A stretch of 58,563 nucleotides of DNA from contig CAVWIH010000032.1 of assembly GCA_963755025.1 (NCBI GenBank), positions 1 to 58,563 on the forward strand, read 5' to 3'. Below are positions 1 to 58,563 of this stretch, in pieces (the stretch's first letter is position 1; the number at the start of each line of letters is the position of its first letter). The translations under genes and the position numbers were made by a program. The notes below the pieces were generated by a model, which worked only from the letters and a program-made list of their open reading frames with translations, did not search any database and was not told where the DNA came from. Source of the stretch: an uncultured Actinomycetes bacterium (GTDB lineage: Bacteria > Actinomycetota > Thermoleophilia > UBA2241).

Positions 1-1
1 G

Positions 2-424
2 CCGCTGTACAAGCCCGTCTCCGACGAGGACGAAGGCGACGAGGCCGCTGCCGACTCCGGCGACGCCGAAGGCGCCTCCGCGCCTGCCGACACTGAAGAC
101 GTTGCGGCGGTCGAGAGCGCCGAAGCGAACGACGACGCCGAGGCCGAGGCGGCCGAGGAGATCGAGCCGGTCGCGGTGGTCGACGTCGAGCAGTCGGTCG
201 ACGAGCCGGGCGAGGCCGTCGAAGCTCCCGACGATACCGCAGTGGTCCTCGAAGACACGCCGACCCTTGGTCTCTCCGACGAGGTCTTCCCGGCCGGCGA
301 GCGTACCGGCGACGACGCCAAGGCTGAAGAGGCCAAGGCGGACGACGCCAAGGCCGACGAGGCGAAAGCCGACGAGCCTGCGACCGACGAGACCAAGGCC
401 GACGACTCACCCTCAGAGGCCTGA
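2..424 (+). CDS. rpsA: 3' end of a gene with a long acidic low-complexity C-terminal tail; probably 30S ribosomal protein S1 (5' part outside window)
   Basis: Frame open from base 2 to TGA at 422-424 (PLYKPVSDEDEG...TPTLGLSDEVF...SPSEA) with high GC3. Identity rests only on the actinobacterial rpsA-coaE-uvrB order; no S1 domain is visible here. Confidence 0.5.
   Translation, partial: PLYKPVSDEDEGDEAAADSGDAEGASAPADTEDVAAVESAEANDDAEAEAAEEIEPVAVVDVEQSVDEPGEAVEAPDDTAVVLEDTPTLGLSDEVFPAGERTGDDAKAEEAKADDAKADEAKADEPATDETKADDSPSEA
311..406 (+). repeat. Degenerate 15-bp tandem repeat, about 6 copies, encoding (D/E)(D/E)AKA
   Basis: gacgacgccaaggct gaagaggccaaggcg gacgacgccaaggcc gacgaggcgaaagcc gacgagcctgcgacc gacgagaccaaggcc. 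Confidence 0.85.
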
Positions 425-452
425 GGGTAGCGCCGCCAACCCCTGTGGGGGC

Positions 453-484
453 GGCGGGCGCGCCGATCTCTCGGCGCGCCCGCC
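453..484 (+). terminator. GC-rich stem-loop after the first gene (terminator or mRNA stabiliser)
   Basis: Perfect 14-bp stem GGCGGGCGCGCCGA-TCTC-TCGGCGCGCCCGCC followed by TCTCCT; no long U-run. Confidence 0.6.
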
Positions 485-509
485 TCTCCTGCGACCGACG
501 GTAGGACGA

Positions 510-1148
510 TTGACCACACATCGCATCCCTCGCCTGGGCGTCACCGGCGGCATCGGCTCGGGCAAATCCACGGCCACCGCCTTTCTGGCCGAGCTCGGCG
601 CGGCCGTGGTCTCGGCCGACGAGCTGGTCCATCACCTCCTCGAGGAACAGGCCATCATCAACCGGGTCGAGCGCCATTTCGGCGGCGCCGTCCTCGAAGA
701 CGAGCAGATCGTGCGGCCGGCACTGGCCAACGTGGTCTTCAACGACGCCGGCGAGCTTGTCTGGCTCGAGAGCCTGCTGCACCCCCACGTCAAGCGCCTG
801 ATCGTCGACTGGGCGCGCGACCAGGAGCAGCGGCGGCCACGGCCGCCGCTGCTGGTCGCCGAGGTGCCGCTGCTCTTCGAGAGCGGCATGACCGACATCT
901 TCGACTACGTCCTGCTCGTCACCGCACCCGAGGCGGCGCGCCGCAAGCGGCTGTCGTCGAAGGTGACGGCCGACGAGTTCTCGCGCCGCGCGGCCCGTCA
1001 GCAGCCCGAAGCCGAAAAGGCGACGCGCAGCGACTTCGTGGCCGAGAACGTGGGCGGCCGCGAGCACCTCAAACGCTACGTCGGCGAGGTCTACGCGACC
1101 ATCCTCGCCGAGGGCGAGCGGCGCGACGGCTCGCCTCCGGACCGCTAG
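510..1148 (+). CDS. coaE: Dephospho-CoA kinase
   Basis: TTG start; LGVTGGIGSGKST P-loop, ADELVH, LESLLHP and AEVPLLFES motifs. Confidence 0.93.
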   Translation: MTTHRIPRLGVTGGIGSGKSTATAFLAELGAAVVSADELVHHLLEEQAIINRVERHFGGAVLEDEQIVRPALANVVFNDAGELVWLESLLHPHVKRLIVDWARDQEQRRPRPPLLVAEVPLLFESGMTDIFDYVLLVTAPEAARRKRLSSKVTADEFSRRAARQQPEAEKATRSDFVAENVGGREHLKRYVGEVYATILAEGERRDGSPPDR

Positions 1149-1152
1149 GAGC

Positions 1153-1734
1153 ATGCGGCGCGGCCTGCTGATCGGGGGCCTCGTCCTGGTCGCGCTGGTG
1201 CTGGCCTGGGGTGTGCTCTCGCTCACCAAGCCGGCCTGGTTCCTGCGCGGCGTGTACCCTCTCTCGCACGTCGCCGCCATCCGCGCCGCGGCGCGCAAGA
1301 ACGACCTCGACCCCGCGCTCGTGGCCGCCGTCATCTATCAGGAGAGCCACTTTCGCGACCACGTGAGCTCGCTCCAGGGCGCCGTGGGGCTCATGCAGGT
1401 CCTGCCCTCGACGGCCCGCGACATCGCCCGCTCGACGGGCGGCACCGCCTTTGTCGAGAGCGACCTCACCGTGGCCCAGGTGAACATCCTCTACGGGTGC
1501 TACTACCTGCGCCAGCTCCTCGACCACTACCACGGCTCCAGGGCGGCGGCCATCGCCGCCTACAACGCCGGCGAGAGCAACGTCGATGCGTGGCTCTCGA
1601 CGAGCGGGGGCAAGCTTACCCCGCGGGCCATCCCGTTCAGCGAGACGCGCGACTACGTCACGCGCGTGCTGGCCCTTCAGAAGCTCTATCGTCGGGCCTA
1701 CGGCGCGCAGCTCGGGCCCGCGCCCGCCAGTTGA
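1153..1734 (+). CDS. Membrane-anchored lytic transglycosylase (SLT domain)
   Basis: N-terminal TM helix; IYQES catalytic Glu, [14 protein letters not shown] and ETRDYV motifs. Confidence 0.9.
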
Positions 1735-1737
1735 CAA

Positions 1738-1766
1738 TTGCGAACGTACGTTCGCTCTGCTACCAT
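1738..1766 (+). promoter_or_regulatory. uvrB promoter overlapped by a LexA SOS (Cheo) box
   Basis: Perfect palindrome CGAAC-GTAC-GTTCG at 1741-1754; -35 TTGCGA (1738-43), 17-nt spacer, extended -10 TGcTACCAT (1758-66). Confidence 0.88.
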
Positions 1767-1775
1767 CCACGACTG

Positions 1776-3794
<2,019 letters not shown>

Positions 3795-3874
3795 CCCGCC
3801 GGTCCGGGCGGTCCGCCCCGCCGGCGCGAGCCTGCCGCCGTTCGTCTCCGACCGACTGGAGTGACACTACCTAC

Positions 3875-6817
3875 ATGACAGACGCCATCGTCATCACCGG
3901 GGCCCGCGAGCACAACCTGAAAGACGTCTCGCTGTCGCTGCCGCGCGACCGCTTCATCGTGATCACCGGCCTGTCGGGCTCGGGCAAGTCGTCGCTCGCC
4001 TTCGACACGATCTACGCCGAGGGCCAGCGACGCTACGTCGAGTCGCTGTCGGCCTACGCCCGCCAGTTCCTGGGGCAGATGGACAAGCCCGACATCGACA
4101 GCATCGAGGGCCTCTCGCCGGCCATCTCGATCGACCAGAAGACGACGTCGCGCAACCCGCGCTCCACCGTGGGCACCGCCACCGAGATCTACGACTACCT
4201 GCGCCTGCTGTACGCGCGCATCGGACACCCGCACTGCCCCAACTGCGGCCGTCCCATCGAAGGGCAGTCGCTCGAGCAGATCATCGACCAGGTGCTCGAG
4301 CTCGAGCCGGGCGCGCGGTTCAGCGTGAACGCGCCGGTCGTGCGCGGCCGCAAGGGCGAGTACGGCCAGCTCTTCCGCGAGCTGCGCGACGACGGCTTCA
4401 CGCGGGTCGAGGTCGACGGCGAGATGCGCGCCTTAGACGACGAGATCGTGCTCGACAAGAAGTTCAAGCACGACGTCTCGGTGGTCGTCGACCGCCTCGT
4501 CATGAAAGACGGCCTGCGGCGCCGGCTGACCGACTCCATCGAGACCGCGGCCCGCCTGTCCGACGGGCTCATCGAGGTCGTGCTGGCCGACGGCCCCACG
4601 CTCACCTTCTCCGAGAAGTTCGCCTGCCTCGCGTGCGGCATCTCCATGCCCGAGATCCAGCCGCGCATCTTCTCGTTCAACAACCCGCACGGCGCCTGCC
4701 CGGCCTGCCACGGCCTCGGCTCCACGCAGGAGATCGACCCCGAGCTGGTCGTGCCCGACCACTCGCTGTCGATCAGCCAGGGCGCCCTGCTGCCGTTCGG
4801 CCTGGCGGCCGGCTGGATGGACGACACCTTCCAGGCCGTGATCGAGCGCTATCACGTCGAACCCCGACACGCCCTGGCGGGACCTGCCGCCCGAGCAGCG
4901 CGACCTGTTCCTCAAGGGCACACCCGACCGCATCGACATGCGCTACCGCAACTACGAGGGCCGCTGGCGGCACTACAAGGCGCAGTTCCACGGCATCCTC
5001 GCCAACCTCCAGCGCCGCTACGCCGAGACCGAATCCGACCTCATCCGCCAGAAGATCGAGGAGTACATGAGCGAGCGTCCGTGCGAGGAGTGCCACGGCG
5101 CGCGCCTCAAGCCGACGAGCCTCGCGGTCACGGTCGGCGAGCGCAACATCTACCGAGTTCACGCTCATGAGCGTCGGCGAGGCGCTCGCCTTTCTCGACA
5201 CGCTGGCCATGACCGAGACCGAGCGCCTCATCGGCGGCCGCGTGGTCAAGGAGATCCGCGAACGGCTGCAAGCTTCCTCGCCGACGTCGGGCGTTGGCGT
5301 ACCTCACCCTGGGGCGCGCCGCGGCCTCGCTGTCGGGCGGCGAGGCGCAGCGCATCCGCCTGGCCACCCAGATCGGCTCGGCGCTCGTCGGCGTGCTCTA
5401 CATCCTCGACGAGCCCAGCATCGGCCTGCACCAGCGCGACAACCGGCGGCTGATCGACACGCTCCTGCGCCTGCGCGACCTGGGCAACACCGTCATCGTC
5501 GTCGAGCACGACGAGGAGACCATGCGCTCGGCCGACCACCTCGTCGACATGGGGCCCGGCGCCGGCGAGCACGGCGGCTGGGTCGTGGCCCAGGGGCCGC
5601 CGTCGTTCATCGCGGCCGAGCCGGCCTCGCTCACCGGCCAGTACCTCGTCGGGCAAGCGCCGCATCGAGGTGCCCGGGCAGCGCCGCCTGCCGGTGCAGT
5701 GGCTCACCGTGCGCGACGCCTCGATGCACAACCTCAAGCACATCGACGTGGCCTTCCCGGTCGGGGCCTTCACGGTCGTCGCCGGCGTCTCGGGCTCGGG
5801 CAAATCGACGCTCGTCAACGAGATCCTCTACAAGGGCACGGCGGCGCGCGTCATGCGCGGCTCCAGGGCGCGGCCCGGGGCGCACGCCGGCATCGACGGC
5901 GCTCGAGCTGCTCGACAAGGTCATCGACATCGACCAGTCGCCGATCGGCCGCACGCCGCGCTCCAACCCGGCGACCTACACCGGGGTGTTCGACCACATC
6001 CGCCAGCTCTTCGCCGCGACGCCCGAGTCCAAGGTGCGCGGCTACAAGCCCGGACGCTTCAGCTTCAACGTCAAGGGCGGCCGCTGCGAGGTCTGCAAGG
6101 GCGACGGCCAGATCAAGATCGAGATGCACTTCCTGCCCGACGTCTACGTGCCCTGCGAGGCCTGCAAGGGCCAGCGCTACAACCGCGACACGCTCGAGGT
6201 CTACTTCAAGGGCAAGAACATCGCCGAGGTGCTCGACATGAGCGTCGACGAGGGCTGCACGTTCTTCGCCAACCTGCCGCGCATCGCGCGCCGGCTCACC
6301 ACCCTGAACGACGTCGGCCTCGGCTACATCAAGCTCGGCCAGCCGGCGACCACGCTCTCGGGCGGCGAAGCGCAGCGCGTCAAGCTCGCCACCGAGCTCT
6401 CCAAGGTCGCCACGGGGCGCACGCTCTACATCCTCGACGAGCCCACCACCGGGCTGCACTTCGCCGACATCGAACACCTGCTCGACGTGCTGCAGCGCCT
6501 GGTCGACCAGGGCAACACGGTGGTCGTGATCGAGCACAACCTCGACGTCATCAAGTCGGCCGACTGGGTCATCGACCTCGGGCCCCGAGGGCGGCGACGA
6601 GGGGGGAGAGGTGATCGTCGAAGGCACGCCCGAGGACCTGCTCGAAGCCGCCGACCGCTCGTACACCGGCGAGTACCTGCGCCACGTGCTGGGCAGCGAC
6701 CGGCAGGCGCCGGTGGCGGCGGCGCGCAAGGGCCGGCGCGGCGGCGGCCGGCAGCCCTCGAGCGCCCGCCCGGCGGCCGCTCGCCGCCGCGCCGACTCAA
6801 CGACGGCCGGACTCTGA
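3875..6817 (+). CDS. uvrA: Excinuclease ABC subunit A (broken by several indels, probably assembly errors)
   Basis: [16 protein letters not shown], Zn fingers, two LSGGEAQR signatures, LDEPSIGLH and LDEPTTGLH spread over frames; breaks near 4861, 5155, 5270-5295, 5652, 5900, 6585. Confidence 0.93.
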
Positions 6818-6874
6818 GGCCTGCGATCGCCGTGCGCCCCGCGGCGGCCCCGCGGTGCGATAATCGCAGGTGAG

Positions 6875-8838
6875 ATGACTGAGCAGGCTCACGACCAGGC
6901 GCTCGTCGCGCTCCACGAATCGGCTCGCCGGGCGCCCAACGCGCCGGGCGTCTACCGCTGGCTCGACGGCGACGGCCATGTGCTCTACGTGGGCAAGGCC
7001 AAAGACCTGCGCAAGCGCCTGGCGTCGTACTTTCGGGGCGGCGCCCCGGGCGGGCGCTCCGCCGAGATGGTCGCACGGGCGCGTGCGATCGAGTACGTGG
7101 TCACGTCGTCGGAGACCGAAGCCCTGCTGCTCGAGGACAACTTCATCAAAGAGGCGCGGCCGCCGTTCAACCTGCGCCTGCGCGACGACAAGAGCTACCC
7201 CTTCATCGAGATCACGCTCAGCGACGAGTGGCCGCGCGTGCGCTTCTTCCGCGGCCGCCACGCGCCGGGCAACCTCTACTTCGGTCCGTATTCGAGCGCG
7301 CGCAAGGTGCGCGAGACCCTCGAGCTCATCGGGCGCATCTTCCCGTACCGCAAGTGCCGCGCCGACAAGCCCGGGCGGCCCAGCGGCTCGCCCTGCCTGC
7401 AGTACTTCATCGACCGCTCGCTCGGGCCCTGCGACGACCGCGTCTCGCGCGACGAGTACCTCGAGGTGATCGACCAGGTGATCGAGTTCCTGCGCGGCCG
7501 CCTGTCGAACGTCGGGCGCAGCATCGAAGAGGACATGCGCGCGGCGGCGACGGCGCGCGAGTTCGAGAAGGCCGCCCTGCTGCGCGACCGCCTCGAGGCG
7601 GTCCGTCACGTGCAGGAGCGGCAGTCGGTCGAGAGCGAGGGCTCGGGCTCGTTCGACGTGCTCGGACTCTGGCAGGGCGAGCCCGGCGGCAACGTCCAGG
7701 TATTTCGCGTGCGCGAGGGGGCGCTCGTCGCTCGCGAGACCTTCTTTGTCGAGAACACGGCCGGCCGCGAGCCGCGCGACCTGATCGAAGAGTTCGCCCT
7801 GAGCTACTACGGCGACGGCGTGAACATACCGGGCCAGGTGATCGCGCCCGTCGGCGACGGCGCCGCCGACCTCGCCGCCGTGCTGTCGGGGCGCCGCGGC
7901 GCGCGCGTCGAGGTGCGCCGCGCGCTGCGCGGACCCAAGCGCCGGCTGCTCGAGATGGCCGAGCGCAACGCCTCGCAGGCGGCCGCCGAAGAAGAGGCGC
8001 GCCTGGCGCGCACCCGCGAGGCGCGCGAAGAGGCGCTCGTGCGCCTGCGCGACACTCTGGGCCTCACCGACCTGCCGCTGCGCATCGAGTGCTACGACAT
8101 CTCCAACCTGGGCGAGCGTCACGCCGTGGGCTCGATGGTGGTCTTTACCGACGGCCGCCCGCGCAAGGCGCACTACCGCAAGTTCACCATCCGCACGGTC
8201 GCCGGCCAGGACGACTTCGCCATGATGCGCGAGGTCGTCGGGCGCCGGCTGCGGCGCCTCGGCGCGACGGCGGGCGGGCGCGACGGCGCCGCCGCCGGCG
8301 CGGCTCGCGGCTCCGCGGGCGACGAGGGCGCGGCCGACGGCGGGGCCATCGCCGAGCTCGCCGCCGCCGACGAGGGGCGCTACGACGAGAGCTTCGCCGC
8401 GCGGCCCGGCCTGATCGTCGTCGACGGCGGCAAGGGGCAGCTCTCGGCGGCCCTCGAGGCGCTCCGCGAGCAGGGCGTCGACGTGCCGGTCATCGGCCTC
8501 GCCAAACAGCGCGAAGAGGTCTTCGTGCCGGGGCGTTCGGCGCCGCTCGCCCTGCCGGCCGACGACCCTGCCTCGCTGCTGCTGCAGCGCATACGCGACG
8601 AGGCCCACCGCTTTGCAGTAACCTTCCATCGGCAGCGCCGCGGCACCGACCTGCGCCGCGCCTCCATCTTCGACGAGCTGCCCAAGGTGGGCCCGGTGCG
8701 GCGGCGGGCGATCCTCGAGCATTTCGGCAGCCCCGAGCGCTTCATCGCCGCCTCGCGCGACGAGCTCGAGCAGGTGCCCGGGTTGCCGCGGCAGGGTGGC
8801 GCGCGAGATCTACGGCGCAGCTGCACAAGGCCGGTTAG
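6875..8838 (+). CDS. uvrC: Excinuclease ABC subunit C (indels near 8795-8815)
   Basis: GIY-YIG (PGVY..YVGKAK), LRDDKSYP, IECYDISN, VDGGKGQ, RDEAHRFA, HhH; true end ...QLHKAG TAG 8836-38 is in another frame. Confidence 0.93.
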
Positions 8839-8941
8839 ACGTATCGCCCAGAGCCGGCGAGCAGCGGCGGCCGAGCGCGGCGCCGCGAAGATGACAAGCA
8901 GAAGGCCCGCGTCGCGCGGGCCGCGACCGAGAGGGGCACAC

Positions 8942-9422
8942 ATGTCCACGACGGCCCTGTACGACACGCCGTTCGGCGTGGGCGTGGTCGTGCTGCGCGA
9001 CGGCCGGCCCGTCGGCCTCGAGCTCCCCGACCCGGCCCGGCGGCCGGCGGCGGGCGACGCGCTCGCCGGCGAGCCCTGGTGCGCGCTGCTCGTGCGCTAC
9101 TTCAGCGGCGAGCGGGTCGTGTTCCCCCTCGACGTCGAAGCCTACGTCGAGCAGCTCGGCTGCACGGCCTTCGAGGCCGACGTGTTGCGCGCCCTGTCGC
9201 GCGTGCCGTACGGCCGCATGGTGAGCTACCGCGACCTCGCCCGCGACGCCGGATACCCCAACGCGTATCGGGCGGCGGGCTCGGTGATGGCGCGCAACGA
9301 GCTGCCCGTCATCCTGCCCTGCCACCGCATCACGCGCAGCGACGGGCAGCTCGGCAACTACGGCGACGACCCGTCCTGGAAGCGCCGCCTGCTCGAGCTC
9401 GAGGGCGCGCGGGGGGCTATGA
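8942..9422 (+). CDS. ogt: Methylated-DNA-protein-cysteine methyltransferase
   Basis: VPYGRMVSY, YRAAGS and ILPCHR active site. Reads into rapZ as sequenced; removing one G from G6 (9411-16) restores a TGA overlapping the rapZ ATG. Confidence 0.85.
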
Positions 9423-10288
9423 CCACTCCCATGCCGTTCGTCATTCTCTCCGGCCTGTCGGGAGCGGGGAAGACCCAGGCCATCGACGCCTTCGAAGACG
9501 CCGGCTACTTCTGCGTCGACAACCTGCCGCCGCAGCTGCTGTCGCCACTCGTCGACCTGTTCCGCATAGAGGGCAGCAAGGTGCAGCGCGTGGCCGTCGT
9601 GTGCGACGTGCGCGGCGGCGAGTACTTCGTCGAGATCGACCGCGTGCTCGACGAGCTCGACGCCGCCGGCGTCGAGTACTCGCTGGTCTTCCTCGAAGCC
9701 TCCGACGACGTCCTGGTGGCGCGCTTCAAAGAGACGCGCCGCCGCCATCCGCTGGCCGCCCGCGACAGCGTGCTCGACGGCATCAAGCGCGAACGCGAGC
9801 AGCTCGACGCCCTGCGCGAGCGCGCCAACCACATCATCGACACGAGCGGCATCACCATCCAGGAGCTCAAGCTCTGGCTGAACGAGGAGATCATCCACCG
9901 GGGCCGCCGGCAGAGCATCACGTTCAGCTTCGTCTCGTTCGGCTACAAGTACGGCATCCCGATCGACGCCGACCTGCTGTTCGACGTGCGCTTTCTGCCC
10001 AACCCCTTCTACGACCTCGCGCTGCGGCCGCTCACCGGGCTCGACCACGAGGTGCGCGACTACGTGCTGAGCTCGGTCGACGGCGCCGAGTTCTTCGCCG
10101 TGTTCCTGCCGCTGCTCGACTACCTGTTCCCCCGCTACGTGGCCGAGGGCAAGGCCCACCTGACGATCGGCATCGGCTGCACCGGCGGCCGCCACCGCTC
10201 CGTGACCATCGCCGCCTGGCTGGCCGACCACTACGCGGCCGAGGGCTTGCAGACGACGGTGCGTCATCGCGACATGAGCAGGGGCTGA
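9419..10288 (+). CDS. rapZ: RNase adapter / P-loop NTPase RapZ (YvcJ)
   Basis: SGLSGAGKT, CVDNLPP, ETRRRHPL, SFGYKYG, DVRFLPNP, GCTGGRHRSV. Confidence 0.96.
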   Translation: MTTPMPFVILSGLSGAGKTQAIDAFEDAGYFCVDNLPPQLLSPLVDLFRIEGSKVQRVAVVCDVRGGEYFVEIDRVLDELDAAGVEYSLVFLEASDDVLVARFKETRRRHPLAARDSVLDGIKREREQLDALRERANHIIDTSGITIQELKLWLNEEIIHRGRRQSITFSFVSFGYKYGIPIDADLLFDVRFLPNPFYDLALRPLTGLDHEVRDYVLSSVDGAEFFAVFLPLLDYLFPRYVAEGKAHLTIGIGCTGGRHRSVTIAAWLADHYAAEGLQTTVRHRDMSRG

Positions 10289-11572
10289 CCGAGGCCTCGC
10301 CGTGGCGCCGCGCCGGTCTCGCCGAGCTGGAGTGGCTCTACCCGGGCGTCGGCATGAAACGCCGCGTGCTGGCGGTCTGCGCCGGCGGCGCGCTCGTCGG
10401 CACTGTCGGGCTGGCTCGCCCTGGGCATCGTCGTCTCGAGCGGCCGGCGCCACGACGTGGGCGGCACCTGGATCACGGGCCACGTCTGGCTCGGCGCGGC
10501 GCTGGTCGCCGGCTGCCTCGTGGCGGGCCTCGCGGTCGTGGTGGCGGGCACGCGCAGCCTCTATCGCTTCGCGCGCTCGGCCGGCGAGCAGGGCGTGCTC
10601 GCCCTGCGCAGCGACGCGCGCCTCGCCCGCGGCCCGCGCATCGTGGCGATCGGCGGCGGCACGGGCCTCTCGGTGCTGCTCTCGGGCCTCAAGGAGCACT
10701 CGAGCAACCTGACCGCGGTGGTCACCGTCGCCGACGACGGCGGCAGCTCGGGCCTGCTGCGCAACGGCCTCGGCATGCTGCCGCCGGGCGACATCCGCAG
10801 CTGCCTCGTCGCCCTGGCCGACGACGAGTCGCTCATGAGCCGCCTCTTCCAGTATCGCTTTCCCCAGGACGGAGGCCTGCAGGGCCACAGCTTCGGCAAC
10901 CTCTTCGTGGCCGCCCTGGCCGACGTCACCGGCGACTTCGAGCGCGCCGTGCAGGAGTCGACCACCGTGCTCAACGTACGCGGCCGGGTGCTGCCCGCGA
11001 CGCTCGAGAGCGTCACGCTGCACGCCGAGCTGCAGGGCGGCGAGCGCGTCGACGGCGAGTCGTCGATCACCGCCAGCGAGCACTTGCCGCTGCGCGTCTG
11101 GCTGGCCCCCGAGCGACCGCGGGCGATGCCCCAGGCGCTCGAGGCCATCGCGGCGGCCGACCTCGTCGTGCTCGGACCCGGCAGCCTCTACACGAGCATC
11201 CTGCCCAACCTGCTCATCCCCGACGTGCGCGAGGCCCTGAAGGGCACCGCGGGCGCGCGTCGTCTACGTCTGCAACGTCATGACTCAGCCCGGCGAGACC
11301 GACGGCCACACCGCGGCCGATCACCTGAGCGTGTTGTACCGGCACGGCGCCGCGGGCATCGTCGACGACGTGCTGGTCAACGACACGGCGGTCTCCGACG
11401 AGCTCGCCGCGGTCTATCGCGCCGGCGGGGCTCAGCCCGTCGCGGTCGACGACGACCGGCTCGTCGCCCTGGGCGTGCGCGTCGAGCACGCGCGCCTGGC
11501 GCGCGAAGGCGACTTCTTCAGGCACGACTCGGCGAAGCTCGCCGAGGCCGTGCTCGGCCTGGCCAGGCCGCG

Positions 11573-11576
<4 letters not shown>
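10285..11576 (+). CDS. yvcK: YvcK/CofD-family UDP-GlcNAc-binding gluconeogenesis factor (frameshifts near 10410 and 11255; start uncertain)
   Basis: WLYPGVGMKR N-terminus, GGGTGLS, ADDGGSSG, PPGDIR, GHSFGNL, GPGSLYTS, NVMTQPGET, RHDSAKL; rapZ-yvcK-whiA operon. Confidence 0.88.
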
Positions 11577-13811
<2,235 letters not shown>

Positions 13812-13839
13812 GTTCCGCGTAGATCTCGAGGAGGGTCCC

Positions 13840-15021
13840 ATGGCCAAGCGTGCTCTGACCGACTACCCGGTCGACGGACGACGCGTCTTCGTACGGGTCG
13901 ATTTCAACGTGCCGCTCAAAGACGGCGCGGTGGCCGACGACACGCGCATCCGCGCGGCGCTGCCGACCATCAAGTACCTGATCGACCACGACTGCCGGGT
14001 GGTGCTGGCCTCGCATCTTGGCCGACCCAAGGGCCAGGTCGTGCCCGAACTGCGCATGGATCCGATCGCCGCGCGGCTCTCCGAGCTGCTCGGCCGTCCG
14101 GTCGAGAAGGCCGACGACTGCGTCGGTCCCAAGGTCGCCGCGGCGGCGGCGGCCTTGGCGCCCGGCGCGGTGCTGCTGCTCGAGAACCTGCGGTTCCACG
14201 CCGAGGAGACCGCCAACGACGCGGCCTTCGCCGGCGAGCTGGCGGCGCTCGCCGACGTCTACGTGAACGACGCCTTCGGCACCGCCCACCGCGCTCACGC
14301 CTCCACCGTCGGCGTGCCGCTCGTGCTGCCCGGCGTCGCCGGCCTGCTCATGGCGCGCGAGCTCGAGGTCCTGGGCCGGCTGCTCGCCGACCCGGCGCGG
14401 CCCTTCGTGGTGCTGCTCGGCGGCGCCAAGGTGTCCGACAAGATCGGCGTCATCGAGAAGATGCTGACCGTGGCCGACGCGCTCCTCGTGGGCGGCGCCA
14501 TGTGCTTCCCGCTGCTCGCCGCGGGCGGCGCCGAAGTCGGCCGCTCCAAGATGGAAGAGGGCACCGCCGACATCGCCGCGCGGGTGCTCGCGGCGGCCGC
14601 CGACGCGGCCTGCGAGTTCGTGCTGCCGTCCGACATCGTCGTCGCTCCCGACCCGGGCAGCGCGGCTGCTCGCCGGGTCGTGGCGGCCGACGCCATACCG
14701 GCCGACGAGATGGGCCTCGACATAGGGCCGGCCACGGCGGCCGCCTTCGCCGAGCGTCTGCGGACGGCGGGCACAGTGTTCTGGAACGGCCCCATGGGGC
14801 TGTTCGAGGTGGCCGACTTCGCCGACGGCACGCGCGTCGTGGGCGAGGCGGTCGCCGGCTGCGCCGGGGTCAGCGTGGTGGGCGGCGGCGACACGGTGAG
14901 CGCCGTGCGCACCTTCGGCCTCGAAGACCGCATCACGCACGTCTCGACCGGCGGCGGCGCCTCCATGGAGTTCCTCGAAGGCAAGGCCCTGCCCGGAGTC
15001 GAGGCGCTGCTCGACGCCTGA
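13840..15021 (+). CDS. pgk: Phosphoglycerate kinase
   Basis: [43 protein letters not shown]. Confidence 0.98.
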
Positions 15022-15078
15022 CATGCGGCCATCGAACGGCGCCGCTATCGGGGGCGCCCAAAGGAGACTGGACTGATC

Positions 15079-15843
15079 ATGGAGTTCGTGCGCAGGCCGC
15101 TGCTGGCCGGCAACTGGAAGATGTACAAGACGCAGGCCGAGGCGACCGCCTATGCGAGCGCCTTCGCCCCGCTGGTCGCCGGCGTCGACGACCGCGACAT
15201 CCTGCTCTGCGCGCCCTTCACCGACCTCGGCGCGCTCGTCGCCGCGAGCGCCGGCACCGTCGTCAAGGTCGGGGCGCAGACCATGCACTACGCCCCCCAG
15301 GGCGCCTACACCGGCGAGATCTCGGCGCAGATGCTGGTCGAGGCCGGCGTCGATGCCGTGATCCTCGGCCACTCTGAGCGGCGTCAGTACTTCAACGAGA
15401 ACGACACGGAGCTCGCCCAGAAGGTCCGCGTGGCGCTCGATCACGGCCTGCTGGCGGTGCTGTGCTGCGGCGAGACCGACGAGGAGCGTGTCGCCGGTCG
15501 CACGCAGGAGAAGATCGGCGGCCAGCTCGATCGCGACCTCGCCGCCGTCAAGCCCGAAGAGCTCGCCGCCCTGGCGATCGCCTACGAACCCATCTGGGCG
15601 ATCGGCACCGGCAAGACGGCGACCGCCGAGATCGCCCAGGAGACCGTGGCCTTCGTGCGCTCCCGCGTCCGCGAGAACCTGCGGGCGGCGGCCGACCAGG
15701 TGCGCGTCCTCTACGGCGGCAGCGTCAAGGCGGCCAACATCGACGAGCTCATGGCGCAGCCCGACATCGACGGTGTCCTGGTCGGCGGCGCCAGCCTCGA
15801 CCCGGTCGAGTTCGCCCGCATCGCGCGTTTCGAGACGGCGTGA
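15079..15843 (+). CDS. tpiA: Triosephosphate isomerase
   Basis: GNWKM, GHSERR, AYEPIWAIGTG, YGGSV, LVGGAS. Confidence 0.98.
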   Translation: MEFVRRPLLAGNWKMYKTQAEATAYASAFAPLVAGVDDRDILLCAPFTDLGALVAASAGTVVKVGAQTMHYAPQGAYTGEISAQMLVEAGVDAVILGHSERRQYFNENDTELAQKVRVALDHGLLAVLCCGETDEERVAGRTQEKIGGQLDRDLAAVKPEELAALAIAYEPIWAIGTGKTATAEIAQETVAFVRSRVRENLRAAADQVRVLYGGSVKAANIDELMAQPDIDGVLVGGASLDPVEFARIARFETA

Positions 15844-17451
15844 GCGACTCCGTCGCCGACGGCCGCGACGCGGGCGCGGCGGCTTTCGCGCCCGACGCCG
15901 CGCTCTCGCCCGCGGGCCACACCTATCGCCCGGTCGTGCTGGCCATCCTCGACGGCTGGGGAGTGGCCGCGCCCGGTTCGGGCAACGCGGTCGACCTGGC
16001 CGACACGCCCACCTTCGACCACCTCTGGGCGGGCTACGCCCACGGCACCCTCGAGCGCGTCCGGCCTGGCCGTCGGCCTGCCGCCCGGCCAGATGGGCAA
16101 CTCCGAGGTCGGGCACCTGAACATGGGCGCCGGGCGGGTCGTCTACCAGGACCTCACGCGCATCACCAAGGCGGTCGACGACGGCGACTTCTTCACCAAC
16201 CCTGTGCTCAAGCAGGCCTTCGCCACGGCCCGCGAGCGCCGCTCCACGTTCCACCTCATGGGCCTCGTCTCGGACGGCGGGGTGCACTCCGACATGGGCC
16301 ACCTCAAGGCCTGCCTCGACATGGCCGGCCGCGAAGGCGTGAGCGACGTCGTCGTGCACGCCTTCCTCGACGGCCGCGACACGCCGCCCGACTCGTCGCC
16401 GCGCTTTCTCGCCGACATCGAGCAGCACATGGTCACGACCGGCGTGGGCCGCTACGGCACCGTCTGCGGACGCTACTACGCCATGGACCGCGACAACCGC
16501 TGGGATCGCGTGGCGCGCGCCTACGGGGCGCTCGTCTACGGCGCCGGCCTCACGGCGCTCGACGCCCAGAGCGCCGTGGCCGCCGCCGCGGCTCGCGGCG
16601 AGACCGATGAGTTCGTGCAGCCCACCGTGATCGGCGACCCCGCCGAGCACCGCGTGCGCGACGGCGACGTCTGCCTGTTCTTCAACTTCCGGCCCGACCG
16701 CGGTCGCGAGCTCACGCGCGCCTTCTTCGACGAGTCGTTCACCGAGTTCGACCGCGGCCCGCGTCCGCCGCGCGTCGTCTTCACGACGATGACCCGGTAC
16801 AAGAAGGAGTTCCCGGTGCCGGTGGCCTTCGAGCCCACGGCCGTGACGCATGTGCTCGCCGAGGTGCTCGCCGAGCACGGCCTGCGCCAGCTGCACATCG
16901 CCGAGACCGAGAAGTACGCCCACGTGACGTTCTTCTTCAACGGCGGCGTCGAGCGCGCCGTCGAGGGCGAGCGCCGCGTCCTGGTGCCCAGCCCGCGCGA
17001 CGTGCCCACCTACGACAAGAAGCCCCAGATGAGCGCGGCGGAGGTGACCGACAAGCTGCTCGCCGAGCTCGCGGCCGGCGACCTCGACTTCGTCGTGGTG
17101 AACTACGCGAACGCCGACATGGTGGGCCACTCGGGCGTGCTCGAGGCGGCCGTCCGCGCCGTGGAGACCGTCGACGCCTGCCTCGGGCGCCTCGTGCCGG
17201 CGGTGCTGGCGCAGGGCGGCGCCTGCCTGATCACGGCCGACCACGGCAACTCCGACCACATGGTCGAGCCCGACGGCGCCCCCAACACGGCGCACAGCAC
17301 GAACCCCGTGCCCTTCCTGGCCACGGTGGCCGGCGCGACGGTGCGCGCCGGCGGCGTGCTGGCCGACATCGCCCCTACCGTCCTCGACCTTCTGGGCGTG
17401 CCGGCGCCGCCCGAGATGACCGGCCACGACCTGCTCGTCCGCGAAGGGTGA
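15840..17451 (+). CDS. gpmI: 2,3-bisphosphoglycerate-independent phosphoglycerate mutase (one extra base near 16056)
   Basis: ILDGWG, MGNSEVGH, DGGVHS, LDGRDT, GRYYAMDRD, AETEKYAHVT, ADHGN. Confidence 0.95.
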
Positions 17452-17542
17452 ACCGCGTGCCCGCCGCGGACCGCGGGGCTGAGATGCCGCGTGCCCGCCG
17501 CGGCCCGCGAGGGCGGCGGGCGTTTATAAAAGTCCCCGCGTG

Positions 17543-17571
17543 TTGCATAGACGTTTCGGGATTATTATTGT
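17543..17571 (+). promoter_or_regulatory. Sigma70-type promoter for secG
   Basis: TTGCAT-17 nt-TATTGT in an AT-rich patch. Confidence 0.5.
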
Positions 17572-17623
17572 GGGGTCAGTAGCGGCACGGCTTACGGCCG
17601 GTGATCACGAAGGAGTCCCTCTG

Positions 17624-17842
17624 GTGCTGAACGCGTTCCTCATCGCTTTGCAGCTCGTCGTCTGCATCCTGCTGATTGTGCTTGTCCTCCTGCACTCCGG
17701 CAAAGACGCCGGCATGAGCAGCGTGACCGGCTTCTCGTTCGCCGCCCAGGCGAGCGTCATGGAGCGCAACCTCACGCGCTACACGATCATCGCCGCAGTC
17801 GTCCTGTTCATCAACACCTTCATACTCATCTGGCGCCTGTAA
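17624..17842 (+). CDS. secG: Preprotein translocase subunit SecG
   Basis: AAGGAG SD; two TM helices, LVLLHSGKDAGMSS and MERNLTRYT; follows the glycolytic operon. Confidence 0.92.
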   Translation: MLNAFLIALQLVVCILLIVLVLLHSGKDAGMSSVTGFSFAAQASVMERNLTRYTIIAAVVLFINTFILIWRL

Positions 17843-17896
17843 AAGCGCCGCAAAACCACTAGTTTCCCGGGTCTGCTGGGCGGGCCGGAAAGGACG

Positions 17897-18059
17897 TGGT
17901 AAGGTGGCGGCGAAGTACTCAGGCGCAAGCGCACGCTGTCCCGTACTGAAAGGGTGAAAGGGGGTCGGGTCTATCGGCGGACGTGCGGGGGCGGGCCATC
18001 GGCGACGGGGTCGCACACGGTCCGTAGTTGGGAGCCCGTACAGGGTCGTCCCGTTTTTT
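17897..18059 (+). promoter_or_regulatory. Long structured 5' leader of oppA ending in a terminator-like hairpin (candidate attenuator, class unknown)
   Basis: TGgTAAGGT -10 at 17897-905; stem CGGACGTGCG(17978-87)/CGCAC..GTCCG(18012-24); hairpin GGGAGCCC-GTACA-GGGT-CG-TCCC then G+T6 (18030-59). Confidence 0.4.
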
Positions 18060-18082
18060 CCGTGTAATCAAAGGAGGTCACC

Positions 18083-19760
18083 TTGAAGAACCTCAGGATG
18101 AGGTCACGGGGGGCGCTCATCGCAGGCTTGTTGCTGATAGCGCTCGCCCTCGTCCTGGCTGCCTGCGGCAGTAGCAGTAACAACCAGGGAAGCAGCACCA
18201 CGACGAACGCCACGCCCAAGCCGGGCGGCACCTACAACTATCCCCTCGACGGCGAGCCGGTCGGCATCGCTCCCAACACCTATCAGGAGAGCATCGGCTA
18301 CAACGTCGTGCGCCAGATCTTCGAGGGCCTGATGAAGTATCAGGTCGCCTCCGACGGCACCACCATGAACACGGTGCCCGACCTCACCACCGGTCCTCCC
18401 AAGGTGAGCTCCGACGCCAAGGTCTTCACCTTCACCATCCGCCAGGGCGTCTACTTCCAGCCGCCGGTGAACACCGAGGTCACCGCAGCCGACTTCGTGG
18501 CCAGCTGGAACGCCGTGGCCAACCCCAAGAACTGGGTCACCGGCACGCCGGCCTACATCCTCGAGCCCATCGTCGGCACCGACGAGACCGGCGCGGCCAA
18601 GAACGGCCTCACCGGCGTCAAGGCGATCGGCAAATGGACCCTCCAGGTCACCCTCAAGTACCCGTTCGCCGAGTTCCCGGCCAGCCTCGGCCATCCGATC
18701 CTGTCGGTGTGGCCCGTCGCCTACGCCATGAAGGAAGGGCTCAAGACCTTCGACCAGCAGCCCGTCGGCACCGGTCCCTATATCCTGCTCGAAGTGGGTG
18801 CACAACCAGGAGGTCGACCTCACCAAGAACCCGCACTGGTGGAACGCCAGCGCGACCAACGGTCCGTTCGTCGACTCCATCCACATGCCCGAGTTCACCG
18901 ATCCCTCGACCGAGTGGCTCGCCTTCCAGGCCGGCAACATCGACTTCACGTCGGTGCCTGTCGGGCAGGTGCAGTCGTCCGAGAACCTCGCCGCTCAGAA
19001 GGGCTGGGTCGCCAAGAAGTGGCCCAACCTGGGCATCTACTTCCTCGGCATCAACCAGAAGGACCCGGTCCTCGGCGGCGCCAAGAACCTGCCGCTGCGG
19101 CAAGCCCTGTCGTACTCGGTCGACCGTAACGCCGTCATCAACACGGTCGAAGAAGGCGTGCCGCTCGTGCCCAACGGCGTCGTGCCGATCGGCATCCCGG
19201 GCAGCAACCTGTCGACACTGCCGTACCCGTACAACCCGGCGAAGGCCAAGCAGATCGTCCAGTCGCTGGGCACTGTCCCTACGCTGAAACTCTGGTACAA
19301 CACCGGCGCCAACCACGACAAGATCCTCGCTCCGGTGCAGGCCGGCTGGCAGGCCATCGGCCTCCACGTCACCCTGACCGGCTACGAGTGGGGCACCTAC
19401 CTCACGAAGTGCGCGCAGGGCACGCAGGACCAGATCTATCGGCTCGGCTGGTTGGCCGACTATCCGTCGATGGACGACTTCCTGTACCCGCTCTTCCAGA
19501 GCAGCGTCTCCGGCGCGAACACGTTCACGTTCTACTCCAACCCGACGGTCGACAAGCTGCTCGCCACCGCGCGCGGCACCATCGACCAGACGCAGCGGCT
19601 GCAGATCTACGCTCAGGCCGAAAAGCAGATCCTGGCCGACGCGCCCGTCATCCCGCTGTACTTCTATCGGGACTATCGCATCATGGACAAGCGCGTCCTC
19701 GGGCAGCAGCACGACCCGATGGGCAGCGAAGACATGAACCTGGTGTGGGTCGCTCAGTGA
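18083..19760 (+). CDS. oppA: Oligopeptide ABC transporter substrate-binding lipoprotein (extra base near 18787)
   Basis: AAGGAGG SD + TTG; lipobox LAAC; family-5 SBP motifs FEGL, FTFTIRQGV, PVGTGPY, LRQALSYSVDR, GWLADYP. Confidence 0.9.
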
Positions 19761-19823
19761 CCATCTGATTCACGCCAGATGCAGCTTGTTCGCGGTACAC
19801 TGAACCGCGTACACTGCGAGGGA

Positions 19824-19858
19824 GCGGCGTGCCGGCGCTTCAAGCGCCGGCACGCCGC
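19824..19858 (+). terminator. Intercistronic perfect inverted repeat after oppA
   Basis: GCGGCGTGCCGGCGCTT-C-AAGCGCCGGCACGCCGC; typical stabiliser or attenuator after a binding-protein gene. Confidence 0.7.
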
Positions 19859-19941
19859 CTTCAACAAGGTCGCCCGCGGCTTCAGCGCCGCGCCACGGCC
19901 CGCGGAGTCCGCAAGGTAAGCGACAGGAAGGCCGATAGGAC

Positions 19942-20898
19942 GTGTTCGGCTACATCGCCAGGCGCCTCGTGCAGCTCGTGTTCGTGTTGATCGGTGTCAG
20001 CATCATCACGTTCCTGATCATGTTCCTGATCCCGGGCGATCCCGCCTACCTGCTCGCCGGCAAGAACGCCTCGCCGGCCCGCGTCGCCGAGATCCGCGTC
20101 GAACTGGGGCTCAACAAGCCCATCTACGTGCAATACGGCCGCTTCGTCGACCGCATCGCGCACGGCAACCTAGGCGAGTCGTACCAGTTCGAGCGCCCCG
20201 TCCGCCAGATGCTGCAGGGCGCCATCCCCAACACTGCCCAGCTGGCCATCGCGGCGGTGCTCATCGAATTGCTCGGGATACCGTTGGGGGTCTACTCCGC
20301 GCTGCGCCAGTACACGGTCTGGGACAGCGCGCTCACCACCATGGCGCTGATCATCTGGGGCATCCCGGTGTTCGTGCTCGCCGTGTTCATGCAGTACGTC
20401 TTCGGCGTCTACCTGGGGATCCTGCCGTTCTACGGCAACGGCGGCAGCACCATCCTCAAGGTGATCCCCGCCGACTGGAACAACCTTTCGCACCTGATCC
20501 TGCCGGCGGTCACGCTCGGCATTATCGAGGTCGCCTACATCTCCTACATGCAGCGCGCCTCGATGCTCGAGGTCATCCGCTCCGACTACGTGCGCACGGC
20601 GCGCGCCAAGGGCCTGCCCGAGCGCTCGGTCATTCTCAAGCACAGTCTCAAGAACGCGCTCATCCCCGTCATGACCATCGCCGGCATCGACCTCGGCGCC
20701 CTGCTGGGTGGCGCCATCCTCACCGAGACCGTCTTCTCGCGGTATGGCGTGGGCCTGATGGTCTACAACGCCATCAACGCGCGCGACCTGCCGGTGGTGG
20801 TGGGCGGCGTGCTGTTCGCCACGTTCGTCTACGTCATCGCCAACCTGGTGGTCGACGTCGCCTACGCCTACGTCGACCCGCGCATCCGCTATGAGTAG
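19942..20898 (+). CDS. oppB: Oligopeptide ABC permease
   Basis: PGDPA, GNLGES, DYVRTARAKGL (EAA), ETVFS, DPRIR. Confidence 0.93.
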   Translation: MFGYIARRLVQLVFVLIGVSIITFLIMFLIPGDPAYLLAGKNASPARVAEIRVELGLNKPIYVQYGRFVDRIAHGNLGESYQFERPVRQMLQGAIPNTAQLAIAAVLIELLGIPLGVYSALRQYTVWDSALTTMALIIWGIPVFVLAVFMQYVFGVYLGILPFYGNGGSTILKVIPADWNNLSHLILPAVTLGIIEVAYISYMQRASMLEVIRSDYVRTARAKGLPERSVILKHSLKNALIPVMTIAGIDLGALLGGAILTETVFSRYGVGLMVYNAINARDLPVVVGGVLFATFVYVIANLVVDVAYAYVDPRIRYE

Positions 20899-20904
20899 TC
20901 GCGC

Positions 20905-21873
20905 ATGACCGACACCGAATCCGCGGCCTCCTTCGCCGAGCCGCAGCTCGACTCGCCCATGCCGGTCGGCTCCGAGAACCGGCCCGTCTCGGCACGGCCG
21001 CTCGGCCTGTGGGCCGACACCTGGCGGCGCCTGCGGCGCAACAAGCTGGCCCTCGTCGGCCTCTGCATCATCGTCGTCTTTCTCTTCGTCGGCATCGCCC
21101 AGATCTTCGCCGGCGTGACCGGCATCCACGGCGGCTACCTGGCGCCCTACAACCCCAACGCGGTCGACTACAGCATCGCCAAGCAGGCGCCCTCGCTCTC
21201 GCACCCCTTCGGCACCGACTACATCGGCCGCGACGTCTTTTCGCGCACCCTGGTGGCCACCCGTATCTCGCTGCTCGTGGGCGTGATCGCCGTCAGCATC
21301 GCGCTGGCGCTCGGTCTCGCGTTGGGGCCGCTGTCGGGATACTACGGCGGCGCCATCGACTCGGTGATCATGCGGGTCGCCGACGTCTTCTTCGCCTTTC
21401 CCTACATCCTCTTCGTGCTGCTGCTGGTCGTCGTCCTGGGGCCGGGCTTCAGGAATGTGTTCATCGCCATCGGTCTGCTCTCATGGGCGTCGTACGCGCG
21501 CATCGTGCGCGGTACCGTGCTCTCGGTGAAGACCATGGAGTACATCGAAGCCGCCAAGGCGGCCGGCGCCAGCGACCTGCGCATCATCTTCGGCCACGTG
21601 CTGCCCAACAGCATGGCGCCGGTGTACGTCTCGATCGCCATGGGCATCGGCGGCGCCATCGTCACCGAGGCGGCGCTCTCGTTCCTGGGCCTGGGCGTGC
21701 AGCCGCCCACCGCGAGCTGGGGCAACATGATCTCCGACTACCTGAACTACCTGCAGGCGGGCCAGTGGTGGATGGAGCTGTTCCCCTGCCTCGCCCTCGT
21801 GATCACGGTGTTCGGCTTCATCTCGTTCGGCAACGGCCTGCGCGACGCGACCGACCCCAAGCTCAAGGAATAG
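20905..21873 (+). CDS. oppC: Oligopeptide ABC permease
   Basis: HPFGTDYIGRD, EYIEAAKAAGA, HVLPN, LSFLGLG, GLRDATDP. Confidence 0.93.
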   Translation: MTDTESAASFAEPQLDSPMPVGSENRPVSARPLGLWADTWRRLRRNKLALVGLCIIVVFLFVGIAQIFAGVTGIHGGYLAPYNPNAVDYSIAKQAPSLSHPFGTDYIGRDVFSRTLVATRISLLVGVIAVSIALALGLALGPLSGYYGGAIDSVIMRVADVFFAFPYILFVLLLVVVLGPGFRNVFIAIGLLSWASYARIVRGTVLSVKTMEYIEAAKAAGASDLRIIFGHVLPNSMAPVYVSIAMGIGGAIVTEAALSFLGLGVQPPTASWGNMISDYLNYLQAGQWWMELFPCLALVITVFGFISFGNGLRDATDPKLKE

Positions 21874-21875
21874 GC

Positions 21876-22900
21876 ATGACCGAACGCCTCCTCGAAGTCA
21901 CCGACCTGTCGACGCACTTCTTCACGCATGCCGGCGTCGTCAAGGCCGTGAACGGCGTGAGCTTCACGCTCGACCGCGACGAGACCCTCGGCATCGTCGG
22001 CGAGTCCGGTTCGGGCAAGACGGTCACCGCCATGTCGCTCATGCGGCTCATCCCCGACCCGCCCGGGCGCATCGTCGGTGGCAGCATCGTGCATAAGGGG
22101 CGCGACCTGCTGGCCGTCTCCAAAGAAGAGATGAGCGACATCCGCGGCAACGACATCGCGATGATCTTCCAGGACCCCATGACCAGCCTGAACCCCGTGT
22201 TCAAGGTCGGCGACCAGATCGCCGAGGTCATCCGCCGCCATCAGGGCAAGTCCAAGCGCGAGTCGTGGAAGATGGCCATCGAACTGCTCGCCAAGGTCGG
22301 CATCCCCGACCCCGACAAGCGCGCCGACCAGTACCCCTTCGAGTTCTCCGGCGGCATGCGCCAGCGCGGCATGATCGCCATGGCGATCTCGTGCAACCCC
22401 GACATCCTCGTGGCCGACGAGCCCACCACGGCGCTCGACGTCACCATCCAGGCGCAGATCATGGACGTCATCCGCGAGATGCAGCACGCCTACCACACCG
22501 GCGTCATCATGATCACGCACGATCTCGGCGTGGTCGCCCAGATGGCCGACAAGGTCATGGTCATGTACGGCGGCCGCACCCTCGAAGACGGGCCCGTCGA
22601 CGAGGTCTACTACAACCCGCATCAGCCTTACACCTGGGGCCTGCTGGGCTCGCTGCCGCGCCTCGACGAGACCCAAAAGCAGCGGCTCACCCCCATCGAA
22701 GGCCAGCCTCCCAACCTGCTGCTGCTGCCCGACGGCTGCCCGTTCTCGGGGCGCTGCCCGTACGAGCTGCCCGTGTGCGCCGGCGAGTTCCCGCCGCTCG
22801 AGATGGTCGGGCCCGGTCACGGCGTGCACTGCTGGATCCCCGTCGCCGAGCGCTACACGATCCGCGCCGGCCTGCCGCGCTTTCGCGACAAGGCGGCCTC

Positions 22901-22904
<4 letters not shown>
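21876..22904 (+). CDS. oppD: Oligopeptide ABC ATPase
   Basis: [34 protein letters not shown], Cys-rich oligo_HPY C-terminus. Confidence 0.94.
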
Positions 22905-23909
<1,005 letters not shown>

Positions 23910-23917
<8 letters not shown>

Positions 23918-24983
23918 CGACCCTCACTCGCCTCTCATGAGCCGCGACACCCGTAGCTTGTCTGCTCCGTCAGTGGCCGACCGGGCCCGGCGCTCAGCCG
24001 CGTCCCCGCGGCCGCGCTCCGTTCGGCCGGCGATCGTGACCGCTCTCGTCGCCGCCGCGCTCCTCGCCGTGCTGGTCGCGGCGGGCTGCGGCGGCGCGGC
24101 CCAGCCCACGGCTTCCCCGACCGCCGGCCAGAGCGCCGGCTCGACTGCGGCCTCCGCCAGCCCCGACCAGGGCGTGGTCGCGGCCCGCGTCGACGGCGAG
24201 GCCGTCTACCAGTCCGAAGTCGAACGCACGCTGGGGTTCTCGCGGCTTTCGTCGAAGGCGCTGACCTACAAGCAGGCGCTCGAAGCCACCGTGCGCACCC
24301 ATCTCCTGCGTCGCGAAGCGGCGCGCCTGGGCGTGACCGTCGCCGACTCGCAGGTCGAGGCGCGCCTCACCCAGGTCGCCACGAGCCTCGGCGGCACGGC
24401 CGCCCTGCAGCAGTCGCTGCTGGCCGTGGGTCTGACCCTCAGCGACTATCGCGCCGAGCTGCACGACGGCCTGATCTCCGAACAGCTCGGGGCGCGCAAG
24501 TTCCCCGGGGCCGTGCCCGACAGCGCGCAGGTCCTCGCCTTCTACAAGGCGCACCTCGGGCAGCTGACCACACCCGCCGCCGTCAAGCTCGCCGAGATCG
24601 TCGTCAAGACGCGGGGGCTCGGCCAGGCCGTCATCGACCGCCTGCGCCAGGGCTACCCGTTCTCCGAAGTCTCGCGCGCCTACTCCATGGACCCCGAGTC
24701 CGATTCGGGCGGCGTGATCGGCTGGGTGAACACCTCGTCGCTGCCGCCGGCCCTCTCCCGGGCGCTCGCCAAGGCTCCCAAGGGGGTCGTTGTCGGCCCC
24801 GTCCAGGCGGTCGGCGGCTGGCACGTGCTCAAGCTCCTCGGCCGTCGCGCCGCGTCGGTGCAGCCGCTCTCCTCCGCGCGGCCCGCCATCGTCGCGCAGC
24901 TCTCCTCGCAGCGCCGCGCGGCGCTGCTCGAGGCCTGGCTCGTCAAGGCGCGCGCCACGGCGCACGTGCAGATCGGTTCGTAG
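23910..24983 (+). CDS. PrsA/SurA-like parvulin peptidyl-prolyl isomerase lipoprotein (start may be ATG 23937)
   Basis: Hydrophobic stretch and lipobox AAGC; SurA-like N-domain; parvulin motifs [20 protein letters not shown]...GWHVLK. Confidence 0.8.
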
Positions 24984-25056
24984 GTCCCGGCGCGGCCGGG
25001 TCGGGCCGCGCTATACTGCGGGCGACCGAAAGTAGCGTCGCTCCCGGAGCCGCGCC

Positions 25057-25404
25057 ATGAAGAACATCCTCACCGTGCTGCTGGTCGTCGCCGTGGTCGT
25101 GCTCGTCGTGGGCGCCGCCAGCCACGGCGCGCACGCCGACGTGAGCTACCTGGCCGGCACCTGGCACCACGCTTCGCTCCTGGCGGTGGCCGCCATCGTG
25201 GCGGCGCTGCTGGTGGCGGTCGGTGTGTTCGCGGCCCTCGCCGCCGACCTGCACTGCGCGCGCATCCGCAAGACCCTCGAAGACGAGCTGCAGCGCACCT
25301 ACGTGCGGCTGCGCGCCGCCGAGGCGGCGGCGCCGGCCCCGACGTCTGCCACGCTCGCCGTGCCCACGCCGGGCGGCGGCGGCCCGGCCGACGAGCGCCC
25401 ATAG
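25057..25404 (+). CDS. Small two-TM membrane protein with coiled-coil tail (LapA-like, uncertain)
   Basis: GGAG SD; two hydrophobic segments followed by RIRKTLEDELQR; high GC3. Confidence 0.6.
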   Translation: MKNILTVLLVVAVVVLVVGAASHGAHADVSYLAGTWHHASLLAVAAIVAALLVAVGVFAALAADLHCARIRKTLEDELQRTYVRLRAAEAAAPAPTSATLAVPTPGGGGPADERP

Positions 25405-25454
25405 ACGCGCGCCCGTCCACGTCGTTCAGTCCGCGCCGCCTGTAGACTGCGGCT

Positions 25455-28028
25455 ATGGCGAGAGAACAGACCTGGAAGATCGCGCCGGTCGACCTGCGGG
25501 TCGCGGCCGCCCTGGCCGACGAGCTGCCCATCGGCCGGCTTGCCGCCGAGATCCTCGCGCGGCGCGGCTTCACCGACCCAGACGTCGCCCGCGACTTCCT
25601 GCACCCCGACTTTCGCGTGCATAGCCCGTACCTGCTCGACGGCATGGCCGACGCCCGCAAGCGCATCGACCGCGCCCTGGGCAGCGGCGAGACGATCGCC
25701 GTCTACGGCGACTACGACGCCGACGGCATCACCGCCACCTTCCTGCTGGCCGAGTTCCTGCGCGCCCAGATGGGCGCCGAGGTGCTCTGGCGCCTGCCCA
25801 ACCGCTTCACGGAGGGGTACGGCATCGCCGCCGAGGCGCTCGACGAGCTCGCCGCCGCCGGCGCCGGCCTCGTCATAACGGTCGACTGCGGGATCGGCGC
25901 GCACGCCGAGGTCGAGCACGCCCGCGAGCTCGGCCTCGACGTGATCGTCACCGACCACCACGAACCCATCGGGCAGCTGCCCGACTGCATCGTCATCAAC
26001 CCCAAGCTGGGGCGCTACCCGTTCCCTCACCTGGCCGGCGTGGGCGTGGCGCTCAAGCTGGCTCACGCGCTGCTCGAAGACCGGCGCGACGACCGCGTCG
26101 AGCTGCCCCTGGCGCTGCGCCCGTACCTCGACGTGGTCGCGGTGGGCACCGTGGCCGACGTCGTGCCCCTGCTCGACGAGAACCGCAGCCTGGCGGCCAT
26201 GGGCATCGGCCGCCTGCGCAGCGCGCCGCGGCCCGGCTTGGCCGCCCTGCTCGAGGTCAGCGAGACGCGCCCCGACGACGTCGACGCCTCGACCATCGGC
26301 TTTCGCCTGGCGCCCCGCCTGAACGCCGCGGGGCGCCTCGAAGACGCCTCGCAGGTCGTCGAGCTGCTCGGCGCGCCCGACCGCGCCGCGGCGCTGCCGC
26401 TGGCCCAGCGCCTCGGCGCGCTCAACGCCGAGCGCCAGGAGATCGAGGCGGTGATCCTGCGCGAGGCGCTCGACCGCCTGCCCGACAAGCTGCCGGCGGC
26501 GGTCGTCATGTCGTCGCCCGACTGGCACGCCGGCGTGATCGGCATCGTCGCCTCGCGCGTCGTCGAGCAGACCGGCCGCCCGACCATCCTGTTGAGCGAG
26601 ACCGACGGCGTGGCCAAGGGCTCGGGCCGCAGCATCCCGGCCTTCGACCTGCTGGCCGGCGTGGCGGCCTGCTCGGAGCGGCTGCTGGGCTACGGCGGGC
26701 ATCGCGCGGCCTGCGGCCTCAGCCTGCCGGCCGGCGACGTCGCGAGCTTCGCCAAGGCGCTCGCCGGCTACGCCGGCGAGCGCCTCACCGACGACGACTT
26801 TCGCAGCGTCACCAAGGTCGAAGCCGTGGCCGCCGGCGACGAGCTCACCCTGGGGCTCACCGACGACCTCGACCTCTTCGCGCCCCACGGCCTGGGCAAC
26901 CCGCGGCCCCTGCTGCTGCTCCACGGCGCCCAGATCGGCTCGTGCCGGCTCACGCGCAACGGGCGCCACCTGCAGTGCGACGTGCGCCTCGACGGCGTCT
27001 CGGCGCCCGGCGTGCGCTTTGGCTTCTCGGCGCTCTCCGAGATCAAGCCGGGGGCGCGCTACGACGTGCCGGTGGCCTACACCAAGAACTCGTTCAACGG
27101 CATGGTGCGGCCGCAGGCGCAGGTCAAGGGCGCCTTCGAGCTGCTGCGCCCCGCCGACGATCTGTGCGAGACCGACTGCGGCCCGGCCTGCCCGGAGTGG
27201 GTCACGGGCGACGAGCTCCTCGAAGCCCTCGCCGACAGCGAGCTGCCCGGCGGGGCCGGGGCCGATGGGGCGGCGGCGGCGATCGCCGCTCTGCGGCGCG
27301 AGCACCGCCTCTTCGATCGCCGCCGCCGCCCCCTCGGCGCCACGCTCACGTCGCTCGTCGCGGCGGGGGGAGGCTGCTCGTGCTGGTGGCCGACGTCGCC
27401 CGCCGCCGGCCGCTGCTCAGCCGCGACGCCTGCCTGTCGCAGCTCGGGCGCTCGTACCTGTACCTGCACGGTGCCTGCGTGCCGTCGCGCCTCGGCCTCG
27501 CCGTGTGCGGCGACGGCGGGGGAGACGAGCCCGACGTCGTCATGGCCGACGTCGTCGTCGCCGCCGCCAACCCCGAGCTCGTCGGCGCCTTCGACCACGT
27601 CGCCTTCGTCGACCCGCCCTTCGACGGCGGGCTGTTCGGCGCCATCCTCGCCGGGGTGGCTCCCGCCGCCTGCGTTTCCGTGCTCTGGGGCGAGAGTGAG
27701 GTAGACTTCACGAAGGCCGTCGTGGCCGAGACCTACGACCTCGCCGCAGCCTGTCGCGTGCTCTACAGGGCGCTGGCGGCGGGCGGCGACTCGAGACGCG
27801 CTGCTCGCCGGGCTGCTCGCACACGAGCGCCTGGCCGGCCTTCCCGTGGTGGCAGCCGCCTGGAACACGCTCTCCGAGGCCGGTTTGCTGGCCGACCACG
27901 AAGGCAAGAAGGGAGTCAACAAGGCGGAGGGCAAGATCGACCTCGCCACGTCCGCCACGTATCGCCGATGGCACGAACGATTCCACACGACGACGTTCCT
28001 CAGGCAGTGCCTGAACATCCGGCTCTAG
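25455..28028 (+). CDS. recJ: ssDNA exonuclease RecJ with long C-terminal extension (indels near 27368 and 27795)
   Basis: GDYDADG, TVDCG, TDHH, GTVADVVPL, PRLNAAGR, GSGRS, GGH; TAGACT 6 nt before ATG suggests a leaderless transcript. Confidence 0.9.
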
Positions 28029-30236
28029 GGCTACTCGCCCCCGAAGCCGAGCAGCAGCGTGGGCTGCTCGACCAGGTGCTGGCCGCCGTCGCGACCTACA
28101 ACCCCGACCTCGACGAAGAGCTCATCACGCGCGCTTTCGCCCTGGCCGCCGTCAAGCACGCCGGGCAGATCCGCAAGAGCGGCGAGGACTTCATCAACCA
28201 CCCGGTCGGCACCGCGCTGCTGTGCGCCGAGCTGCGCCTCGACGACCCCACCATCGCCGCCGCGCTGCTGCACGACGTGGTCGAAGACACCGACACCCCG
28301 ATCGAGTACATCCGCGAGCAGTTCGGCGACGAGATCGCCATGCTCGTCGACGGCGTCACCAAGCTGACCAAGATCGAGCTTCAACTCGACCGAAGAAGAG
28401 CAGGCCGAGAACTACCGCAAGATGATCGTGGCCATGGCCGAGGACATCCGCGTCATCCTCATCAAGCTCGCCGACCGCCTGCACAACATGCGCACCCTGG
28501 TGTACCTGGGCAAGCAGAAGCAGATCCAGAAGTCCAAGGAGACCCTCGAGATCTACGCGCCGCTGGCCCACCGCCTGGGCATCAACAGCCTCAAGTGGCA
28601 GCTCGAGGACCTGGCCTTCGCCACCCTGCACCCGCGCAAGTACGCCGAGATCGAGCGCATGGTGTCGCAGCGCCGCGCCGACCGCGAGGACTACATCGTG
28701 AACTCCGCCCGCTTCCTCGAGGACGAGCTCTCCAAGGTCGGCGTGCGCTCCGAGATCACCGGCCGCGCCAAGCACTTCTACTCGATCTACGTCAAGATGA
28801 GCCGCCGCGGCAAGGAGTTCAACGAGATCTTCGACCTGACGGCGCTGCGGGTGCTGGTCGACACGGTCAAGGACTGCTACGGCGCGATCGGCGTGATCCA
28901 CGCCGTCTGGAAGCCCATCCCCGGGCGTTTCAAGGACTACATCGCGATGCCCAAGTTCAACCTGTACCAGTCGCTGCACACCACGGTCATCGGCCCCGGC
29001 GGCAAGCCGCTCGAGATCCAGATCCGCACCTTCGACATGCATCAGACCGCCGAGTTCGGCGTGGCCGCCCACTGGCTCTACAAGGCCAAGGGCGACGGCG
29101 ACCGCCCGGCCGACAAGCTCGCCTGGCTGCGGCAGATGATGGAGTGGCAGTCCGACACGGCCGGCGACCCGCGCGAGTTCATGGACACGCTGCGCATCGA
29201 CCTCTTCGAAGACGAGGTCTTCGTGTTCACGCCCAAAGGCGAGGTCAAGAGCCTCGCGGCCGGCTCCACGCCCATCGACTTCGCCTACGCCGTGCACACC
29301 GACGTCGGCGCGCACTGCGTGGGCGCCAAGATCAACGGGCGCATCGTGCCGCTGCACACCAAGCTGAACTCGGGCGACATCATCGAGGTCATCACCTCGC
29401 GTTCGAGCCGCGGCCCGTCGCGCGACTGGCTGGGCATCGCCACCACGCCGCGCGCGCGCCAGAAGATCCGCCAGCACTTCCGCCGCGAGCAGCGCGAAGA
29501 CTCCGAGCACTCAGGCCGCGACCTGCTGCAGGAGACCCTGCGTCGCCAGGGCCTGCCGGCGCAGAAGCTGCTCTCGTCCGACGTCTTCTCGCACATCGTC
29601 AAGGAGCTCGGCTACCAGAAGGCCGACGACCTGTACGTGGCGCTCGGCTCGGGCCGCATACCGGTGCGCGCCGTGGTCAACCGCGTCATGCAGCACAGCG
29701 GCAGCGAGCAGGCGGCGGTCCCCGAGGTCGCCATGCTGCCCACCGAGCCCAACGCCGGGGCGCTGGCGAGCGCCTCGTCGAGCGAGTTCGGCATCGCCGT
29801 CGAGGGCATGAGCGACATCGTCGTGCGCATGGCGAAGTGCTGCAAGCCCATTCCCGGCGACGAGATCGTCGGCTACATCTCGCTGGGCAAGGGTGTCACC
29901 ATTCATCGCGCCGAGTGCAAGAACGCCAAGGCGCTGCTCGCCAAGAACCGCGAGCGCTTCACCACGGTCACCTGGGAGGGCCTCGGCGTGCAGGCCTTCC
30001 GCGTCGAGCTGCAGATCGAGGCGCTCGACCGCAACCACCTGCTCGAAGAGATCGCTCGCACCCTGTCCGACTCGGGCGTGAACATCGTGGGCGCGGCGGT
30101 GCAGACGCTGCCCGACGGCATCGTCAGGGACCGCTTCGTGTTAGAGATCGGCGACGTGCACCAGGTCGCCAACGTGATCGCCAACCTCAAAGCCATCGGC
30201 ACCGTGTACGACGCCTACCGGGTGGTCTCGAGTTAG
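28007..30236 (+). CDS. relA: Bifunctional (p)ppGpp synthetase/hydrolase (extra base near 28379; start 27968 or 28007)
   Basis: HAGQIRKSGE, LHDVVEDT, KLADRLHNMRT, YQSLHTTV, EIQIRT, TGS, CC and ACT domains. Confidence 0.95.
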
Positions 30237-30337
30237 CGGCCGGAGGGCCGCGCCGGTGGCCGACGCCCGCTCGACGACGCACGGCCGGGCCTGATAGCGT
30301 AAGCCGTTCCATTCCGCGCAAGTGAAGGAAACACCAG

Positions 30338-30988
30338 ATGGCCGATCACTTCGATGTCTTCATGCTGACCCTCGGTGCGCTCGGCGCGAACTGCTTTCTG
30401 CTGGCGAGCGGCGGCAAAGCCCTTATCATCGACCCCGGCGATGAGGCCGACGTAGTGGCCGCCGCCTGCGACGAGATCGCCGCCGCGCCGCAAGCCATCC
30501 TGGTGACGCACGGCCACTTCGATCACATCGGAGGGGTCGACGCCCTCGCCAGGCGGTTCGCCGTGCCCGTCTACGTCGGCGAGGCCGACGCCGGGCTGCT
30601 GCGCCGGCCCGACATGGGCGCCATGGCCGGCTATGTCGTGCAGCCCGTCACGGTCGACCCGGTGCTGCTCGACGCAGAGACCGAGCTCGACCTCGCCCTG
30701 CCGGTCACCGCCATCCCCACCCCGGGCCACTCCGAGGGCTCGTTCTCGTTCTTCATCGAGGGCCACCTGTTCAGCGGCGACGTGCTCTTTCAGGGCAGCA
30801 TCGGGCGCACCGACTTTCCCGGCGGCTCGTCCGACGTCCTGCTCAACTCGATCGCCGGGCTCATCCGGCGCTTCGCGCCCGACACAGTCGTGCACTGCGG
30901 TCACGGGCCCGACACCTCGCTGGGCCGCGAGCTGGCGCTCAACCCGTTCCTCTCGCCACTGCGCTACGACCCGGAGCACCACTGGTGA
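30338..30988 (+). CDS. MBL-fold metallo-hydrolase (glyoxalase II-like)
   Basis: THGHFDHIG, TPGHS, FSGD, GRTD, GHG. Confidence 0.92.
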   Translation: MADHFDVFMLTLGALGANCFLLASGGKALIIDPGDEADVVAAACDEIAAAPQAILVTHGHFDHIGGVDALARRFAVPVYVGEADAGLLRRPDMGAMAGYVVQPVTVDPVLLDAETELDLALPVTAIPTPGHSEGSFSFFIEGHLFSGDVLFQGSIGRTDFPGGSSDVLLNSIAGLIRRFAPDTVVHCGHGPDTSLGRELALNPFLSPLRYDPEHHW

Positions 30989-32340
30989 GCGCCCCGAAAG
31001 CCCCTAAGGGCACCTACGACCTGCTGCCCGACGGCGCCGAACGGCGCGCCGACATCGTGGCCATCGCCGCCGACATCTTCACCTCGTACGGCTTCCGCCA
31101 GATCGTCACGCCCGAGTTCGAAGAGACCGGCCTGTTCGAGCGGGGCGTCGGCGACGCCACCGACATCGTGCGCAAGGAGATGTACTCGTTCCCCGACCGC
31201 AGCGGCCGCGAGCTCACCCTGCGCCCCGAAGGCACGGCGCCGGTGTGCCGTGCCTACGTCGAGCACGGCATGTTCAAGCTCACCAAGCCAGTCAAGCTCT
31301 GGTACTACGCTCCCATGTTCCGCTACGAGCGCCCCCAGGCCGGGCGCTACCGCGAGCACTACCAGTTCGGCGCCGAAGCTCTCGGCTCCGACGACCCCAT
31401 GGTCGACGCCGAGGTCATCGCCATGCTCGGCCAGGTCTACGACGAGCTCGAGATCGGCGACCTCACGCTGGCCATCAACAGCATGGGCGACGCCCAGTGC
31501 CGGCCGGCCTATGTAGAGCTGCTGCGCGAGTTCCTCAACGGTCACGCCGACGAGCTCTGCGGCGAGTGTCGCGAGCGCACCGTCACCAACCCGCTGCGCA
31601 CCTTCGACTGCAAGGTCGAGAGCTGCCGCGCCGTCATGAACGAGGCGCCGCGCCTGGTCGACCACCTCTGCGAACCCTGCCGCGAGCACTTCGACACGGT
31701 GCTCGAGCTGCTGCGCCGCGTGGGCCTCGACCCGGTGCTCGACTTTCGCCTGGTGCGCGGGCTCGACTACTACACGCGCACCACCTTCGAATACCAGTCC
31801 AACGCCCTCGGCTTCGCGCAGAGCACGATCGGCGGCGGCGGCCGCTACGACGGCCTGGTCGAGCTGATCGGCGGCCCGCCCACGCCGGGGTTCGGGTTTG
31901 GCAGCGGGCTCGAGCGCGTCACGCTGGTCAGCGGGCTCGAAGAGCAAGAAGACGAAGGCCCCCTCGCCTACGTGGTTTCGTTCCTGCAGACGAGCCGCGC
32001 CGACGCCTTCGCTCTCACGCAGCACCTGCGCCGCGACCTGCTGATCGACGCCGAGTGCGACCTCTCCAACCGCAGTCCCAAGGCTCAGCTCAAGCACGCC
32101 GGACGCAGCGGCGCCGAGCTCGCCCTGCTGCTCGGGCTCGACGATCTGGCCGAAGGCGAGGTGCGGCTGCGCGACCTCGAGAGCGGCGACGAAGAGGACG
32201 TGCCGATCGACGAGCTCGGCGACTGGTTCGACGACTGGCTCGGCGACGACGACCTCGACGGCCACGGCCACCACCACGGCAACGGTAACGGCAACGGCAA
32301 CGGTCACGTGGCGCCCGACGGCGCCGAGGACAAGGGATGA
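30985..32340 (+). CDS. hisS: Histidine-tRNA ligase
   Basis: [32 protein letters not shown]. Confidence 0.97.
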
Positions 32341-34101
32341 TGCGCAACGCGCTGCCCGGCGAGCTGCGCGTCGCCGACGTGGGCCGCGAGGTGCGCGTCG
32401 CCGGCTGGGTGGCGCGCCGTCGCGACCACGGCAACCTCATCTTCGTCGACCTGCGCGACCGCTCCGGTCTCGTGCAGCTCGTCTTCGACCCGCGCAGCGC
32501 CCCCGAGGCGCACCGTCTGGCCGAGGGGCTGCGCTCCGAGTACGTCGTGCTGGGCGGCCGGCGCCGTGGTGGCGCGCGACCCCGAGACGGTGAACCCCGG
32601 CCTGCCGACCGGCGAGGTCGAGGTGCGCGTCGCCGACGTCGGCCTGCTGTCGAGCGCGCGCACGCCGCCGTTCGAGATCGAGTCGGGCGAGGGCCACGAG
32701 GTCGACGAGATGCTGCGCCTCAAGTACCGCTACCTCGACATCCGCCGGCCGCCCATGCTGGCCCGCCTCGAGCTGCGTCACCGGGCCGCCACGGCGGCCC
32801 GCGACTACCTGAACGCGAACCGGTTCCTCGAGATCGAGACGCCGATACTCACGCGCTCCTCGCCCGAGGGCGCGCGCGACTTCCTCGTGCCCTCGCGGCT
32901 GCAGCCCCACAACTTCTACGCGCTGCCGCAGGCGCCCCAGATGTTCAAGCAGATCCTCATGGTGGGCGGCGTCGACCGCTACTATCAGCTCGCGCGCTGC
33001 TTTCGCGACGAGGACCTGCGCGCCGACCGCCAGCCCGAGCACACGCAGATCGACGCCGAGATGTCGTTCATGTCGGCGGCCGAGATCCGCGCGCTGCTCG
33101 AAGGGCTCATGGCGGCCATCTTCGAGGGCGTGGGGGAGGGGCCGCCCGAGCTGCCGCTGCTCACGCTCACCTACGACGACGCCATGCTGCGCTATGGCTC
33201 CGACAAGCCCGACCTGCGCTACGGCTTCGAGATCGTCGAGCTGTCCGACGTCTTCGGCGCCGGTGAGTTTCGCGTGTTCCGCGAAGCCGTCGCTGGCGGG
33301 GGCGTGGTGCGCGCCATCCGTGCGCCCGGCGGCGGCCGCCTGTCGCGCGCTCAGTTAGACGGCCTCACCGAGGTCGCCAAGGCGCGCGGCGCGCGCGGCA
33401 TGGCCTACGTGATCGTCGAAGACGGCCGCTCGCTGCGCGGGCCGATCGTCAAGTTCCTCTCCGCCGCCGAACAGAGCGCCCTGCTCGAGCGCACCAGCGC
33501 CGAGCCCGGCGACCTCGTGGTCTTCGCCGCCGACCAGGCCCTGCCCGCGGCGGTCGTGCTCGGCGCGCTGCGCAGCGCGCTGATCGAGCTGCTGGCGCCC
33601 GAACCGTCGCGGCGCTGGTCGCTGCTGTGGGTCGTCGAGTTCCCCCTGTTCGAGATCGACGAAGAGTCGGGCACGCTGACCTACGGTCACAACCCGTTCA
33701 GCCTGCCGACCGACGACACGCTGGAGTACCTCGACAGCGAGCCCCTGCGCGTGAGGGGCGCCCAGTACGACCTCGTGCTGAACGGCGTCGAGCTGGGCTC
33801 GGGCTCGCTGCGCATCCCCGATGCTGCGCTGCAGCGCAGCATCCTGCGCAGGCTCGGCCTGAGCGAGGAGCGCATCGACGAGTCGTTCGGCTGGTTCCTC
33901 GAGGCGCTTGGCTTCGGTGCGCCGCCGCACGGCGGCATAGGCCTGGGCTTCGACCGCATCGTCATGCTGCTGGCCGGCGAGACGTCTATCCGCGACGTCA
34001 TCGCCTTTCCCAAGACCTCGTCGGGTTCCGACCCCATGACCGGCGCCCCGGCGCCGGTCGACCAGGCCCAGCTGCGCGACCTGCGCATGCGCTCGGTCTG
34101 A
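32337..34101 (+). CDS. aspS: Aspartate-tRNA ligase (extra base near 32553)
   Basis: [57 protein letters not shown]. Confidence 0.95.
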
Positions 34102-34279
34102 CGGTCGCCGCGTCGCGGCCCGCGGGCCGTCGCGGCGGGCCGGCGTGACCGGCGCCGCGGCCTGACGGCCGCTGTCCTGCGGCCCTCGTGACGGTCGCCG
34201 CCGGCGCCCTGTGGCCGGCCCGCCTGGGCCGCAAGAGGGGCCGGCGACCCCCGTAGCCGGCCGACTTCACGCTCATTGC

Positions 34280-34306
34280 TCAAGCATTTCGCGCAGGTGC
34301 CGACTT
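34280..34306 (+). promoter_or_regulatory. Possible sigma28/WhiG-type promoter upstream of the 6S RNA and following gene
   Basis: TCAA-N15-GCCGACTT. Confidence 0.35.
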
Positions 34307-34346
34307 AGTTTGTGGGACGAGCATAGTGTCTGCTACCATGCCGACT

Positions 34347-34490
34347 GCTCTACCTTGTGCGTGATTCGCGGCGTTATTGAGCCAACACTCACGCGCCGGG
34401 AGCCCGGCTCCGGAGGGTCTGTGGACCCACGGGAGGGCACCCACCTGCAATTGCAGGTTCAATAAGAAAGCGAACACGGCAAGGTGGAGC
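34347..34490 (+). ncRNA. ssrS: 6S RNA
   Basis: Terminal stem GCTCTACCTTG..CGTG..TTCGC / GCGAA..CACG..CAAGGTGGAGC; inner TTATTGA/TCAATAA; hallmark GGGAGCCC and AGGGCACCCACCTG; TGcTACCAT -10 at 34331-39; directly after aspS, as for B. subtilis 6S-1. Confidence 0.85.
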
Positions 34491-34509
34491 CTTTTACATG
34501 GAGGCGCAG

Positions 34510-35046
34510 ATGAGCGGCAAGCCCTGGTACCGGTCGTTTTTCGTCAAAGCGGCCCTGATCGTCGTGATGGGGGCAGCGATCATGGTCGTGGTTACCGGGG
34601 GCATCGTCCTCGCGACCAACGCCCCTGCTACCGTTACCGCCGCTCCGGTGAGCGGAAACTACAACACAGCCGGCAGCTACGGCATCACTGGGTATCCCGC
34701 GCTCTCGGTCAACACGTCGTCGAGTAACGTGCCGAGCTTCATCAAGAACCCGCTCGCCGAAAAGCGGGGCGTCATCCTTCTCGTCTACTGCGCCGGGGTC
34801 ACCGAAGACCAGCAGATGCTGACCTACTTCAACACCGTCAAGGCCAAGTACGCCGCGCAGGGCTCGTTCTTCTCGTTCGAGTCGGCCCACGCCGACGAGC
34901 TCGGCGACATCCTCGCCCAGCTCAAGATCACCCAGCCGCCGGCGCTCGCCGTCATCTCACCCGACGGCAATGTCTATCAGGAGTACACCGGCTGGATCAG
35001 CGAGAAGGTCATGTCGCAGGTCGTCGCCAACGCCCTCGCCAACTAA
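34510..35046 (+). CDS. Hypothetical membrane-anchored exported protein, possibly thioredoxin-like fold without CxxC
   Basis: GGAGG SD; N-terminal TM; ...LKITQPPALAVISPDGNVYQEYTGW resembles a Trx C-terminal strand pattern; single Cys. Confidence 0.65.
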   Translation: MSGKPWYRSFFVKAALIVVMGAAIMVVVTGGIVLATNAPATVTAAPVSGNYNTAGSYGITGYPALSVNTSSSNVPSFIKNPLAEKRGVILLVYCAGVTEDQQMLTYFNTVKAKYAAQGSFFSFESAHADELGDILAQLKITQPPALAVISPDGNVYQEYTGWISEKVMSQVVANALAN

Positions 35047-35074
35047 GAGCCCTCCCACACCCCGCGATCCATCC

Positions 35075-35103
35075 CGACGCCGCCCCCACGAGGGGCGGCG
35101 TCG
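35075..35103 (+). terminator. Stem-loop after the hypothetical gene
   Basis: CGACGCCGCCCC-CACGA-GGGGCGGCGTCG, 12-bp perfect stem. Confidence 0.6.
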
Positions 35104-35146
35104 TCGCGTCCGGGGCCCGGCCGCCCGGCCGGGCGCTTTGCCCTGT

Positions 35147-35199
35147 TTGACCGGCGGTGCCTGCGTGGTACGATAATCCCGACCTTTTCTGTTGGTATT
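35147..35199 (+). promoter_or_regulatory. Promoter of the rrf2-nifS operon with an Rrf2 (IscR/CymR-like) operator
   Basis: TTGACC (35147-52), TGgTACGAT (35166-74); imperfect inverted repeat AATCCCGAC-N7-GTTGGTATT (35175-99). Confidence 0.7.
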
Positions 35200-35228
35200 T
35201 CATCCACGGACGTCACGGAGGGCACGGC

Positions 35229-35642
35229 GTGCGCATCTCGTCTCGCTGCGAGTACGGCCTGCGGGCCATGATTTACCTTGCGCGGGCCGAGGGCGACGAC
35301 CCCGTGCCCATCGCCGAGATCGCACACCGCGAAGACATGCCCACCGCGTTTCTTGAACGTATCCTCGCTCGCCTGCGCGACGGCGGGCTCGTGGCCAGCA
35401 CCAGGGGCGCGAGCGGCGGCTACCGCCTGTCGCGCGCCGCGGCGGCCATCTCCGTCGCCGACATCGTGACCGCGATCGAAGGTCCCCTGTCGCTCGTCGG
35501 CTGCCTGCCCGACGAAGGCGGCTGTGCGCGAGCGGGCAGCTGTGCTTCACAACGCGTCTGGCGCCGGCTCGACGACGCGATCAGCAGGGCGCTGGGCGAT
35601 ATCAGTCTCGATGAACTCTCCGTGGAGGCGATCACAACATGA
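35229..35642 (+). CDS. Rrf2-family regulator (IscR-like, three Cys)
   Basis: EYGLRAM, FLERIL, STRGASGGYRL, IEG, C-x6-C-x5-C. Confidence 0.92.
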   Translation: MRISSRCEYGLRAMIYLARAEGDDPVPIAEIAHREDMPTAFLERILARLRDGGLVASTRGASGGYRLSRAAAAISVADIVTAIEGPLSLVGCLPDEGGCARAGSCASQRVWRRLDDAISRALGDISLDELSVEAITT

Positions 35643-36796
35643 AGACCATCTATTTCGACCACGCGGCGACCACGGCCGTCGACCCGCGCGTCTTCGCCGA
35701 GATGGAGCCCTACTTCGTCGAGCGCTACGGCAACCCGTCCGAGATCCACAGGCTGGGCCGCGAAGGCCGCGAGGCCGTCGACCGCGGACGTGCGCAGGTC
35801 GCCGCGGCCCTCGGTGCGGCCGACAAGGAGATCGTCTTCACGAGCGGCGGCACCGAGGCCGACAACCTCGCCCTCAGCGGGTACCTGCAGCGCTTCGAGC
35901 CCGGGCACCTGATCGTGAGCGCCGTCGAACACCCGGCCGTCATGGAGACGGCGCGCTTTCTCATGCGCCAGGGCTGGGAGGCGAGTTTCGCCGGCGTCGA
36001 CCACAACGGGGTCGTCGACCTCGACGCCTACGAGGCCGCGTTCCGTCCCGACACCCGCCTCGCCTCGGTGATGTTCGCCAACAACGTGGTGGGCACCGTC
36101 CAGCCCATCAAGGAGCTCGCCCGCATCGCGCACGAGCACGGCGCGGCGTTCCACACCGACGCCGTCCAGGCGGTCGGCGCCATGCCCATCGACGTCGCCG
36201 AGCTCGGCGTCGACCTGCTGTCGCTGTCGGGCCACAAGCTCTACGGCCCCAAGGGCATAGGGGCGCTCTACATCAAGCGCGGCACTCGCGTGGGCCCCAT
36301 CCTGCACGGCGGCGGCCACGAGCGCCGGCTGCGCTCCGGCACCGAGAACGTGCCCGGCATCGTCGGCCTGGGCGCGGCCCTCGCCATCGCCGTGGCCGAC
36401 CTGCCCACCGAGGGACCGCGCCTCGTGGCGCTGCGCGACCGGCTGATGGCCGGTCTGCTGGCGGCCATCGACGACACCATCGCCCTCGGCCATCCCACCG
36501 AACGGCTGCCGGGCAACGTCTGCGTCTCGGTGGCCTATATCGAGGGCGAGTCCATGGTCCTGCAGCTCGACGGCAAGGGCATCGCCGTCTCCAGCGGCTC
36601 GGCCTGCGCGTCGGGCTCGCTCGAACCGTCGCACGTGATCCTCGGCATGGGGTACCGCGCCGAAGAGGCTCACGGCAGCGTCCGCGTGACGCTCGGCCGC
36701 GAGAACACCCAGGACGAGGCCGACTACTTCCTCGAAGTCTTCCCGCCCATCGTCGCGCGGCTGCGCGAGATGAGTCCGCTCTACGTGAAGAGGTAA
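35639..36796 (+). CDS. nifS: Cysteine desulfurase (NifS/IscS type)
   Basis: YFDHAATT, FTSGGTEA, HTDAVQ, SGHKLYGPKG, SSGSACAS. Confidence 0.96.
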   Translation: MKTIYFDHAATTAVDPRVFAEMEPYFVERYGNPSEIHRLGREGREAVDRGRAQVAAALGAADKEIVFTSGGTEADNLALSGYLQRFEPGHLIVSAVEHPAVMETARFLMRQGWEASFAGVDHNGVVDLDAYEAAFRPDTRLASVMFANNVVGTVQPIKELARIAHEHGAAFHTDAVQAVGAMPIDVAELGVDLLSLSGHKLYGPKGIGALYIKRGTRVGPILHGGGHERRLRSGTENVPGIVGLGAALAIAVADLPTEGPRLVALRDRLMAGLLAAIDDTIALGHPTERLPGNVCVSVAYIEGESMVLQLDGKGIAVSSGSACASGSLEPSHVILGMGYRAEEAHGSVRVTLGRENTQDEADYFLEVFPPIVARLREMSPLYVKR

Positions 36797-36800
36797 GCGC

Positions 36801-37214
36801 ATGTACACCGATCTCGTGATGGATCACTTCTCGAACCCCCGCAACGTCGGTGAGGTCGAGGAACCTGACGGCGCCGGCCAGATCGGCAACCCGGTCTGCG
36901 GCGACGTCATGCGTATGACGATCAAAGTCGAAGACGACCGCATCACCGACGTGAAGTTCAAGACGTTCGGCTGCGGGGCGGCGGTAGCGACCTCGAGCAT
37001 GGTGACCGAGATGGTCATGGGCAAGACGCTCGACGAGGCCGCCGAGATCTCAAACAGGGCTGTGGCCGAAGCGCTCGGCGGGCTGCCCGCCCAGAAGATG
37101 CACTGCTCCAACCTGGCCGCCGACGCCCTGCATCTGGCCATCGAGGACTACCTCACCAAGGCCGGCCGCAGCGACGACGTCGCGAAGGTCCTCGGAAAAA
37201 AAGCGTCGTCGTAG
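36801..37214 (+). CDS. nifU: Fe-S cluster scaffold NifU/IscU
   Basis: DHFSNPRNVG, GNPVCGD, FGCGAAVA, KMHCSNLA. Confidence 0.96.
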   Translation: MYTDLVMDHFSNPRNVGEVEEPDGAGQIGNPVCGDVMRMTIKVEDDRITDVKFKTFGCGAAVATSSMVTEMVMGKTLDEAAEISNRAVAEALGGLPAQKMHCSNLAADALHLAIEDYLTKAGRSDDVAKVLGKKASS

Positions 37215-38266
37215 GCCTGAGCGGCGGCGTCGATAGCGCCGTGGCCGCCCTCGCCCTGCGCGAGGATGGCTACGACGTGCGCGCCGCCACCGTGAAGCTT
37301 TGGCCGGGCGACGACGAGCGGAGCTGCTGCTCGGCGCCGGCGGTGGCGCGGGCGCGCGACAGCGCGCACGCCATCGGGGCGCCGCACTACTGCGTGAACG
37401 ACGAGCCGCGCTTTGCGGCCGGCGTCGTCGCGCCGTTCGTCGACGCGTACCTGGCCGGCGAGACGCCCAACCCCTGCATCGAGTGCAACCCGGGCCGCTT
37501 TGAGCGCCTGCTGGCGCTGGCCGACCACTTCGGCGCCGCCTGGATCGCCACCGGCCACTACGCGCGCATCGTGCGCGCCGCCGATGGCGCCCGTGTGGCG
37601 CGCGGCCGCGACCGCTCAAAGGACCAGTCGTACATGCTGTGGCGCGTGCCGCCCGAGACCCTCGACCGCCTGGTGCTGCCGCTCGGCGAGCTCACCAAGC
37701 CCCTCGTGCGCGAGCGCGCCCGGCGGGCCGGCCTGCCCCCGGCCGACGAACCCGACAGCCAGGAGGTCTGCTTTGCGCCCGGCGACCACCGCGATTTCCT
37801 CGCGGCCCGCGGCGCGCCGGACGAGGGCGGCGAGATCGTCGATACCGCCGGCAACGTGCTCGGCCGCCACGGCGGCTGCTGGCGCTTCACCGTGGGCCAG
37901 CGCCGAGGCCTGGGCGTGAGCGCCGCGACGCCCCTCTACGTGCTGGCCATCGACGCGCCTGCGCGGCGCGTGATCGTAGGCCCGGCGGCGGCGCTGGCCA
38001 CGACGACCATCGCCTTGCGAAGCGTCGTCGACCGCGGCCTCGGCGACCGCGCCGGCCTCGAGGTGCAGCTGCGCTACCAGTCGGCCGCCATCGGGGTCGC
38101 GGCGCTGCGGCTGCTGCCCCGCGAGCGGGCCGTGGTCTCGCTGGCCGCGCCGTTCGACGGCCCCGCGCCGGGGCAGTCGGCGGTCTTCTACAGGAATGAC
38201 ATCGTCGTCGGCGGGGGCATCATCACCTCGACAGCGGCGGACGTACATGAGCCTCGCGCGGTGTGA
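37196..38266 (+). CDS. mnmA: tRNA 2-thiouridine(34) synthase MnmA (CxxC type); no start before its first motif, in the -1 frame relative to nifU
   Basis: KKSVVVGLSGGVDS from 37196, SCCS, TPNPCIECN, ATGHYA, KDQSY, DSQEVCF, TVGQRRG, PGQSAVFY. Confidence 0.92.
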   Translation, partial: KKSVVVGLSGGVDSAVAALALREDGYDVRAATVKLWPGDDERSCCSAPAVARARDSAHAIGAPHYCVNDEPRFAAGVVAPFVDAYLAGETPNPCIECNPGRFERLLALADHFGAAWIATGHYARIVRAADGARVARGRDRSKDQSYMLWRVPPETLDRLVLPLGELTKPLVRERARRAGLPPADEPDSQEVCFAPGDHRDFLAARGAPDEGGEIVDTAGNVLGRHGGCWRFTVGQRRGLGVSAATPLYVLAIDAPARRVIVGPAAALATTTIALRSVVDRGLGDRAGLEVQLRYQSAAIGVAALRLLPRERAVVSLAAPFDGPAPGQSAVFYRNDIVVGGGIITSTAADVHEPRAV

Positions 38267-38305
38267 TAGGGTGTGCCCGCAAACCGAGCCCGGACCTGAG
38301 CGGCG

Positions 38306-38968
38306 ATGGAGGCGACGTCGATGACTGACTCACTGATGAGCGTGGCCGCAAGCACGCCCTCTATGGCGCTGCGCTATGCGGCGGCGTTCTTCCTTGTCGT
38401 CGTGGGCATAGGGCTCATCTACGCCCTCATCCGCCTGGGCGGCACGCTGGGCTCGGCCGAGAAGCTGCTCACCGACGTCGACACCGAGGTCGTGCCCCTG
38501 CTCAAGCAGGCCACCGAGACCCTCGACGGCGTCAACACCGAGCTCGACAAGATCGGCGTGGTCATGACGAGCGTGGTCGACGCCACCGAGAAGGTCGACC
38601 ACACCACGCGCGCCGTCGAATCGGCCATCAGCGTGCCTGCTAAAAAGGCCGCCGCCTTCGGCGCGGGCGTCTCGCAGGCCGTCTCGAGCTTCTTCAGCCG
38701 CGGCTCCGACTCAGACGAGGCGACGGCCGACGCCGCCGCCGAACCGGCCGACGCCGCCGCCACCGGCGCCTGGCGCCCGGCGGGCGCCCCCGACGCCGCA
38801 AGCTCGGCGCCGGGCTTCGCCGCACTGGACAGCGACGCCGCCGCCGCGGCTGCCGCACCCGTCACCGACGCCGCGGCCGCCACGGCTGCCGCACCCGAGA
38901 CCACACCCGTCACCGACACGCCGCCGCCGCCGGCCCCCGGCGCCACCGGCGAAGGGAGTGGCGGATGA
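38306..38968 (+). CDS. DUF948/YtxG-like membrane protein with Ala/Pro-rich tail (start may be 38321)
   Basis: TM helix followed by heptad repeat region (LLTDVDTEVVPLLKQATETLDGVNTELDK). Confidence 0.7.
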   Translation: MEATSMTDSLMSVAASTPSMALRYAAAFFLVVVGIGLIYALIRLGGTLGSAEKLLTDVDTEVVPLLKQATETLDGVNTELDKIGVVMTSVVDATEKVDHTTRAVESAISVPAKKAAAFGAGVSQAVSSFFSRGSDSDEATADAAAEPADAAATGAWRPAGAPDAASSAPGFAALDSDAAAAAAAPVTDAAAATAAAPETTPVTDTPPPPAPGATGEGSGG

Positions 38969-39234
38969 GGCTCTGGGGAACCCTGGTCTTTGGCACCGCG
39001 CTCGCCGGCGCCGGCCTTGCGTACTACGTGCGCGACCGCAAACAGGCGACGGGGCAGAGCTACGTCGACGTGCTGCGCCAGCTTCCCTCCGAAGCGCTGC
39101 GCGGCTACGGCGAAGCCCGCCGCCGCGCGCAGCTCGCCATCGACGACGGCCTGCGCGCCGCTCGGGCCCGCGAAGGTCAGGTCGATGGCGCCCTGCTTTC
39201 CGCCGCGCCGCGCGACCCCGGACCGTCGGTCTGA
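38965..39234 (+). CDS. Small YtxH-like membrane protein
   Basis: ATGA overlap; hydrophobic N-terminus and AIDDGLRAARARE; follows the DUF948 gene. Confidence 0.5.
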   Translation: MRLWGTLVFGTALAGAGLAYYVRDRKQATGQSYVDVLRQLPSEALRGYGEARRRAQLAIDDGLRAARAREGQVDGALLSAAPRDPGPSV

Positions 39235-39247
39235 AACGGAGCACCGC

Positions 39248-39637
39248 GTGGCAGACATGATCCATCTTCAAGTGTCGGCGACTCCCGCCGCCTTCTCCGT
39301 CGTGCGCATGGTGCTCGGCGGCGTCGCGGCGCGGGTCGACCTCTCGCTCGACGAGATCGACGACCTGTACGTCGCCGTCGAAGAGCTGCTCACCGCCGCG
39401 ACCGACTCCGGCGAAGCGCCGCTCCACGAGCTGGCCATCGAAGTGGTCGACGACGGCGTGAGCATCAACGCCGGGCCGTTCCGCTCCGCGGGCCTGCGCG
39501 CCCGGTTGAGCGGCCGCCGCGACGGCGGGTTCGACCTCGAAACGGTCATGCGCGGCGTCGTCGAGTCGGTCGAAGTCTGCGCGGCGCCCGACGACTGCTA
39601 CTGCGTCGTGTTCGCCAAGCGCCGCGGCGCTTCCTGA
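39248..39637 (+). CDS. RsbW-like anti-sigma factor (degenerate HATPase)
   Basis: GGAG SD + GTG; VRMVLGGVAARVDLSLDEIDDLYVAVEE typical of RsbW N-terminus; directly before a SigB-type sigma. Confidence 0.75.
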   Translation: MADMIHLQVSATPAAFSVVRMVLGGVAARVDLSLDEIDDLYVAVEELLTAATDSGEAPLHELAIEVVDDGVSINAGPFRSAGLRARLSGRRDGGFDLETVMRGVVESVEVCAAPDDCYCVVFAKRRGAS

Positions 39638-39645
39638 GGGTCCCT

Positions 39646-40626
39646 ATGGTCGAAGCCCACAGCAAAGATCCTTTTGACGACCCGTTCGAGCGCGCCGCGC
39701 GCGGCGCCGACGAGCCGGCCGTGGAGCGCGACGAGCCCGACGACGCGCTCCGGGGCGGGCCGCCGTCCGACGACGCCGGCGACGAGCCGGAGGCGGCCGA
39801 CGACCTCGACGACAACGAGATCGACGACGAAGACCTGATCGAGCGGGTCGTGCCCCCCACCGGGCGCGGCAAAGACGAGTCCGAGAAGCTCGACCAGTTC
39901 CTGCTGCGCCGCTACCACCTGCACGGCGACCGCCACGCCCGCGACCAGCTCATCACCATGTACCTGCCGCTCGTCCGTTCGCTCGCGCGGCGCTACTCGT
40001 CACGCGGCGAGCACTTCGACGACCTGGTCCAGGTCGGCTCGATCGGCCTCATCAAGGCGATCGACCGCTTCGACCTCACCCGCGGGGTCGAGCTCACCAC
40101 GTACGCCACGCCCAACATCATCGGCGAGATCAAACGCTACTTCCGCGACAAGGGCTGGTCGGTGCGCGTGCCGCGCGGCCTGCAGGAGTTGAACATCCGC
40201 CTGAACAAGGTGATTGACGAGCTCGTGCCCAAGCTGCAGCGCTCGCCGACCATCAACGAGATCGCCGAGGCCACCGGGGCCACCCCCGAAGAGGTCCTCG
40301 AAGCGCTCGAGACAAGCCAGGCCTACAACTCGGTCTCGCTGCAGGCGGCGCCCAACGGCGAGTCGGGCGACGATGAGACCGGCCTGATCGACTATATGGG
40401 CACCGAAGAAGAAGCCTACGACACCATGGAAGACCGCACGATGCTCGCCCCGGGCTTCGCCAAGCTCGACGCCCGCGAGCGCTACATCCTGCACCTGCGC
40501 TTCTTCGAGGGGCTCACGCAGTCACAGATCGCGGCGCGCGTCGGCATATCCCAGATGCACGTCTCGCGACTCATCCGCCGGGCGCTCGAGAAGCTGCGGG
40601 CGAACATCGGCGAGGGGGCGTTGTGA
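39646..40626 (+). CDS. SigB/SigF/SigG-family sigma factor with acidic N-terminal extension
   Basis: DDLVQVGSIGLIKAIDRFD, TYATPNIIGEIKRYFRDKGWSVRVPR, TQSQIAARVGISQMHVSRL. Confidence 0.93.
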   Translation: MVEAHSKDPFDDPFERAARGADEPAVERDEPDDALRGGPPSDDAGDEPEAADDLDDNEIDDEDLIERVVPPTGRGKDESEKLDQFLLRRYHLHGDRHARDQLITMYLPLVRSLARRYSSRGEHFDDLVQVGSIGLIKAIDRFDLTRGVELTTYATPNIIGEIKRYFRDKGWSVRVPRGLQELNIRLNKVIDELVPKLQRSPTINEIAEATGATPEEVLEALETSQAYNSVSLQAAPNGESGDDETGLIDYMGTEEEAYDTMEDRTMLAPGFAKLDARERYILHLRFFEGLTQSQIAARVGISQMHVSRLIRRALEKLRANIGEGAL

Positions 40627-40661
40627 GGCCCCGGCTCTAACCTTCCAGACCGCCCTACGAG

Positions 40662-43318
40662 GTGCCCATGACAGACCAGCGACCAGACCGACCGACGCTG
40701 TCATCGGCGCAGATACGGCGGGCCTTCGGCGAGTTCTTCGAGGCCCACGGCCATCTGTCGCCGCCGCCCGCCTCGCTCGTGCCGGCCGGCGATCCCAGCG
40801 TGCTGTTCACGACCGCCGGCATGCAGCAGTTCAAGCCCTACTACCTGGGCGTCGACACGCCGCCGTCGCGGCGGCTCACGACCTGCCAGCGCTGCTTTCG
40901 CACGTCCGACATCGAGAACGTGGGGCGCACGGCGCGCCACCTCACCTTCTTCGAGATGCTCGGCAACTTCTCGATCGGCGACTACTTCAAGACCGACGCC
41001 ATCGCCTGGGCGCTCGAGTTCTCAGACCAGCTCGGCATCCCGCGCTCGCGCGTCAAGGTGAGCGTCTTCGGAGGCGACGACCAGGTGCCGGTCGACGCCG
41101 AGGCCATCGACATCTGGAAGTCGCACGGCTTCACCGACGCAGACATCGTGCACCTCGGGCGCGGCGACAACTTCTGGGGACCGGCGGGCGCCACCGGCCC
41201 GTGCGGGCCCTGCACCGAGCTCTACTACGATATGGGTGAGAAGTACGGCTGCGGCCGGCCCGACTGCGGCCCCGGCTGCGAGTGCGACCGCTGGATGGAG
41301 TACTGGAACCTCGTCTTCGTGCAGTACGAGATGGACGAGCACGGCGGCCTCTCCACGCTGGCCGCGCAGAGCATCGACACCGGCATGGGGCTCGAGCGCG
41401 TGACCGCCATCCATCAGGGCGTCACCACGGTCTACGAGACCGACGCCTTTCGCTCTCTGATCGCCTTGGGCGAGGAGCTCTCGGGCAGACCTACGGCTCG
41501 AGCGACCCGGTGACCCGTGCCCTGCGCACCATGGCCGAGCACGCCCGCGGCATCGCCTTTCTCATCATGGACGGCGTGCTGCCCGGCAACGAGGGCCGCG
41601 ACTACGTGCTGCGGCGTATCATCCGCCGCGCCGTGCAGCAAGGCGTGTCGATCGGCCTCGACGAGCCGTTCCTCGCGCGCTTGTGCGAGCACGTCATCGA
41701 GCTCATGGCCGAGGCCTATCCGCCGCTGCTCGGCGCGCGCGAGGCGATCCTCGAGATCGTCGCCGAAGAAGAGGCGCGTTTCACGCGCACGCTGGCCCAG
41801 GGCATGGGCATCCTCGACGAGGCCCTGCGCAGGGCGCGCGACTCCGGCGCCGAGCTGCCTCCGGCCGTCGCCTTCGAGCTGCACGACACCTACGGCTTTC
41901 CGTTCGACCTCACCCGCGAGATCGTGCAGGACAAGGGCATGAGCGTCGACGAAGAGGGCTTCGAGCGCCTCATGGCCAAGCAGCGCGAGCGTGCCCGCGC
42001 GGCGCAGAAAGCGGGGGAGACCGGTCCCGGCGAGCTCGAGGCCTTCCAGCGCGACACTGCGGCGCTCGAGACCACGTTCGTGGGCTACGAACGCCTCGAG
42101 GTCTACTCCATGGTGCGCGCCGCCCGGGTGCTCGCCGACGGGCGCGTGGCGCTCAAGCTCGAAGAATCGCCGTTCTACGCCGAGGGCGGCGGCCAGGTCG
42201 CCGACGCCGGCTGGATCCACACCGACTCCGGCAAGCTCGACGTGGTCGACGTGGTGCGCTTTCAGTCCGACCAGGTCATCGTCGGCCGCCTCACCGAAGG
42301 CAGCGTGGTCGAGGGCGAGCGCGCCAAGGCGATGGTCAACGCCGTGCGCCGTCACCAGACGGCCTGCAACCATACCGCCACCCACCTGCTGCACAACGCG
42401 CTGCGCATAGTGCTCGGCGACGACGTCCGCCAGGCCGGCTCCCTCGTCACTCCCGACAGGCTGCGCTTCGACTACAAGACGCGGCGCGCGCCGACCGTGG
42501 CCGAGCTGCGCCAGATCGAAGACCTGGCCAACCGCCGCATCGTCGAGAACCACCCGGTGAGGCCCTTCGTCACCACGCGCGAGTACGCCGCCGAGATAGG
42601 CGCCCTGGCGTTCTTCGAAGAGAAGTACGGCGAGTTCGTGCGCGTCCTCGAGATCGACGACTTCAGCCGCGAGCTGTGCGGCGGCACGCACGTCTCGTCG
42701 ACCTCGCAGATCGGCCTCTGCAAGATCACCGCCAGCACCTCGGTGGGCGCCAACACGCGGCGCATCGAGGCGATCACCTTGGCCGCGGCCATAGAGCACT
42801 ACCGCGCGGTCGAAGCCCGCGAGACGGCCGTCGCCGACGAGCTCGGCGTGGCCCCCGACCGCGTCGCCGACGCCGTGCATCGCCGCCTCGAAGAGCTCGG
42901 CGAGCTCAGAGACGCCGTGCGGGCCGCGCAAAGCGGCGAGCGCCACACGCGCGTCGACGAGCTGGTGGCCGCGGCGCTCGACGTGGCCGGCGCGACCCTG
43001 GTGGCGGGCGCGGTCGAGGTGGGCAAGCCCGACGACCTGCTGGCGCTGGCCGACGAGGTGCGCGCGGCCCTGCCCGACGCGGCCGTCGCCCTGCTGGCCG
43101 ACCTCGACGGGCGCGTCGCCGTGGTGGTGACCTCGCCCGACGCCCTCGTCGGCCGCGGATTGCGCGCCGGCGACGTGCTGGCCGCCATGATGCCGGCCGT
43201 AGGCGGTCGCGGCGGCGGCAAGCCGACCCTGGCCCGCGGCGGCGGCACCGACGCGAGCGGCATGGGCGCCGCCCTCGAGGCGGGCATCGCCAAGGTCAGG
43301 GAGCTCCTCGGAGCGTAG
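40662..43318 (+). CDS. alaS: Alanine-tRNA ligase (missing base near 41487)
   Basis: FTTAGMQQFK, RHLTFFEMLGNFS, GPCGPC, DTGMGLER, HTATHLLH, ELCGGTH, GGRGGG. Confidence 0.95.
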
Positions 43319-43320
43319 AG

Positions 43321-43701
43321 GTGCGGCTCCTGGCGCTCGACTACGGCGTCGCGCGCACGGGCGTGGCGATCTCCGACGAGACCGGCAGCATTGCCCGTCC
43401 CCTGACGGTCGTGGCTCGCGCGGGCTCGGCGGCCGGCCTCGAGACCGTCAAGGAGCTCGTGGCCGCCGAAGGCGTGTCGCTGGTCGTCGTAGGCCTGCCG
43501 GTCTCGCTCGACGGCGCCGAGCACGGTCAGGCGCGCGAAGTGCGCTCGTTCGTGGCTCGCCTCAAACGCACCATCGACGTGCCGGTCGTGCTCTACGACG
43601 AGCGCTTCACCACGGCGATCGCCCAGCAGCGCGGTGGCAAAGGCGCACTCGACGCGCGCGCCGCCGCGCAGATCCTCGAGGACTACCTGAGTTCGACGTG
43701 A
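43321..43701 (+). CDS. ruvX: YqgF/RuvX family nuclease
   Basis: LALDYG..RTGVAISD, VVGLP, DERFTT, DARAAAQILEDYL. Confidence 0.93.
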   Translation: MRLLALDYGVARTGVAISDETGSIARPLTVVARAGSAAGLETVKELVAAEGVSLVVVGLPVSLDGAEHGQAREVRSFVARLKRTIDVPVVLYDERFTTAIAQQRGGKGALDARAAAQILEDYLSST

Positions 43702-43827
43702 GCTCGAGCTGATCTCGGCCGCTTGCGGCGGGAAGGATGTCGGACGCCGGCGTGCAAGCTTGTCTTGCGGCGGCCGGCGCCTCGCCGCGTCCGCGGGTCC
43801 CGACCATTCCACGCTGGGGGCGAGCAC

Positions 43828-44679
43828 ATGACGACGATCGCAGGAACCACCGTCCTGGCCGGCATCATCGGCTGGCCCGTGACGCATTCGCTCTCCCCGG
43901 CCATGCACAACGCCGCCTTTGCCGCCCTGGGCCTCGACATGGCCTATGTGCCCCTGCCCGTGGCCCCCGACGACGTCGAGACGGCGGTCAAGGGCCTGCG
44001 CGGCCTCGGGTTTCGGGGAGCCAACGTGACCATGCCGCACAAAAGGGCCGTGGCGCCCTTCCTCGACCGCGTCGCCGACGACGCCCGGCTGATCGCCGCC
44101 GTGAACACCATCGTCGTCGACGGCGGCGTCCTCGTGGGCTACAACACCGACGTCGGGGGGTTCGTCGCGGCGCTGCAGGAGACGGTCAGCGAGCCGCTCG
44201 CCGGCGCCTCGGCGCTGGTGCTCGGCGCCGGCGGCGCGGCGCGCGCCGCCGTGCTCGGCCTGCTGCGGGTCGGCGTGCGTCGCTGTACGGTCGTCAACCG
44301 TACGGTGAGTCACGCCGAAGAGCTCGCCGCCCTGCTGCAGCCCGCCGACGAGGGCGCGCGTTTCGAGCTCGTGGCGCTCGATGCGCTCACCGCCGCCCAG
44401 GTCCGCGGCGCGGACATCGTGGTCAACGCGACCGCCCTCGGCATGGCCGGCTCGCTTAAAGTGCCGCGCGTTTTGGTCGATAACATCCAGCGTGACCACA
44501 TCGTGTACGACGTGGTCTACGGACAGCGGCCGACGATGCCACTCGAACGTGCCCGAGAGACGGGAGCGCGGGCGATCGACGGCTTGACGATGCTCGTTTG
44601 GCAGGCCGCGCTCTCGTTCGAACTGTGGACGGGCCGGGCCGCGCCACTGGAAGTGATGCGGAGTGCCGCACGACGATAA
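43828..44679 (+). CDS. aroE: Shikimate dehydrogenase
   Basis: HSLSPAMHN, GANVTMPHK, AVNT, GYNTD, GAGGAARA, DGLTMLVWQA. Confidence 0.95.
   Translation: MTTIAGTTVLAGIIGWPVTHSLSPAMHNAAFAALGLDMAYVPLPVAPDDVETAVKGLRGLGFRGANVTMPHKRAVAPFLDRVADDARLIAAVNTIVVDGGVLVGYNTDVGGFVAALQETVSEPLAGASALVLGAGGAARAAVLGLLRVGVRRCTVVNRTVSHAEELAALLQPADEGARFELVALDALTAAQVRGADIVVNATALGMAGSLKVPRVLVDNIQRDHIVYDVVYGQRPTMPLERARETGARAIDGLTMLVWQAALSFELWTGRAAPLEVMRSAARR
44457..44483 (+). promoter_or_regulatory. Sigma28/WhiG-type promoter inside aroE, upstream of pilB
   Basis: TAAA-N15-GTCGATAA (7/8 to GCCGATAA), built from rare codons CTT AAA .. GTT TTG GTC GAT AAC. Confidence 0.7.
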
Positions 44680-46771
44680 GAGTCGGGACGCGGGTCGCGT
44701 GGCGACTCGCCAGGGAGAGCCGCCGGCGATCGAGGTAGTCTCGACCGACGGCCGAGAGCCCGACGACATCGACGACTGGAGCGACTACGCACCCAACGCC
44801 GACAAGGGGGCCGACGGCTTCGTGAGCACAGGCCACGACCAGATCTTCTACCCCGACGAGGGCTTCGACTCCCTCTCCGGCTTAGCCGAGGCCGACGTGC
44901 TCGACACGCTCGGGCCGACCGAGTTCGACGACGAGGTCGAGACCGGTAAGGTCATCGAGATCGCCGCCGGCGCCGACCTCGAGTCGGCGATCGCCGCGGT
45001 CACCCCCGACGAGCCCAAGCTGGGCGGCGTCAACGAAGTCCTCGAACGGCTGCAAGCCGCCGACGCGGCCGCCGCCACCGGCCAGCCGGCGCCCCTGCGC
45101 GCCAGCAAAAAGCGCCTCGGCGAGATCCTCGTCGACATGCAGCTCGTCACCGCCGAGCAGATCGACGAGAGCCTGGCGCGCCAGAAAGAGACGCACAAGC
45201 GTCTCGGCGAGCAGCTCTTAGACGACAAGCTCGTCTCCGAGCTCGACCTCACCAAAGCGCTGGCCACCAAGTTCGGCATCGAATACCTCGACCTCACCAC
45301 CCTGCAGATCGACATGTCCGCCGCCGGCCTGTTGTCGGAACGGCTGTGCCGGCGCTACTCCGCCATACCAGTGCGCTTTCTCGACGACAGCACCCTGCAG
45401 GTCGCCATGATCGACCCGGCCAACGTCCTGATCGCCGACGACCTGCGCATCATGACGGGCTACACGATCGTGCCGGCCATCGCCAGCGAAGAAGACATCG
45501 TGGGCGCCATCGGCAAGCTGAACCGGCTCGACGACCAGGTCACCGCGGCCAACGACCTGAGCGTGGGCGGCGAGGACGAGATCACCGACATCCGCGAGAT
45601 GACCGAGGAACCGCCTATCGTCAAGCTCGTGAACTCGGTGATCGCGCAGTCCGTCGACGACGCCGCCAGCGACATCCACTTCGAACCGCAGGCCAAGGAG
45701 CTCATGATCCGCTTCCGCCTCGACGGCGTGCTGCACGAGGTCATGTCGGTGCCGCGCCGCATGCAGAACGGGGTCATCAGCCGGCTCAAAGTCATGGCCG
45801 AGCTCGACATCGCCGAGCGCCGCGTGCCGCAAGACGGGCGCATAGGCCTCGTGGTCGGCGGCAAGCCCATCGACATGCGCGTCGCCACGCTGCCCACCGT
45901 GTACGGCGAAAAGATCGTCATGCGCCTGCTCGACAAGAGCAACGTCATGCTCGACCTGGCCGACTTGGGGTTCGCGCCCAAGGCGCTCAAGCGCTACCAG
46001 CGCTCGTTCACCAGGCCGTACGGCGCCATCCTCGTCACCGGCCCGACGGGCTCCGGCAAGTCGACCACCCTGTATGCGACCCTCAACCTCATCAACTCGC
46101 CCGAGAAGAACGTGATCACCGTCGAAGACCCGGTCGAGTATCGCCTGCCGGGCATCAACCAGGTCCAGGTGAACCCCAGGGCCGGCATGACCTTCCCGGC
46201 CGCCCTGCGCTCCATCCTGCGCTGCGACCCCGACATCGTAATGGTGGGCGAGGTCCGCGACCGTGAGACCGCGAACATCGCCATCGAGTCGGCCCTTACC
46301 GGCCACCTCGTGCTCACCACGCTCCACACCAACGACGCGCCAGGCGCGCTGTCTCGTCTCACCGAGATGGGCATCGAACCATTCCTCACCTCGTCGGCCG
46401 TGGACTGCGTTCTCGCTCAGCGCCTGGCGCGTCGCCTCTGCAAGGAATGCAAGGAGCCGTACGAGCCGTCTGAAGAGATGCTCAAGAAAAGCGACTTTCC
46501 ACCCGAAGTCTTCGACATGGGCAAGGTGACGTTGTACCACCCGAAAGGCTGCCCACGGTGCAACAACACGGGCTACAAAGGTCGACTCGGCATCTACGAG
46601 GTCATGATCGTGAGCGAGGCCATCCGCAGGCTGACCGTCGAGCGCAAGAGCGCCGACGAGATCAGCCGCGTGGCGCAGGCCGAAGGCATGAAGAACCTGC
46701 GCGAGGACGGCATCGACAAGGTGCTTCAGGGGCTCACGTCGATCGAAGAGATCGCCAGGGTCATCATCTGA
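44663..46771 (+). CDS. pilB: Type IV pilus assembly ATPase with acidic N-terminal extension and MshEN-like motifs
   Basis: RLGEIL..RLGEQL, ASDIHFEP, PQDGR, GPTGSGKS, TVEDPVEY, GEVRD, TLHTND, two CxxC. Confidence 0.95.
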   Translation: MPHDDKSRDAGRVATRQGEPPAIEVVSTDGREPDDIDDWSDYAPNADKGADGFVSTGHDQIFYPDEGFDSLSGLAEADVLDTLGPTEFDDEVETGKVIEIAAGADLESAIAAVTPDEPKLGGVNEVLERLQAADAAAATGQPAPLRASKKRLGEILVDMQLVTAEQIDESLARQKETHKRLGEQLLDDKLVSELDLTKALATKFGIEYLDLTTLQIDMSAAGLLSERLCRRYSAIPVRFLDDSTLQVAMIDPANVLIADDLRIMTGYTIVPAIASEEDIVGAIGKLNRLDDQVTAANDLSVGGEDEITDIREMTEEPPIVKLVNSVIAQSVDDAASDIHFEPQAKELMIRFRLDGVLHEVMSVPRRMQNGVISRLKVMAELDIAERRVPQDGRIGLVVGGKPIDMRVATLPTVYGEKIVMRLLDKSNVMLDLADLGFAPKALKRYQRSFTRPYGAILVTGPTGSGKSTTLYATLNLINSPEKNVITVEDPVEYRLPGINQVQVNPRAGMTFPAALRSILRCDPDIVMVGEVRDRETANIAIESALTGHLVLTTLHTNDAPGALSRLTEMGIEPFLTSSAVDCVLAQRLARRLCKECKEPYEPSEEMLKKSDFPPEVFDMGKVTLYHPKGCPRCNNTGYKGRLGIYEVMIVSEAIRRLTVERKSADEISRVAQAEGMKNLREDGIDKVLQGLTSIEEIARVII

Positions 46772-46798
46772 CAATCGGTTTGCGAAGGGACGAAACCA

Positions 46799-47881
46799 AT
46801 GGATCTTGTCGATATTCTGCTTGAGGTCCTGGAGCGCGACGCCAGCGACCTCCATCTCTCGGTCGGCGCGCCGCCGATCGTGCGCGTCAACGGCGTGCTC
46901 GAACGGCTCGACTACCCGCGCCTCGGCGCCAACGACACCCGCGAGCTCATCTACAGCATCCTCTCGCAAGACCAGCGCCAGCGCTTAGAGAACGACTGGG
47001 AGATGGACTTTTCGTACTCCGTCCCCGGCCGCGCCCGCTTTCGCGTCAACGCCTACTTTCAGCGCAACAGCCTCGGGGCGGCCTTCCGCCTGATCCCCGT
47101 GCAGATCAAGAAGCTCGAAGACCTGGGGCTGCCGCGCGCCCTGCACGAGCTCACCAAAAAGCCGCGCGGCTTTGTGGTCGTCACTGGCCCGACCGGCTGC
47201 GGCAAGTCGACCACGCTGGCCGCCATGATCGACGAGATCAACGAGGTCCGCGAAGAGCACATCATGACGATCGAAGACCCCATCGAGTTCCTGCACCGCC
47301 ACAAGAAGTGCATGATCAACCAGCGCGAGGTCGGCGCCGACACCAAGTCGTTCAACCGGGCCCTCAAGTCAGTGCTGCGCCAGGATCCCGACGTCATCCT
47401 GGTCGGCGAGATGCGAGACAACGAGACCATGGCGACCGCTCTCACCGCGGCCGAGACCGGCCACCTTGTGTTCGCCACACTGCATACCCAGGACGCCCCT
47501 CAGACCATCGACCGAATCATCGACGTCTTCCCTCCGCATCAGCAGGAGCAGATCCGCGTGCAGCTCTCGACCACCCTGGTCGGGGTCTGCACTCAGCAGC
47601 TCCTGCCCACGAGCGACGGGCGCGATCGGGTGGTGGCCGCCGAGATCCTGATTCCCACGCCGGCAGTGCGCAACCTGATCCGCGAAGGCAAGACCCACCA
47701 GATCTATTCGGCCATGCAGATGGGCAACCAGTTCGGCATGGTCACCATGGACGCATCGCTGGCCGATCTTGTGCGCCGCGGCGTTATCTCGCGCGAGCTT
47801 GCACAACGGCGCTCCAGCGCGCCTGATCAGCTCGACCGCCTACTGGGCAGCCTGTCCCAATCGGTCGTCGGCTTCGGCTAA
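46799..47881 (+). CDS. pilT: Type IV pilus retraction ATPase
   Basis: ASDLHL, RFRVNAY, GPTGCGKSTT, LRQDPD, AAETGH, AVRNLIRE. Confidence 0.96.
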   Translation: MDLVDILLEVLERDASDLHLSVGAPPIVRVNGVLERLDYPRLGANDTRELIYSILSQDQRQRLENDWEMDFSYSVPGRARFRVNAYFQRNSLGAAFRLIPVQIKKLEDLGLPRALHELTKKPRGFVVVTGPTGCGKSTTLAAMIDEINEVREEHIMTIEDPIEFLHRHKKCMINQREVGADTKSFNRALKSVLRQDPDVILVGEMRDNETMATALTAAETGHLVFATLHTQDAPQTIDRIIDVFPPHQQEQIRVQLSTTLVGVCTQQLLPTSDGRDRVVAAEILIPTPAVRNLIREGKTHQIYSAMQMGNQFGMVTMDASLADLVRRGVISRELAQRRSSAPDQLDRLLGSLSQSVVGFG

Positions 47882-47905
47882 AGAATTACCCGAGCATGAC
47901 GAGAA
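47879..47905 (+). promoter_or_regulatory. Sigma28/WhiG-type promoter for pilC
   Basis: (C)TAAA-N15-GACGAGAA, using the pilT TAA stop. Confidence 0.5.
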
Positions 47906-47983
47906 CAGTTCCGACAAGCATCGCGGGTAGCACGGGCGAAGGCATGGGTGCTGCTCGCGCCGGCGGGGAGTGACGGAGGACTC

Positions 47984-49210
47984 ATGGCCACGTTCGCATA
48001 CAAGGCTCTCGACGGTCGGGGCGCCACGGCGTCGGGCCAAGTCGACGGCGACAACAAGGCCGCCGTCGCGGCGGGCTTGCGTAACCGAGGCCTGACCATT
48101 GTCGACATCAACGAGGTCAAGACGAGCATCACTAAGGTCGACCTCTTTGCCTCATTTGAGCGCGTCAAGCCGAAGGACCTCACTGTCTTTTCACGCCAGT
48201 TCGCGACCATGATCAACTCCGGACTCGCGATGCTGAGGGCGCTCACGGTGCTCGAGGAGCAGACCGAGAACAAGAAACTGGCGAGTGTGCTCGGCGAGGT
48301 TCGGGTCGACGTGGAGGCGGGCTTGTCGCTGTCCGACTCGCTCGAGAAGCACCCAAAGGTGTTCTCGCCTCTGTATGTCAACATGGTGCGGGCGGGAGAG
48401 ATCGGCGGCATCATGGACGAGGTCCTGAACCGCCTCGCGACGCAGCTCGAAAAGGACGACAGCATCAGAAGGTCGATCAAGTCGGCGATGACCTACCCGA
48501 TCGTTATCGCCTCGTTTGCGCTCATCGTACTCACGGGCATGGTCATGTTCCTGGTTCCGGTGTTCGCGAGCATCTACAAAGAGGCCGGCAGCAACGCCAA
48601 GCTGCCGATGCTGACCAGGATCATGTCGAGCATCTCCACTACCATGCGAAGCTGGAAGGGCCTGATCGTCTTCGTAGTGATCATAGGCCTCGTCGTTCTG
48701 ATCCGCTGGCTCAAGCACACGAAGCAGGGTACCGAGGCGTGGGACCGTTTCAAACTGCGCATCCCGATGGGCATCGGCGAGGTCGTCCGCAAGATAGTCG
48801 TGGCAAGGTTCTCGCGCACTCTCTCCACATTGGTGTCGGCCGGTGTGCCCATCCTCCAGGCCATCGACATCACAGGCAAGTCTGCCGGCAACGTGGTCGT
48901 CGAACACGCCATGGAAGCGGTGCAGACGAGCGTGAAGGAGGGGCAGACTATCTCGGCGCCACTCAAAGACTCTGGTGTGTTTCCTGACATGGTCGTGCAG
49001 ATGCTTGCCGTGGGCGAAGAGACAGGGGCTCTTGACAGCATGCTGCAGAAGGTCGCCGACTTCTACGACGACGAGGTGGCCGCCGCGGTCAAGTCGCTGA
49101 CGTCCATCATCGAGCCGATCATGATGATCGGCGTCGGAACTATTGTCGGTCTGGTCGTCATCTCGATGTACCTGCCGATCTTCGATATGATGAACGTCAT
49201 CAAGCAGTAG
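47984..49210 (+). CDS. pilC: Type IV pilus platform protein (GspF family)
   Basis: GGAGG SD; FSRQFATM, AGEIGG, AMTYP, VGEETG, IEP, MYLPIF. Confidence 0.95.
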   Translation: MATFAYKALDGRGATASGQVDGDNKAAVAAGLRNRGLTIVDINEVKTSITKVDLFASFERVKPKDLTVFSRQFATMINSGLAMLRALTVLEEQTENKKLASVLGEVRVDVEAGLSLSDSLEKHPKVFSPLYVNMVRAGEIGGIMDEVLNRLATQLEKDDSIRRSIKSAMTYPIVIASFALIVLTGMVMFLVPVFASIYKEAGSNAKLPMLTRIMSSISTTMRSWKGLIVFVVIIGLVVLIRWLKHTKQGTEAWDRFKLRIPMGIGEVVRKIVVARFSRTLSTLVSAGVPILQAIDITGKSAGNVVVEHAMEAVQTSVKEGQTISAPLKDSGVFPDMVVQMLAVGEETGALDSMLQKVADFYDDEVAAAVKSLTSIIEPIMMIGVGTIVGLVVISMYLPIFDMMNVIKQ

Positions 49211-49231
49211 CGCGCGCCTCCGAGGCACCCC

Positions 49232-49972
49232 TTGAAAAACGAGCAGTTGGTAGCCGACTACGCGGCCACCCGCTCAGTAGTCAGCCTCGATCAGATCGTG
49301 CGCGACAACCAGGGGTTGCTGCACCACGTCCTCAAGCGCTTCGCGACCGCCGATGAGCCCTACGAAGACCTCCTGCAGGTCGCCAACCTGGGCCTCATCA
49401 AGGCGGTCCAGCGCTTCGATCCCGACAAAGGCGTGCGGTTCTCGACCTACGCCGTGCCGGTCGTCGAGGGCGAGGTGCGCCACCACCTGCGCGACTCGCT
49501 GCTGCTGCGCCAGCCGCGCTGGGTCAAGAAGATCTACCACGAGATCGAAGACGCCGTCGGGGTGCTCACCAAAAAGCTCGGGCGCCCGCCGCACCTGAGC
49601 GAGATCGCCGCCGAGCTCAACATCAGCGAGGCCGGCATCCTCGAGGTCCTCAACGTCTACGCGCGCATCGACCTGCAGGGGCTGCCCGAAAGCTACGCCG
49701 ACGGCGCCGACGGGCGCGCCGCCGACGCCGCCGAGGTGCACTCGCTGCACCTTACGTCGTTCTCGCTGCCGATCGAAGACCGCATCGCCCTCTACGATGC
49801 CCTCGATCGGCTCACCGCCTTTCAGCGCAAGCTGATCTACCTGCTCTTCTTTCGCGAGTTCACCCAGCACGAGGTGGCGGCCGCCCTGGGCCTCACCCAG
49901 AAGAAGGTCTCGCGCGAGTCGATCAAGGCCCTGGCGCGGCTCAAGCAGGTCATGACGCGTCGCGTCTTTTAG
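49232..49972 (+). CDS. SigB/SigF-family sigma factor inside the pilus cluster
   Basis: EDLLQVANLGLIKAVQRFDPDKGVRFSTYA..VEGEVRHHLRD; region 4 TQHEVAAALGLTQKKVSR. Confidence 0.88.
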   Translation: MKNEQLVADYAATRSVVSLDQIVRDNQGLLHHVLKRFATADEPYEDLLQVANLGLIKAVQRFDPDKGVRFSTYAVPVVEGEVRHHLRDSLLLRQPRWVKKIYHEIEDAVGVLTKKLGRPPHLSEIAAELNISEAGILEVLNVYARIDLQGLPESYADGADGRAADAAEVHSLHLTSFSLPIEDRIALYDALDRLTAFQRKLIYLLFFREFTQHEVAAALGLTQKKVSRESIKALARLKQVMTRRVF

Positions 49973-50128
49973 GCGGCGTCCGAGCGGGAGCGAGCTCCCG
50001 GCACGACCGCCGCCACGTCGGCGACCTGCGCGGCGACCACACCGCCACCCTCGCTTACTCGAGCCCGGCACGGACCGCGGCGCCCGGCACAGACCGACCC
50101 TCTGGAGGCCCTCGCGGGCGGTAACTCC

Positions 50129-50157
50129 TAAAGAGATACGACCCCTCGGCCCGATAT
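50129..50157 (+). promoter_or_regulatory. Sigma28/WhiG-type promoter for the riboswitch-pilin transcript
   Basis: (C)TAAA-N17-CCCGATAT; spacer 1-2 nt long. Confidence 0.5.
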
Positions 50158-50230
50158 ATGAAAACGCATCGGCAGACGGGCCCAAAGAAAAGTGTCTAAG
50201 GCTTCAGAAGGTGGGCAACCTAGTTACGAA

Positions 50231-50310
50231 GGCGAAAAGGCAAACCGTCCGTGAGGGCGGGGCGCAAAGCCACAGGACTCCTGTCAAGAAGAGTCGGCTG
50301 GGTTGCCGCC
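50231..50310 (+). ncRNA. c-di-GMP-I (GEMM-I) riboswitch aptamer
   Basis: P1 GGCG/CGCC; GGCAAACC-GTCC-GTGA(GNRA)-GGGCGG-GGCGCAAAGCC...GGGTTGCC; G at the discriminator position (50239). Confidence 0.9.
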
Positions 50311-50333
50311 GCAGCGAAGGTACGACGCTGACG

Positions 50334-50371
50334 GACCTGTGGTTGCCGGAGAGGCATCACGGGTCTTTTTT
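50334..50371 (+). terminator. Intrinsic terminator forming the riboswitch expression platform
   Basis: GACCTGTGGTTGCC-GGAGA-GGCATCACGGGTC followed by T6. Confidence 0.85.
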
Positions 50372-50436
50372 CGTGGTCTCTCTCGATGCAAGGTTTGTAA
50401 GGTTTACCACGAGTCTCTAAGGAGGTGACAATCCAC

Positions 50437-50832
50437 ATGAAGCGTTTTTCCAGAGGTCAAAAGGGTTTCACGCTGATCGAGCTCCTGATCGTCATCATCA
50501 TCATCGGTATCCTGGCCGCCATCGCCATCCCGATGTTCCTGACCCAGCGCAACAAGGCTAAAGACGCAGCGGTCAAGGAGGGCATCCACAGCATCCAGAT
50601 CGGCATCCAGAGCTACGCGGTCGACAACAGCGACACGTATCCGGCCGCCGCCCAGGTCAGCCAGGCGACCCTCACGGGTTACGTCGACAACTGGCCCAAG
50701 AACCCGTTCCAGCCGAGCGGCACGTTGATGAGCGAAGGCTCAGGTAAGGGGCAGTACAACTACACGACGCCCGCCAGCAACACGTTCCGCCTCGTGGGCC
50801 ACATGACCAGCACCGACTTCACGGTGCCCTGA
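50437..50832 (+). CDS. pilA: Type IVa major pilin
   Basis: AAGGAGGTGA SD; class III signal KG|FTLIELL; 121-aa mature chain. Confidence 0.93.
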
Positions 50833-50861
50833 GCCCCAATGGCCAGGGGGACCTGCGGCCA

Positions 50862-50904
50862 AAGCGAGGGGAGAAGCTCCCCGTACGAGCTGCTCCCCTC
50901 GCTT
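50862..50904 (+). terminator. Stem-loop between the two pilin genes
   Basis: AAGCGAGGGGAG / CTCCCCTCGCTT 12-bp stem plus inner AGCTC/GAGCT. Confidence 0.65.
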
Positions 50905-51045
50905 CTTCGTGAGAAGACGGCCAGCGGGTGGGGGACGGCGCAAGGCTCCATGGGCGATTGCCTGTCCCGGCCGCGGCGATGTGGGCAGACTGTAGGTAGA
51001 GGGGCGGCGAACAGGTCGCCGGTCATCATCAGAGGGAGGGCGACG

Positions 51046-51444
51046 ATGAAACGGGGGCAACGCGGCTTCACGCTCATCGAGCTCCTGATCGTCATCATCA
51101 TCGTCGGTATCCTGGCGGCCATCGCCATCCCGATGTTCCTGAGCCAGCGCAACAAGGCCAAGGATGCTGCGGTCAAGGGCGGCGTGCACAACATCGAGCT
51201 CGGCATCGCCAGCTATGCCATCGACAACGCCGACTACTATCCGGCCACCGGCCAGGTATCTCCGACGACACTGATCGACTCGAGCGGCAAGTGCTATGTC
51301 GACAACTGGCCCAACAACCCGTGGACCAGCGTGCCGATGCAGAACTCGACGAGCAACGGCGACTACACCTACACGCAGCTCGGCGGCGGATCCGGCTTCA
51401 CGCTCGTGGGGCACATGACGACCGGCGGGTTCACCGTTCCCTGA
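51046..51444 (+). CDS. Second type IVa pilin, paralogue of the upstream pilin
   Basis: GGAGG SD; RG|FTLIELL; shares [17 protein letters not shown] and LVGHMT..FTVP with pilA. Confidence 0.92.
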   Translation: MKRGQRGFTLIELLIVIIIVGILAAIAIPMFLSQRNKAKDAAVKGGVHNIELGIASYAIDNADYYPATGQVSPTTLIDSSGKCYVDNWPNNPWTSVPMQNSTSNGDYTYTQLGGGSGFTLVGHMTTGGFTVP

Positions 51445-51542
51445 GCCCGCCCTCGAGGCGCCGCGGCCCGCCGGCCGTGGCCGCCCTCGCGCTCGCCGCC
51501 TTTCGTGGCTGCCGCCACGACCGTCGCGGACCCCTCGAGGGC

Positions 51543-51569
51543 TAAAGGTTTTTCGCTTCGTTCCGAAGA
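51543..51569 (+). promoter_or_regulatory. Sigma28/WhiG-type promoter for the ABC-pilD unit
   Basis: (C)TAAA-N15-TCCGAAGA. Confidence 0.45.
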
Positions 51570-51660
51570 AATCTGCATGCGGGCAGCAGAGACAACCGTG
51601 CGCACAGCTACTTCGAGAGAGCGGGAGACCATCGCCGACACTCAGGACACTCGCGGCAGC

Positions 51661-52371
51661 ATGCTCGCCGTGCGCGATCTCTACAAGACGGTGGTGGTCG
51701 GGTTCCGGCGGCGCAGGGTCGACATACTGAACGGCGTCGACTTCGAGGTCCGCCAGGGCGAGGTGTTCGGCCTGCTGGGCCCCAACGGGGCCGGCAAGAC
51801 CACCACGCTCAAGGTGGTCATCGGTCTCATGCGCCCCACGAGCGGTTCCGTCACGCTCGGCGTCGACGGCCTGGGCGAGCTCGGCTACCTGCCCGAGAAC
51901 CCCTACTTCTACGACTATCTCACCGGCCGCGAGTTCCTGCGGTTCTGCGCGCGCCTGTTCTCGCTCGATGCCGGCGAGCGCGAGGAGCGCATCGCCGCCA
52001 TCCTCGGCGACGTCGGTCTCGAGCGCGCCGCCGGGGTGCAGTTGCGCAAGTACTCAAAAGGCATGCTGCAGCGCATCGGCATAGCCCAGGCGCTCATCAA
52101 CGAACCCCGCTTCGTGCTGCTCGACGAGCCCATGACCGGGCTCGACCCGGTCGGCAGGGTCGAGGTCAAAGAGATCATTCAGCGGTTGCACGAGCGTGGC
52201 ACCACCGTGCTCTTCAACTCGCACATCCTCGCCGACGTGGCCGCGCTATGCACGCGCATCGCCATCATGCGCGGCGGCCGCGTCATCTGGCAGGGCGCCG
52301 TGACCGACGCCCTGGCGACCGACCCGCACGGCGACCTCGAGAGCTTCTTCATGGAGGTGGTGCGCTCGTGA
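51661..52371 (+). CDS. ABC transporter ATPase, pilus-associated (Myxococcus PilH-like; start uncertain)
   Basis: GPNGAGKTT, LPENPYFYDYLT, YSKGMLQR, LDEPMTGLDP. Confidence 0.9.
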   Translation: MLAVRDLYKTVVVGFRRRRVDILNGVDFEVRQGEVFGLLGPNGAGKTTTLKVVIGLMRPTSGSVTLGVDGLGELGYLPENPYFYDYLTGREFLRFCARLFSLDAGEREERIAAILGDVGLERAAGVQLRKYSKGMLQRIGIAQALINEPRFVLLDEPMTGLDPVGRVEVKEIIQRLHERGTTVLFNSHILADVAALCTRIAIMRGGRVIWQGAVTDALATDPHGDLESFFMEVVRS

Positions 52372-53132
52372 AGCGCGTCGCGGCGGTCGCCGTCAACACC
52401 TTCCGCGAGACCATCCGCGACCGCATCCTGGGCGTCATCATCCTGTTCGCCCTGGCCATGATCGTCGCGGGCCTGTGGCTGGCGAGCATCAGCCTCGGCC
52501 AGGAAGACCGCATGATCAAAGACTTCGGCCTCGTGGCGATCAGCCTCTTCGGGCTGATCGTGGCGGCTTTCGTGGCCGCGAGCCTGGTGCGCAAAGAGGT
52601 CGAAAAGCGCACGGTCTTCATCATCTTCTCCAAGCCGGTCTCGCGCAGCGAGTTCATCTGGGGCAAGTTCATCGGCTTGGCGAGCACCATGTTCACCGTC
52701 CTCGCCGGCATGACCGTCTTTCTGTTCTGTCTGGCCTGGGTCGTGTCCAAGAGCCCGTCGGGCTCGCTGCTCCTGGCGGGCGTGATGATCTTCCTGCAGC
52801 TCCTCGTCGTCATGGCCATGACCATGCTCTTCTCGACCATGACGTCGGCCATCCTGGCGAGCGTCTGGGGCATCTGCGTGTACGTCTCCGGTCAGCTCAG
52901 CCACAACGTGCTGTCGCTGTCGCGCTCGGGGCACAGCGCCGTCGCGCACGCGCTGTCGACCGTCGTCTTCTACCTCGTCCCCAACCTGAGCGCCGTCGAC
53001 CTGCGCGCCGCGGTGGCCGGCGAAGGGTCGGCGTCGTGGCCGCACCTCGCCGCGTGGTGCGTCTACCTGGTGGCCTACCTCGTCATCGCGCTCATGGCGG
53101 CCACCTGGATCTTCCGCCGCAAGGAGTTCTAG
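52368..53132 (+). CDS. ABC-2 type permease, pilus-associated (PilI-like)
   Basis: AVNTFRETIRDR, KEVEKRT..IFSKPVSR..GKFIG, about 6 TM helices, FRRKEF end. Confidence 0.88.
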   Translation: MKRVAAVAVNTFRETIRDRILGVIILFALAMIVAGLWLASISLGQEDRMIKDFGLVAISLFGLIVAAFVAASLVRKEVEKRTVFIIFSKPVSRSEFIWGKFIGLASTMFTVLAGMTVFLFCLAWVVSKSPSGSLLLAGVMIFLQLLVVMAMTMLFSTMTSAILASVWGICVYVSGQLSHNVLSLSRSGHSAVAHALSTVVFYLVPNLSAVDLRAAVAGEGSASWPHLAAWCVYLVAYLVIALMAATWIFRRKEF

Positions 53133-53133
53133 C

Positions 53134-53883
53134 GTGCGCCTGTTGCGCCGCGTCGCCGCCGTCGCGCTCGTCGCGCTCTGCGTGGGCGTGGTCGTCGCCT
53201 ACCAGGCGAACCGGCCCGCCGCCGCGACCCCCGACCCGGTCGTCTTCGTGCCGTCTCCGGGTTTCTACAAGGACTTCTCGCCCAGCGTCAGGGCGACCAT
53301 CGCCGACGTCTACTGGCTCTACGCCATCCAGTATTACGGCGAGCACGCCTACTCCGACCACCGGCTCGACTCGCTGCCCGCCATGGTGCAGCTCGTGACC
53401 ACGCTCAGCCCGCACTTCAGGCAGGCCTACTTCTCGGGGGCCTTCGCCATGCTCGACGCGGGCCGCCCCGACGTCGCCTACAGCATGCTCGAGCGCGGCT
53501 TTCGCGCCAACCCCTCCGACTGGCATTTCCCGTCGTACCTCGGCTTCTTCGCCTACGCCTACGGCAAAGGCGCCCACGCCGACGTGGTCGCAGCGGAGTG
53601 GTATGCGAGGGCAGCCCGGTTGCCGGGCGCCCCTGCGTTCGTCTCGCGTCTGGCGGCCGAGCTTGCCGCCAAGGGCAACGAGACCAAGACGTCGATCGAC
53701 CTCTGGACCCAGGTGTGGTGCCAGGGCGACAAGTACGCCCAGCAAAAGGCCGTGGCCGCCCTCAACGGGCTGCTACCCAAAGACAAGGGCGCTCGCGAGA
53801 AGGCCGTGGCCGGTCTCGAAAACACTGTGCCGCACGCGATGTTCGCACAGTTCGTCGCCGCGCTCTTCCAGGGCTACCAGTGA
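53134..53883 (+). CDS. Membrane-anchored helical/TPR-like protein (PilG/XapA-like, tentative)
   Basis: N-terminal TM; IADVYWLYAIQYYG, LSPHF..AY, LERG..NP.DW; third gene of the ABC module. Confidence 0.6.
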   Translation: MRLLRRVAAVALVALCVGVVVAYQANRPAAATPDPVVFVPSPGFYKDFSPSVRATIADVYWLYAIQYYGEHAYSDHRLDSLPAMVQLVTTLSPHFRQAYFSGAFAMLDAGRPDVAYSMLERGFRANPSDWHFPSYLGFFAYAYGKGAHADVVAAEWYARAARLPGAPAFVSRLAAELAAKGNETKTSIDLWTQVWCQGDKYAQQKAVAALNGLLPKDKGAREKAVAGLENTVPHAMFAQFVAALFQGYQ

Positions 53884-53916
53884 CGGCCCGCAGGGCGTCA
53901 GGCCGGGGGGCATAGC

Positions 53917-54694
53917 GTGCTCTACGGTTACGTCATCGTCGTCTCGGGCGTCTTCGGTCTGCTCATAGGCAGCTTTCTGAACGCCTGCGCCTACCGGCTG
54001 CCGCTCGGCATCAGCATCGCCTACGGGCGCTCGTTCTGCCCCGTCTGCACCGTGCAGATCCGCGCCGTCGACAACGTGCCGCTGCTGTCCTGGGCGGTCC
54101 TGCGCGGGCGCTGCCGCTCGTGCGGCACGTCGATCAGCTGGCGCTACCCGGCGGTCGAAGCGCTCACCGCGGTGCTGTTCGCCGCGGTCGCAGCGGTCAC
54201 CGGACCGGGTGCCCTGCTGCCGCTGCAGCTGCTGTTCGTGGCCGCTCTGGTGCTGGTGAGCGACATCGACATCGCCGAGCGCATCATCCCCGACGTCGTC
54301 ATCCTGCCCGTCGGCCTGATCGGCCTCGTGGGCATGACCGATCCTCGCGCCGGGTGGCGGGCCACGCTGGGTGTGGCTCGCCTCGGGCCTCGGCGCGGCC
54401 GGCCTGCTGTTCGGCATCGGGTGGCTCTACGAACGGCTGCGCGGCGTGCAGGGCATGGGTTTCGGCGACGTGAAGCTCGCCCTGTGCATGGGCTTCTTCC
54501 TGGGCGCCGCCGTCATCCCGGCGCTGTTCATCGGCTTCATCGCCGGGGCCGTCGCCGGCGTCGTGCTGCTGTCGCGCGGAGAGGGCGGCAAGACCGCCAT
54601 CCCCTTCGGCCCCTTCCTGGCGTTCGGCGCTGTCGTGGCGCTGCTCTGCGGGCACCAGCTCATCGAGTTGTACCTGCACGTCGCCCTGCGCTAG
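53917..54694 (+). CDS. pilD: Prepilin peptidase (extra base near 54340-54365)
   Basis: GSFLN, two CxxC, YPAVE, DIDIAERIIPD, GMGFGDVKL, IPFGPFL. Confidence 0.93.
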
Positions 54695-54990
54695 CGACCT
54701 GCGCGCCGGCTGCGCGCGCCGCAGACCGGGTCGGCGCGCTCCGCGATCCAGGCTGCGCTCCGCGGCGACCCCGGCCGCGCGCTGCGGCGACCCGAACCGC
54801 GGGCCTGAGCAACGTCGGCTGCGCTTCGCGGCCCACCGTCATCCCTCGCCTGCGGCAACGTGAACGCGTACCCTCGCCCATGACCTCGCGAAGGGCGACG
54901 GCGCGGCGCTAGCATCGGGAGTGCCGGAACGCCGGCCGCCCCGCCGGCCTTCCGGCGCTCTCGTCCGTCCCCTTTTCGCGCGAGGCCTTC

Positions 54991-55431
54991 ATGCAACGTG
55001 GTCATACCATGCCCGAATTGCTCGTCGCCCTGGTCGTCGCGGCCACGCTCGCCGGCATCGCCGTGCCGGGCATCGCGTGGGTCGAAGGTCGTGCCGCCGT
55101 CAGGTCCGACGCCCGGTCGCTGGCGCTCGCCTTACGGTGCGCGCAGGCGCGCGCCGCCATGTCGGGCGCCACCGTGACCGTTCGCCTCGACGACCAGGGG
55201 CGCGGCTACGTCTGCGAGCAGGCGACCAGCTCGGGCGCCACCATCCTCGAGCGCGGCGCGTTCCACGGCCCCTGCGCCACCAATTACCCCGGCAACGCCG
55301 TCGAGTTCGGCGCCTGGGGGTGGCCGTGCGGCCTCTCCGGCGACCCTCGCGCCGGCAGCTTCACGTTCTCCAGCCACGGTGTCGAAGCGGCGGTCGTGCT
55401 GCAGATGGGCGGGCGGGTCCGGTGGCAGTAG
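54991..55431 (+). CDS. FimT/GspH-like minor pilin
   Basis: MQRG|HTMPELLVALVV..AGIAVP; VEFGAWGWP..AGS; VVLQMGGRVR end. Confidence 0.8.
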   Translation: MQRGHTMPELLVALVVAATLAGIAVPGIAWVEGRAAVRSDARSLALALRCAQARAAMSGATVTVRLDDQGRGYVCEQATSSGATILERGAFHGPCATNYPGNAVEFGAWGWPCGLSGDPRAGSFTFSSHGVEAAVVLQMGGRVRWQ

Positions 55432-56009
55432 GGCAGCGCGCCATGACCCTGATCGAGGCCGTGGTCGCCGGCGCCGTCGTGCTGCTGGTCGTGGCTGCGG
55501 CGTCCAGCGCCGTCGCGGCCGTCGACCAGCTGACCGCCCGCGTCGACGAGCGCGACGCCGCCGAAGCCCAGGTAGCCGCCACCCTCGAGCAGCTGCGCAG
55601 CCTGCCGTTCGCCGGCGCCGGTGGGGCAGAGGGGGGCGACCTGTTGTCGTGCGTCTTCCCGCACGCCGACGCCGCGCGCAACTCAGCCGACGCCGCCTAT
55701 CACGACACGGCTCTCGCCGGCCAGCCGGCCGGCACGTTCCTCACCATCAAGCAGACGGCATGCGGCCCCGAGACCATCGCCGCCACCTTCGCCGTCGGAA
55801 CACCGTCCGGATTCACGCCGGTGGCCGTCGCGCGCCTGGCCGGCTACGACGCCCAGAGCGCACGCGTACTGCCCGCGACCGCGCTGCTCCTGCGCATCTC
55901 GCTCGACTGGCACAGCGGCGCGCACACCGGGCTCGTCGAACGCACCATGGTGGTCGCTGCCCGGATCGGCACGTCCGGTGCCCCGGCGCCGTCTGCGAGC
56001 CCAACGTGA
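55422..56009 (+). CDS. PilV-like minor pilin
   Basis: GQRA|MTLIEAVVA hydrophobic helix; LEQLRSLPF. Confidence 0.72.
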   Translation: MAVGQRAMTLIEAVVAGAVVLLVVAAASSAVAAVDQLTARVDERDAAEAQVAATLEQLRSLPFAGAGGAEGGDLLSCVFPHADAARNSADAAYHDTALAGQPAGTFLTIKQTACGPETIAATFAVGTPSGFTPVAVARLAGYDAQSARVLPATALLLRISLDWHSGAHTGLVERTMVVAARIGTSGAPAPSASPT

Positions 56010-56611
56010 CCGCCGGCCGCCTTCGTCGCGCGCCGCGACCACGCCTCGGACGGCGGCCGTGTGGCGACCTCGTGGTCCACTCGCCCATGGCGTGCGGCTT
56101 CAGCCTCATCGAGCTGCTCGTCGCCACCGCGATCACCGCCGTCATCCTCGCCGGCGGGTGGGCCTGGTGCTGGTCGCTTACCGGCTGGTGCGCGAGCTCG
56201 AGCGAGCGGCTCGACGCGGCCACGTCGCTGGCCTTCGCCCGGCGCCTCACCAGCGCCGAGCTGGGCGAATGCCGGGCGCTCCTCGCCGATCAATCGGTGC
56301 CCTGCTCGGTGAGCGGCATGGCCTTTGCCGTGCCGTCCGACGACGGCCCCGAGACCGTCACCTACTCCTACGACGCCGTCCGGCAGGTGTTGTGGCGCAA
56401 AGCCCCGAGCGCGCACATCGCCGAAGGCGTCGAGGGCTTCACCATCTCTTACTTCGATGCTCAGGGGCGCCCGCTGGCGCCCGCCCCCGACGGCGTGCTG
56501 CCCAACGCCGACCTCACGCTCGTGCGGCGCGTCGCGTTCTGGGCGCGGGTGCGCTGCGCTTCGCAGACCGAGCAGGCGAGCTGGCAGGTCTGCCTGCCGG
56601 CGTCGTCATGA
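56006..56611 (+). CDS. PilW-like minor pilin (start uncertain)
   Basis: CG|FSLIELLVA; VTYSYD..LWRK..IAEGV..FTISYFDAQG..VRRV. Confidence 0.78.
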   Translation: MTAGRLRRAPRPRLGRRPCGDLVVHSPMACGFSLIELLVATAITAVILAGGWAWCWSLTGWCASSSERLDAATSLAFARRLTSAELGECRALLADQSVPCSVSGMAFAVPSDDGPETVTYSYDAVRQVLWRKAPSAHIAEGVEGFTISYFDAQGRPLAPAPDGVLPNADLTLVRRVAFWARVRCASQTEQASWQVCLPASS

Positions 56612-57937
56612 GGTCCCTGGCCTTCTGGGCCTTGTGCCTCCGGGGCGGGCCGGGGCCGGCGCGCGCGCCGGGTGGCGGCCAGCCGCGGGCCGGCGCCCGC
56701 CGCGGACGCCTACCCAGCGGTCGCCCGGGGCCTCGGGCCGGCGCCCACCCAAGGCCCCTGGGCGGCGGGCAGGGCTTTGCCCTTCTGGCCGCCCTGCTGA
56801 TCGCCTCTATCGCCCTGCTCGCCACGGCGTCGCTGGTGGCCCTCGCCCTGTCCAGCTCGTCGATCTCCGCCGACGACGCCTCGTCGGCGCGGGCCGCCGA
56901 CCTCGCCCGCACCGGCGTGGCCGATGCCCTCGAGCGTCTGCGCTGGGGCTGGGCGCCCCTCAGCGCGACGTCGCTGCCGGCGTCCTTCGGGCCCGTCTCC
57001 ACCGCCAGCGGCTCCTATACGGTGACTATCGCCGCGCTGTCTTCGACCGACCCCAGGCCGCCGCTCGACGCCGCCTGCGCCATCGCGCCCACGGACCCGG
57101 CTCTGGTCGCCTGCCGCATAAGCGCGACGGGCGCGTGGGGACAGGCGCGGCGCACGGTCAGCGTCACCGCCCTCTCGAGCCCCGACGCCCTTCCGCGCGG
57201 CCTCGTCGTGGGCGGCGACGCCGTGCTGCAGGCGGCCACGCGGCTGCAGGGCTGCGGCCTGTACGCCGGCGCCGACGTCGTCGGACGCGAGTGGGCCACA
57301 CCGTCGCCCGGCGCCGACCTCGCCTACGGTGGGCTGTACGAACAGAGCGCCGTGCACGCCGTCGGGCACATCTTCTCGGGTGGCGCCGAGGAGCACTCGG
57401 CGCCCGGCGCTCCGCCGGGCGACACCGACGCCGATCACGGGGTGCGCGCCGCCGGCCAGCCTTGTGGCGGCGCCCAGCGCCGCCGCCCTGGGCGCGCTCG
57501 CTTGTCACGGCGCCGACCCGGGCGCCGCCCTCGGGCCTTCCGGGCTCGACCTCACCCTGCTCGACCCCGCGCCGCCGGCCGTCGCCGCCGGCGCGCCCGC
57601 GCCGACCGGCGGCGCCATCTACGTGCTCGACGCCGAAACCTCAGCGCTCGATCTGTTCGGCGAGCGCCTCGCGCCGCCCCAGGCCTGCCCGCTCACCATC
57701 GTCGTGCTGGGTGACTGCACCGTCGGCGAGGGCCCCGGCGGCCCGGCGACCTCGCTCGAGGGGGCGCTGGTGGTGACGGGCACCCTCACAGTCGGCGGGC
57801 CGCTCAGCGTCGCGGGCGGGCTGTATGCGGGGCGGCTGGTCGTGCGCGCGCCGCTCACGGTCGACGCCGGCGGCCTCACGGGCGCCGCGGTCGCCCCGGG
57901 TCGCGCCAACGTGCGCGACGTGTGGTGGCGCTGGTGA
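56608..57937 (+). CDS. PilX-like minor pilin (extra base near 57445; start uncertain)
   Basis: GQG|FALLAALL with no Glu5; A..LARTGVADAL; ISATG; beta-rich GALVVTGTL..GGLYAG; ends WWRW. Confidence 0.7.
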
Positions 57938-58111
57938 ACCGTGGCGGACGCACCGCCGTCGCCAGTGGTCGGCGGCGCCGGCCCCGCAAGCGCGCGTTCC
58001 GATCCCCGCGGGCCTCGGCAAGTGCGCTTTCGATCACCGCGAACGTACCGGCGCGGCGACCGCGCCGGGCCGCGCCGTGCTCGGCCGCCAGGCCCGCGTC
58101 GATCTTTGACC

Positions 58112-58139
58112 TAAAGCGCGGTGCGGAACGTGCCGACAA
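58112..58139 (+). promoter_or_regulatory. Sigma28/WhiG-type promoter for pilM
   Basis: (C)TAAA-N16-GCCGACAA, about 35 nt before the pilM ATG. Confidence 0.65.
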
Positions 58140-58173
58140 ACTGCCTGGAGAATAGAGGCGAACGGGGTAGGTC

Positions 58174-58563
58174 ATGGCGAAGAACGGAATGCGTGTGGGT
58201 CTCGACCTGGAGCAGTCCTCCATAGCTGCGGTCCAGGTCAAACCCGGAAAGCAGCACAACGTGCTGACGCATGCTGCGATCCGCGGACTTCCCGAGGGAC
58301 TCGTGTTCGAGGGTGAGGTCGTCGATCAGGACGCCCTGGCCAACGAACTCAAAATCCTCTGGAAAGAGGGCGGTTTCGCAAGCAAAAGCGTCGAATTGGG
58401 CGTGGCGAACCAGAAGATCGTGGTACGCACCATGGAGTTTCCTCAGATCGACGAGAAGGAGCTGCGGGCCGCTATCGAATTCCAGGCCCAGGAGCACATC
58501 CCCATCCCTGTCGACGAGGCCATCCTCGACTACAAGGTCCTCTCAACGCACGCCGCCGACGAC
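58174..58563 (+). CDS. pilM: Type IV pilus alignment protein PilM (truncated by window end)
   Basis: VGLDL..SSIAAV, LPEGLVFEGEVVD, GVANQKIVVR, FQAQEHIPIPVDEAILDY. Confidence 0.92.
   Translation, partial: MAKNGMRVGLDLEQSSIAAVQVKPGKQHNVLTHAAIRGLPEGLVFEGEVVDQDALANELKILWKEGGFASKSVELGVANQKIVVRTMEFPQIDEKELRAAIEFQAQEHIPIPVDEAILDYKVLSTHAADD

Follow-up and report, generated by a model that had tools for sequence, protein, structure and literature searches.

How functional MnmA can be produced from a gene that has no start codon ahead of its ATP-binding loop is the question raised by the nifU-mnmA junction in the DNA stretch studied here (58,563 nucleotides, referred to as the window). In the initial annotation the junction was read as a site of -1 slippage, at which one locus would give rise both to the free Fe-S scaffold protein NifU and to a NifU-MnmA fusion.

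Anatomy of the nifU-mnmA junction

The genes and sequence elements of the cluster are compiled in Table 1. The 3' end of nifU reads GTC CTC GGA AAA AAA GCG TCG TCG TAG, with the TAG at 37212-37214. In the -1 frame the DNA from 37196 encodes KKSVVVGLSGGVDS, and this frame runs on as a 356-codon MnmA reading frame up to its TGA. The nifU end and the -1 frame are as described in the initial annotation, and checking codon by codon also confirmed the X XXY YYZ phasing of the A AAA AAA heptamer: it lies in the nifU phase a few codons before the nifU stop, and codons 133 and 134, both AAA, are preceded by the A of GGA. In the ORF listing the first ATG, GTG or TTG of the mnmA frame past its upstream stop is the GTG at 37241, located 3' of the PP-loop; the earlier statement that no canonical start precedes SGGVDS is thus correct.

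Table 1. Features of the nifU-mnmA cluster (positions in the window)
Feature	Position	Strand	Basis or detail
Rrf2-family regulator gene (IscR/CymR-like), first gene of the cluster	35157..35642	+	Pfam PF02082, E 8e-38, residues 27-154
nifS/iscS-type cysteine desulfurase gene	35639..36796	+	Pfam PF00266 Aminotran_5, E 3e-85, residues 4-364
nifU, IscU-type Fe-S scaffold, 0-frame ORF, 137 codons	36801..37214	+	Pfam NifU_N PF01592, E 1e-50
Slippery heptamer A AAA AAA (37196-37202) and invariant G 37203	37196..37203	+	P-site AAA 37197-99 (Lys133), A-site AAA 37200-02 (Lys134)
mnmA, -1 frame; post-slip decoding from AGC 37202, TGA 38264-38266	37196..38266	+	PF03054, PF20259, PF20258
MnmA PP-loop SGGVDS (ATP-binding motif), 5' of the first canonical start of the frame	37220..37237	+	translation
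MnmA CxxC codons (C-type motif); third Cys codon 37769-37771	37475..37486	+	translation
DUF948 membrane protein gene, 3' of mnmA	38306..38968	+	Pfam PF06103, E 2e-9

The A7 run of the heptamer is the only one in the window, where 0.06 would be expected and at least one such run appeared in 5 of 100 shuffles. The whole 3.37-Mb genome has 17 A or T runs of seven or more nucleotides, the nifU run among them. Codon usage determined from 1472 long ORFs of the genome (AAA 11.1% of Lys, GTA 2.0% of Val, GGA 3.5% of Gly and CCA 3.2% of Pro codons) bears out the earlier remarks that AAA is disfavoured relative to AAG and that the Val codon GTA is rare. The genome also encodes a tRNA-Lys(CUU) for AAG.

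Both reading frames carry the signature residues of their protein families. Each of 22 family sequences has all three cluster-ligand cysteines of NifU (C33, C58 and C102), and the -1 ORF matches all three Pfam domains of MnmA (E 1e-55 for PF03054), with S9 G10 G11 V12 D13 S14 and the cysteines C94, C97 and C192 invariant in 22 of 22 sequences. The CxxC motif and third cysteine claimed earlier are therefore both in place. According to an excerpt of PMC8053098 the C-type class of MnmA is characterized by a CXXC+C motif, and judging from these residues the enzyme encoded here is C-type and probably [4Fe-4S]-dependent.

The genome contains a single nifU-like match, the gene in Table 1, and a single mnmA match, the -1 ORF. 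With no start codon in the -1 frame ahead of the essential PP-loop and no other mnmA match, frameshifting appears to be the sole route to functional MnmA in this genome. The junction accounts for gene callers giving these organisms an mnmA without ATP-binding loop, and in annotation pipelines the nifU and mnmA ORFs should be joined.

Only one promoter-like site between 34900 and 39300 is positioned upstream of the cluster (35147-35174); the real start of the Rrf2-family gene probably lies 3' of 35157. A DUF948-type ORF similar to the one downstream of mnmA (2587-3090; similarity judged by eye and unscored) follows the mnmA-containing gene at another locus, L025, where the two domains are fused in frame (see below).

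Conservation of the heptamer and of the frame switch

Of 110 loci fetched, 15 were duplicates and two lacked the 5' end of mnmA, which left 93 distinct loci. In 56 of these nifU (0 frame) overlaps mnmA (-1 frame) with an in-phase heptamer, which takes one of two forms in the same phase: A AAA AAA G (class A, 16 loci) or C CCA AAA G (class B, 40 loci). The heptamer and the G following it are invariant in 16/16 and 40/40 distinct loci, respectively, and the flanks vary. Since this invariance is maintained although AAA and CCA are rare codons, the heptamer is kept beyond what the amino acid sequence requires.

Counted by genomes, the junction is present in 67 of the 89 species genomes of the family, whose members are Thermoleophilia from soil and peat; 18 of the 67 have A AAA AAA G and 49 have C CCA AAA G. 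It was found in 12 of 12 genomes of the genus g1, in one genome each of g2, g3, g4, g5, g9 and g11, and in 49 of 54 genomes of g10. In four of the five g10 genomes without the junction, which are 53-83% complete, mnmA was not found with the protein query used. Relatives keep the run, the -1 offset and the nifU stop, a result in favour of the initial annotation, which had proposed this check. Five matches outside the family represent a loose AAAAG core and not A7.

A tree of the mnmA loci, made by a quick method from 88 of 92 rows, is a polytomy with two changes each for class A and class B, and at this resolution it does not discriminate between a single and multiple origins of the frameshift. 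L017, L086, L088 and L089, related MAG loci in which mnmA itself is frame-broken, were left out of the tree for their short ORFs.

Positional variability follows the two frames. In class B (n=39) third positions of nifU codons have the highest entropy upstream of the heptamer (12.5-16.6 bits per 60 nt), and from 9 nt past the heptamer start the highest values are those of third positions of mnmA codons (14.8-21.4 bits). A similar switch is seen in class A (n=16), and it holds within the overlap 5' of the nifU stop. By this measure both ORFs are under purifying selection, and the selected frame changes at the heptamer.

The mnmA frame lacks ATG, GTG and TTG in the 20 codons preceding the PP-loop in 52 of 56 junctions with a heptamer. 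The exceptions are L007 (ATG, TAATG overlap) and L020 (GTG, GTGA overlap), with possible starts of their own 4-5 codons before the PP-loop and the A7 kept, and L044 and L077, with a TTG one codon before it. Among the seven family loci without heptamer a start codon is present in six; in L023 neither heptamer nor canonical start was found. One of the six is L081 (genome G041) inside the class-B clade, in which the heptamer is decayed, the genes are arranged as TAA-ATG and the ATG is 12 codons upstream of the PP-loop. At seven loci the mnmA frame is open for just 18-20 codons upstream of the PP-loop.

Natural in-frame NifU_N-MnmA fusions were identified at 14 loci; other families of the class encode this architecture. 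They are 489-494 aa long with a linker of 22 aa, compared with 488 aa and 24 aa predicted for the product of the window, and 108 of the 120 top-ranking database relatives found for one fusion combine PF01592 with PF03054. These fusions, from Thermoleophilia and Rubrobacter-type lineages, have the same domain order as the predicted NifU-MnmA, but are encoded in one frame instead of two frames with a -1 offset. In contrast to the intact nifU described here, their IscU-like domain has degenerated: 11 of 14 are without ligand cysteines two and three. At least one such genome (G032) retains a separate IscU (67% identity), whereas in the window one intact nifU would fill both roles. In the databases they are annotated merely as 'tRNA 2-thiouridine(34) synthase MnmA'.

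The length of the run was also followed in sequencing data. Two contigs from Illumina RNA libraries span it as A7 with no indel, again a result in favour of the initial annotation, which had proposed counting the run in reads. A further RNA-library contig ends 9 nt past the run and was left out of the bridging count; the contigs of one DNA run leave 37098-37235 uncovered and are likewise outside this count. All 16 distinct class-A loci and the cut locus L002 have A7. Of 14 metagenome contigs matched by their flanks, 12 have A7, one (L143) has A6 and one (L147) has A8, therefore run-length variation, or error, exists at the DNA or cDNA level.

Proposed expression of mnmA and alternative explanations

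Taking into account the two conserved heptamer forms, the frame switch, the missing start codons, the in-frame fusions and the presence of a start where the heptamer is lost, it is very probable that a programmed -1 ribosomal frameshift at this locus yields free NifU and a NifU-MnmA fusion, and on this point the initial annotation is supported. Most ribosomes would stop at the nifU TAG (37212) and release the 137-aa NifU. Some would slip back by one nucleotide, with tRNA-Lys(UUU) on AAA in both the P and the A site of 37196-37202, and would read on through mnmA in the -1 frame to make a product of 488 aa, consisting of NifU residues 1-134 and 354 residues of the MnmA frame. With its IscU fold the NifU part would probably serve as a tether between MnmA and the NifS cysteine desulfurase or the Fe-S supply. 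What the sequences show is the anatomy of the junction, its conservation, the frame-specific selection and the equivalent natural fusions; that it is the ribosome that slips, how often it does so, that the fusion protein is made and what the tether does are inferred. According to an excerpt of PMC4066793, both A AAA AAA and C CCA AAA exceed 0.10% frameshifting in E. coli even when no stimulator is present; in part of the text of PMC5009743 A AAA AAA is described as far less shifty than A AAA AAG in the same organism.

Elements that might stimulate the shift were searched for around the heptamer. The SD-like GAAGG noted earlier is indeed present (37184-37188), but it is conserved only within the genus; in class B an AAGG occurs in some sequences only and with different spacing, and GAAGG was rejected as a shared stimulator. 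For the GC stems suggested downstream no conservation or covariation supporting a role was observed: neither RNAalifold, run on the 40 class-B and the 16 class-A sequences, nor the folding of single sequences against shuffles gave a structure at suitable distance (about 5-9 nt for a hairpin or pseudoknot) that was covarying or unusually stable. The RNAalifold hairpins are invariant, are built of conserved coding sequence and have no compensatory pairs in class B; their distance to the heptamer is 11 nt in class B and 21 nt in class A, and folding z-scores ranged from -2.04 to +0.59.

An improbable alternative, though the best of those considered, is that RNA polymerase and not the ribosome slips. 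In that case one A would be added on the A7 run, and the resulting A8 mRNAs would encode the fusion in frame for ribosomes that do not slip. A7 is a homopolymer of the type that permits realignment, enterobacteria have fewer AAAAAAA than expected in each of the three frames, possibly because of such slippage (PMC4066793, in part), and the one A8 and one A6 contig, whose records may be DNA or cDNA, would fit. The 49 class-B genomes, however, manage the same junction without a long homopolymer, having C CCA AAA G in its place, and the strict codon phase is required by tandem tRNA slippage but not by a polymerase. Both bridging RNA-library contigs are A7, though contigs lose minor variants. Runs of only C3-5 and A4 in class B, together with the conserved phase, support a ribosomal rather than a transcriptional slip.

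It is still less likely that MnmA is translated independently, by initiation or by termination-reinitiation at a non-canonical codon in the overlap (CTG 37217 in the window, CTGA in class B), and that the heptamer is incidental. In class B the nifU stop shares nucleotides with the Leu-Ser codons (CTGAGC), as is typical for coupled genes, and stop-start overlaps with ATG or GTG occur in L007 and L020 and a TTG in L044 and L077. Yet the codon that had been proposed for reinitiation, CTG 37217, is not conserved, being CTC in L014 and L015. Selection on the mnmA frame starts directly after the heptamer, upstream of the candidate codons, and a start at Leu-Ser would remove the first beta strand, which precedes the PP-loop in all in-frame relatives. 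Finally, L081, which has lost the heptamer, has its ATG 12 codons upstream of the PP-loop and not at the Leu codon, and independent translation leaves unexplained why the rare-codon heptamers are invariant in 56/56 junctions.

Very little probability remains for a contingency locus at the DNA level, at which A6, A7 and A8 alleles in the population would toggle between separate genes and a constitutive in-frame fusion. The 12 A7, one A6 and one A8 contigs, with an identical upstream flank in L143, L145 and L147, are what such toggling might produce. Against it, A7 is found in all 16 distinct species-level class-A loci and the cut L002, class B is unable to vary in this way, an A6 allele would provide no MnmA, and the two variant contigs, with lengths of just 3.1 and 2.2 kb, might be assembly errors. 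An equally slight chance was given to an assembly artefact or pseudogene, the true sequence being an in-frame A8 fusion or a broken gene: intragenic frame breaks do occur in this assembly (a VWA gene, L111) and in related MAGs (mnmA in L017, L086, L088 and L089), but the recurrence of the junction in 67/89 genomes, which stem from many projects and were built with many assemblers, as two sequence forms with one phase and with purifying selection on both ORFs, effectively refutes this reading, and the Illumina RNA-library contigs read A7. On these sequence comparisons the junction is not a homopolymer miscall; the caveat raised in the initial annotation is countered by the 67 genomes and the A7 of the RNA libraries, and the A6 and A8 in 2 of 14 metagenome contigs leave a residue of it.

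Related frameshift systems and tRNA-Lys thiolation

A programmed frameshift at nifU-mnmA would resemble several known systems. Like the site described here, that of E. coli dnaX (tau/gamma, A AAA AAG) is chromosomal and non-mobile, follows X XXA AAN and has tRNA-Lys in the slipping sites. The dnaX shift has two defined stimulators, an SD-like element upstream and a hairpin downstream, whereas no conserved stimulator was found at nifU-mnmA; furthermore, the dnaX shift truncates the protein, whereas the nifU-mnmA shift extends it into a second enzyme. Position 7 of the heptamer is G in dnaX and A at nifU-mnmA, and an A would fit a genome with a tRNA-Lys(CUU) for AAG. According to PMC5009743, dnaX gives two products at a set ratio from one mRNA.

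In the IS3/IS911 OrfA-OrfAB arrangement the upstream ORF likewise ends soon after an in-phase A AAA AAG or A AAA AAA, and the downstream -1 ORF, which is not efficiently initiated by itself, is expressed in fused form, as is proposed for mnmA; 72% of IS heptamers are A6G or A7 (PMC4066793, in part). The IS products are transposases, whereas nifU and mnmA are housekeeping genes conserved vertically across a bacterial family, and in contrast to IS3/IS911 no pseudoknot or hairpin stimulator is demonstrated for them.

Few bacterial housekeeping genes have a conserved programmed -1 frameshift (dnaX and chlD among them), and the nifU-mnmA junction spans at least 67 species-level genomes. Literature searches turned up no paper on a frameshift or fusion between NifU/IscU and MnmA. 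MnmA, NifU, IscU, trmU and thiouridylase do not occur in the main text of PMC3711429, to which this search was confined, the list of frameshift gene clusters being in its supplement, and MnmA, NifU, IscU and thiouridylase do not occur in the first 300,000 characters of PMC5009743. The predicted use of one intact IscU gene both for the free Fe-S scaffold and for the N-terminal domain of MnmA points, on the gene arrangement, to a physical link of NifS/IscU with MnmA; how the cluster or sulfur reaches MnmA is called an open question in an excerpt of PMC8053098.

In both heptamer forms the tRNA slipping in the A site is, by its codon, always tRNA-Lys(UUU), the substrate of MnmA itself. Because of this identity a feedback loop through the thiolation of tRNA-Lys, as put forward in the initial annotation, is plausible, and published results on E. 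coli lend plausibility to its direction. More tentatively, and rather doubtfully as a complete scheme, the junction may act as a homeostat of wobble thiolation. Under-thiolated tRNA-Lys would slip more, as it does in E. coli tusA and mnmA mutants, so that a shortfall of s2U34 would cause more slipping and the synthesis of more NifU-MnmA until the modification is restored. Each MnmA would consume one NifU, and in this way the split between Fe-S assembly and tRNA thiolation would be set downstream of one cysteine desulfurase. The AAA codon in the A site of both forms, with a different P-site codon, and the separate tRNA-Lys(CUU) for AAG would fit such a homeostat. If the prediction holds, this is a natural system in which the synthesis of a tRNA-modifying enzyme is tied to the slippage of the tRNA that it modifies, and feedback between tRNA modification and recoding becomes directly testable here.

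The frameshift of lambda G/GT, in which tRNA-Lys(UUU) also slips in the A site, is a parallel in this respect, with IscU, MnmA and tRNA-Lys as the players in both cases. In E. coli the loss of TusA or MnmA raises lambda frameshifting and the loss of IscU lowers it (PMC3296357, in part). There the target of the modification pathway, in trans, is a viral gene, whereas at nifU-mnmA the product would be the modifier fused to IscU, which would hypothetically close the loop. The +1 shift of prfB (RF2) is the paradigm of a frameshift whose efficiency senses the activity of its own product; the prfB shift is located at a stop codon, and experiments have demonstrated its feedback, whereas a -1 slip is proposed here and feedback through tRNA-Lys thiolation would be its hypothetical counterpart.

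Small and medium chelatase subunits are produced from one gene by the -1 frameshift of chlD (Kuznetsov, Milenkin, Antonov 2022; PMC9227772, in part). As at nifU-mnmA, a conserved frameshift signal lies in a non-mobile metabolic gene, and a short and a long product share the N-terminal domain. The proteins and the pathway are different, and the AAA+ plus VWA architecture is nearer to a second A AAA AAA G site of the same genus (position 23269 of contig C20 in the genome of the window), which in the same phase joins a MoxR-type ATPase ORF to a -1 VWA ORF. In 13 of 13 MoxR-VWA loci of g1 and g11 a classic GC hairpin of 10 bp stands downstream of this site at a spacing of 6 nt, and the recurrence of the octamer was counted as support for ribosomal frameshifting at nifU-mnmA as well. 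As a separate observation, a frame break was seen inside a VWA gene on another contig of the same assembly (L111, about position 1726).

The nifU-mnmA junction and its conservation

Re-reading of the sequence confirmed the junction described in the initial annotation: an A7 run in phase at the end of nifU (IscU-type Fe-S scaffold), mnmA (tRNA 2-thiouridine(34) synthase) in the -1 frame, and no ATG, GTG or TTG in that frame before the PP-loop motif SGGVDS. nifU ends with GGA AAA AAA GCG TCG TCG TAG, and the -1 frame is open through this end (translation from 37196, KKSVVVGLSGGVDS); its earliest ATG/GTG/TTG, at 37241, lies 3' of the PP-loop. The A7 run is the only one in the window (0.06 expected) and is included among 17 A or T runs of at least 7 nt in the 3.37-Mb genome of 70.7% GC. 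The junction is made of rare codons, since in 1472 long ORFs of this genome AAA accounts for 11.1% of Lys, GGA for 3.5% of Gly and GTA for 2.0% of Val codons. nifU and mnmA are both single in the genome. nifU is preceded by genes for an Rrf2 regulator and a NifS-type cysteine desulfurase; the sole promoter-like site 5' of the cluster precedes the regulator gene.

Features of the nifU-mnmA junction and of the second site
Feature	Coordinates	Strand	Remarks
nifU	window 36801-37214	+	137 codons; Pfam NifU_N, E 1e-50
A7 run	window 37196-37202		X XXY YYZ phasing over nifU codons 133 and 134
mnmA, -1 frame	window, from 37196 to TGA 38264-38266	+	356 codons, complete; PF03054, PF20259, PF20258
Second octamer, in the same phase	G000 (genome of the window) contig C20 23269-23276 (= locus L111 1270-1277)		outside the window
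AAA_5/MoxR-type ATPase ORF	L111 446-1282		278 aa; stop two codons past the heptamer

Loci were gathered by MnmA protein search from 41 related genomes and a species-level genome collection. Junction class was assigned by script to 110 loci; removal of 15 duplicates and two loci without the 5' end of mnmA left 93 distinct loci. The initial annotation had proposed looking in relatives for a conserved A-run, -1 offset and nifU stop; in 56 of the 93, 0-frame nifU overlaps -1-frame mnmA with a slippery heptamer in phase. A NifU-MnmA fusion in one frame is encoded in 14 loci, a separate mnmA adjoins nifU without a heptamer in seven, nothing nifU-like lies 5' of mnmA in 15, and one locus (L002), truncated by the contig start, still shows the A7. 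By record title the loci come from Thermoleophilia or Actinomycetota MAGs of many projects and many assemblers. The A7 was also spanned without indel in two contigs (X14 record 10 and X17 record 18), each from a different study with paired-end Illumina RNA libraries; being contigs, these would not show minor run-length variants. Judged by this comparison, the junction is not an assembly error.

Evidence pointing the other way came from a metagenome scan in which the flanks were fixed and the run was replaced by 5-9 unspecified bases. Among the 14 contigs matched, the run was A7 in 12, A6 in one (L143, Ga0182022_1330499, 3.1 kb) and A8 in one (L147, Ga0182028_1368459, 2.2 kb); L143 and L147 share their upstream flank with L145, itself A7. 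Assembly error, true variation in run length or cDNA made from slipped transcripts could explain the two variants. In five loci of related MAGs (L013, L017, L086, L088 and L089) mnmA is broken by frame breaks or yields short ORFs, which suggests indel errors in some of these MAGs.

The heptamer occurs in two forms, A AAA AAA G (class A) in 16 junctions from the window's own genus plus six small ones, and C CCA AAA G (class B) in 40 junctions of the genus g10. Heptamer and following G, the same G in both forms, are invariant in 16/16 and 40/40 junctions, respectively, and the adjoining columns vary. Two junctions, L014 (genus g9) and L015 (g5), carry both heptamers in tandem and in phase, as CCCAAAAAAAG, and may represent an evolutionary intermediate between the classes. 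The MnmA tree did not favour any one number of frameshift origins. Pattern searches found the junction in 67 of the 89 genomes of the family: in 12/12 of the window's genus, in 49/54 of g10, and in G012, G013, G014, G015, G019 and G021. The pattern was absent from g6 (13 genomes), g7 (three) and g8 (one). Of the five negative g10 genomes, four are 53-83% complete and yielded no mnmA to a protein query; the fifth is G041. One g10 genome, G321, has the class B junction twice (contigs C19 and C20), one copy with a spacer between heptamer and PP-loop codons shorter by 1 nt; contamination, duplication or an indel could account for this.

Entry into the mnmA frame

Column entropy was determined by codon position (bits per 60 nt; class B, n=39; class A, n=16). 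In class B it peaked at nifU third positions 5' of the heptamer (12.5, 16.6, 15.4 and 14.1 bits; other positions 0.9-9.0) and at mnmA third positions from 9 nt past the heptamer start (14.8, 18.5, 21.4 and 20.2 bits), and class A showed the same switch. Within the overlap before the nifU stop, mnmA third positions already accounted for 6.26 of 10.17 bits (class B) and 4.77 of 6.84 bits (class A). Because the switch is complete within the overlap, translation of the mnmA frame appears to begin at the heptamer rather than at the Leu-Ser codons close to the nifU stop. No ATG, GTG or TTG was found in the mnmA frame within 20 codons 5' of the PP-loop in 52 of the 56 junctions; the exceptions are L007 and L020, with a possible start (ATG in a TAATG and GTG in a GTGA overlap, respectively), and L044 and L077, with TTG as the Leu codon. 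The open stretch of the mnmA frame 5' of the PP-loop is just 18-20 codons long in seven loci, which limits the entry point to a short stretch round the heptamer. Reinitiation at CTG 37217, put forward initially as an alternative, fared poorly, this codon being CTC in L014 and L015.

Six of the seven family loci without the heptamer have a canonical mnmA start codon. We take L081 (G041, contig C1), placed within the class B clade of the MnmA tree (clade SH-aLRT 94), to be the clearest natural control: its heptamer has decayed, and the stop is followed directly by an ATG 12 codons 5' of the PP-loop. In the remaining locus, L023 (G018, contig C1; genus g8), mnmA lies 3' of nifU with no heptamer and no ATG, GTG or TTG across 41 open codons, and the sole candidate start is an ATC 8 nt after AGGAG.

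Tandem slippage of the ribosome is the best fit to these patterns. It is favoured over realignment of the polymerase by the conserved phase and by class B, in which no homopolymer is long enough for such realignment. According to one study, both heptamers belong to a set of 18 motifs whose unstimulated frameshifting in E. coli exceeds 0.10%, the best motifs are X XXA AAG, and 72% of IS heptamers are A6G or A7 (PMC4066793). No stimulator could be shown: the predicted hairpins, 11 nt (class B) or 21 nt (class A) from the heptamer, consist of invariant coding sequence, folding energies at the junction are ordinary, and the SD-like element of the initial annotation did not hold up as a shared one, AAGG not being common to the junctions.

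Both heptamer forms place AAA in the A site, with AAA or CCA in the P site. The genome has genes for tRNA-Lys(UUU) and tRNA-Lys(CUU); about half of bacteria have a single tRNA-Lys (PMC5009743). We infer that in a two-tRNA organism it is AAA, not AAG, that brings the slippery UUU tRNA to the A site. The reader of AAA, tRNA-Lys(UUU), is the substrate of MnmA. In E. coli, -1 frameshifting at the lambda G/GT site is reported to rise when TusA or MnmA is lost and to fall without IscU, a competitor of TusA for IscS (PMC3296357). Were this effect to hold here, MnmA synthesis would rise when s2U34 is low, a hypothesis that we consider less likely than not.

The class of mechanism is already textbook. 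Full-text literature searches, and a check for the gene names in the text of survey papers, turned up no report of a NifU/IscU-MnmA frameshift or fusion. As far as we can tell, the gene pair and its breadth are novel, and so is the slipping of a tRNA on which the encoded enzyme itself acts.

A second A AAA AAA G site

Inspection of the other A7 runs of the genome led to a second octamer, near the end of a MoxR-type ATPase gene. The -1 ORF runs on for 152 codons in the direction of a VWA domain. Three elements are kept in 13/13 loci of the window's genus and g11: the octamer, a 6-nt spacer that includes the stop codon, and then a GC hairpin of 10 bp whose loop varies. By its conserved layout this is a textbook cassette, likely a programmed -1 frameshift giving an AAA+-VWA fusion, and it suggests more than one use of A AAA AAA G for -1 recoding in the window's lineage. 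The architecture resembles that of the chlD frameshift (PMC9227772). The VWA gene of L111 has a second frame break at about 1720-1730, just 5' of a MIDAS-type motif, and the ORF restarts in another frame, at ATG-ATG. Either assembly introduced a 1-nt indel or the gene is a pseudogene, and the break shows that the assembly is not indel-free.

NifU-MnmA fusions in one frame

The 14 loci encoding NifU_N and MnmA in one frame belong to other families of the class. In L025 (494 aa), L026 (489 aa) and L083 (491 aa), PF01592 and PF03054 each scored above cutoff. Both domains also occur in 108 of the 120 top-ranking database relatives of the L083 protein; these relatives stem from MAGs of Thermoleophilia and of Rubrobacter type and carry no annotation beyond MnmA. 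On these domain matches the fusion is a real architecture in other families. The predicted slip product would consist of NifU 1-134 plus 354 residues (488 aa), with 24 residues from the last conserved IscU helix to the PP-loop versus 22 in L083.

Of the 14 natural fusions, 11 no longer have the second and third of the cluster-ligand Cys in their IscU-like domain, and G032, with such a degenerate domain in its fusion, also keeps a separate IscU (67% identity). All three Cys are present in 22/22 NifU proteins of the window's family. We infer that the IscU fold serves to bring MnmA into contact with the NifS desulfurase or with Fe-S supply; recoding in the window's family would provide both free scaffold and docking domain from a single nifU. 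Among the 38 longer relatives listed, eight are NifU_N-MnmA fusions and 18 are fusions of about 750 aa between a cysteine desulfurase (class-V aminotransferase, PF00266) and MnmA, P0006-P0020 among these proteins in public data; the latter again point to frequent tethering of MnmA to its sulfur source.
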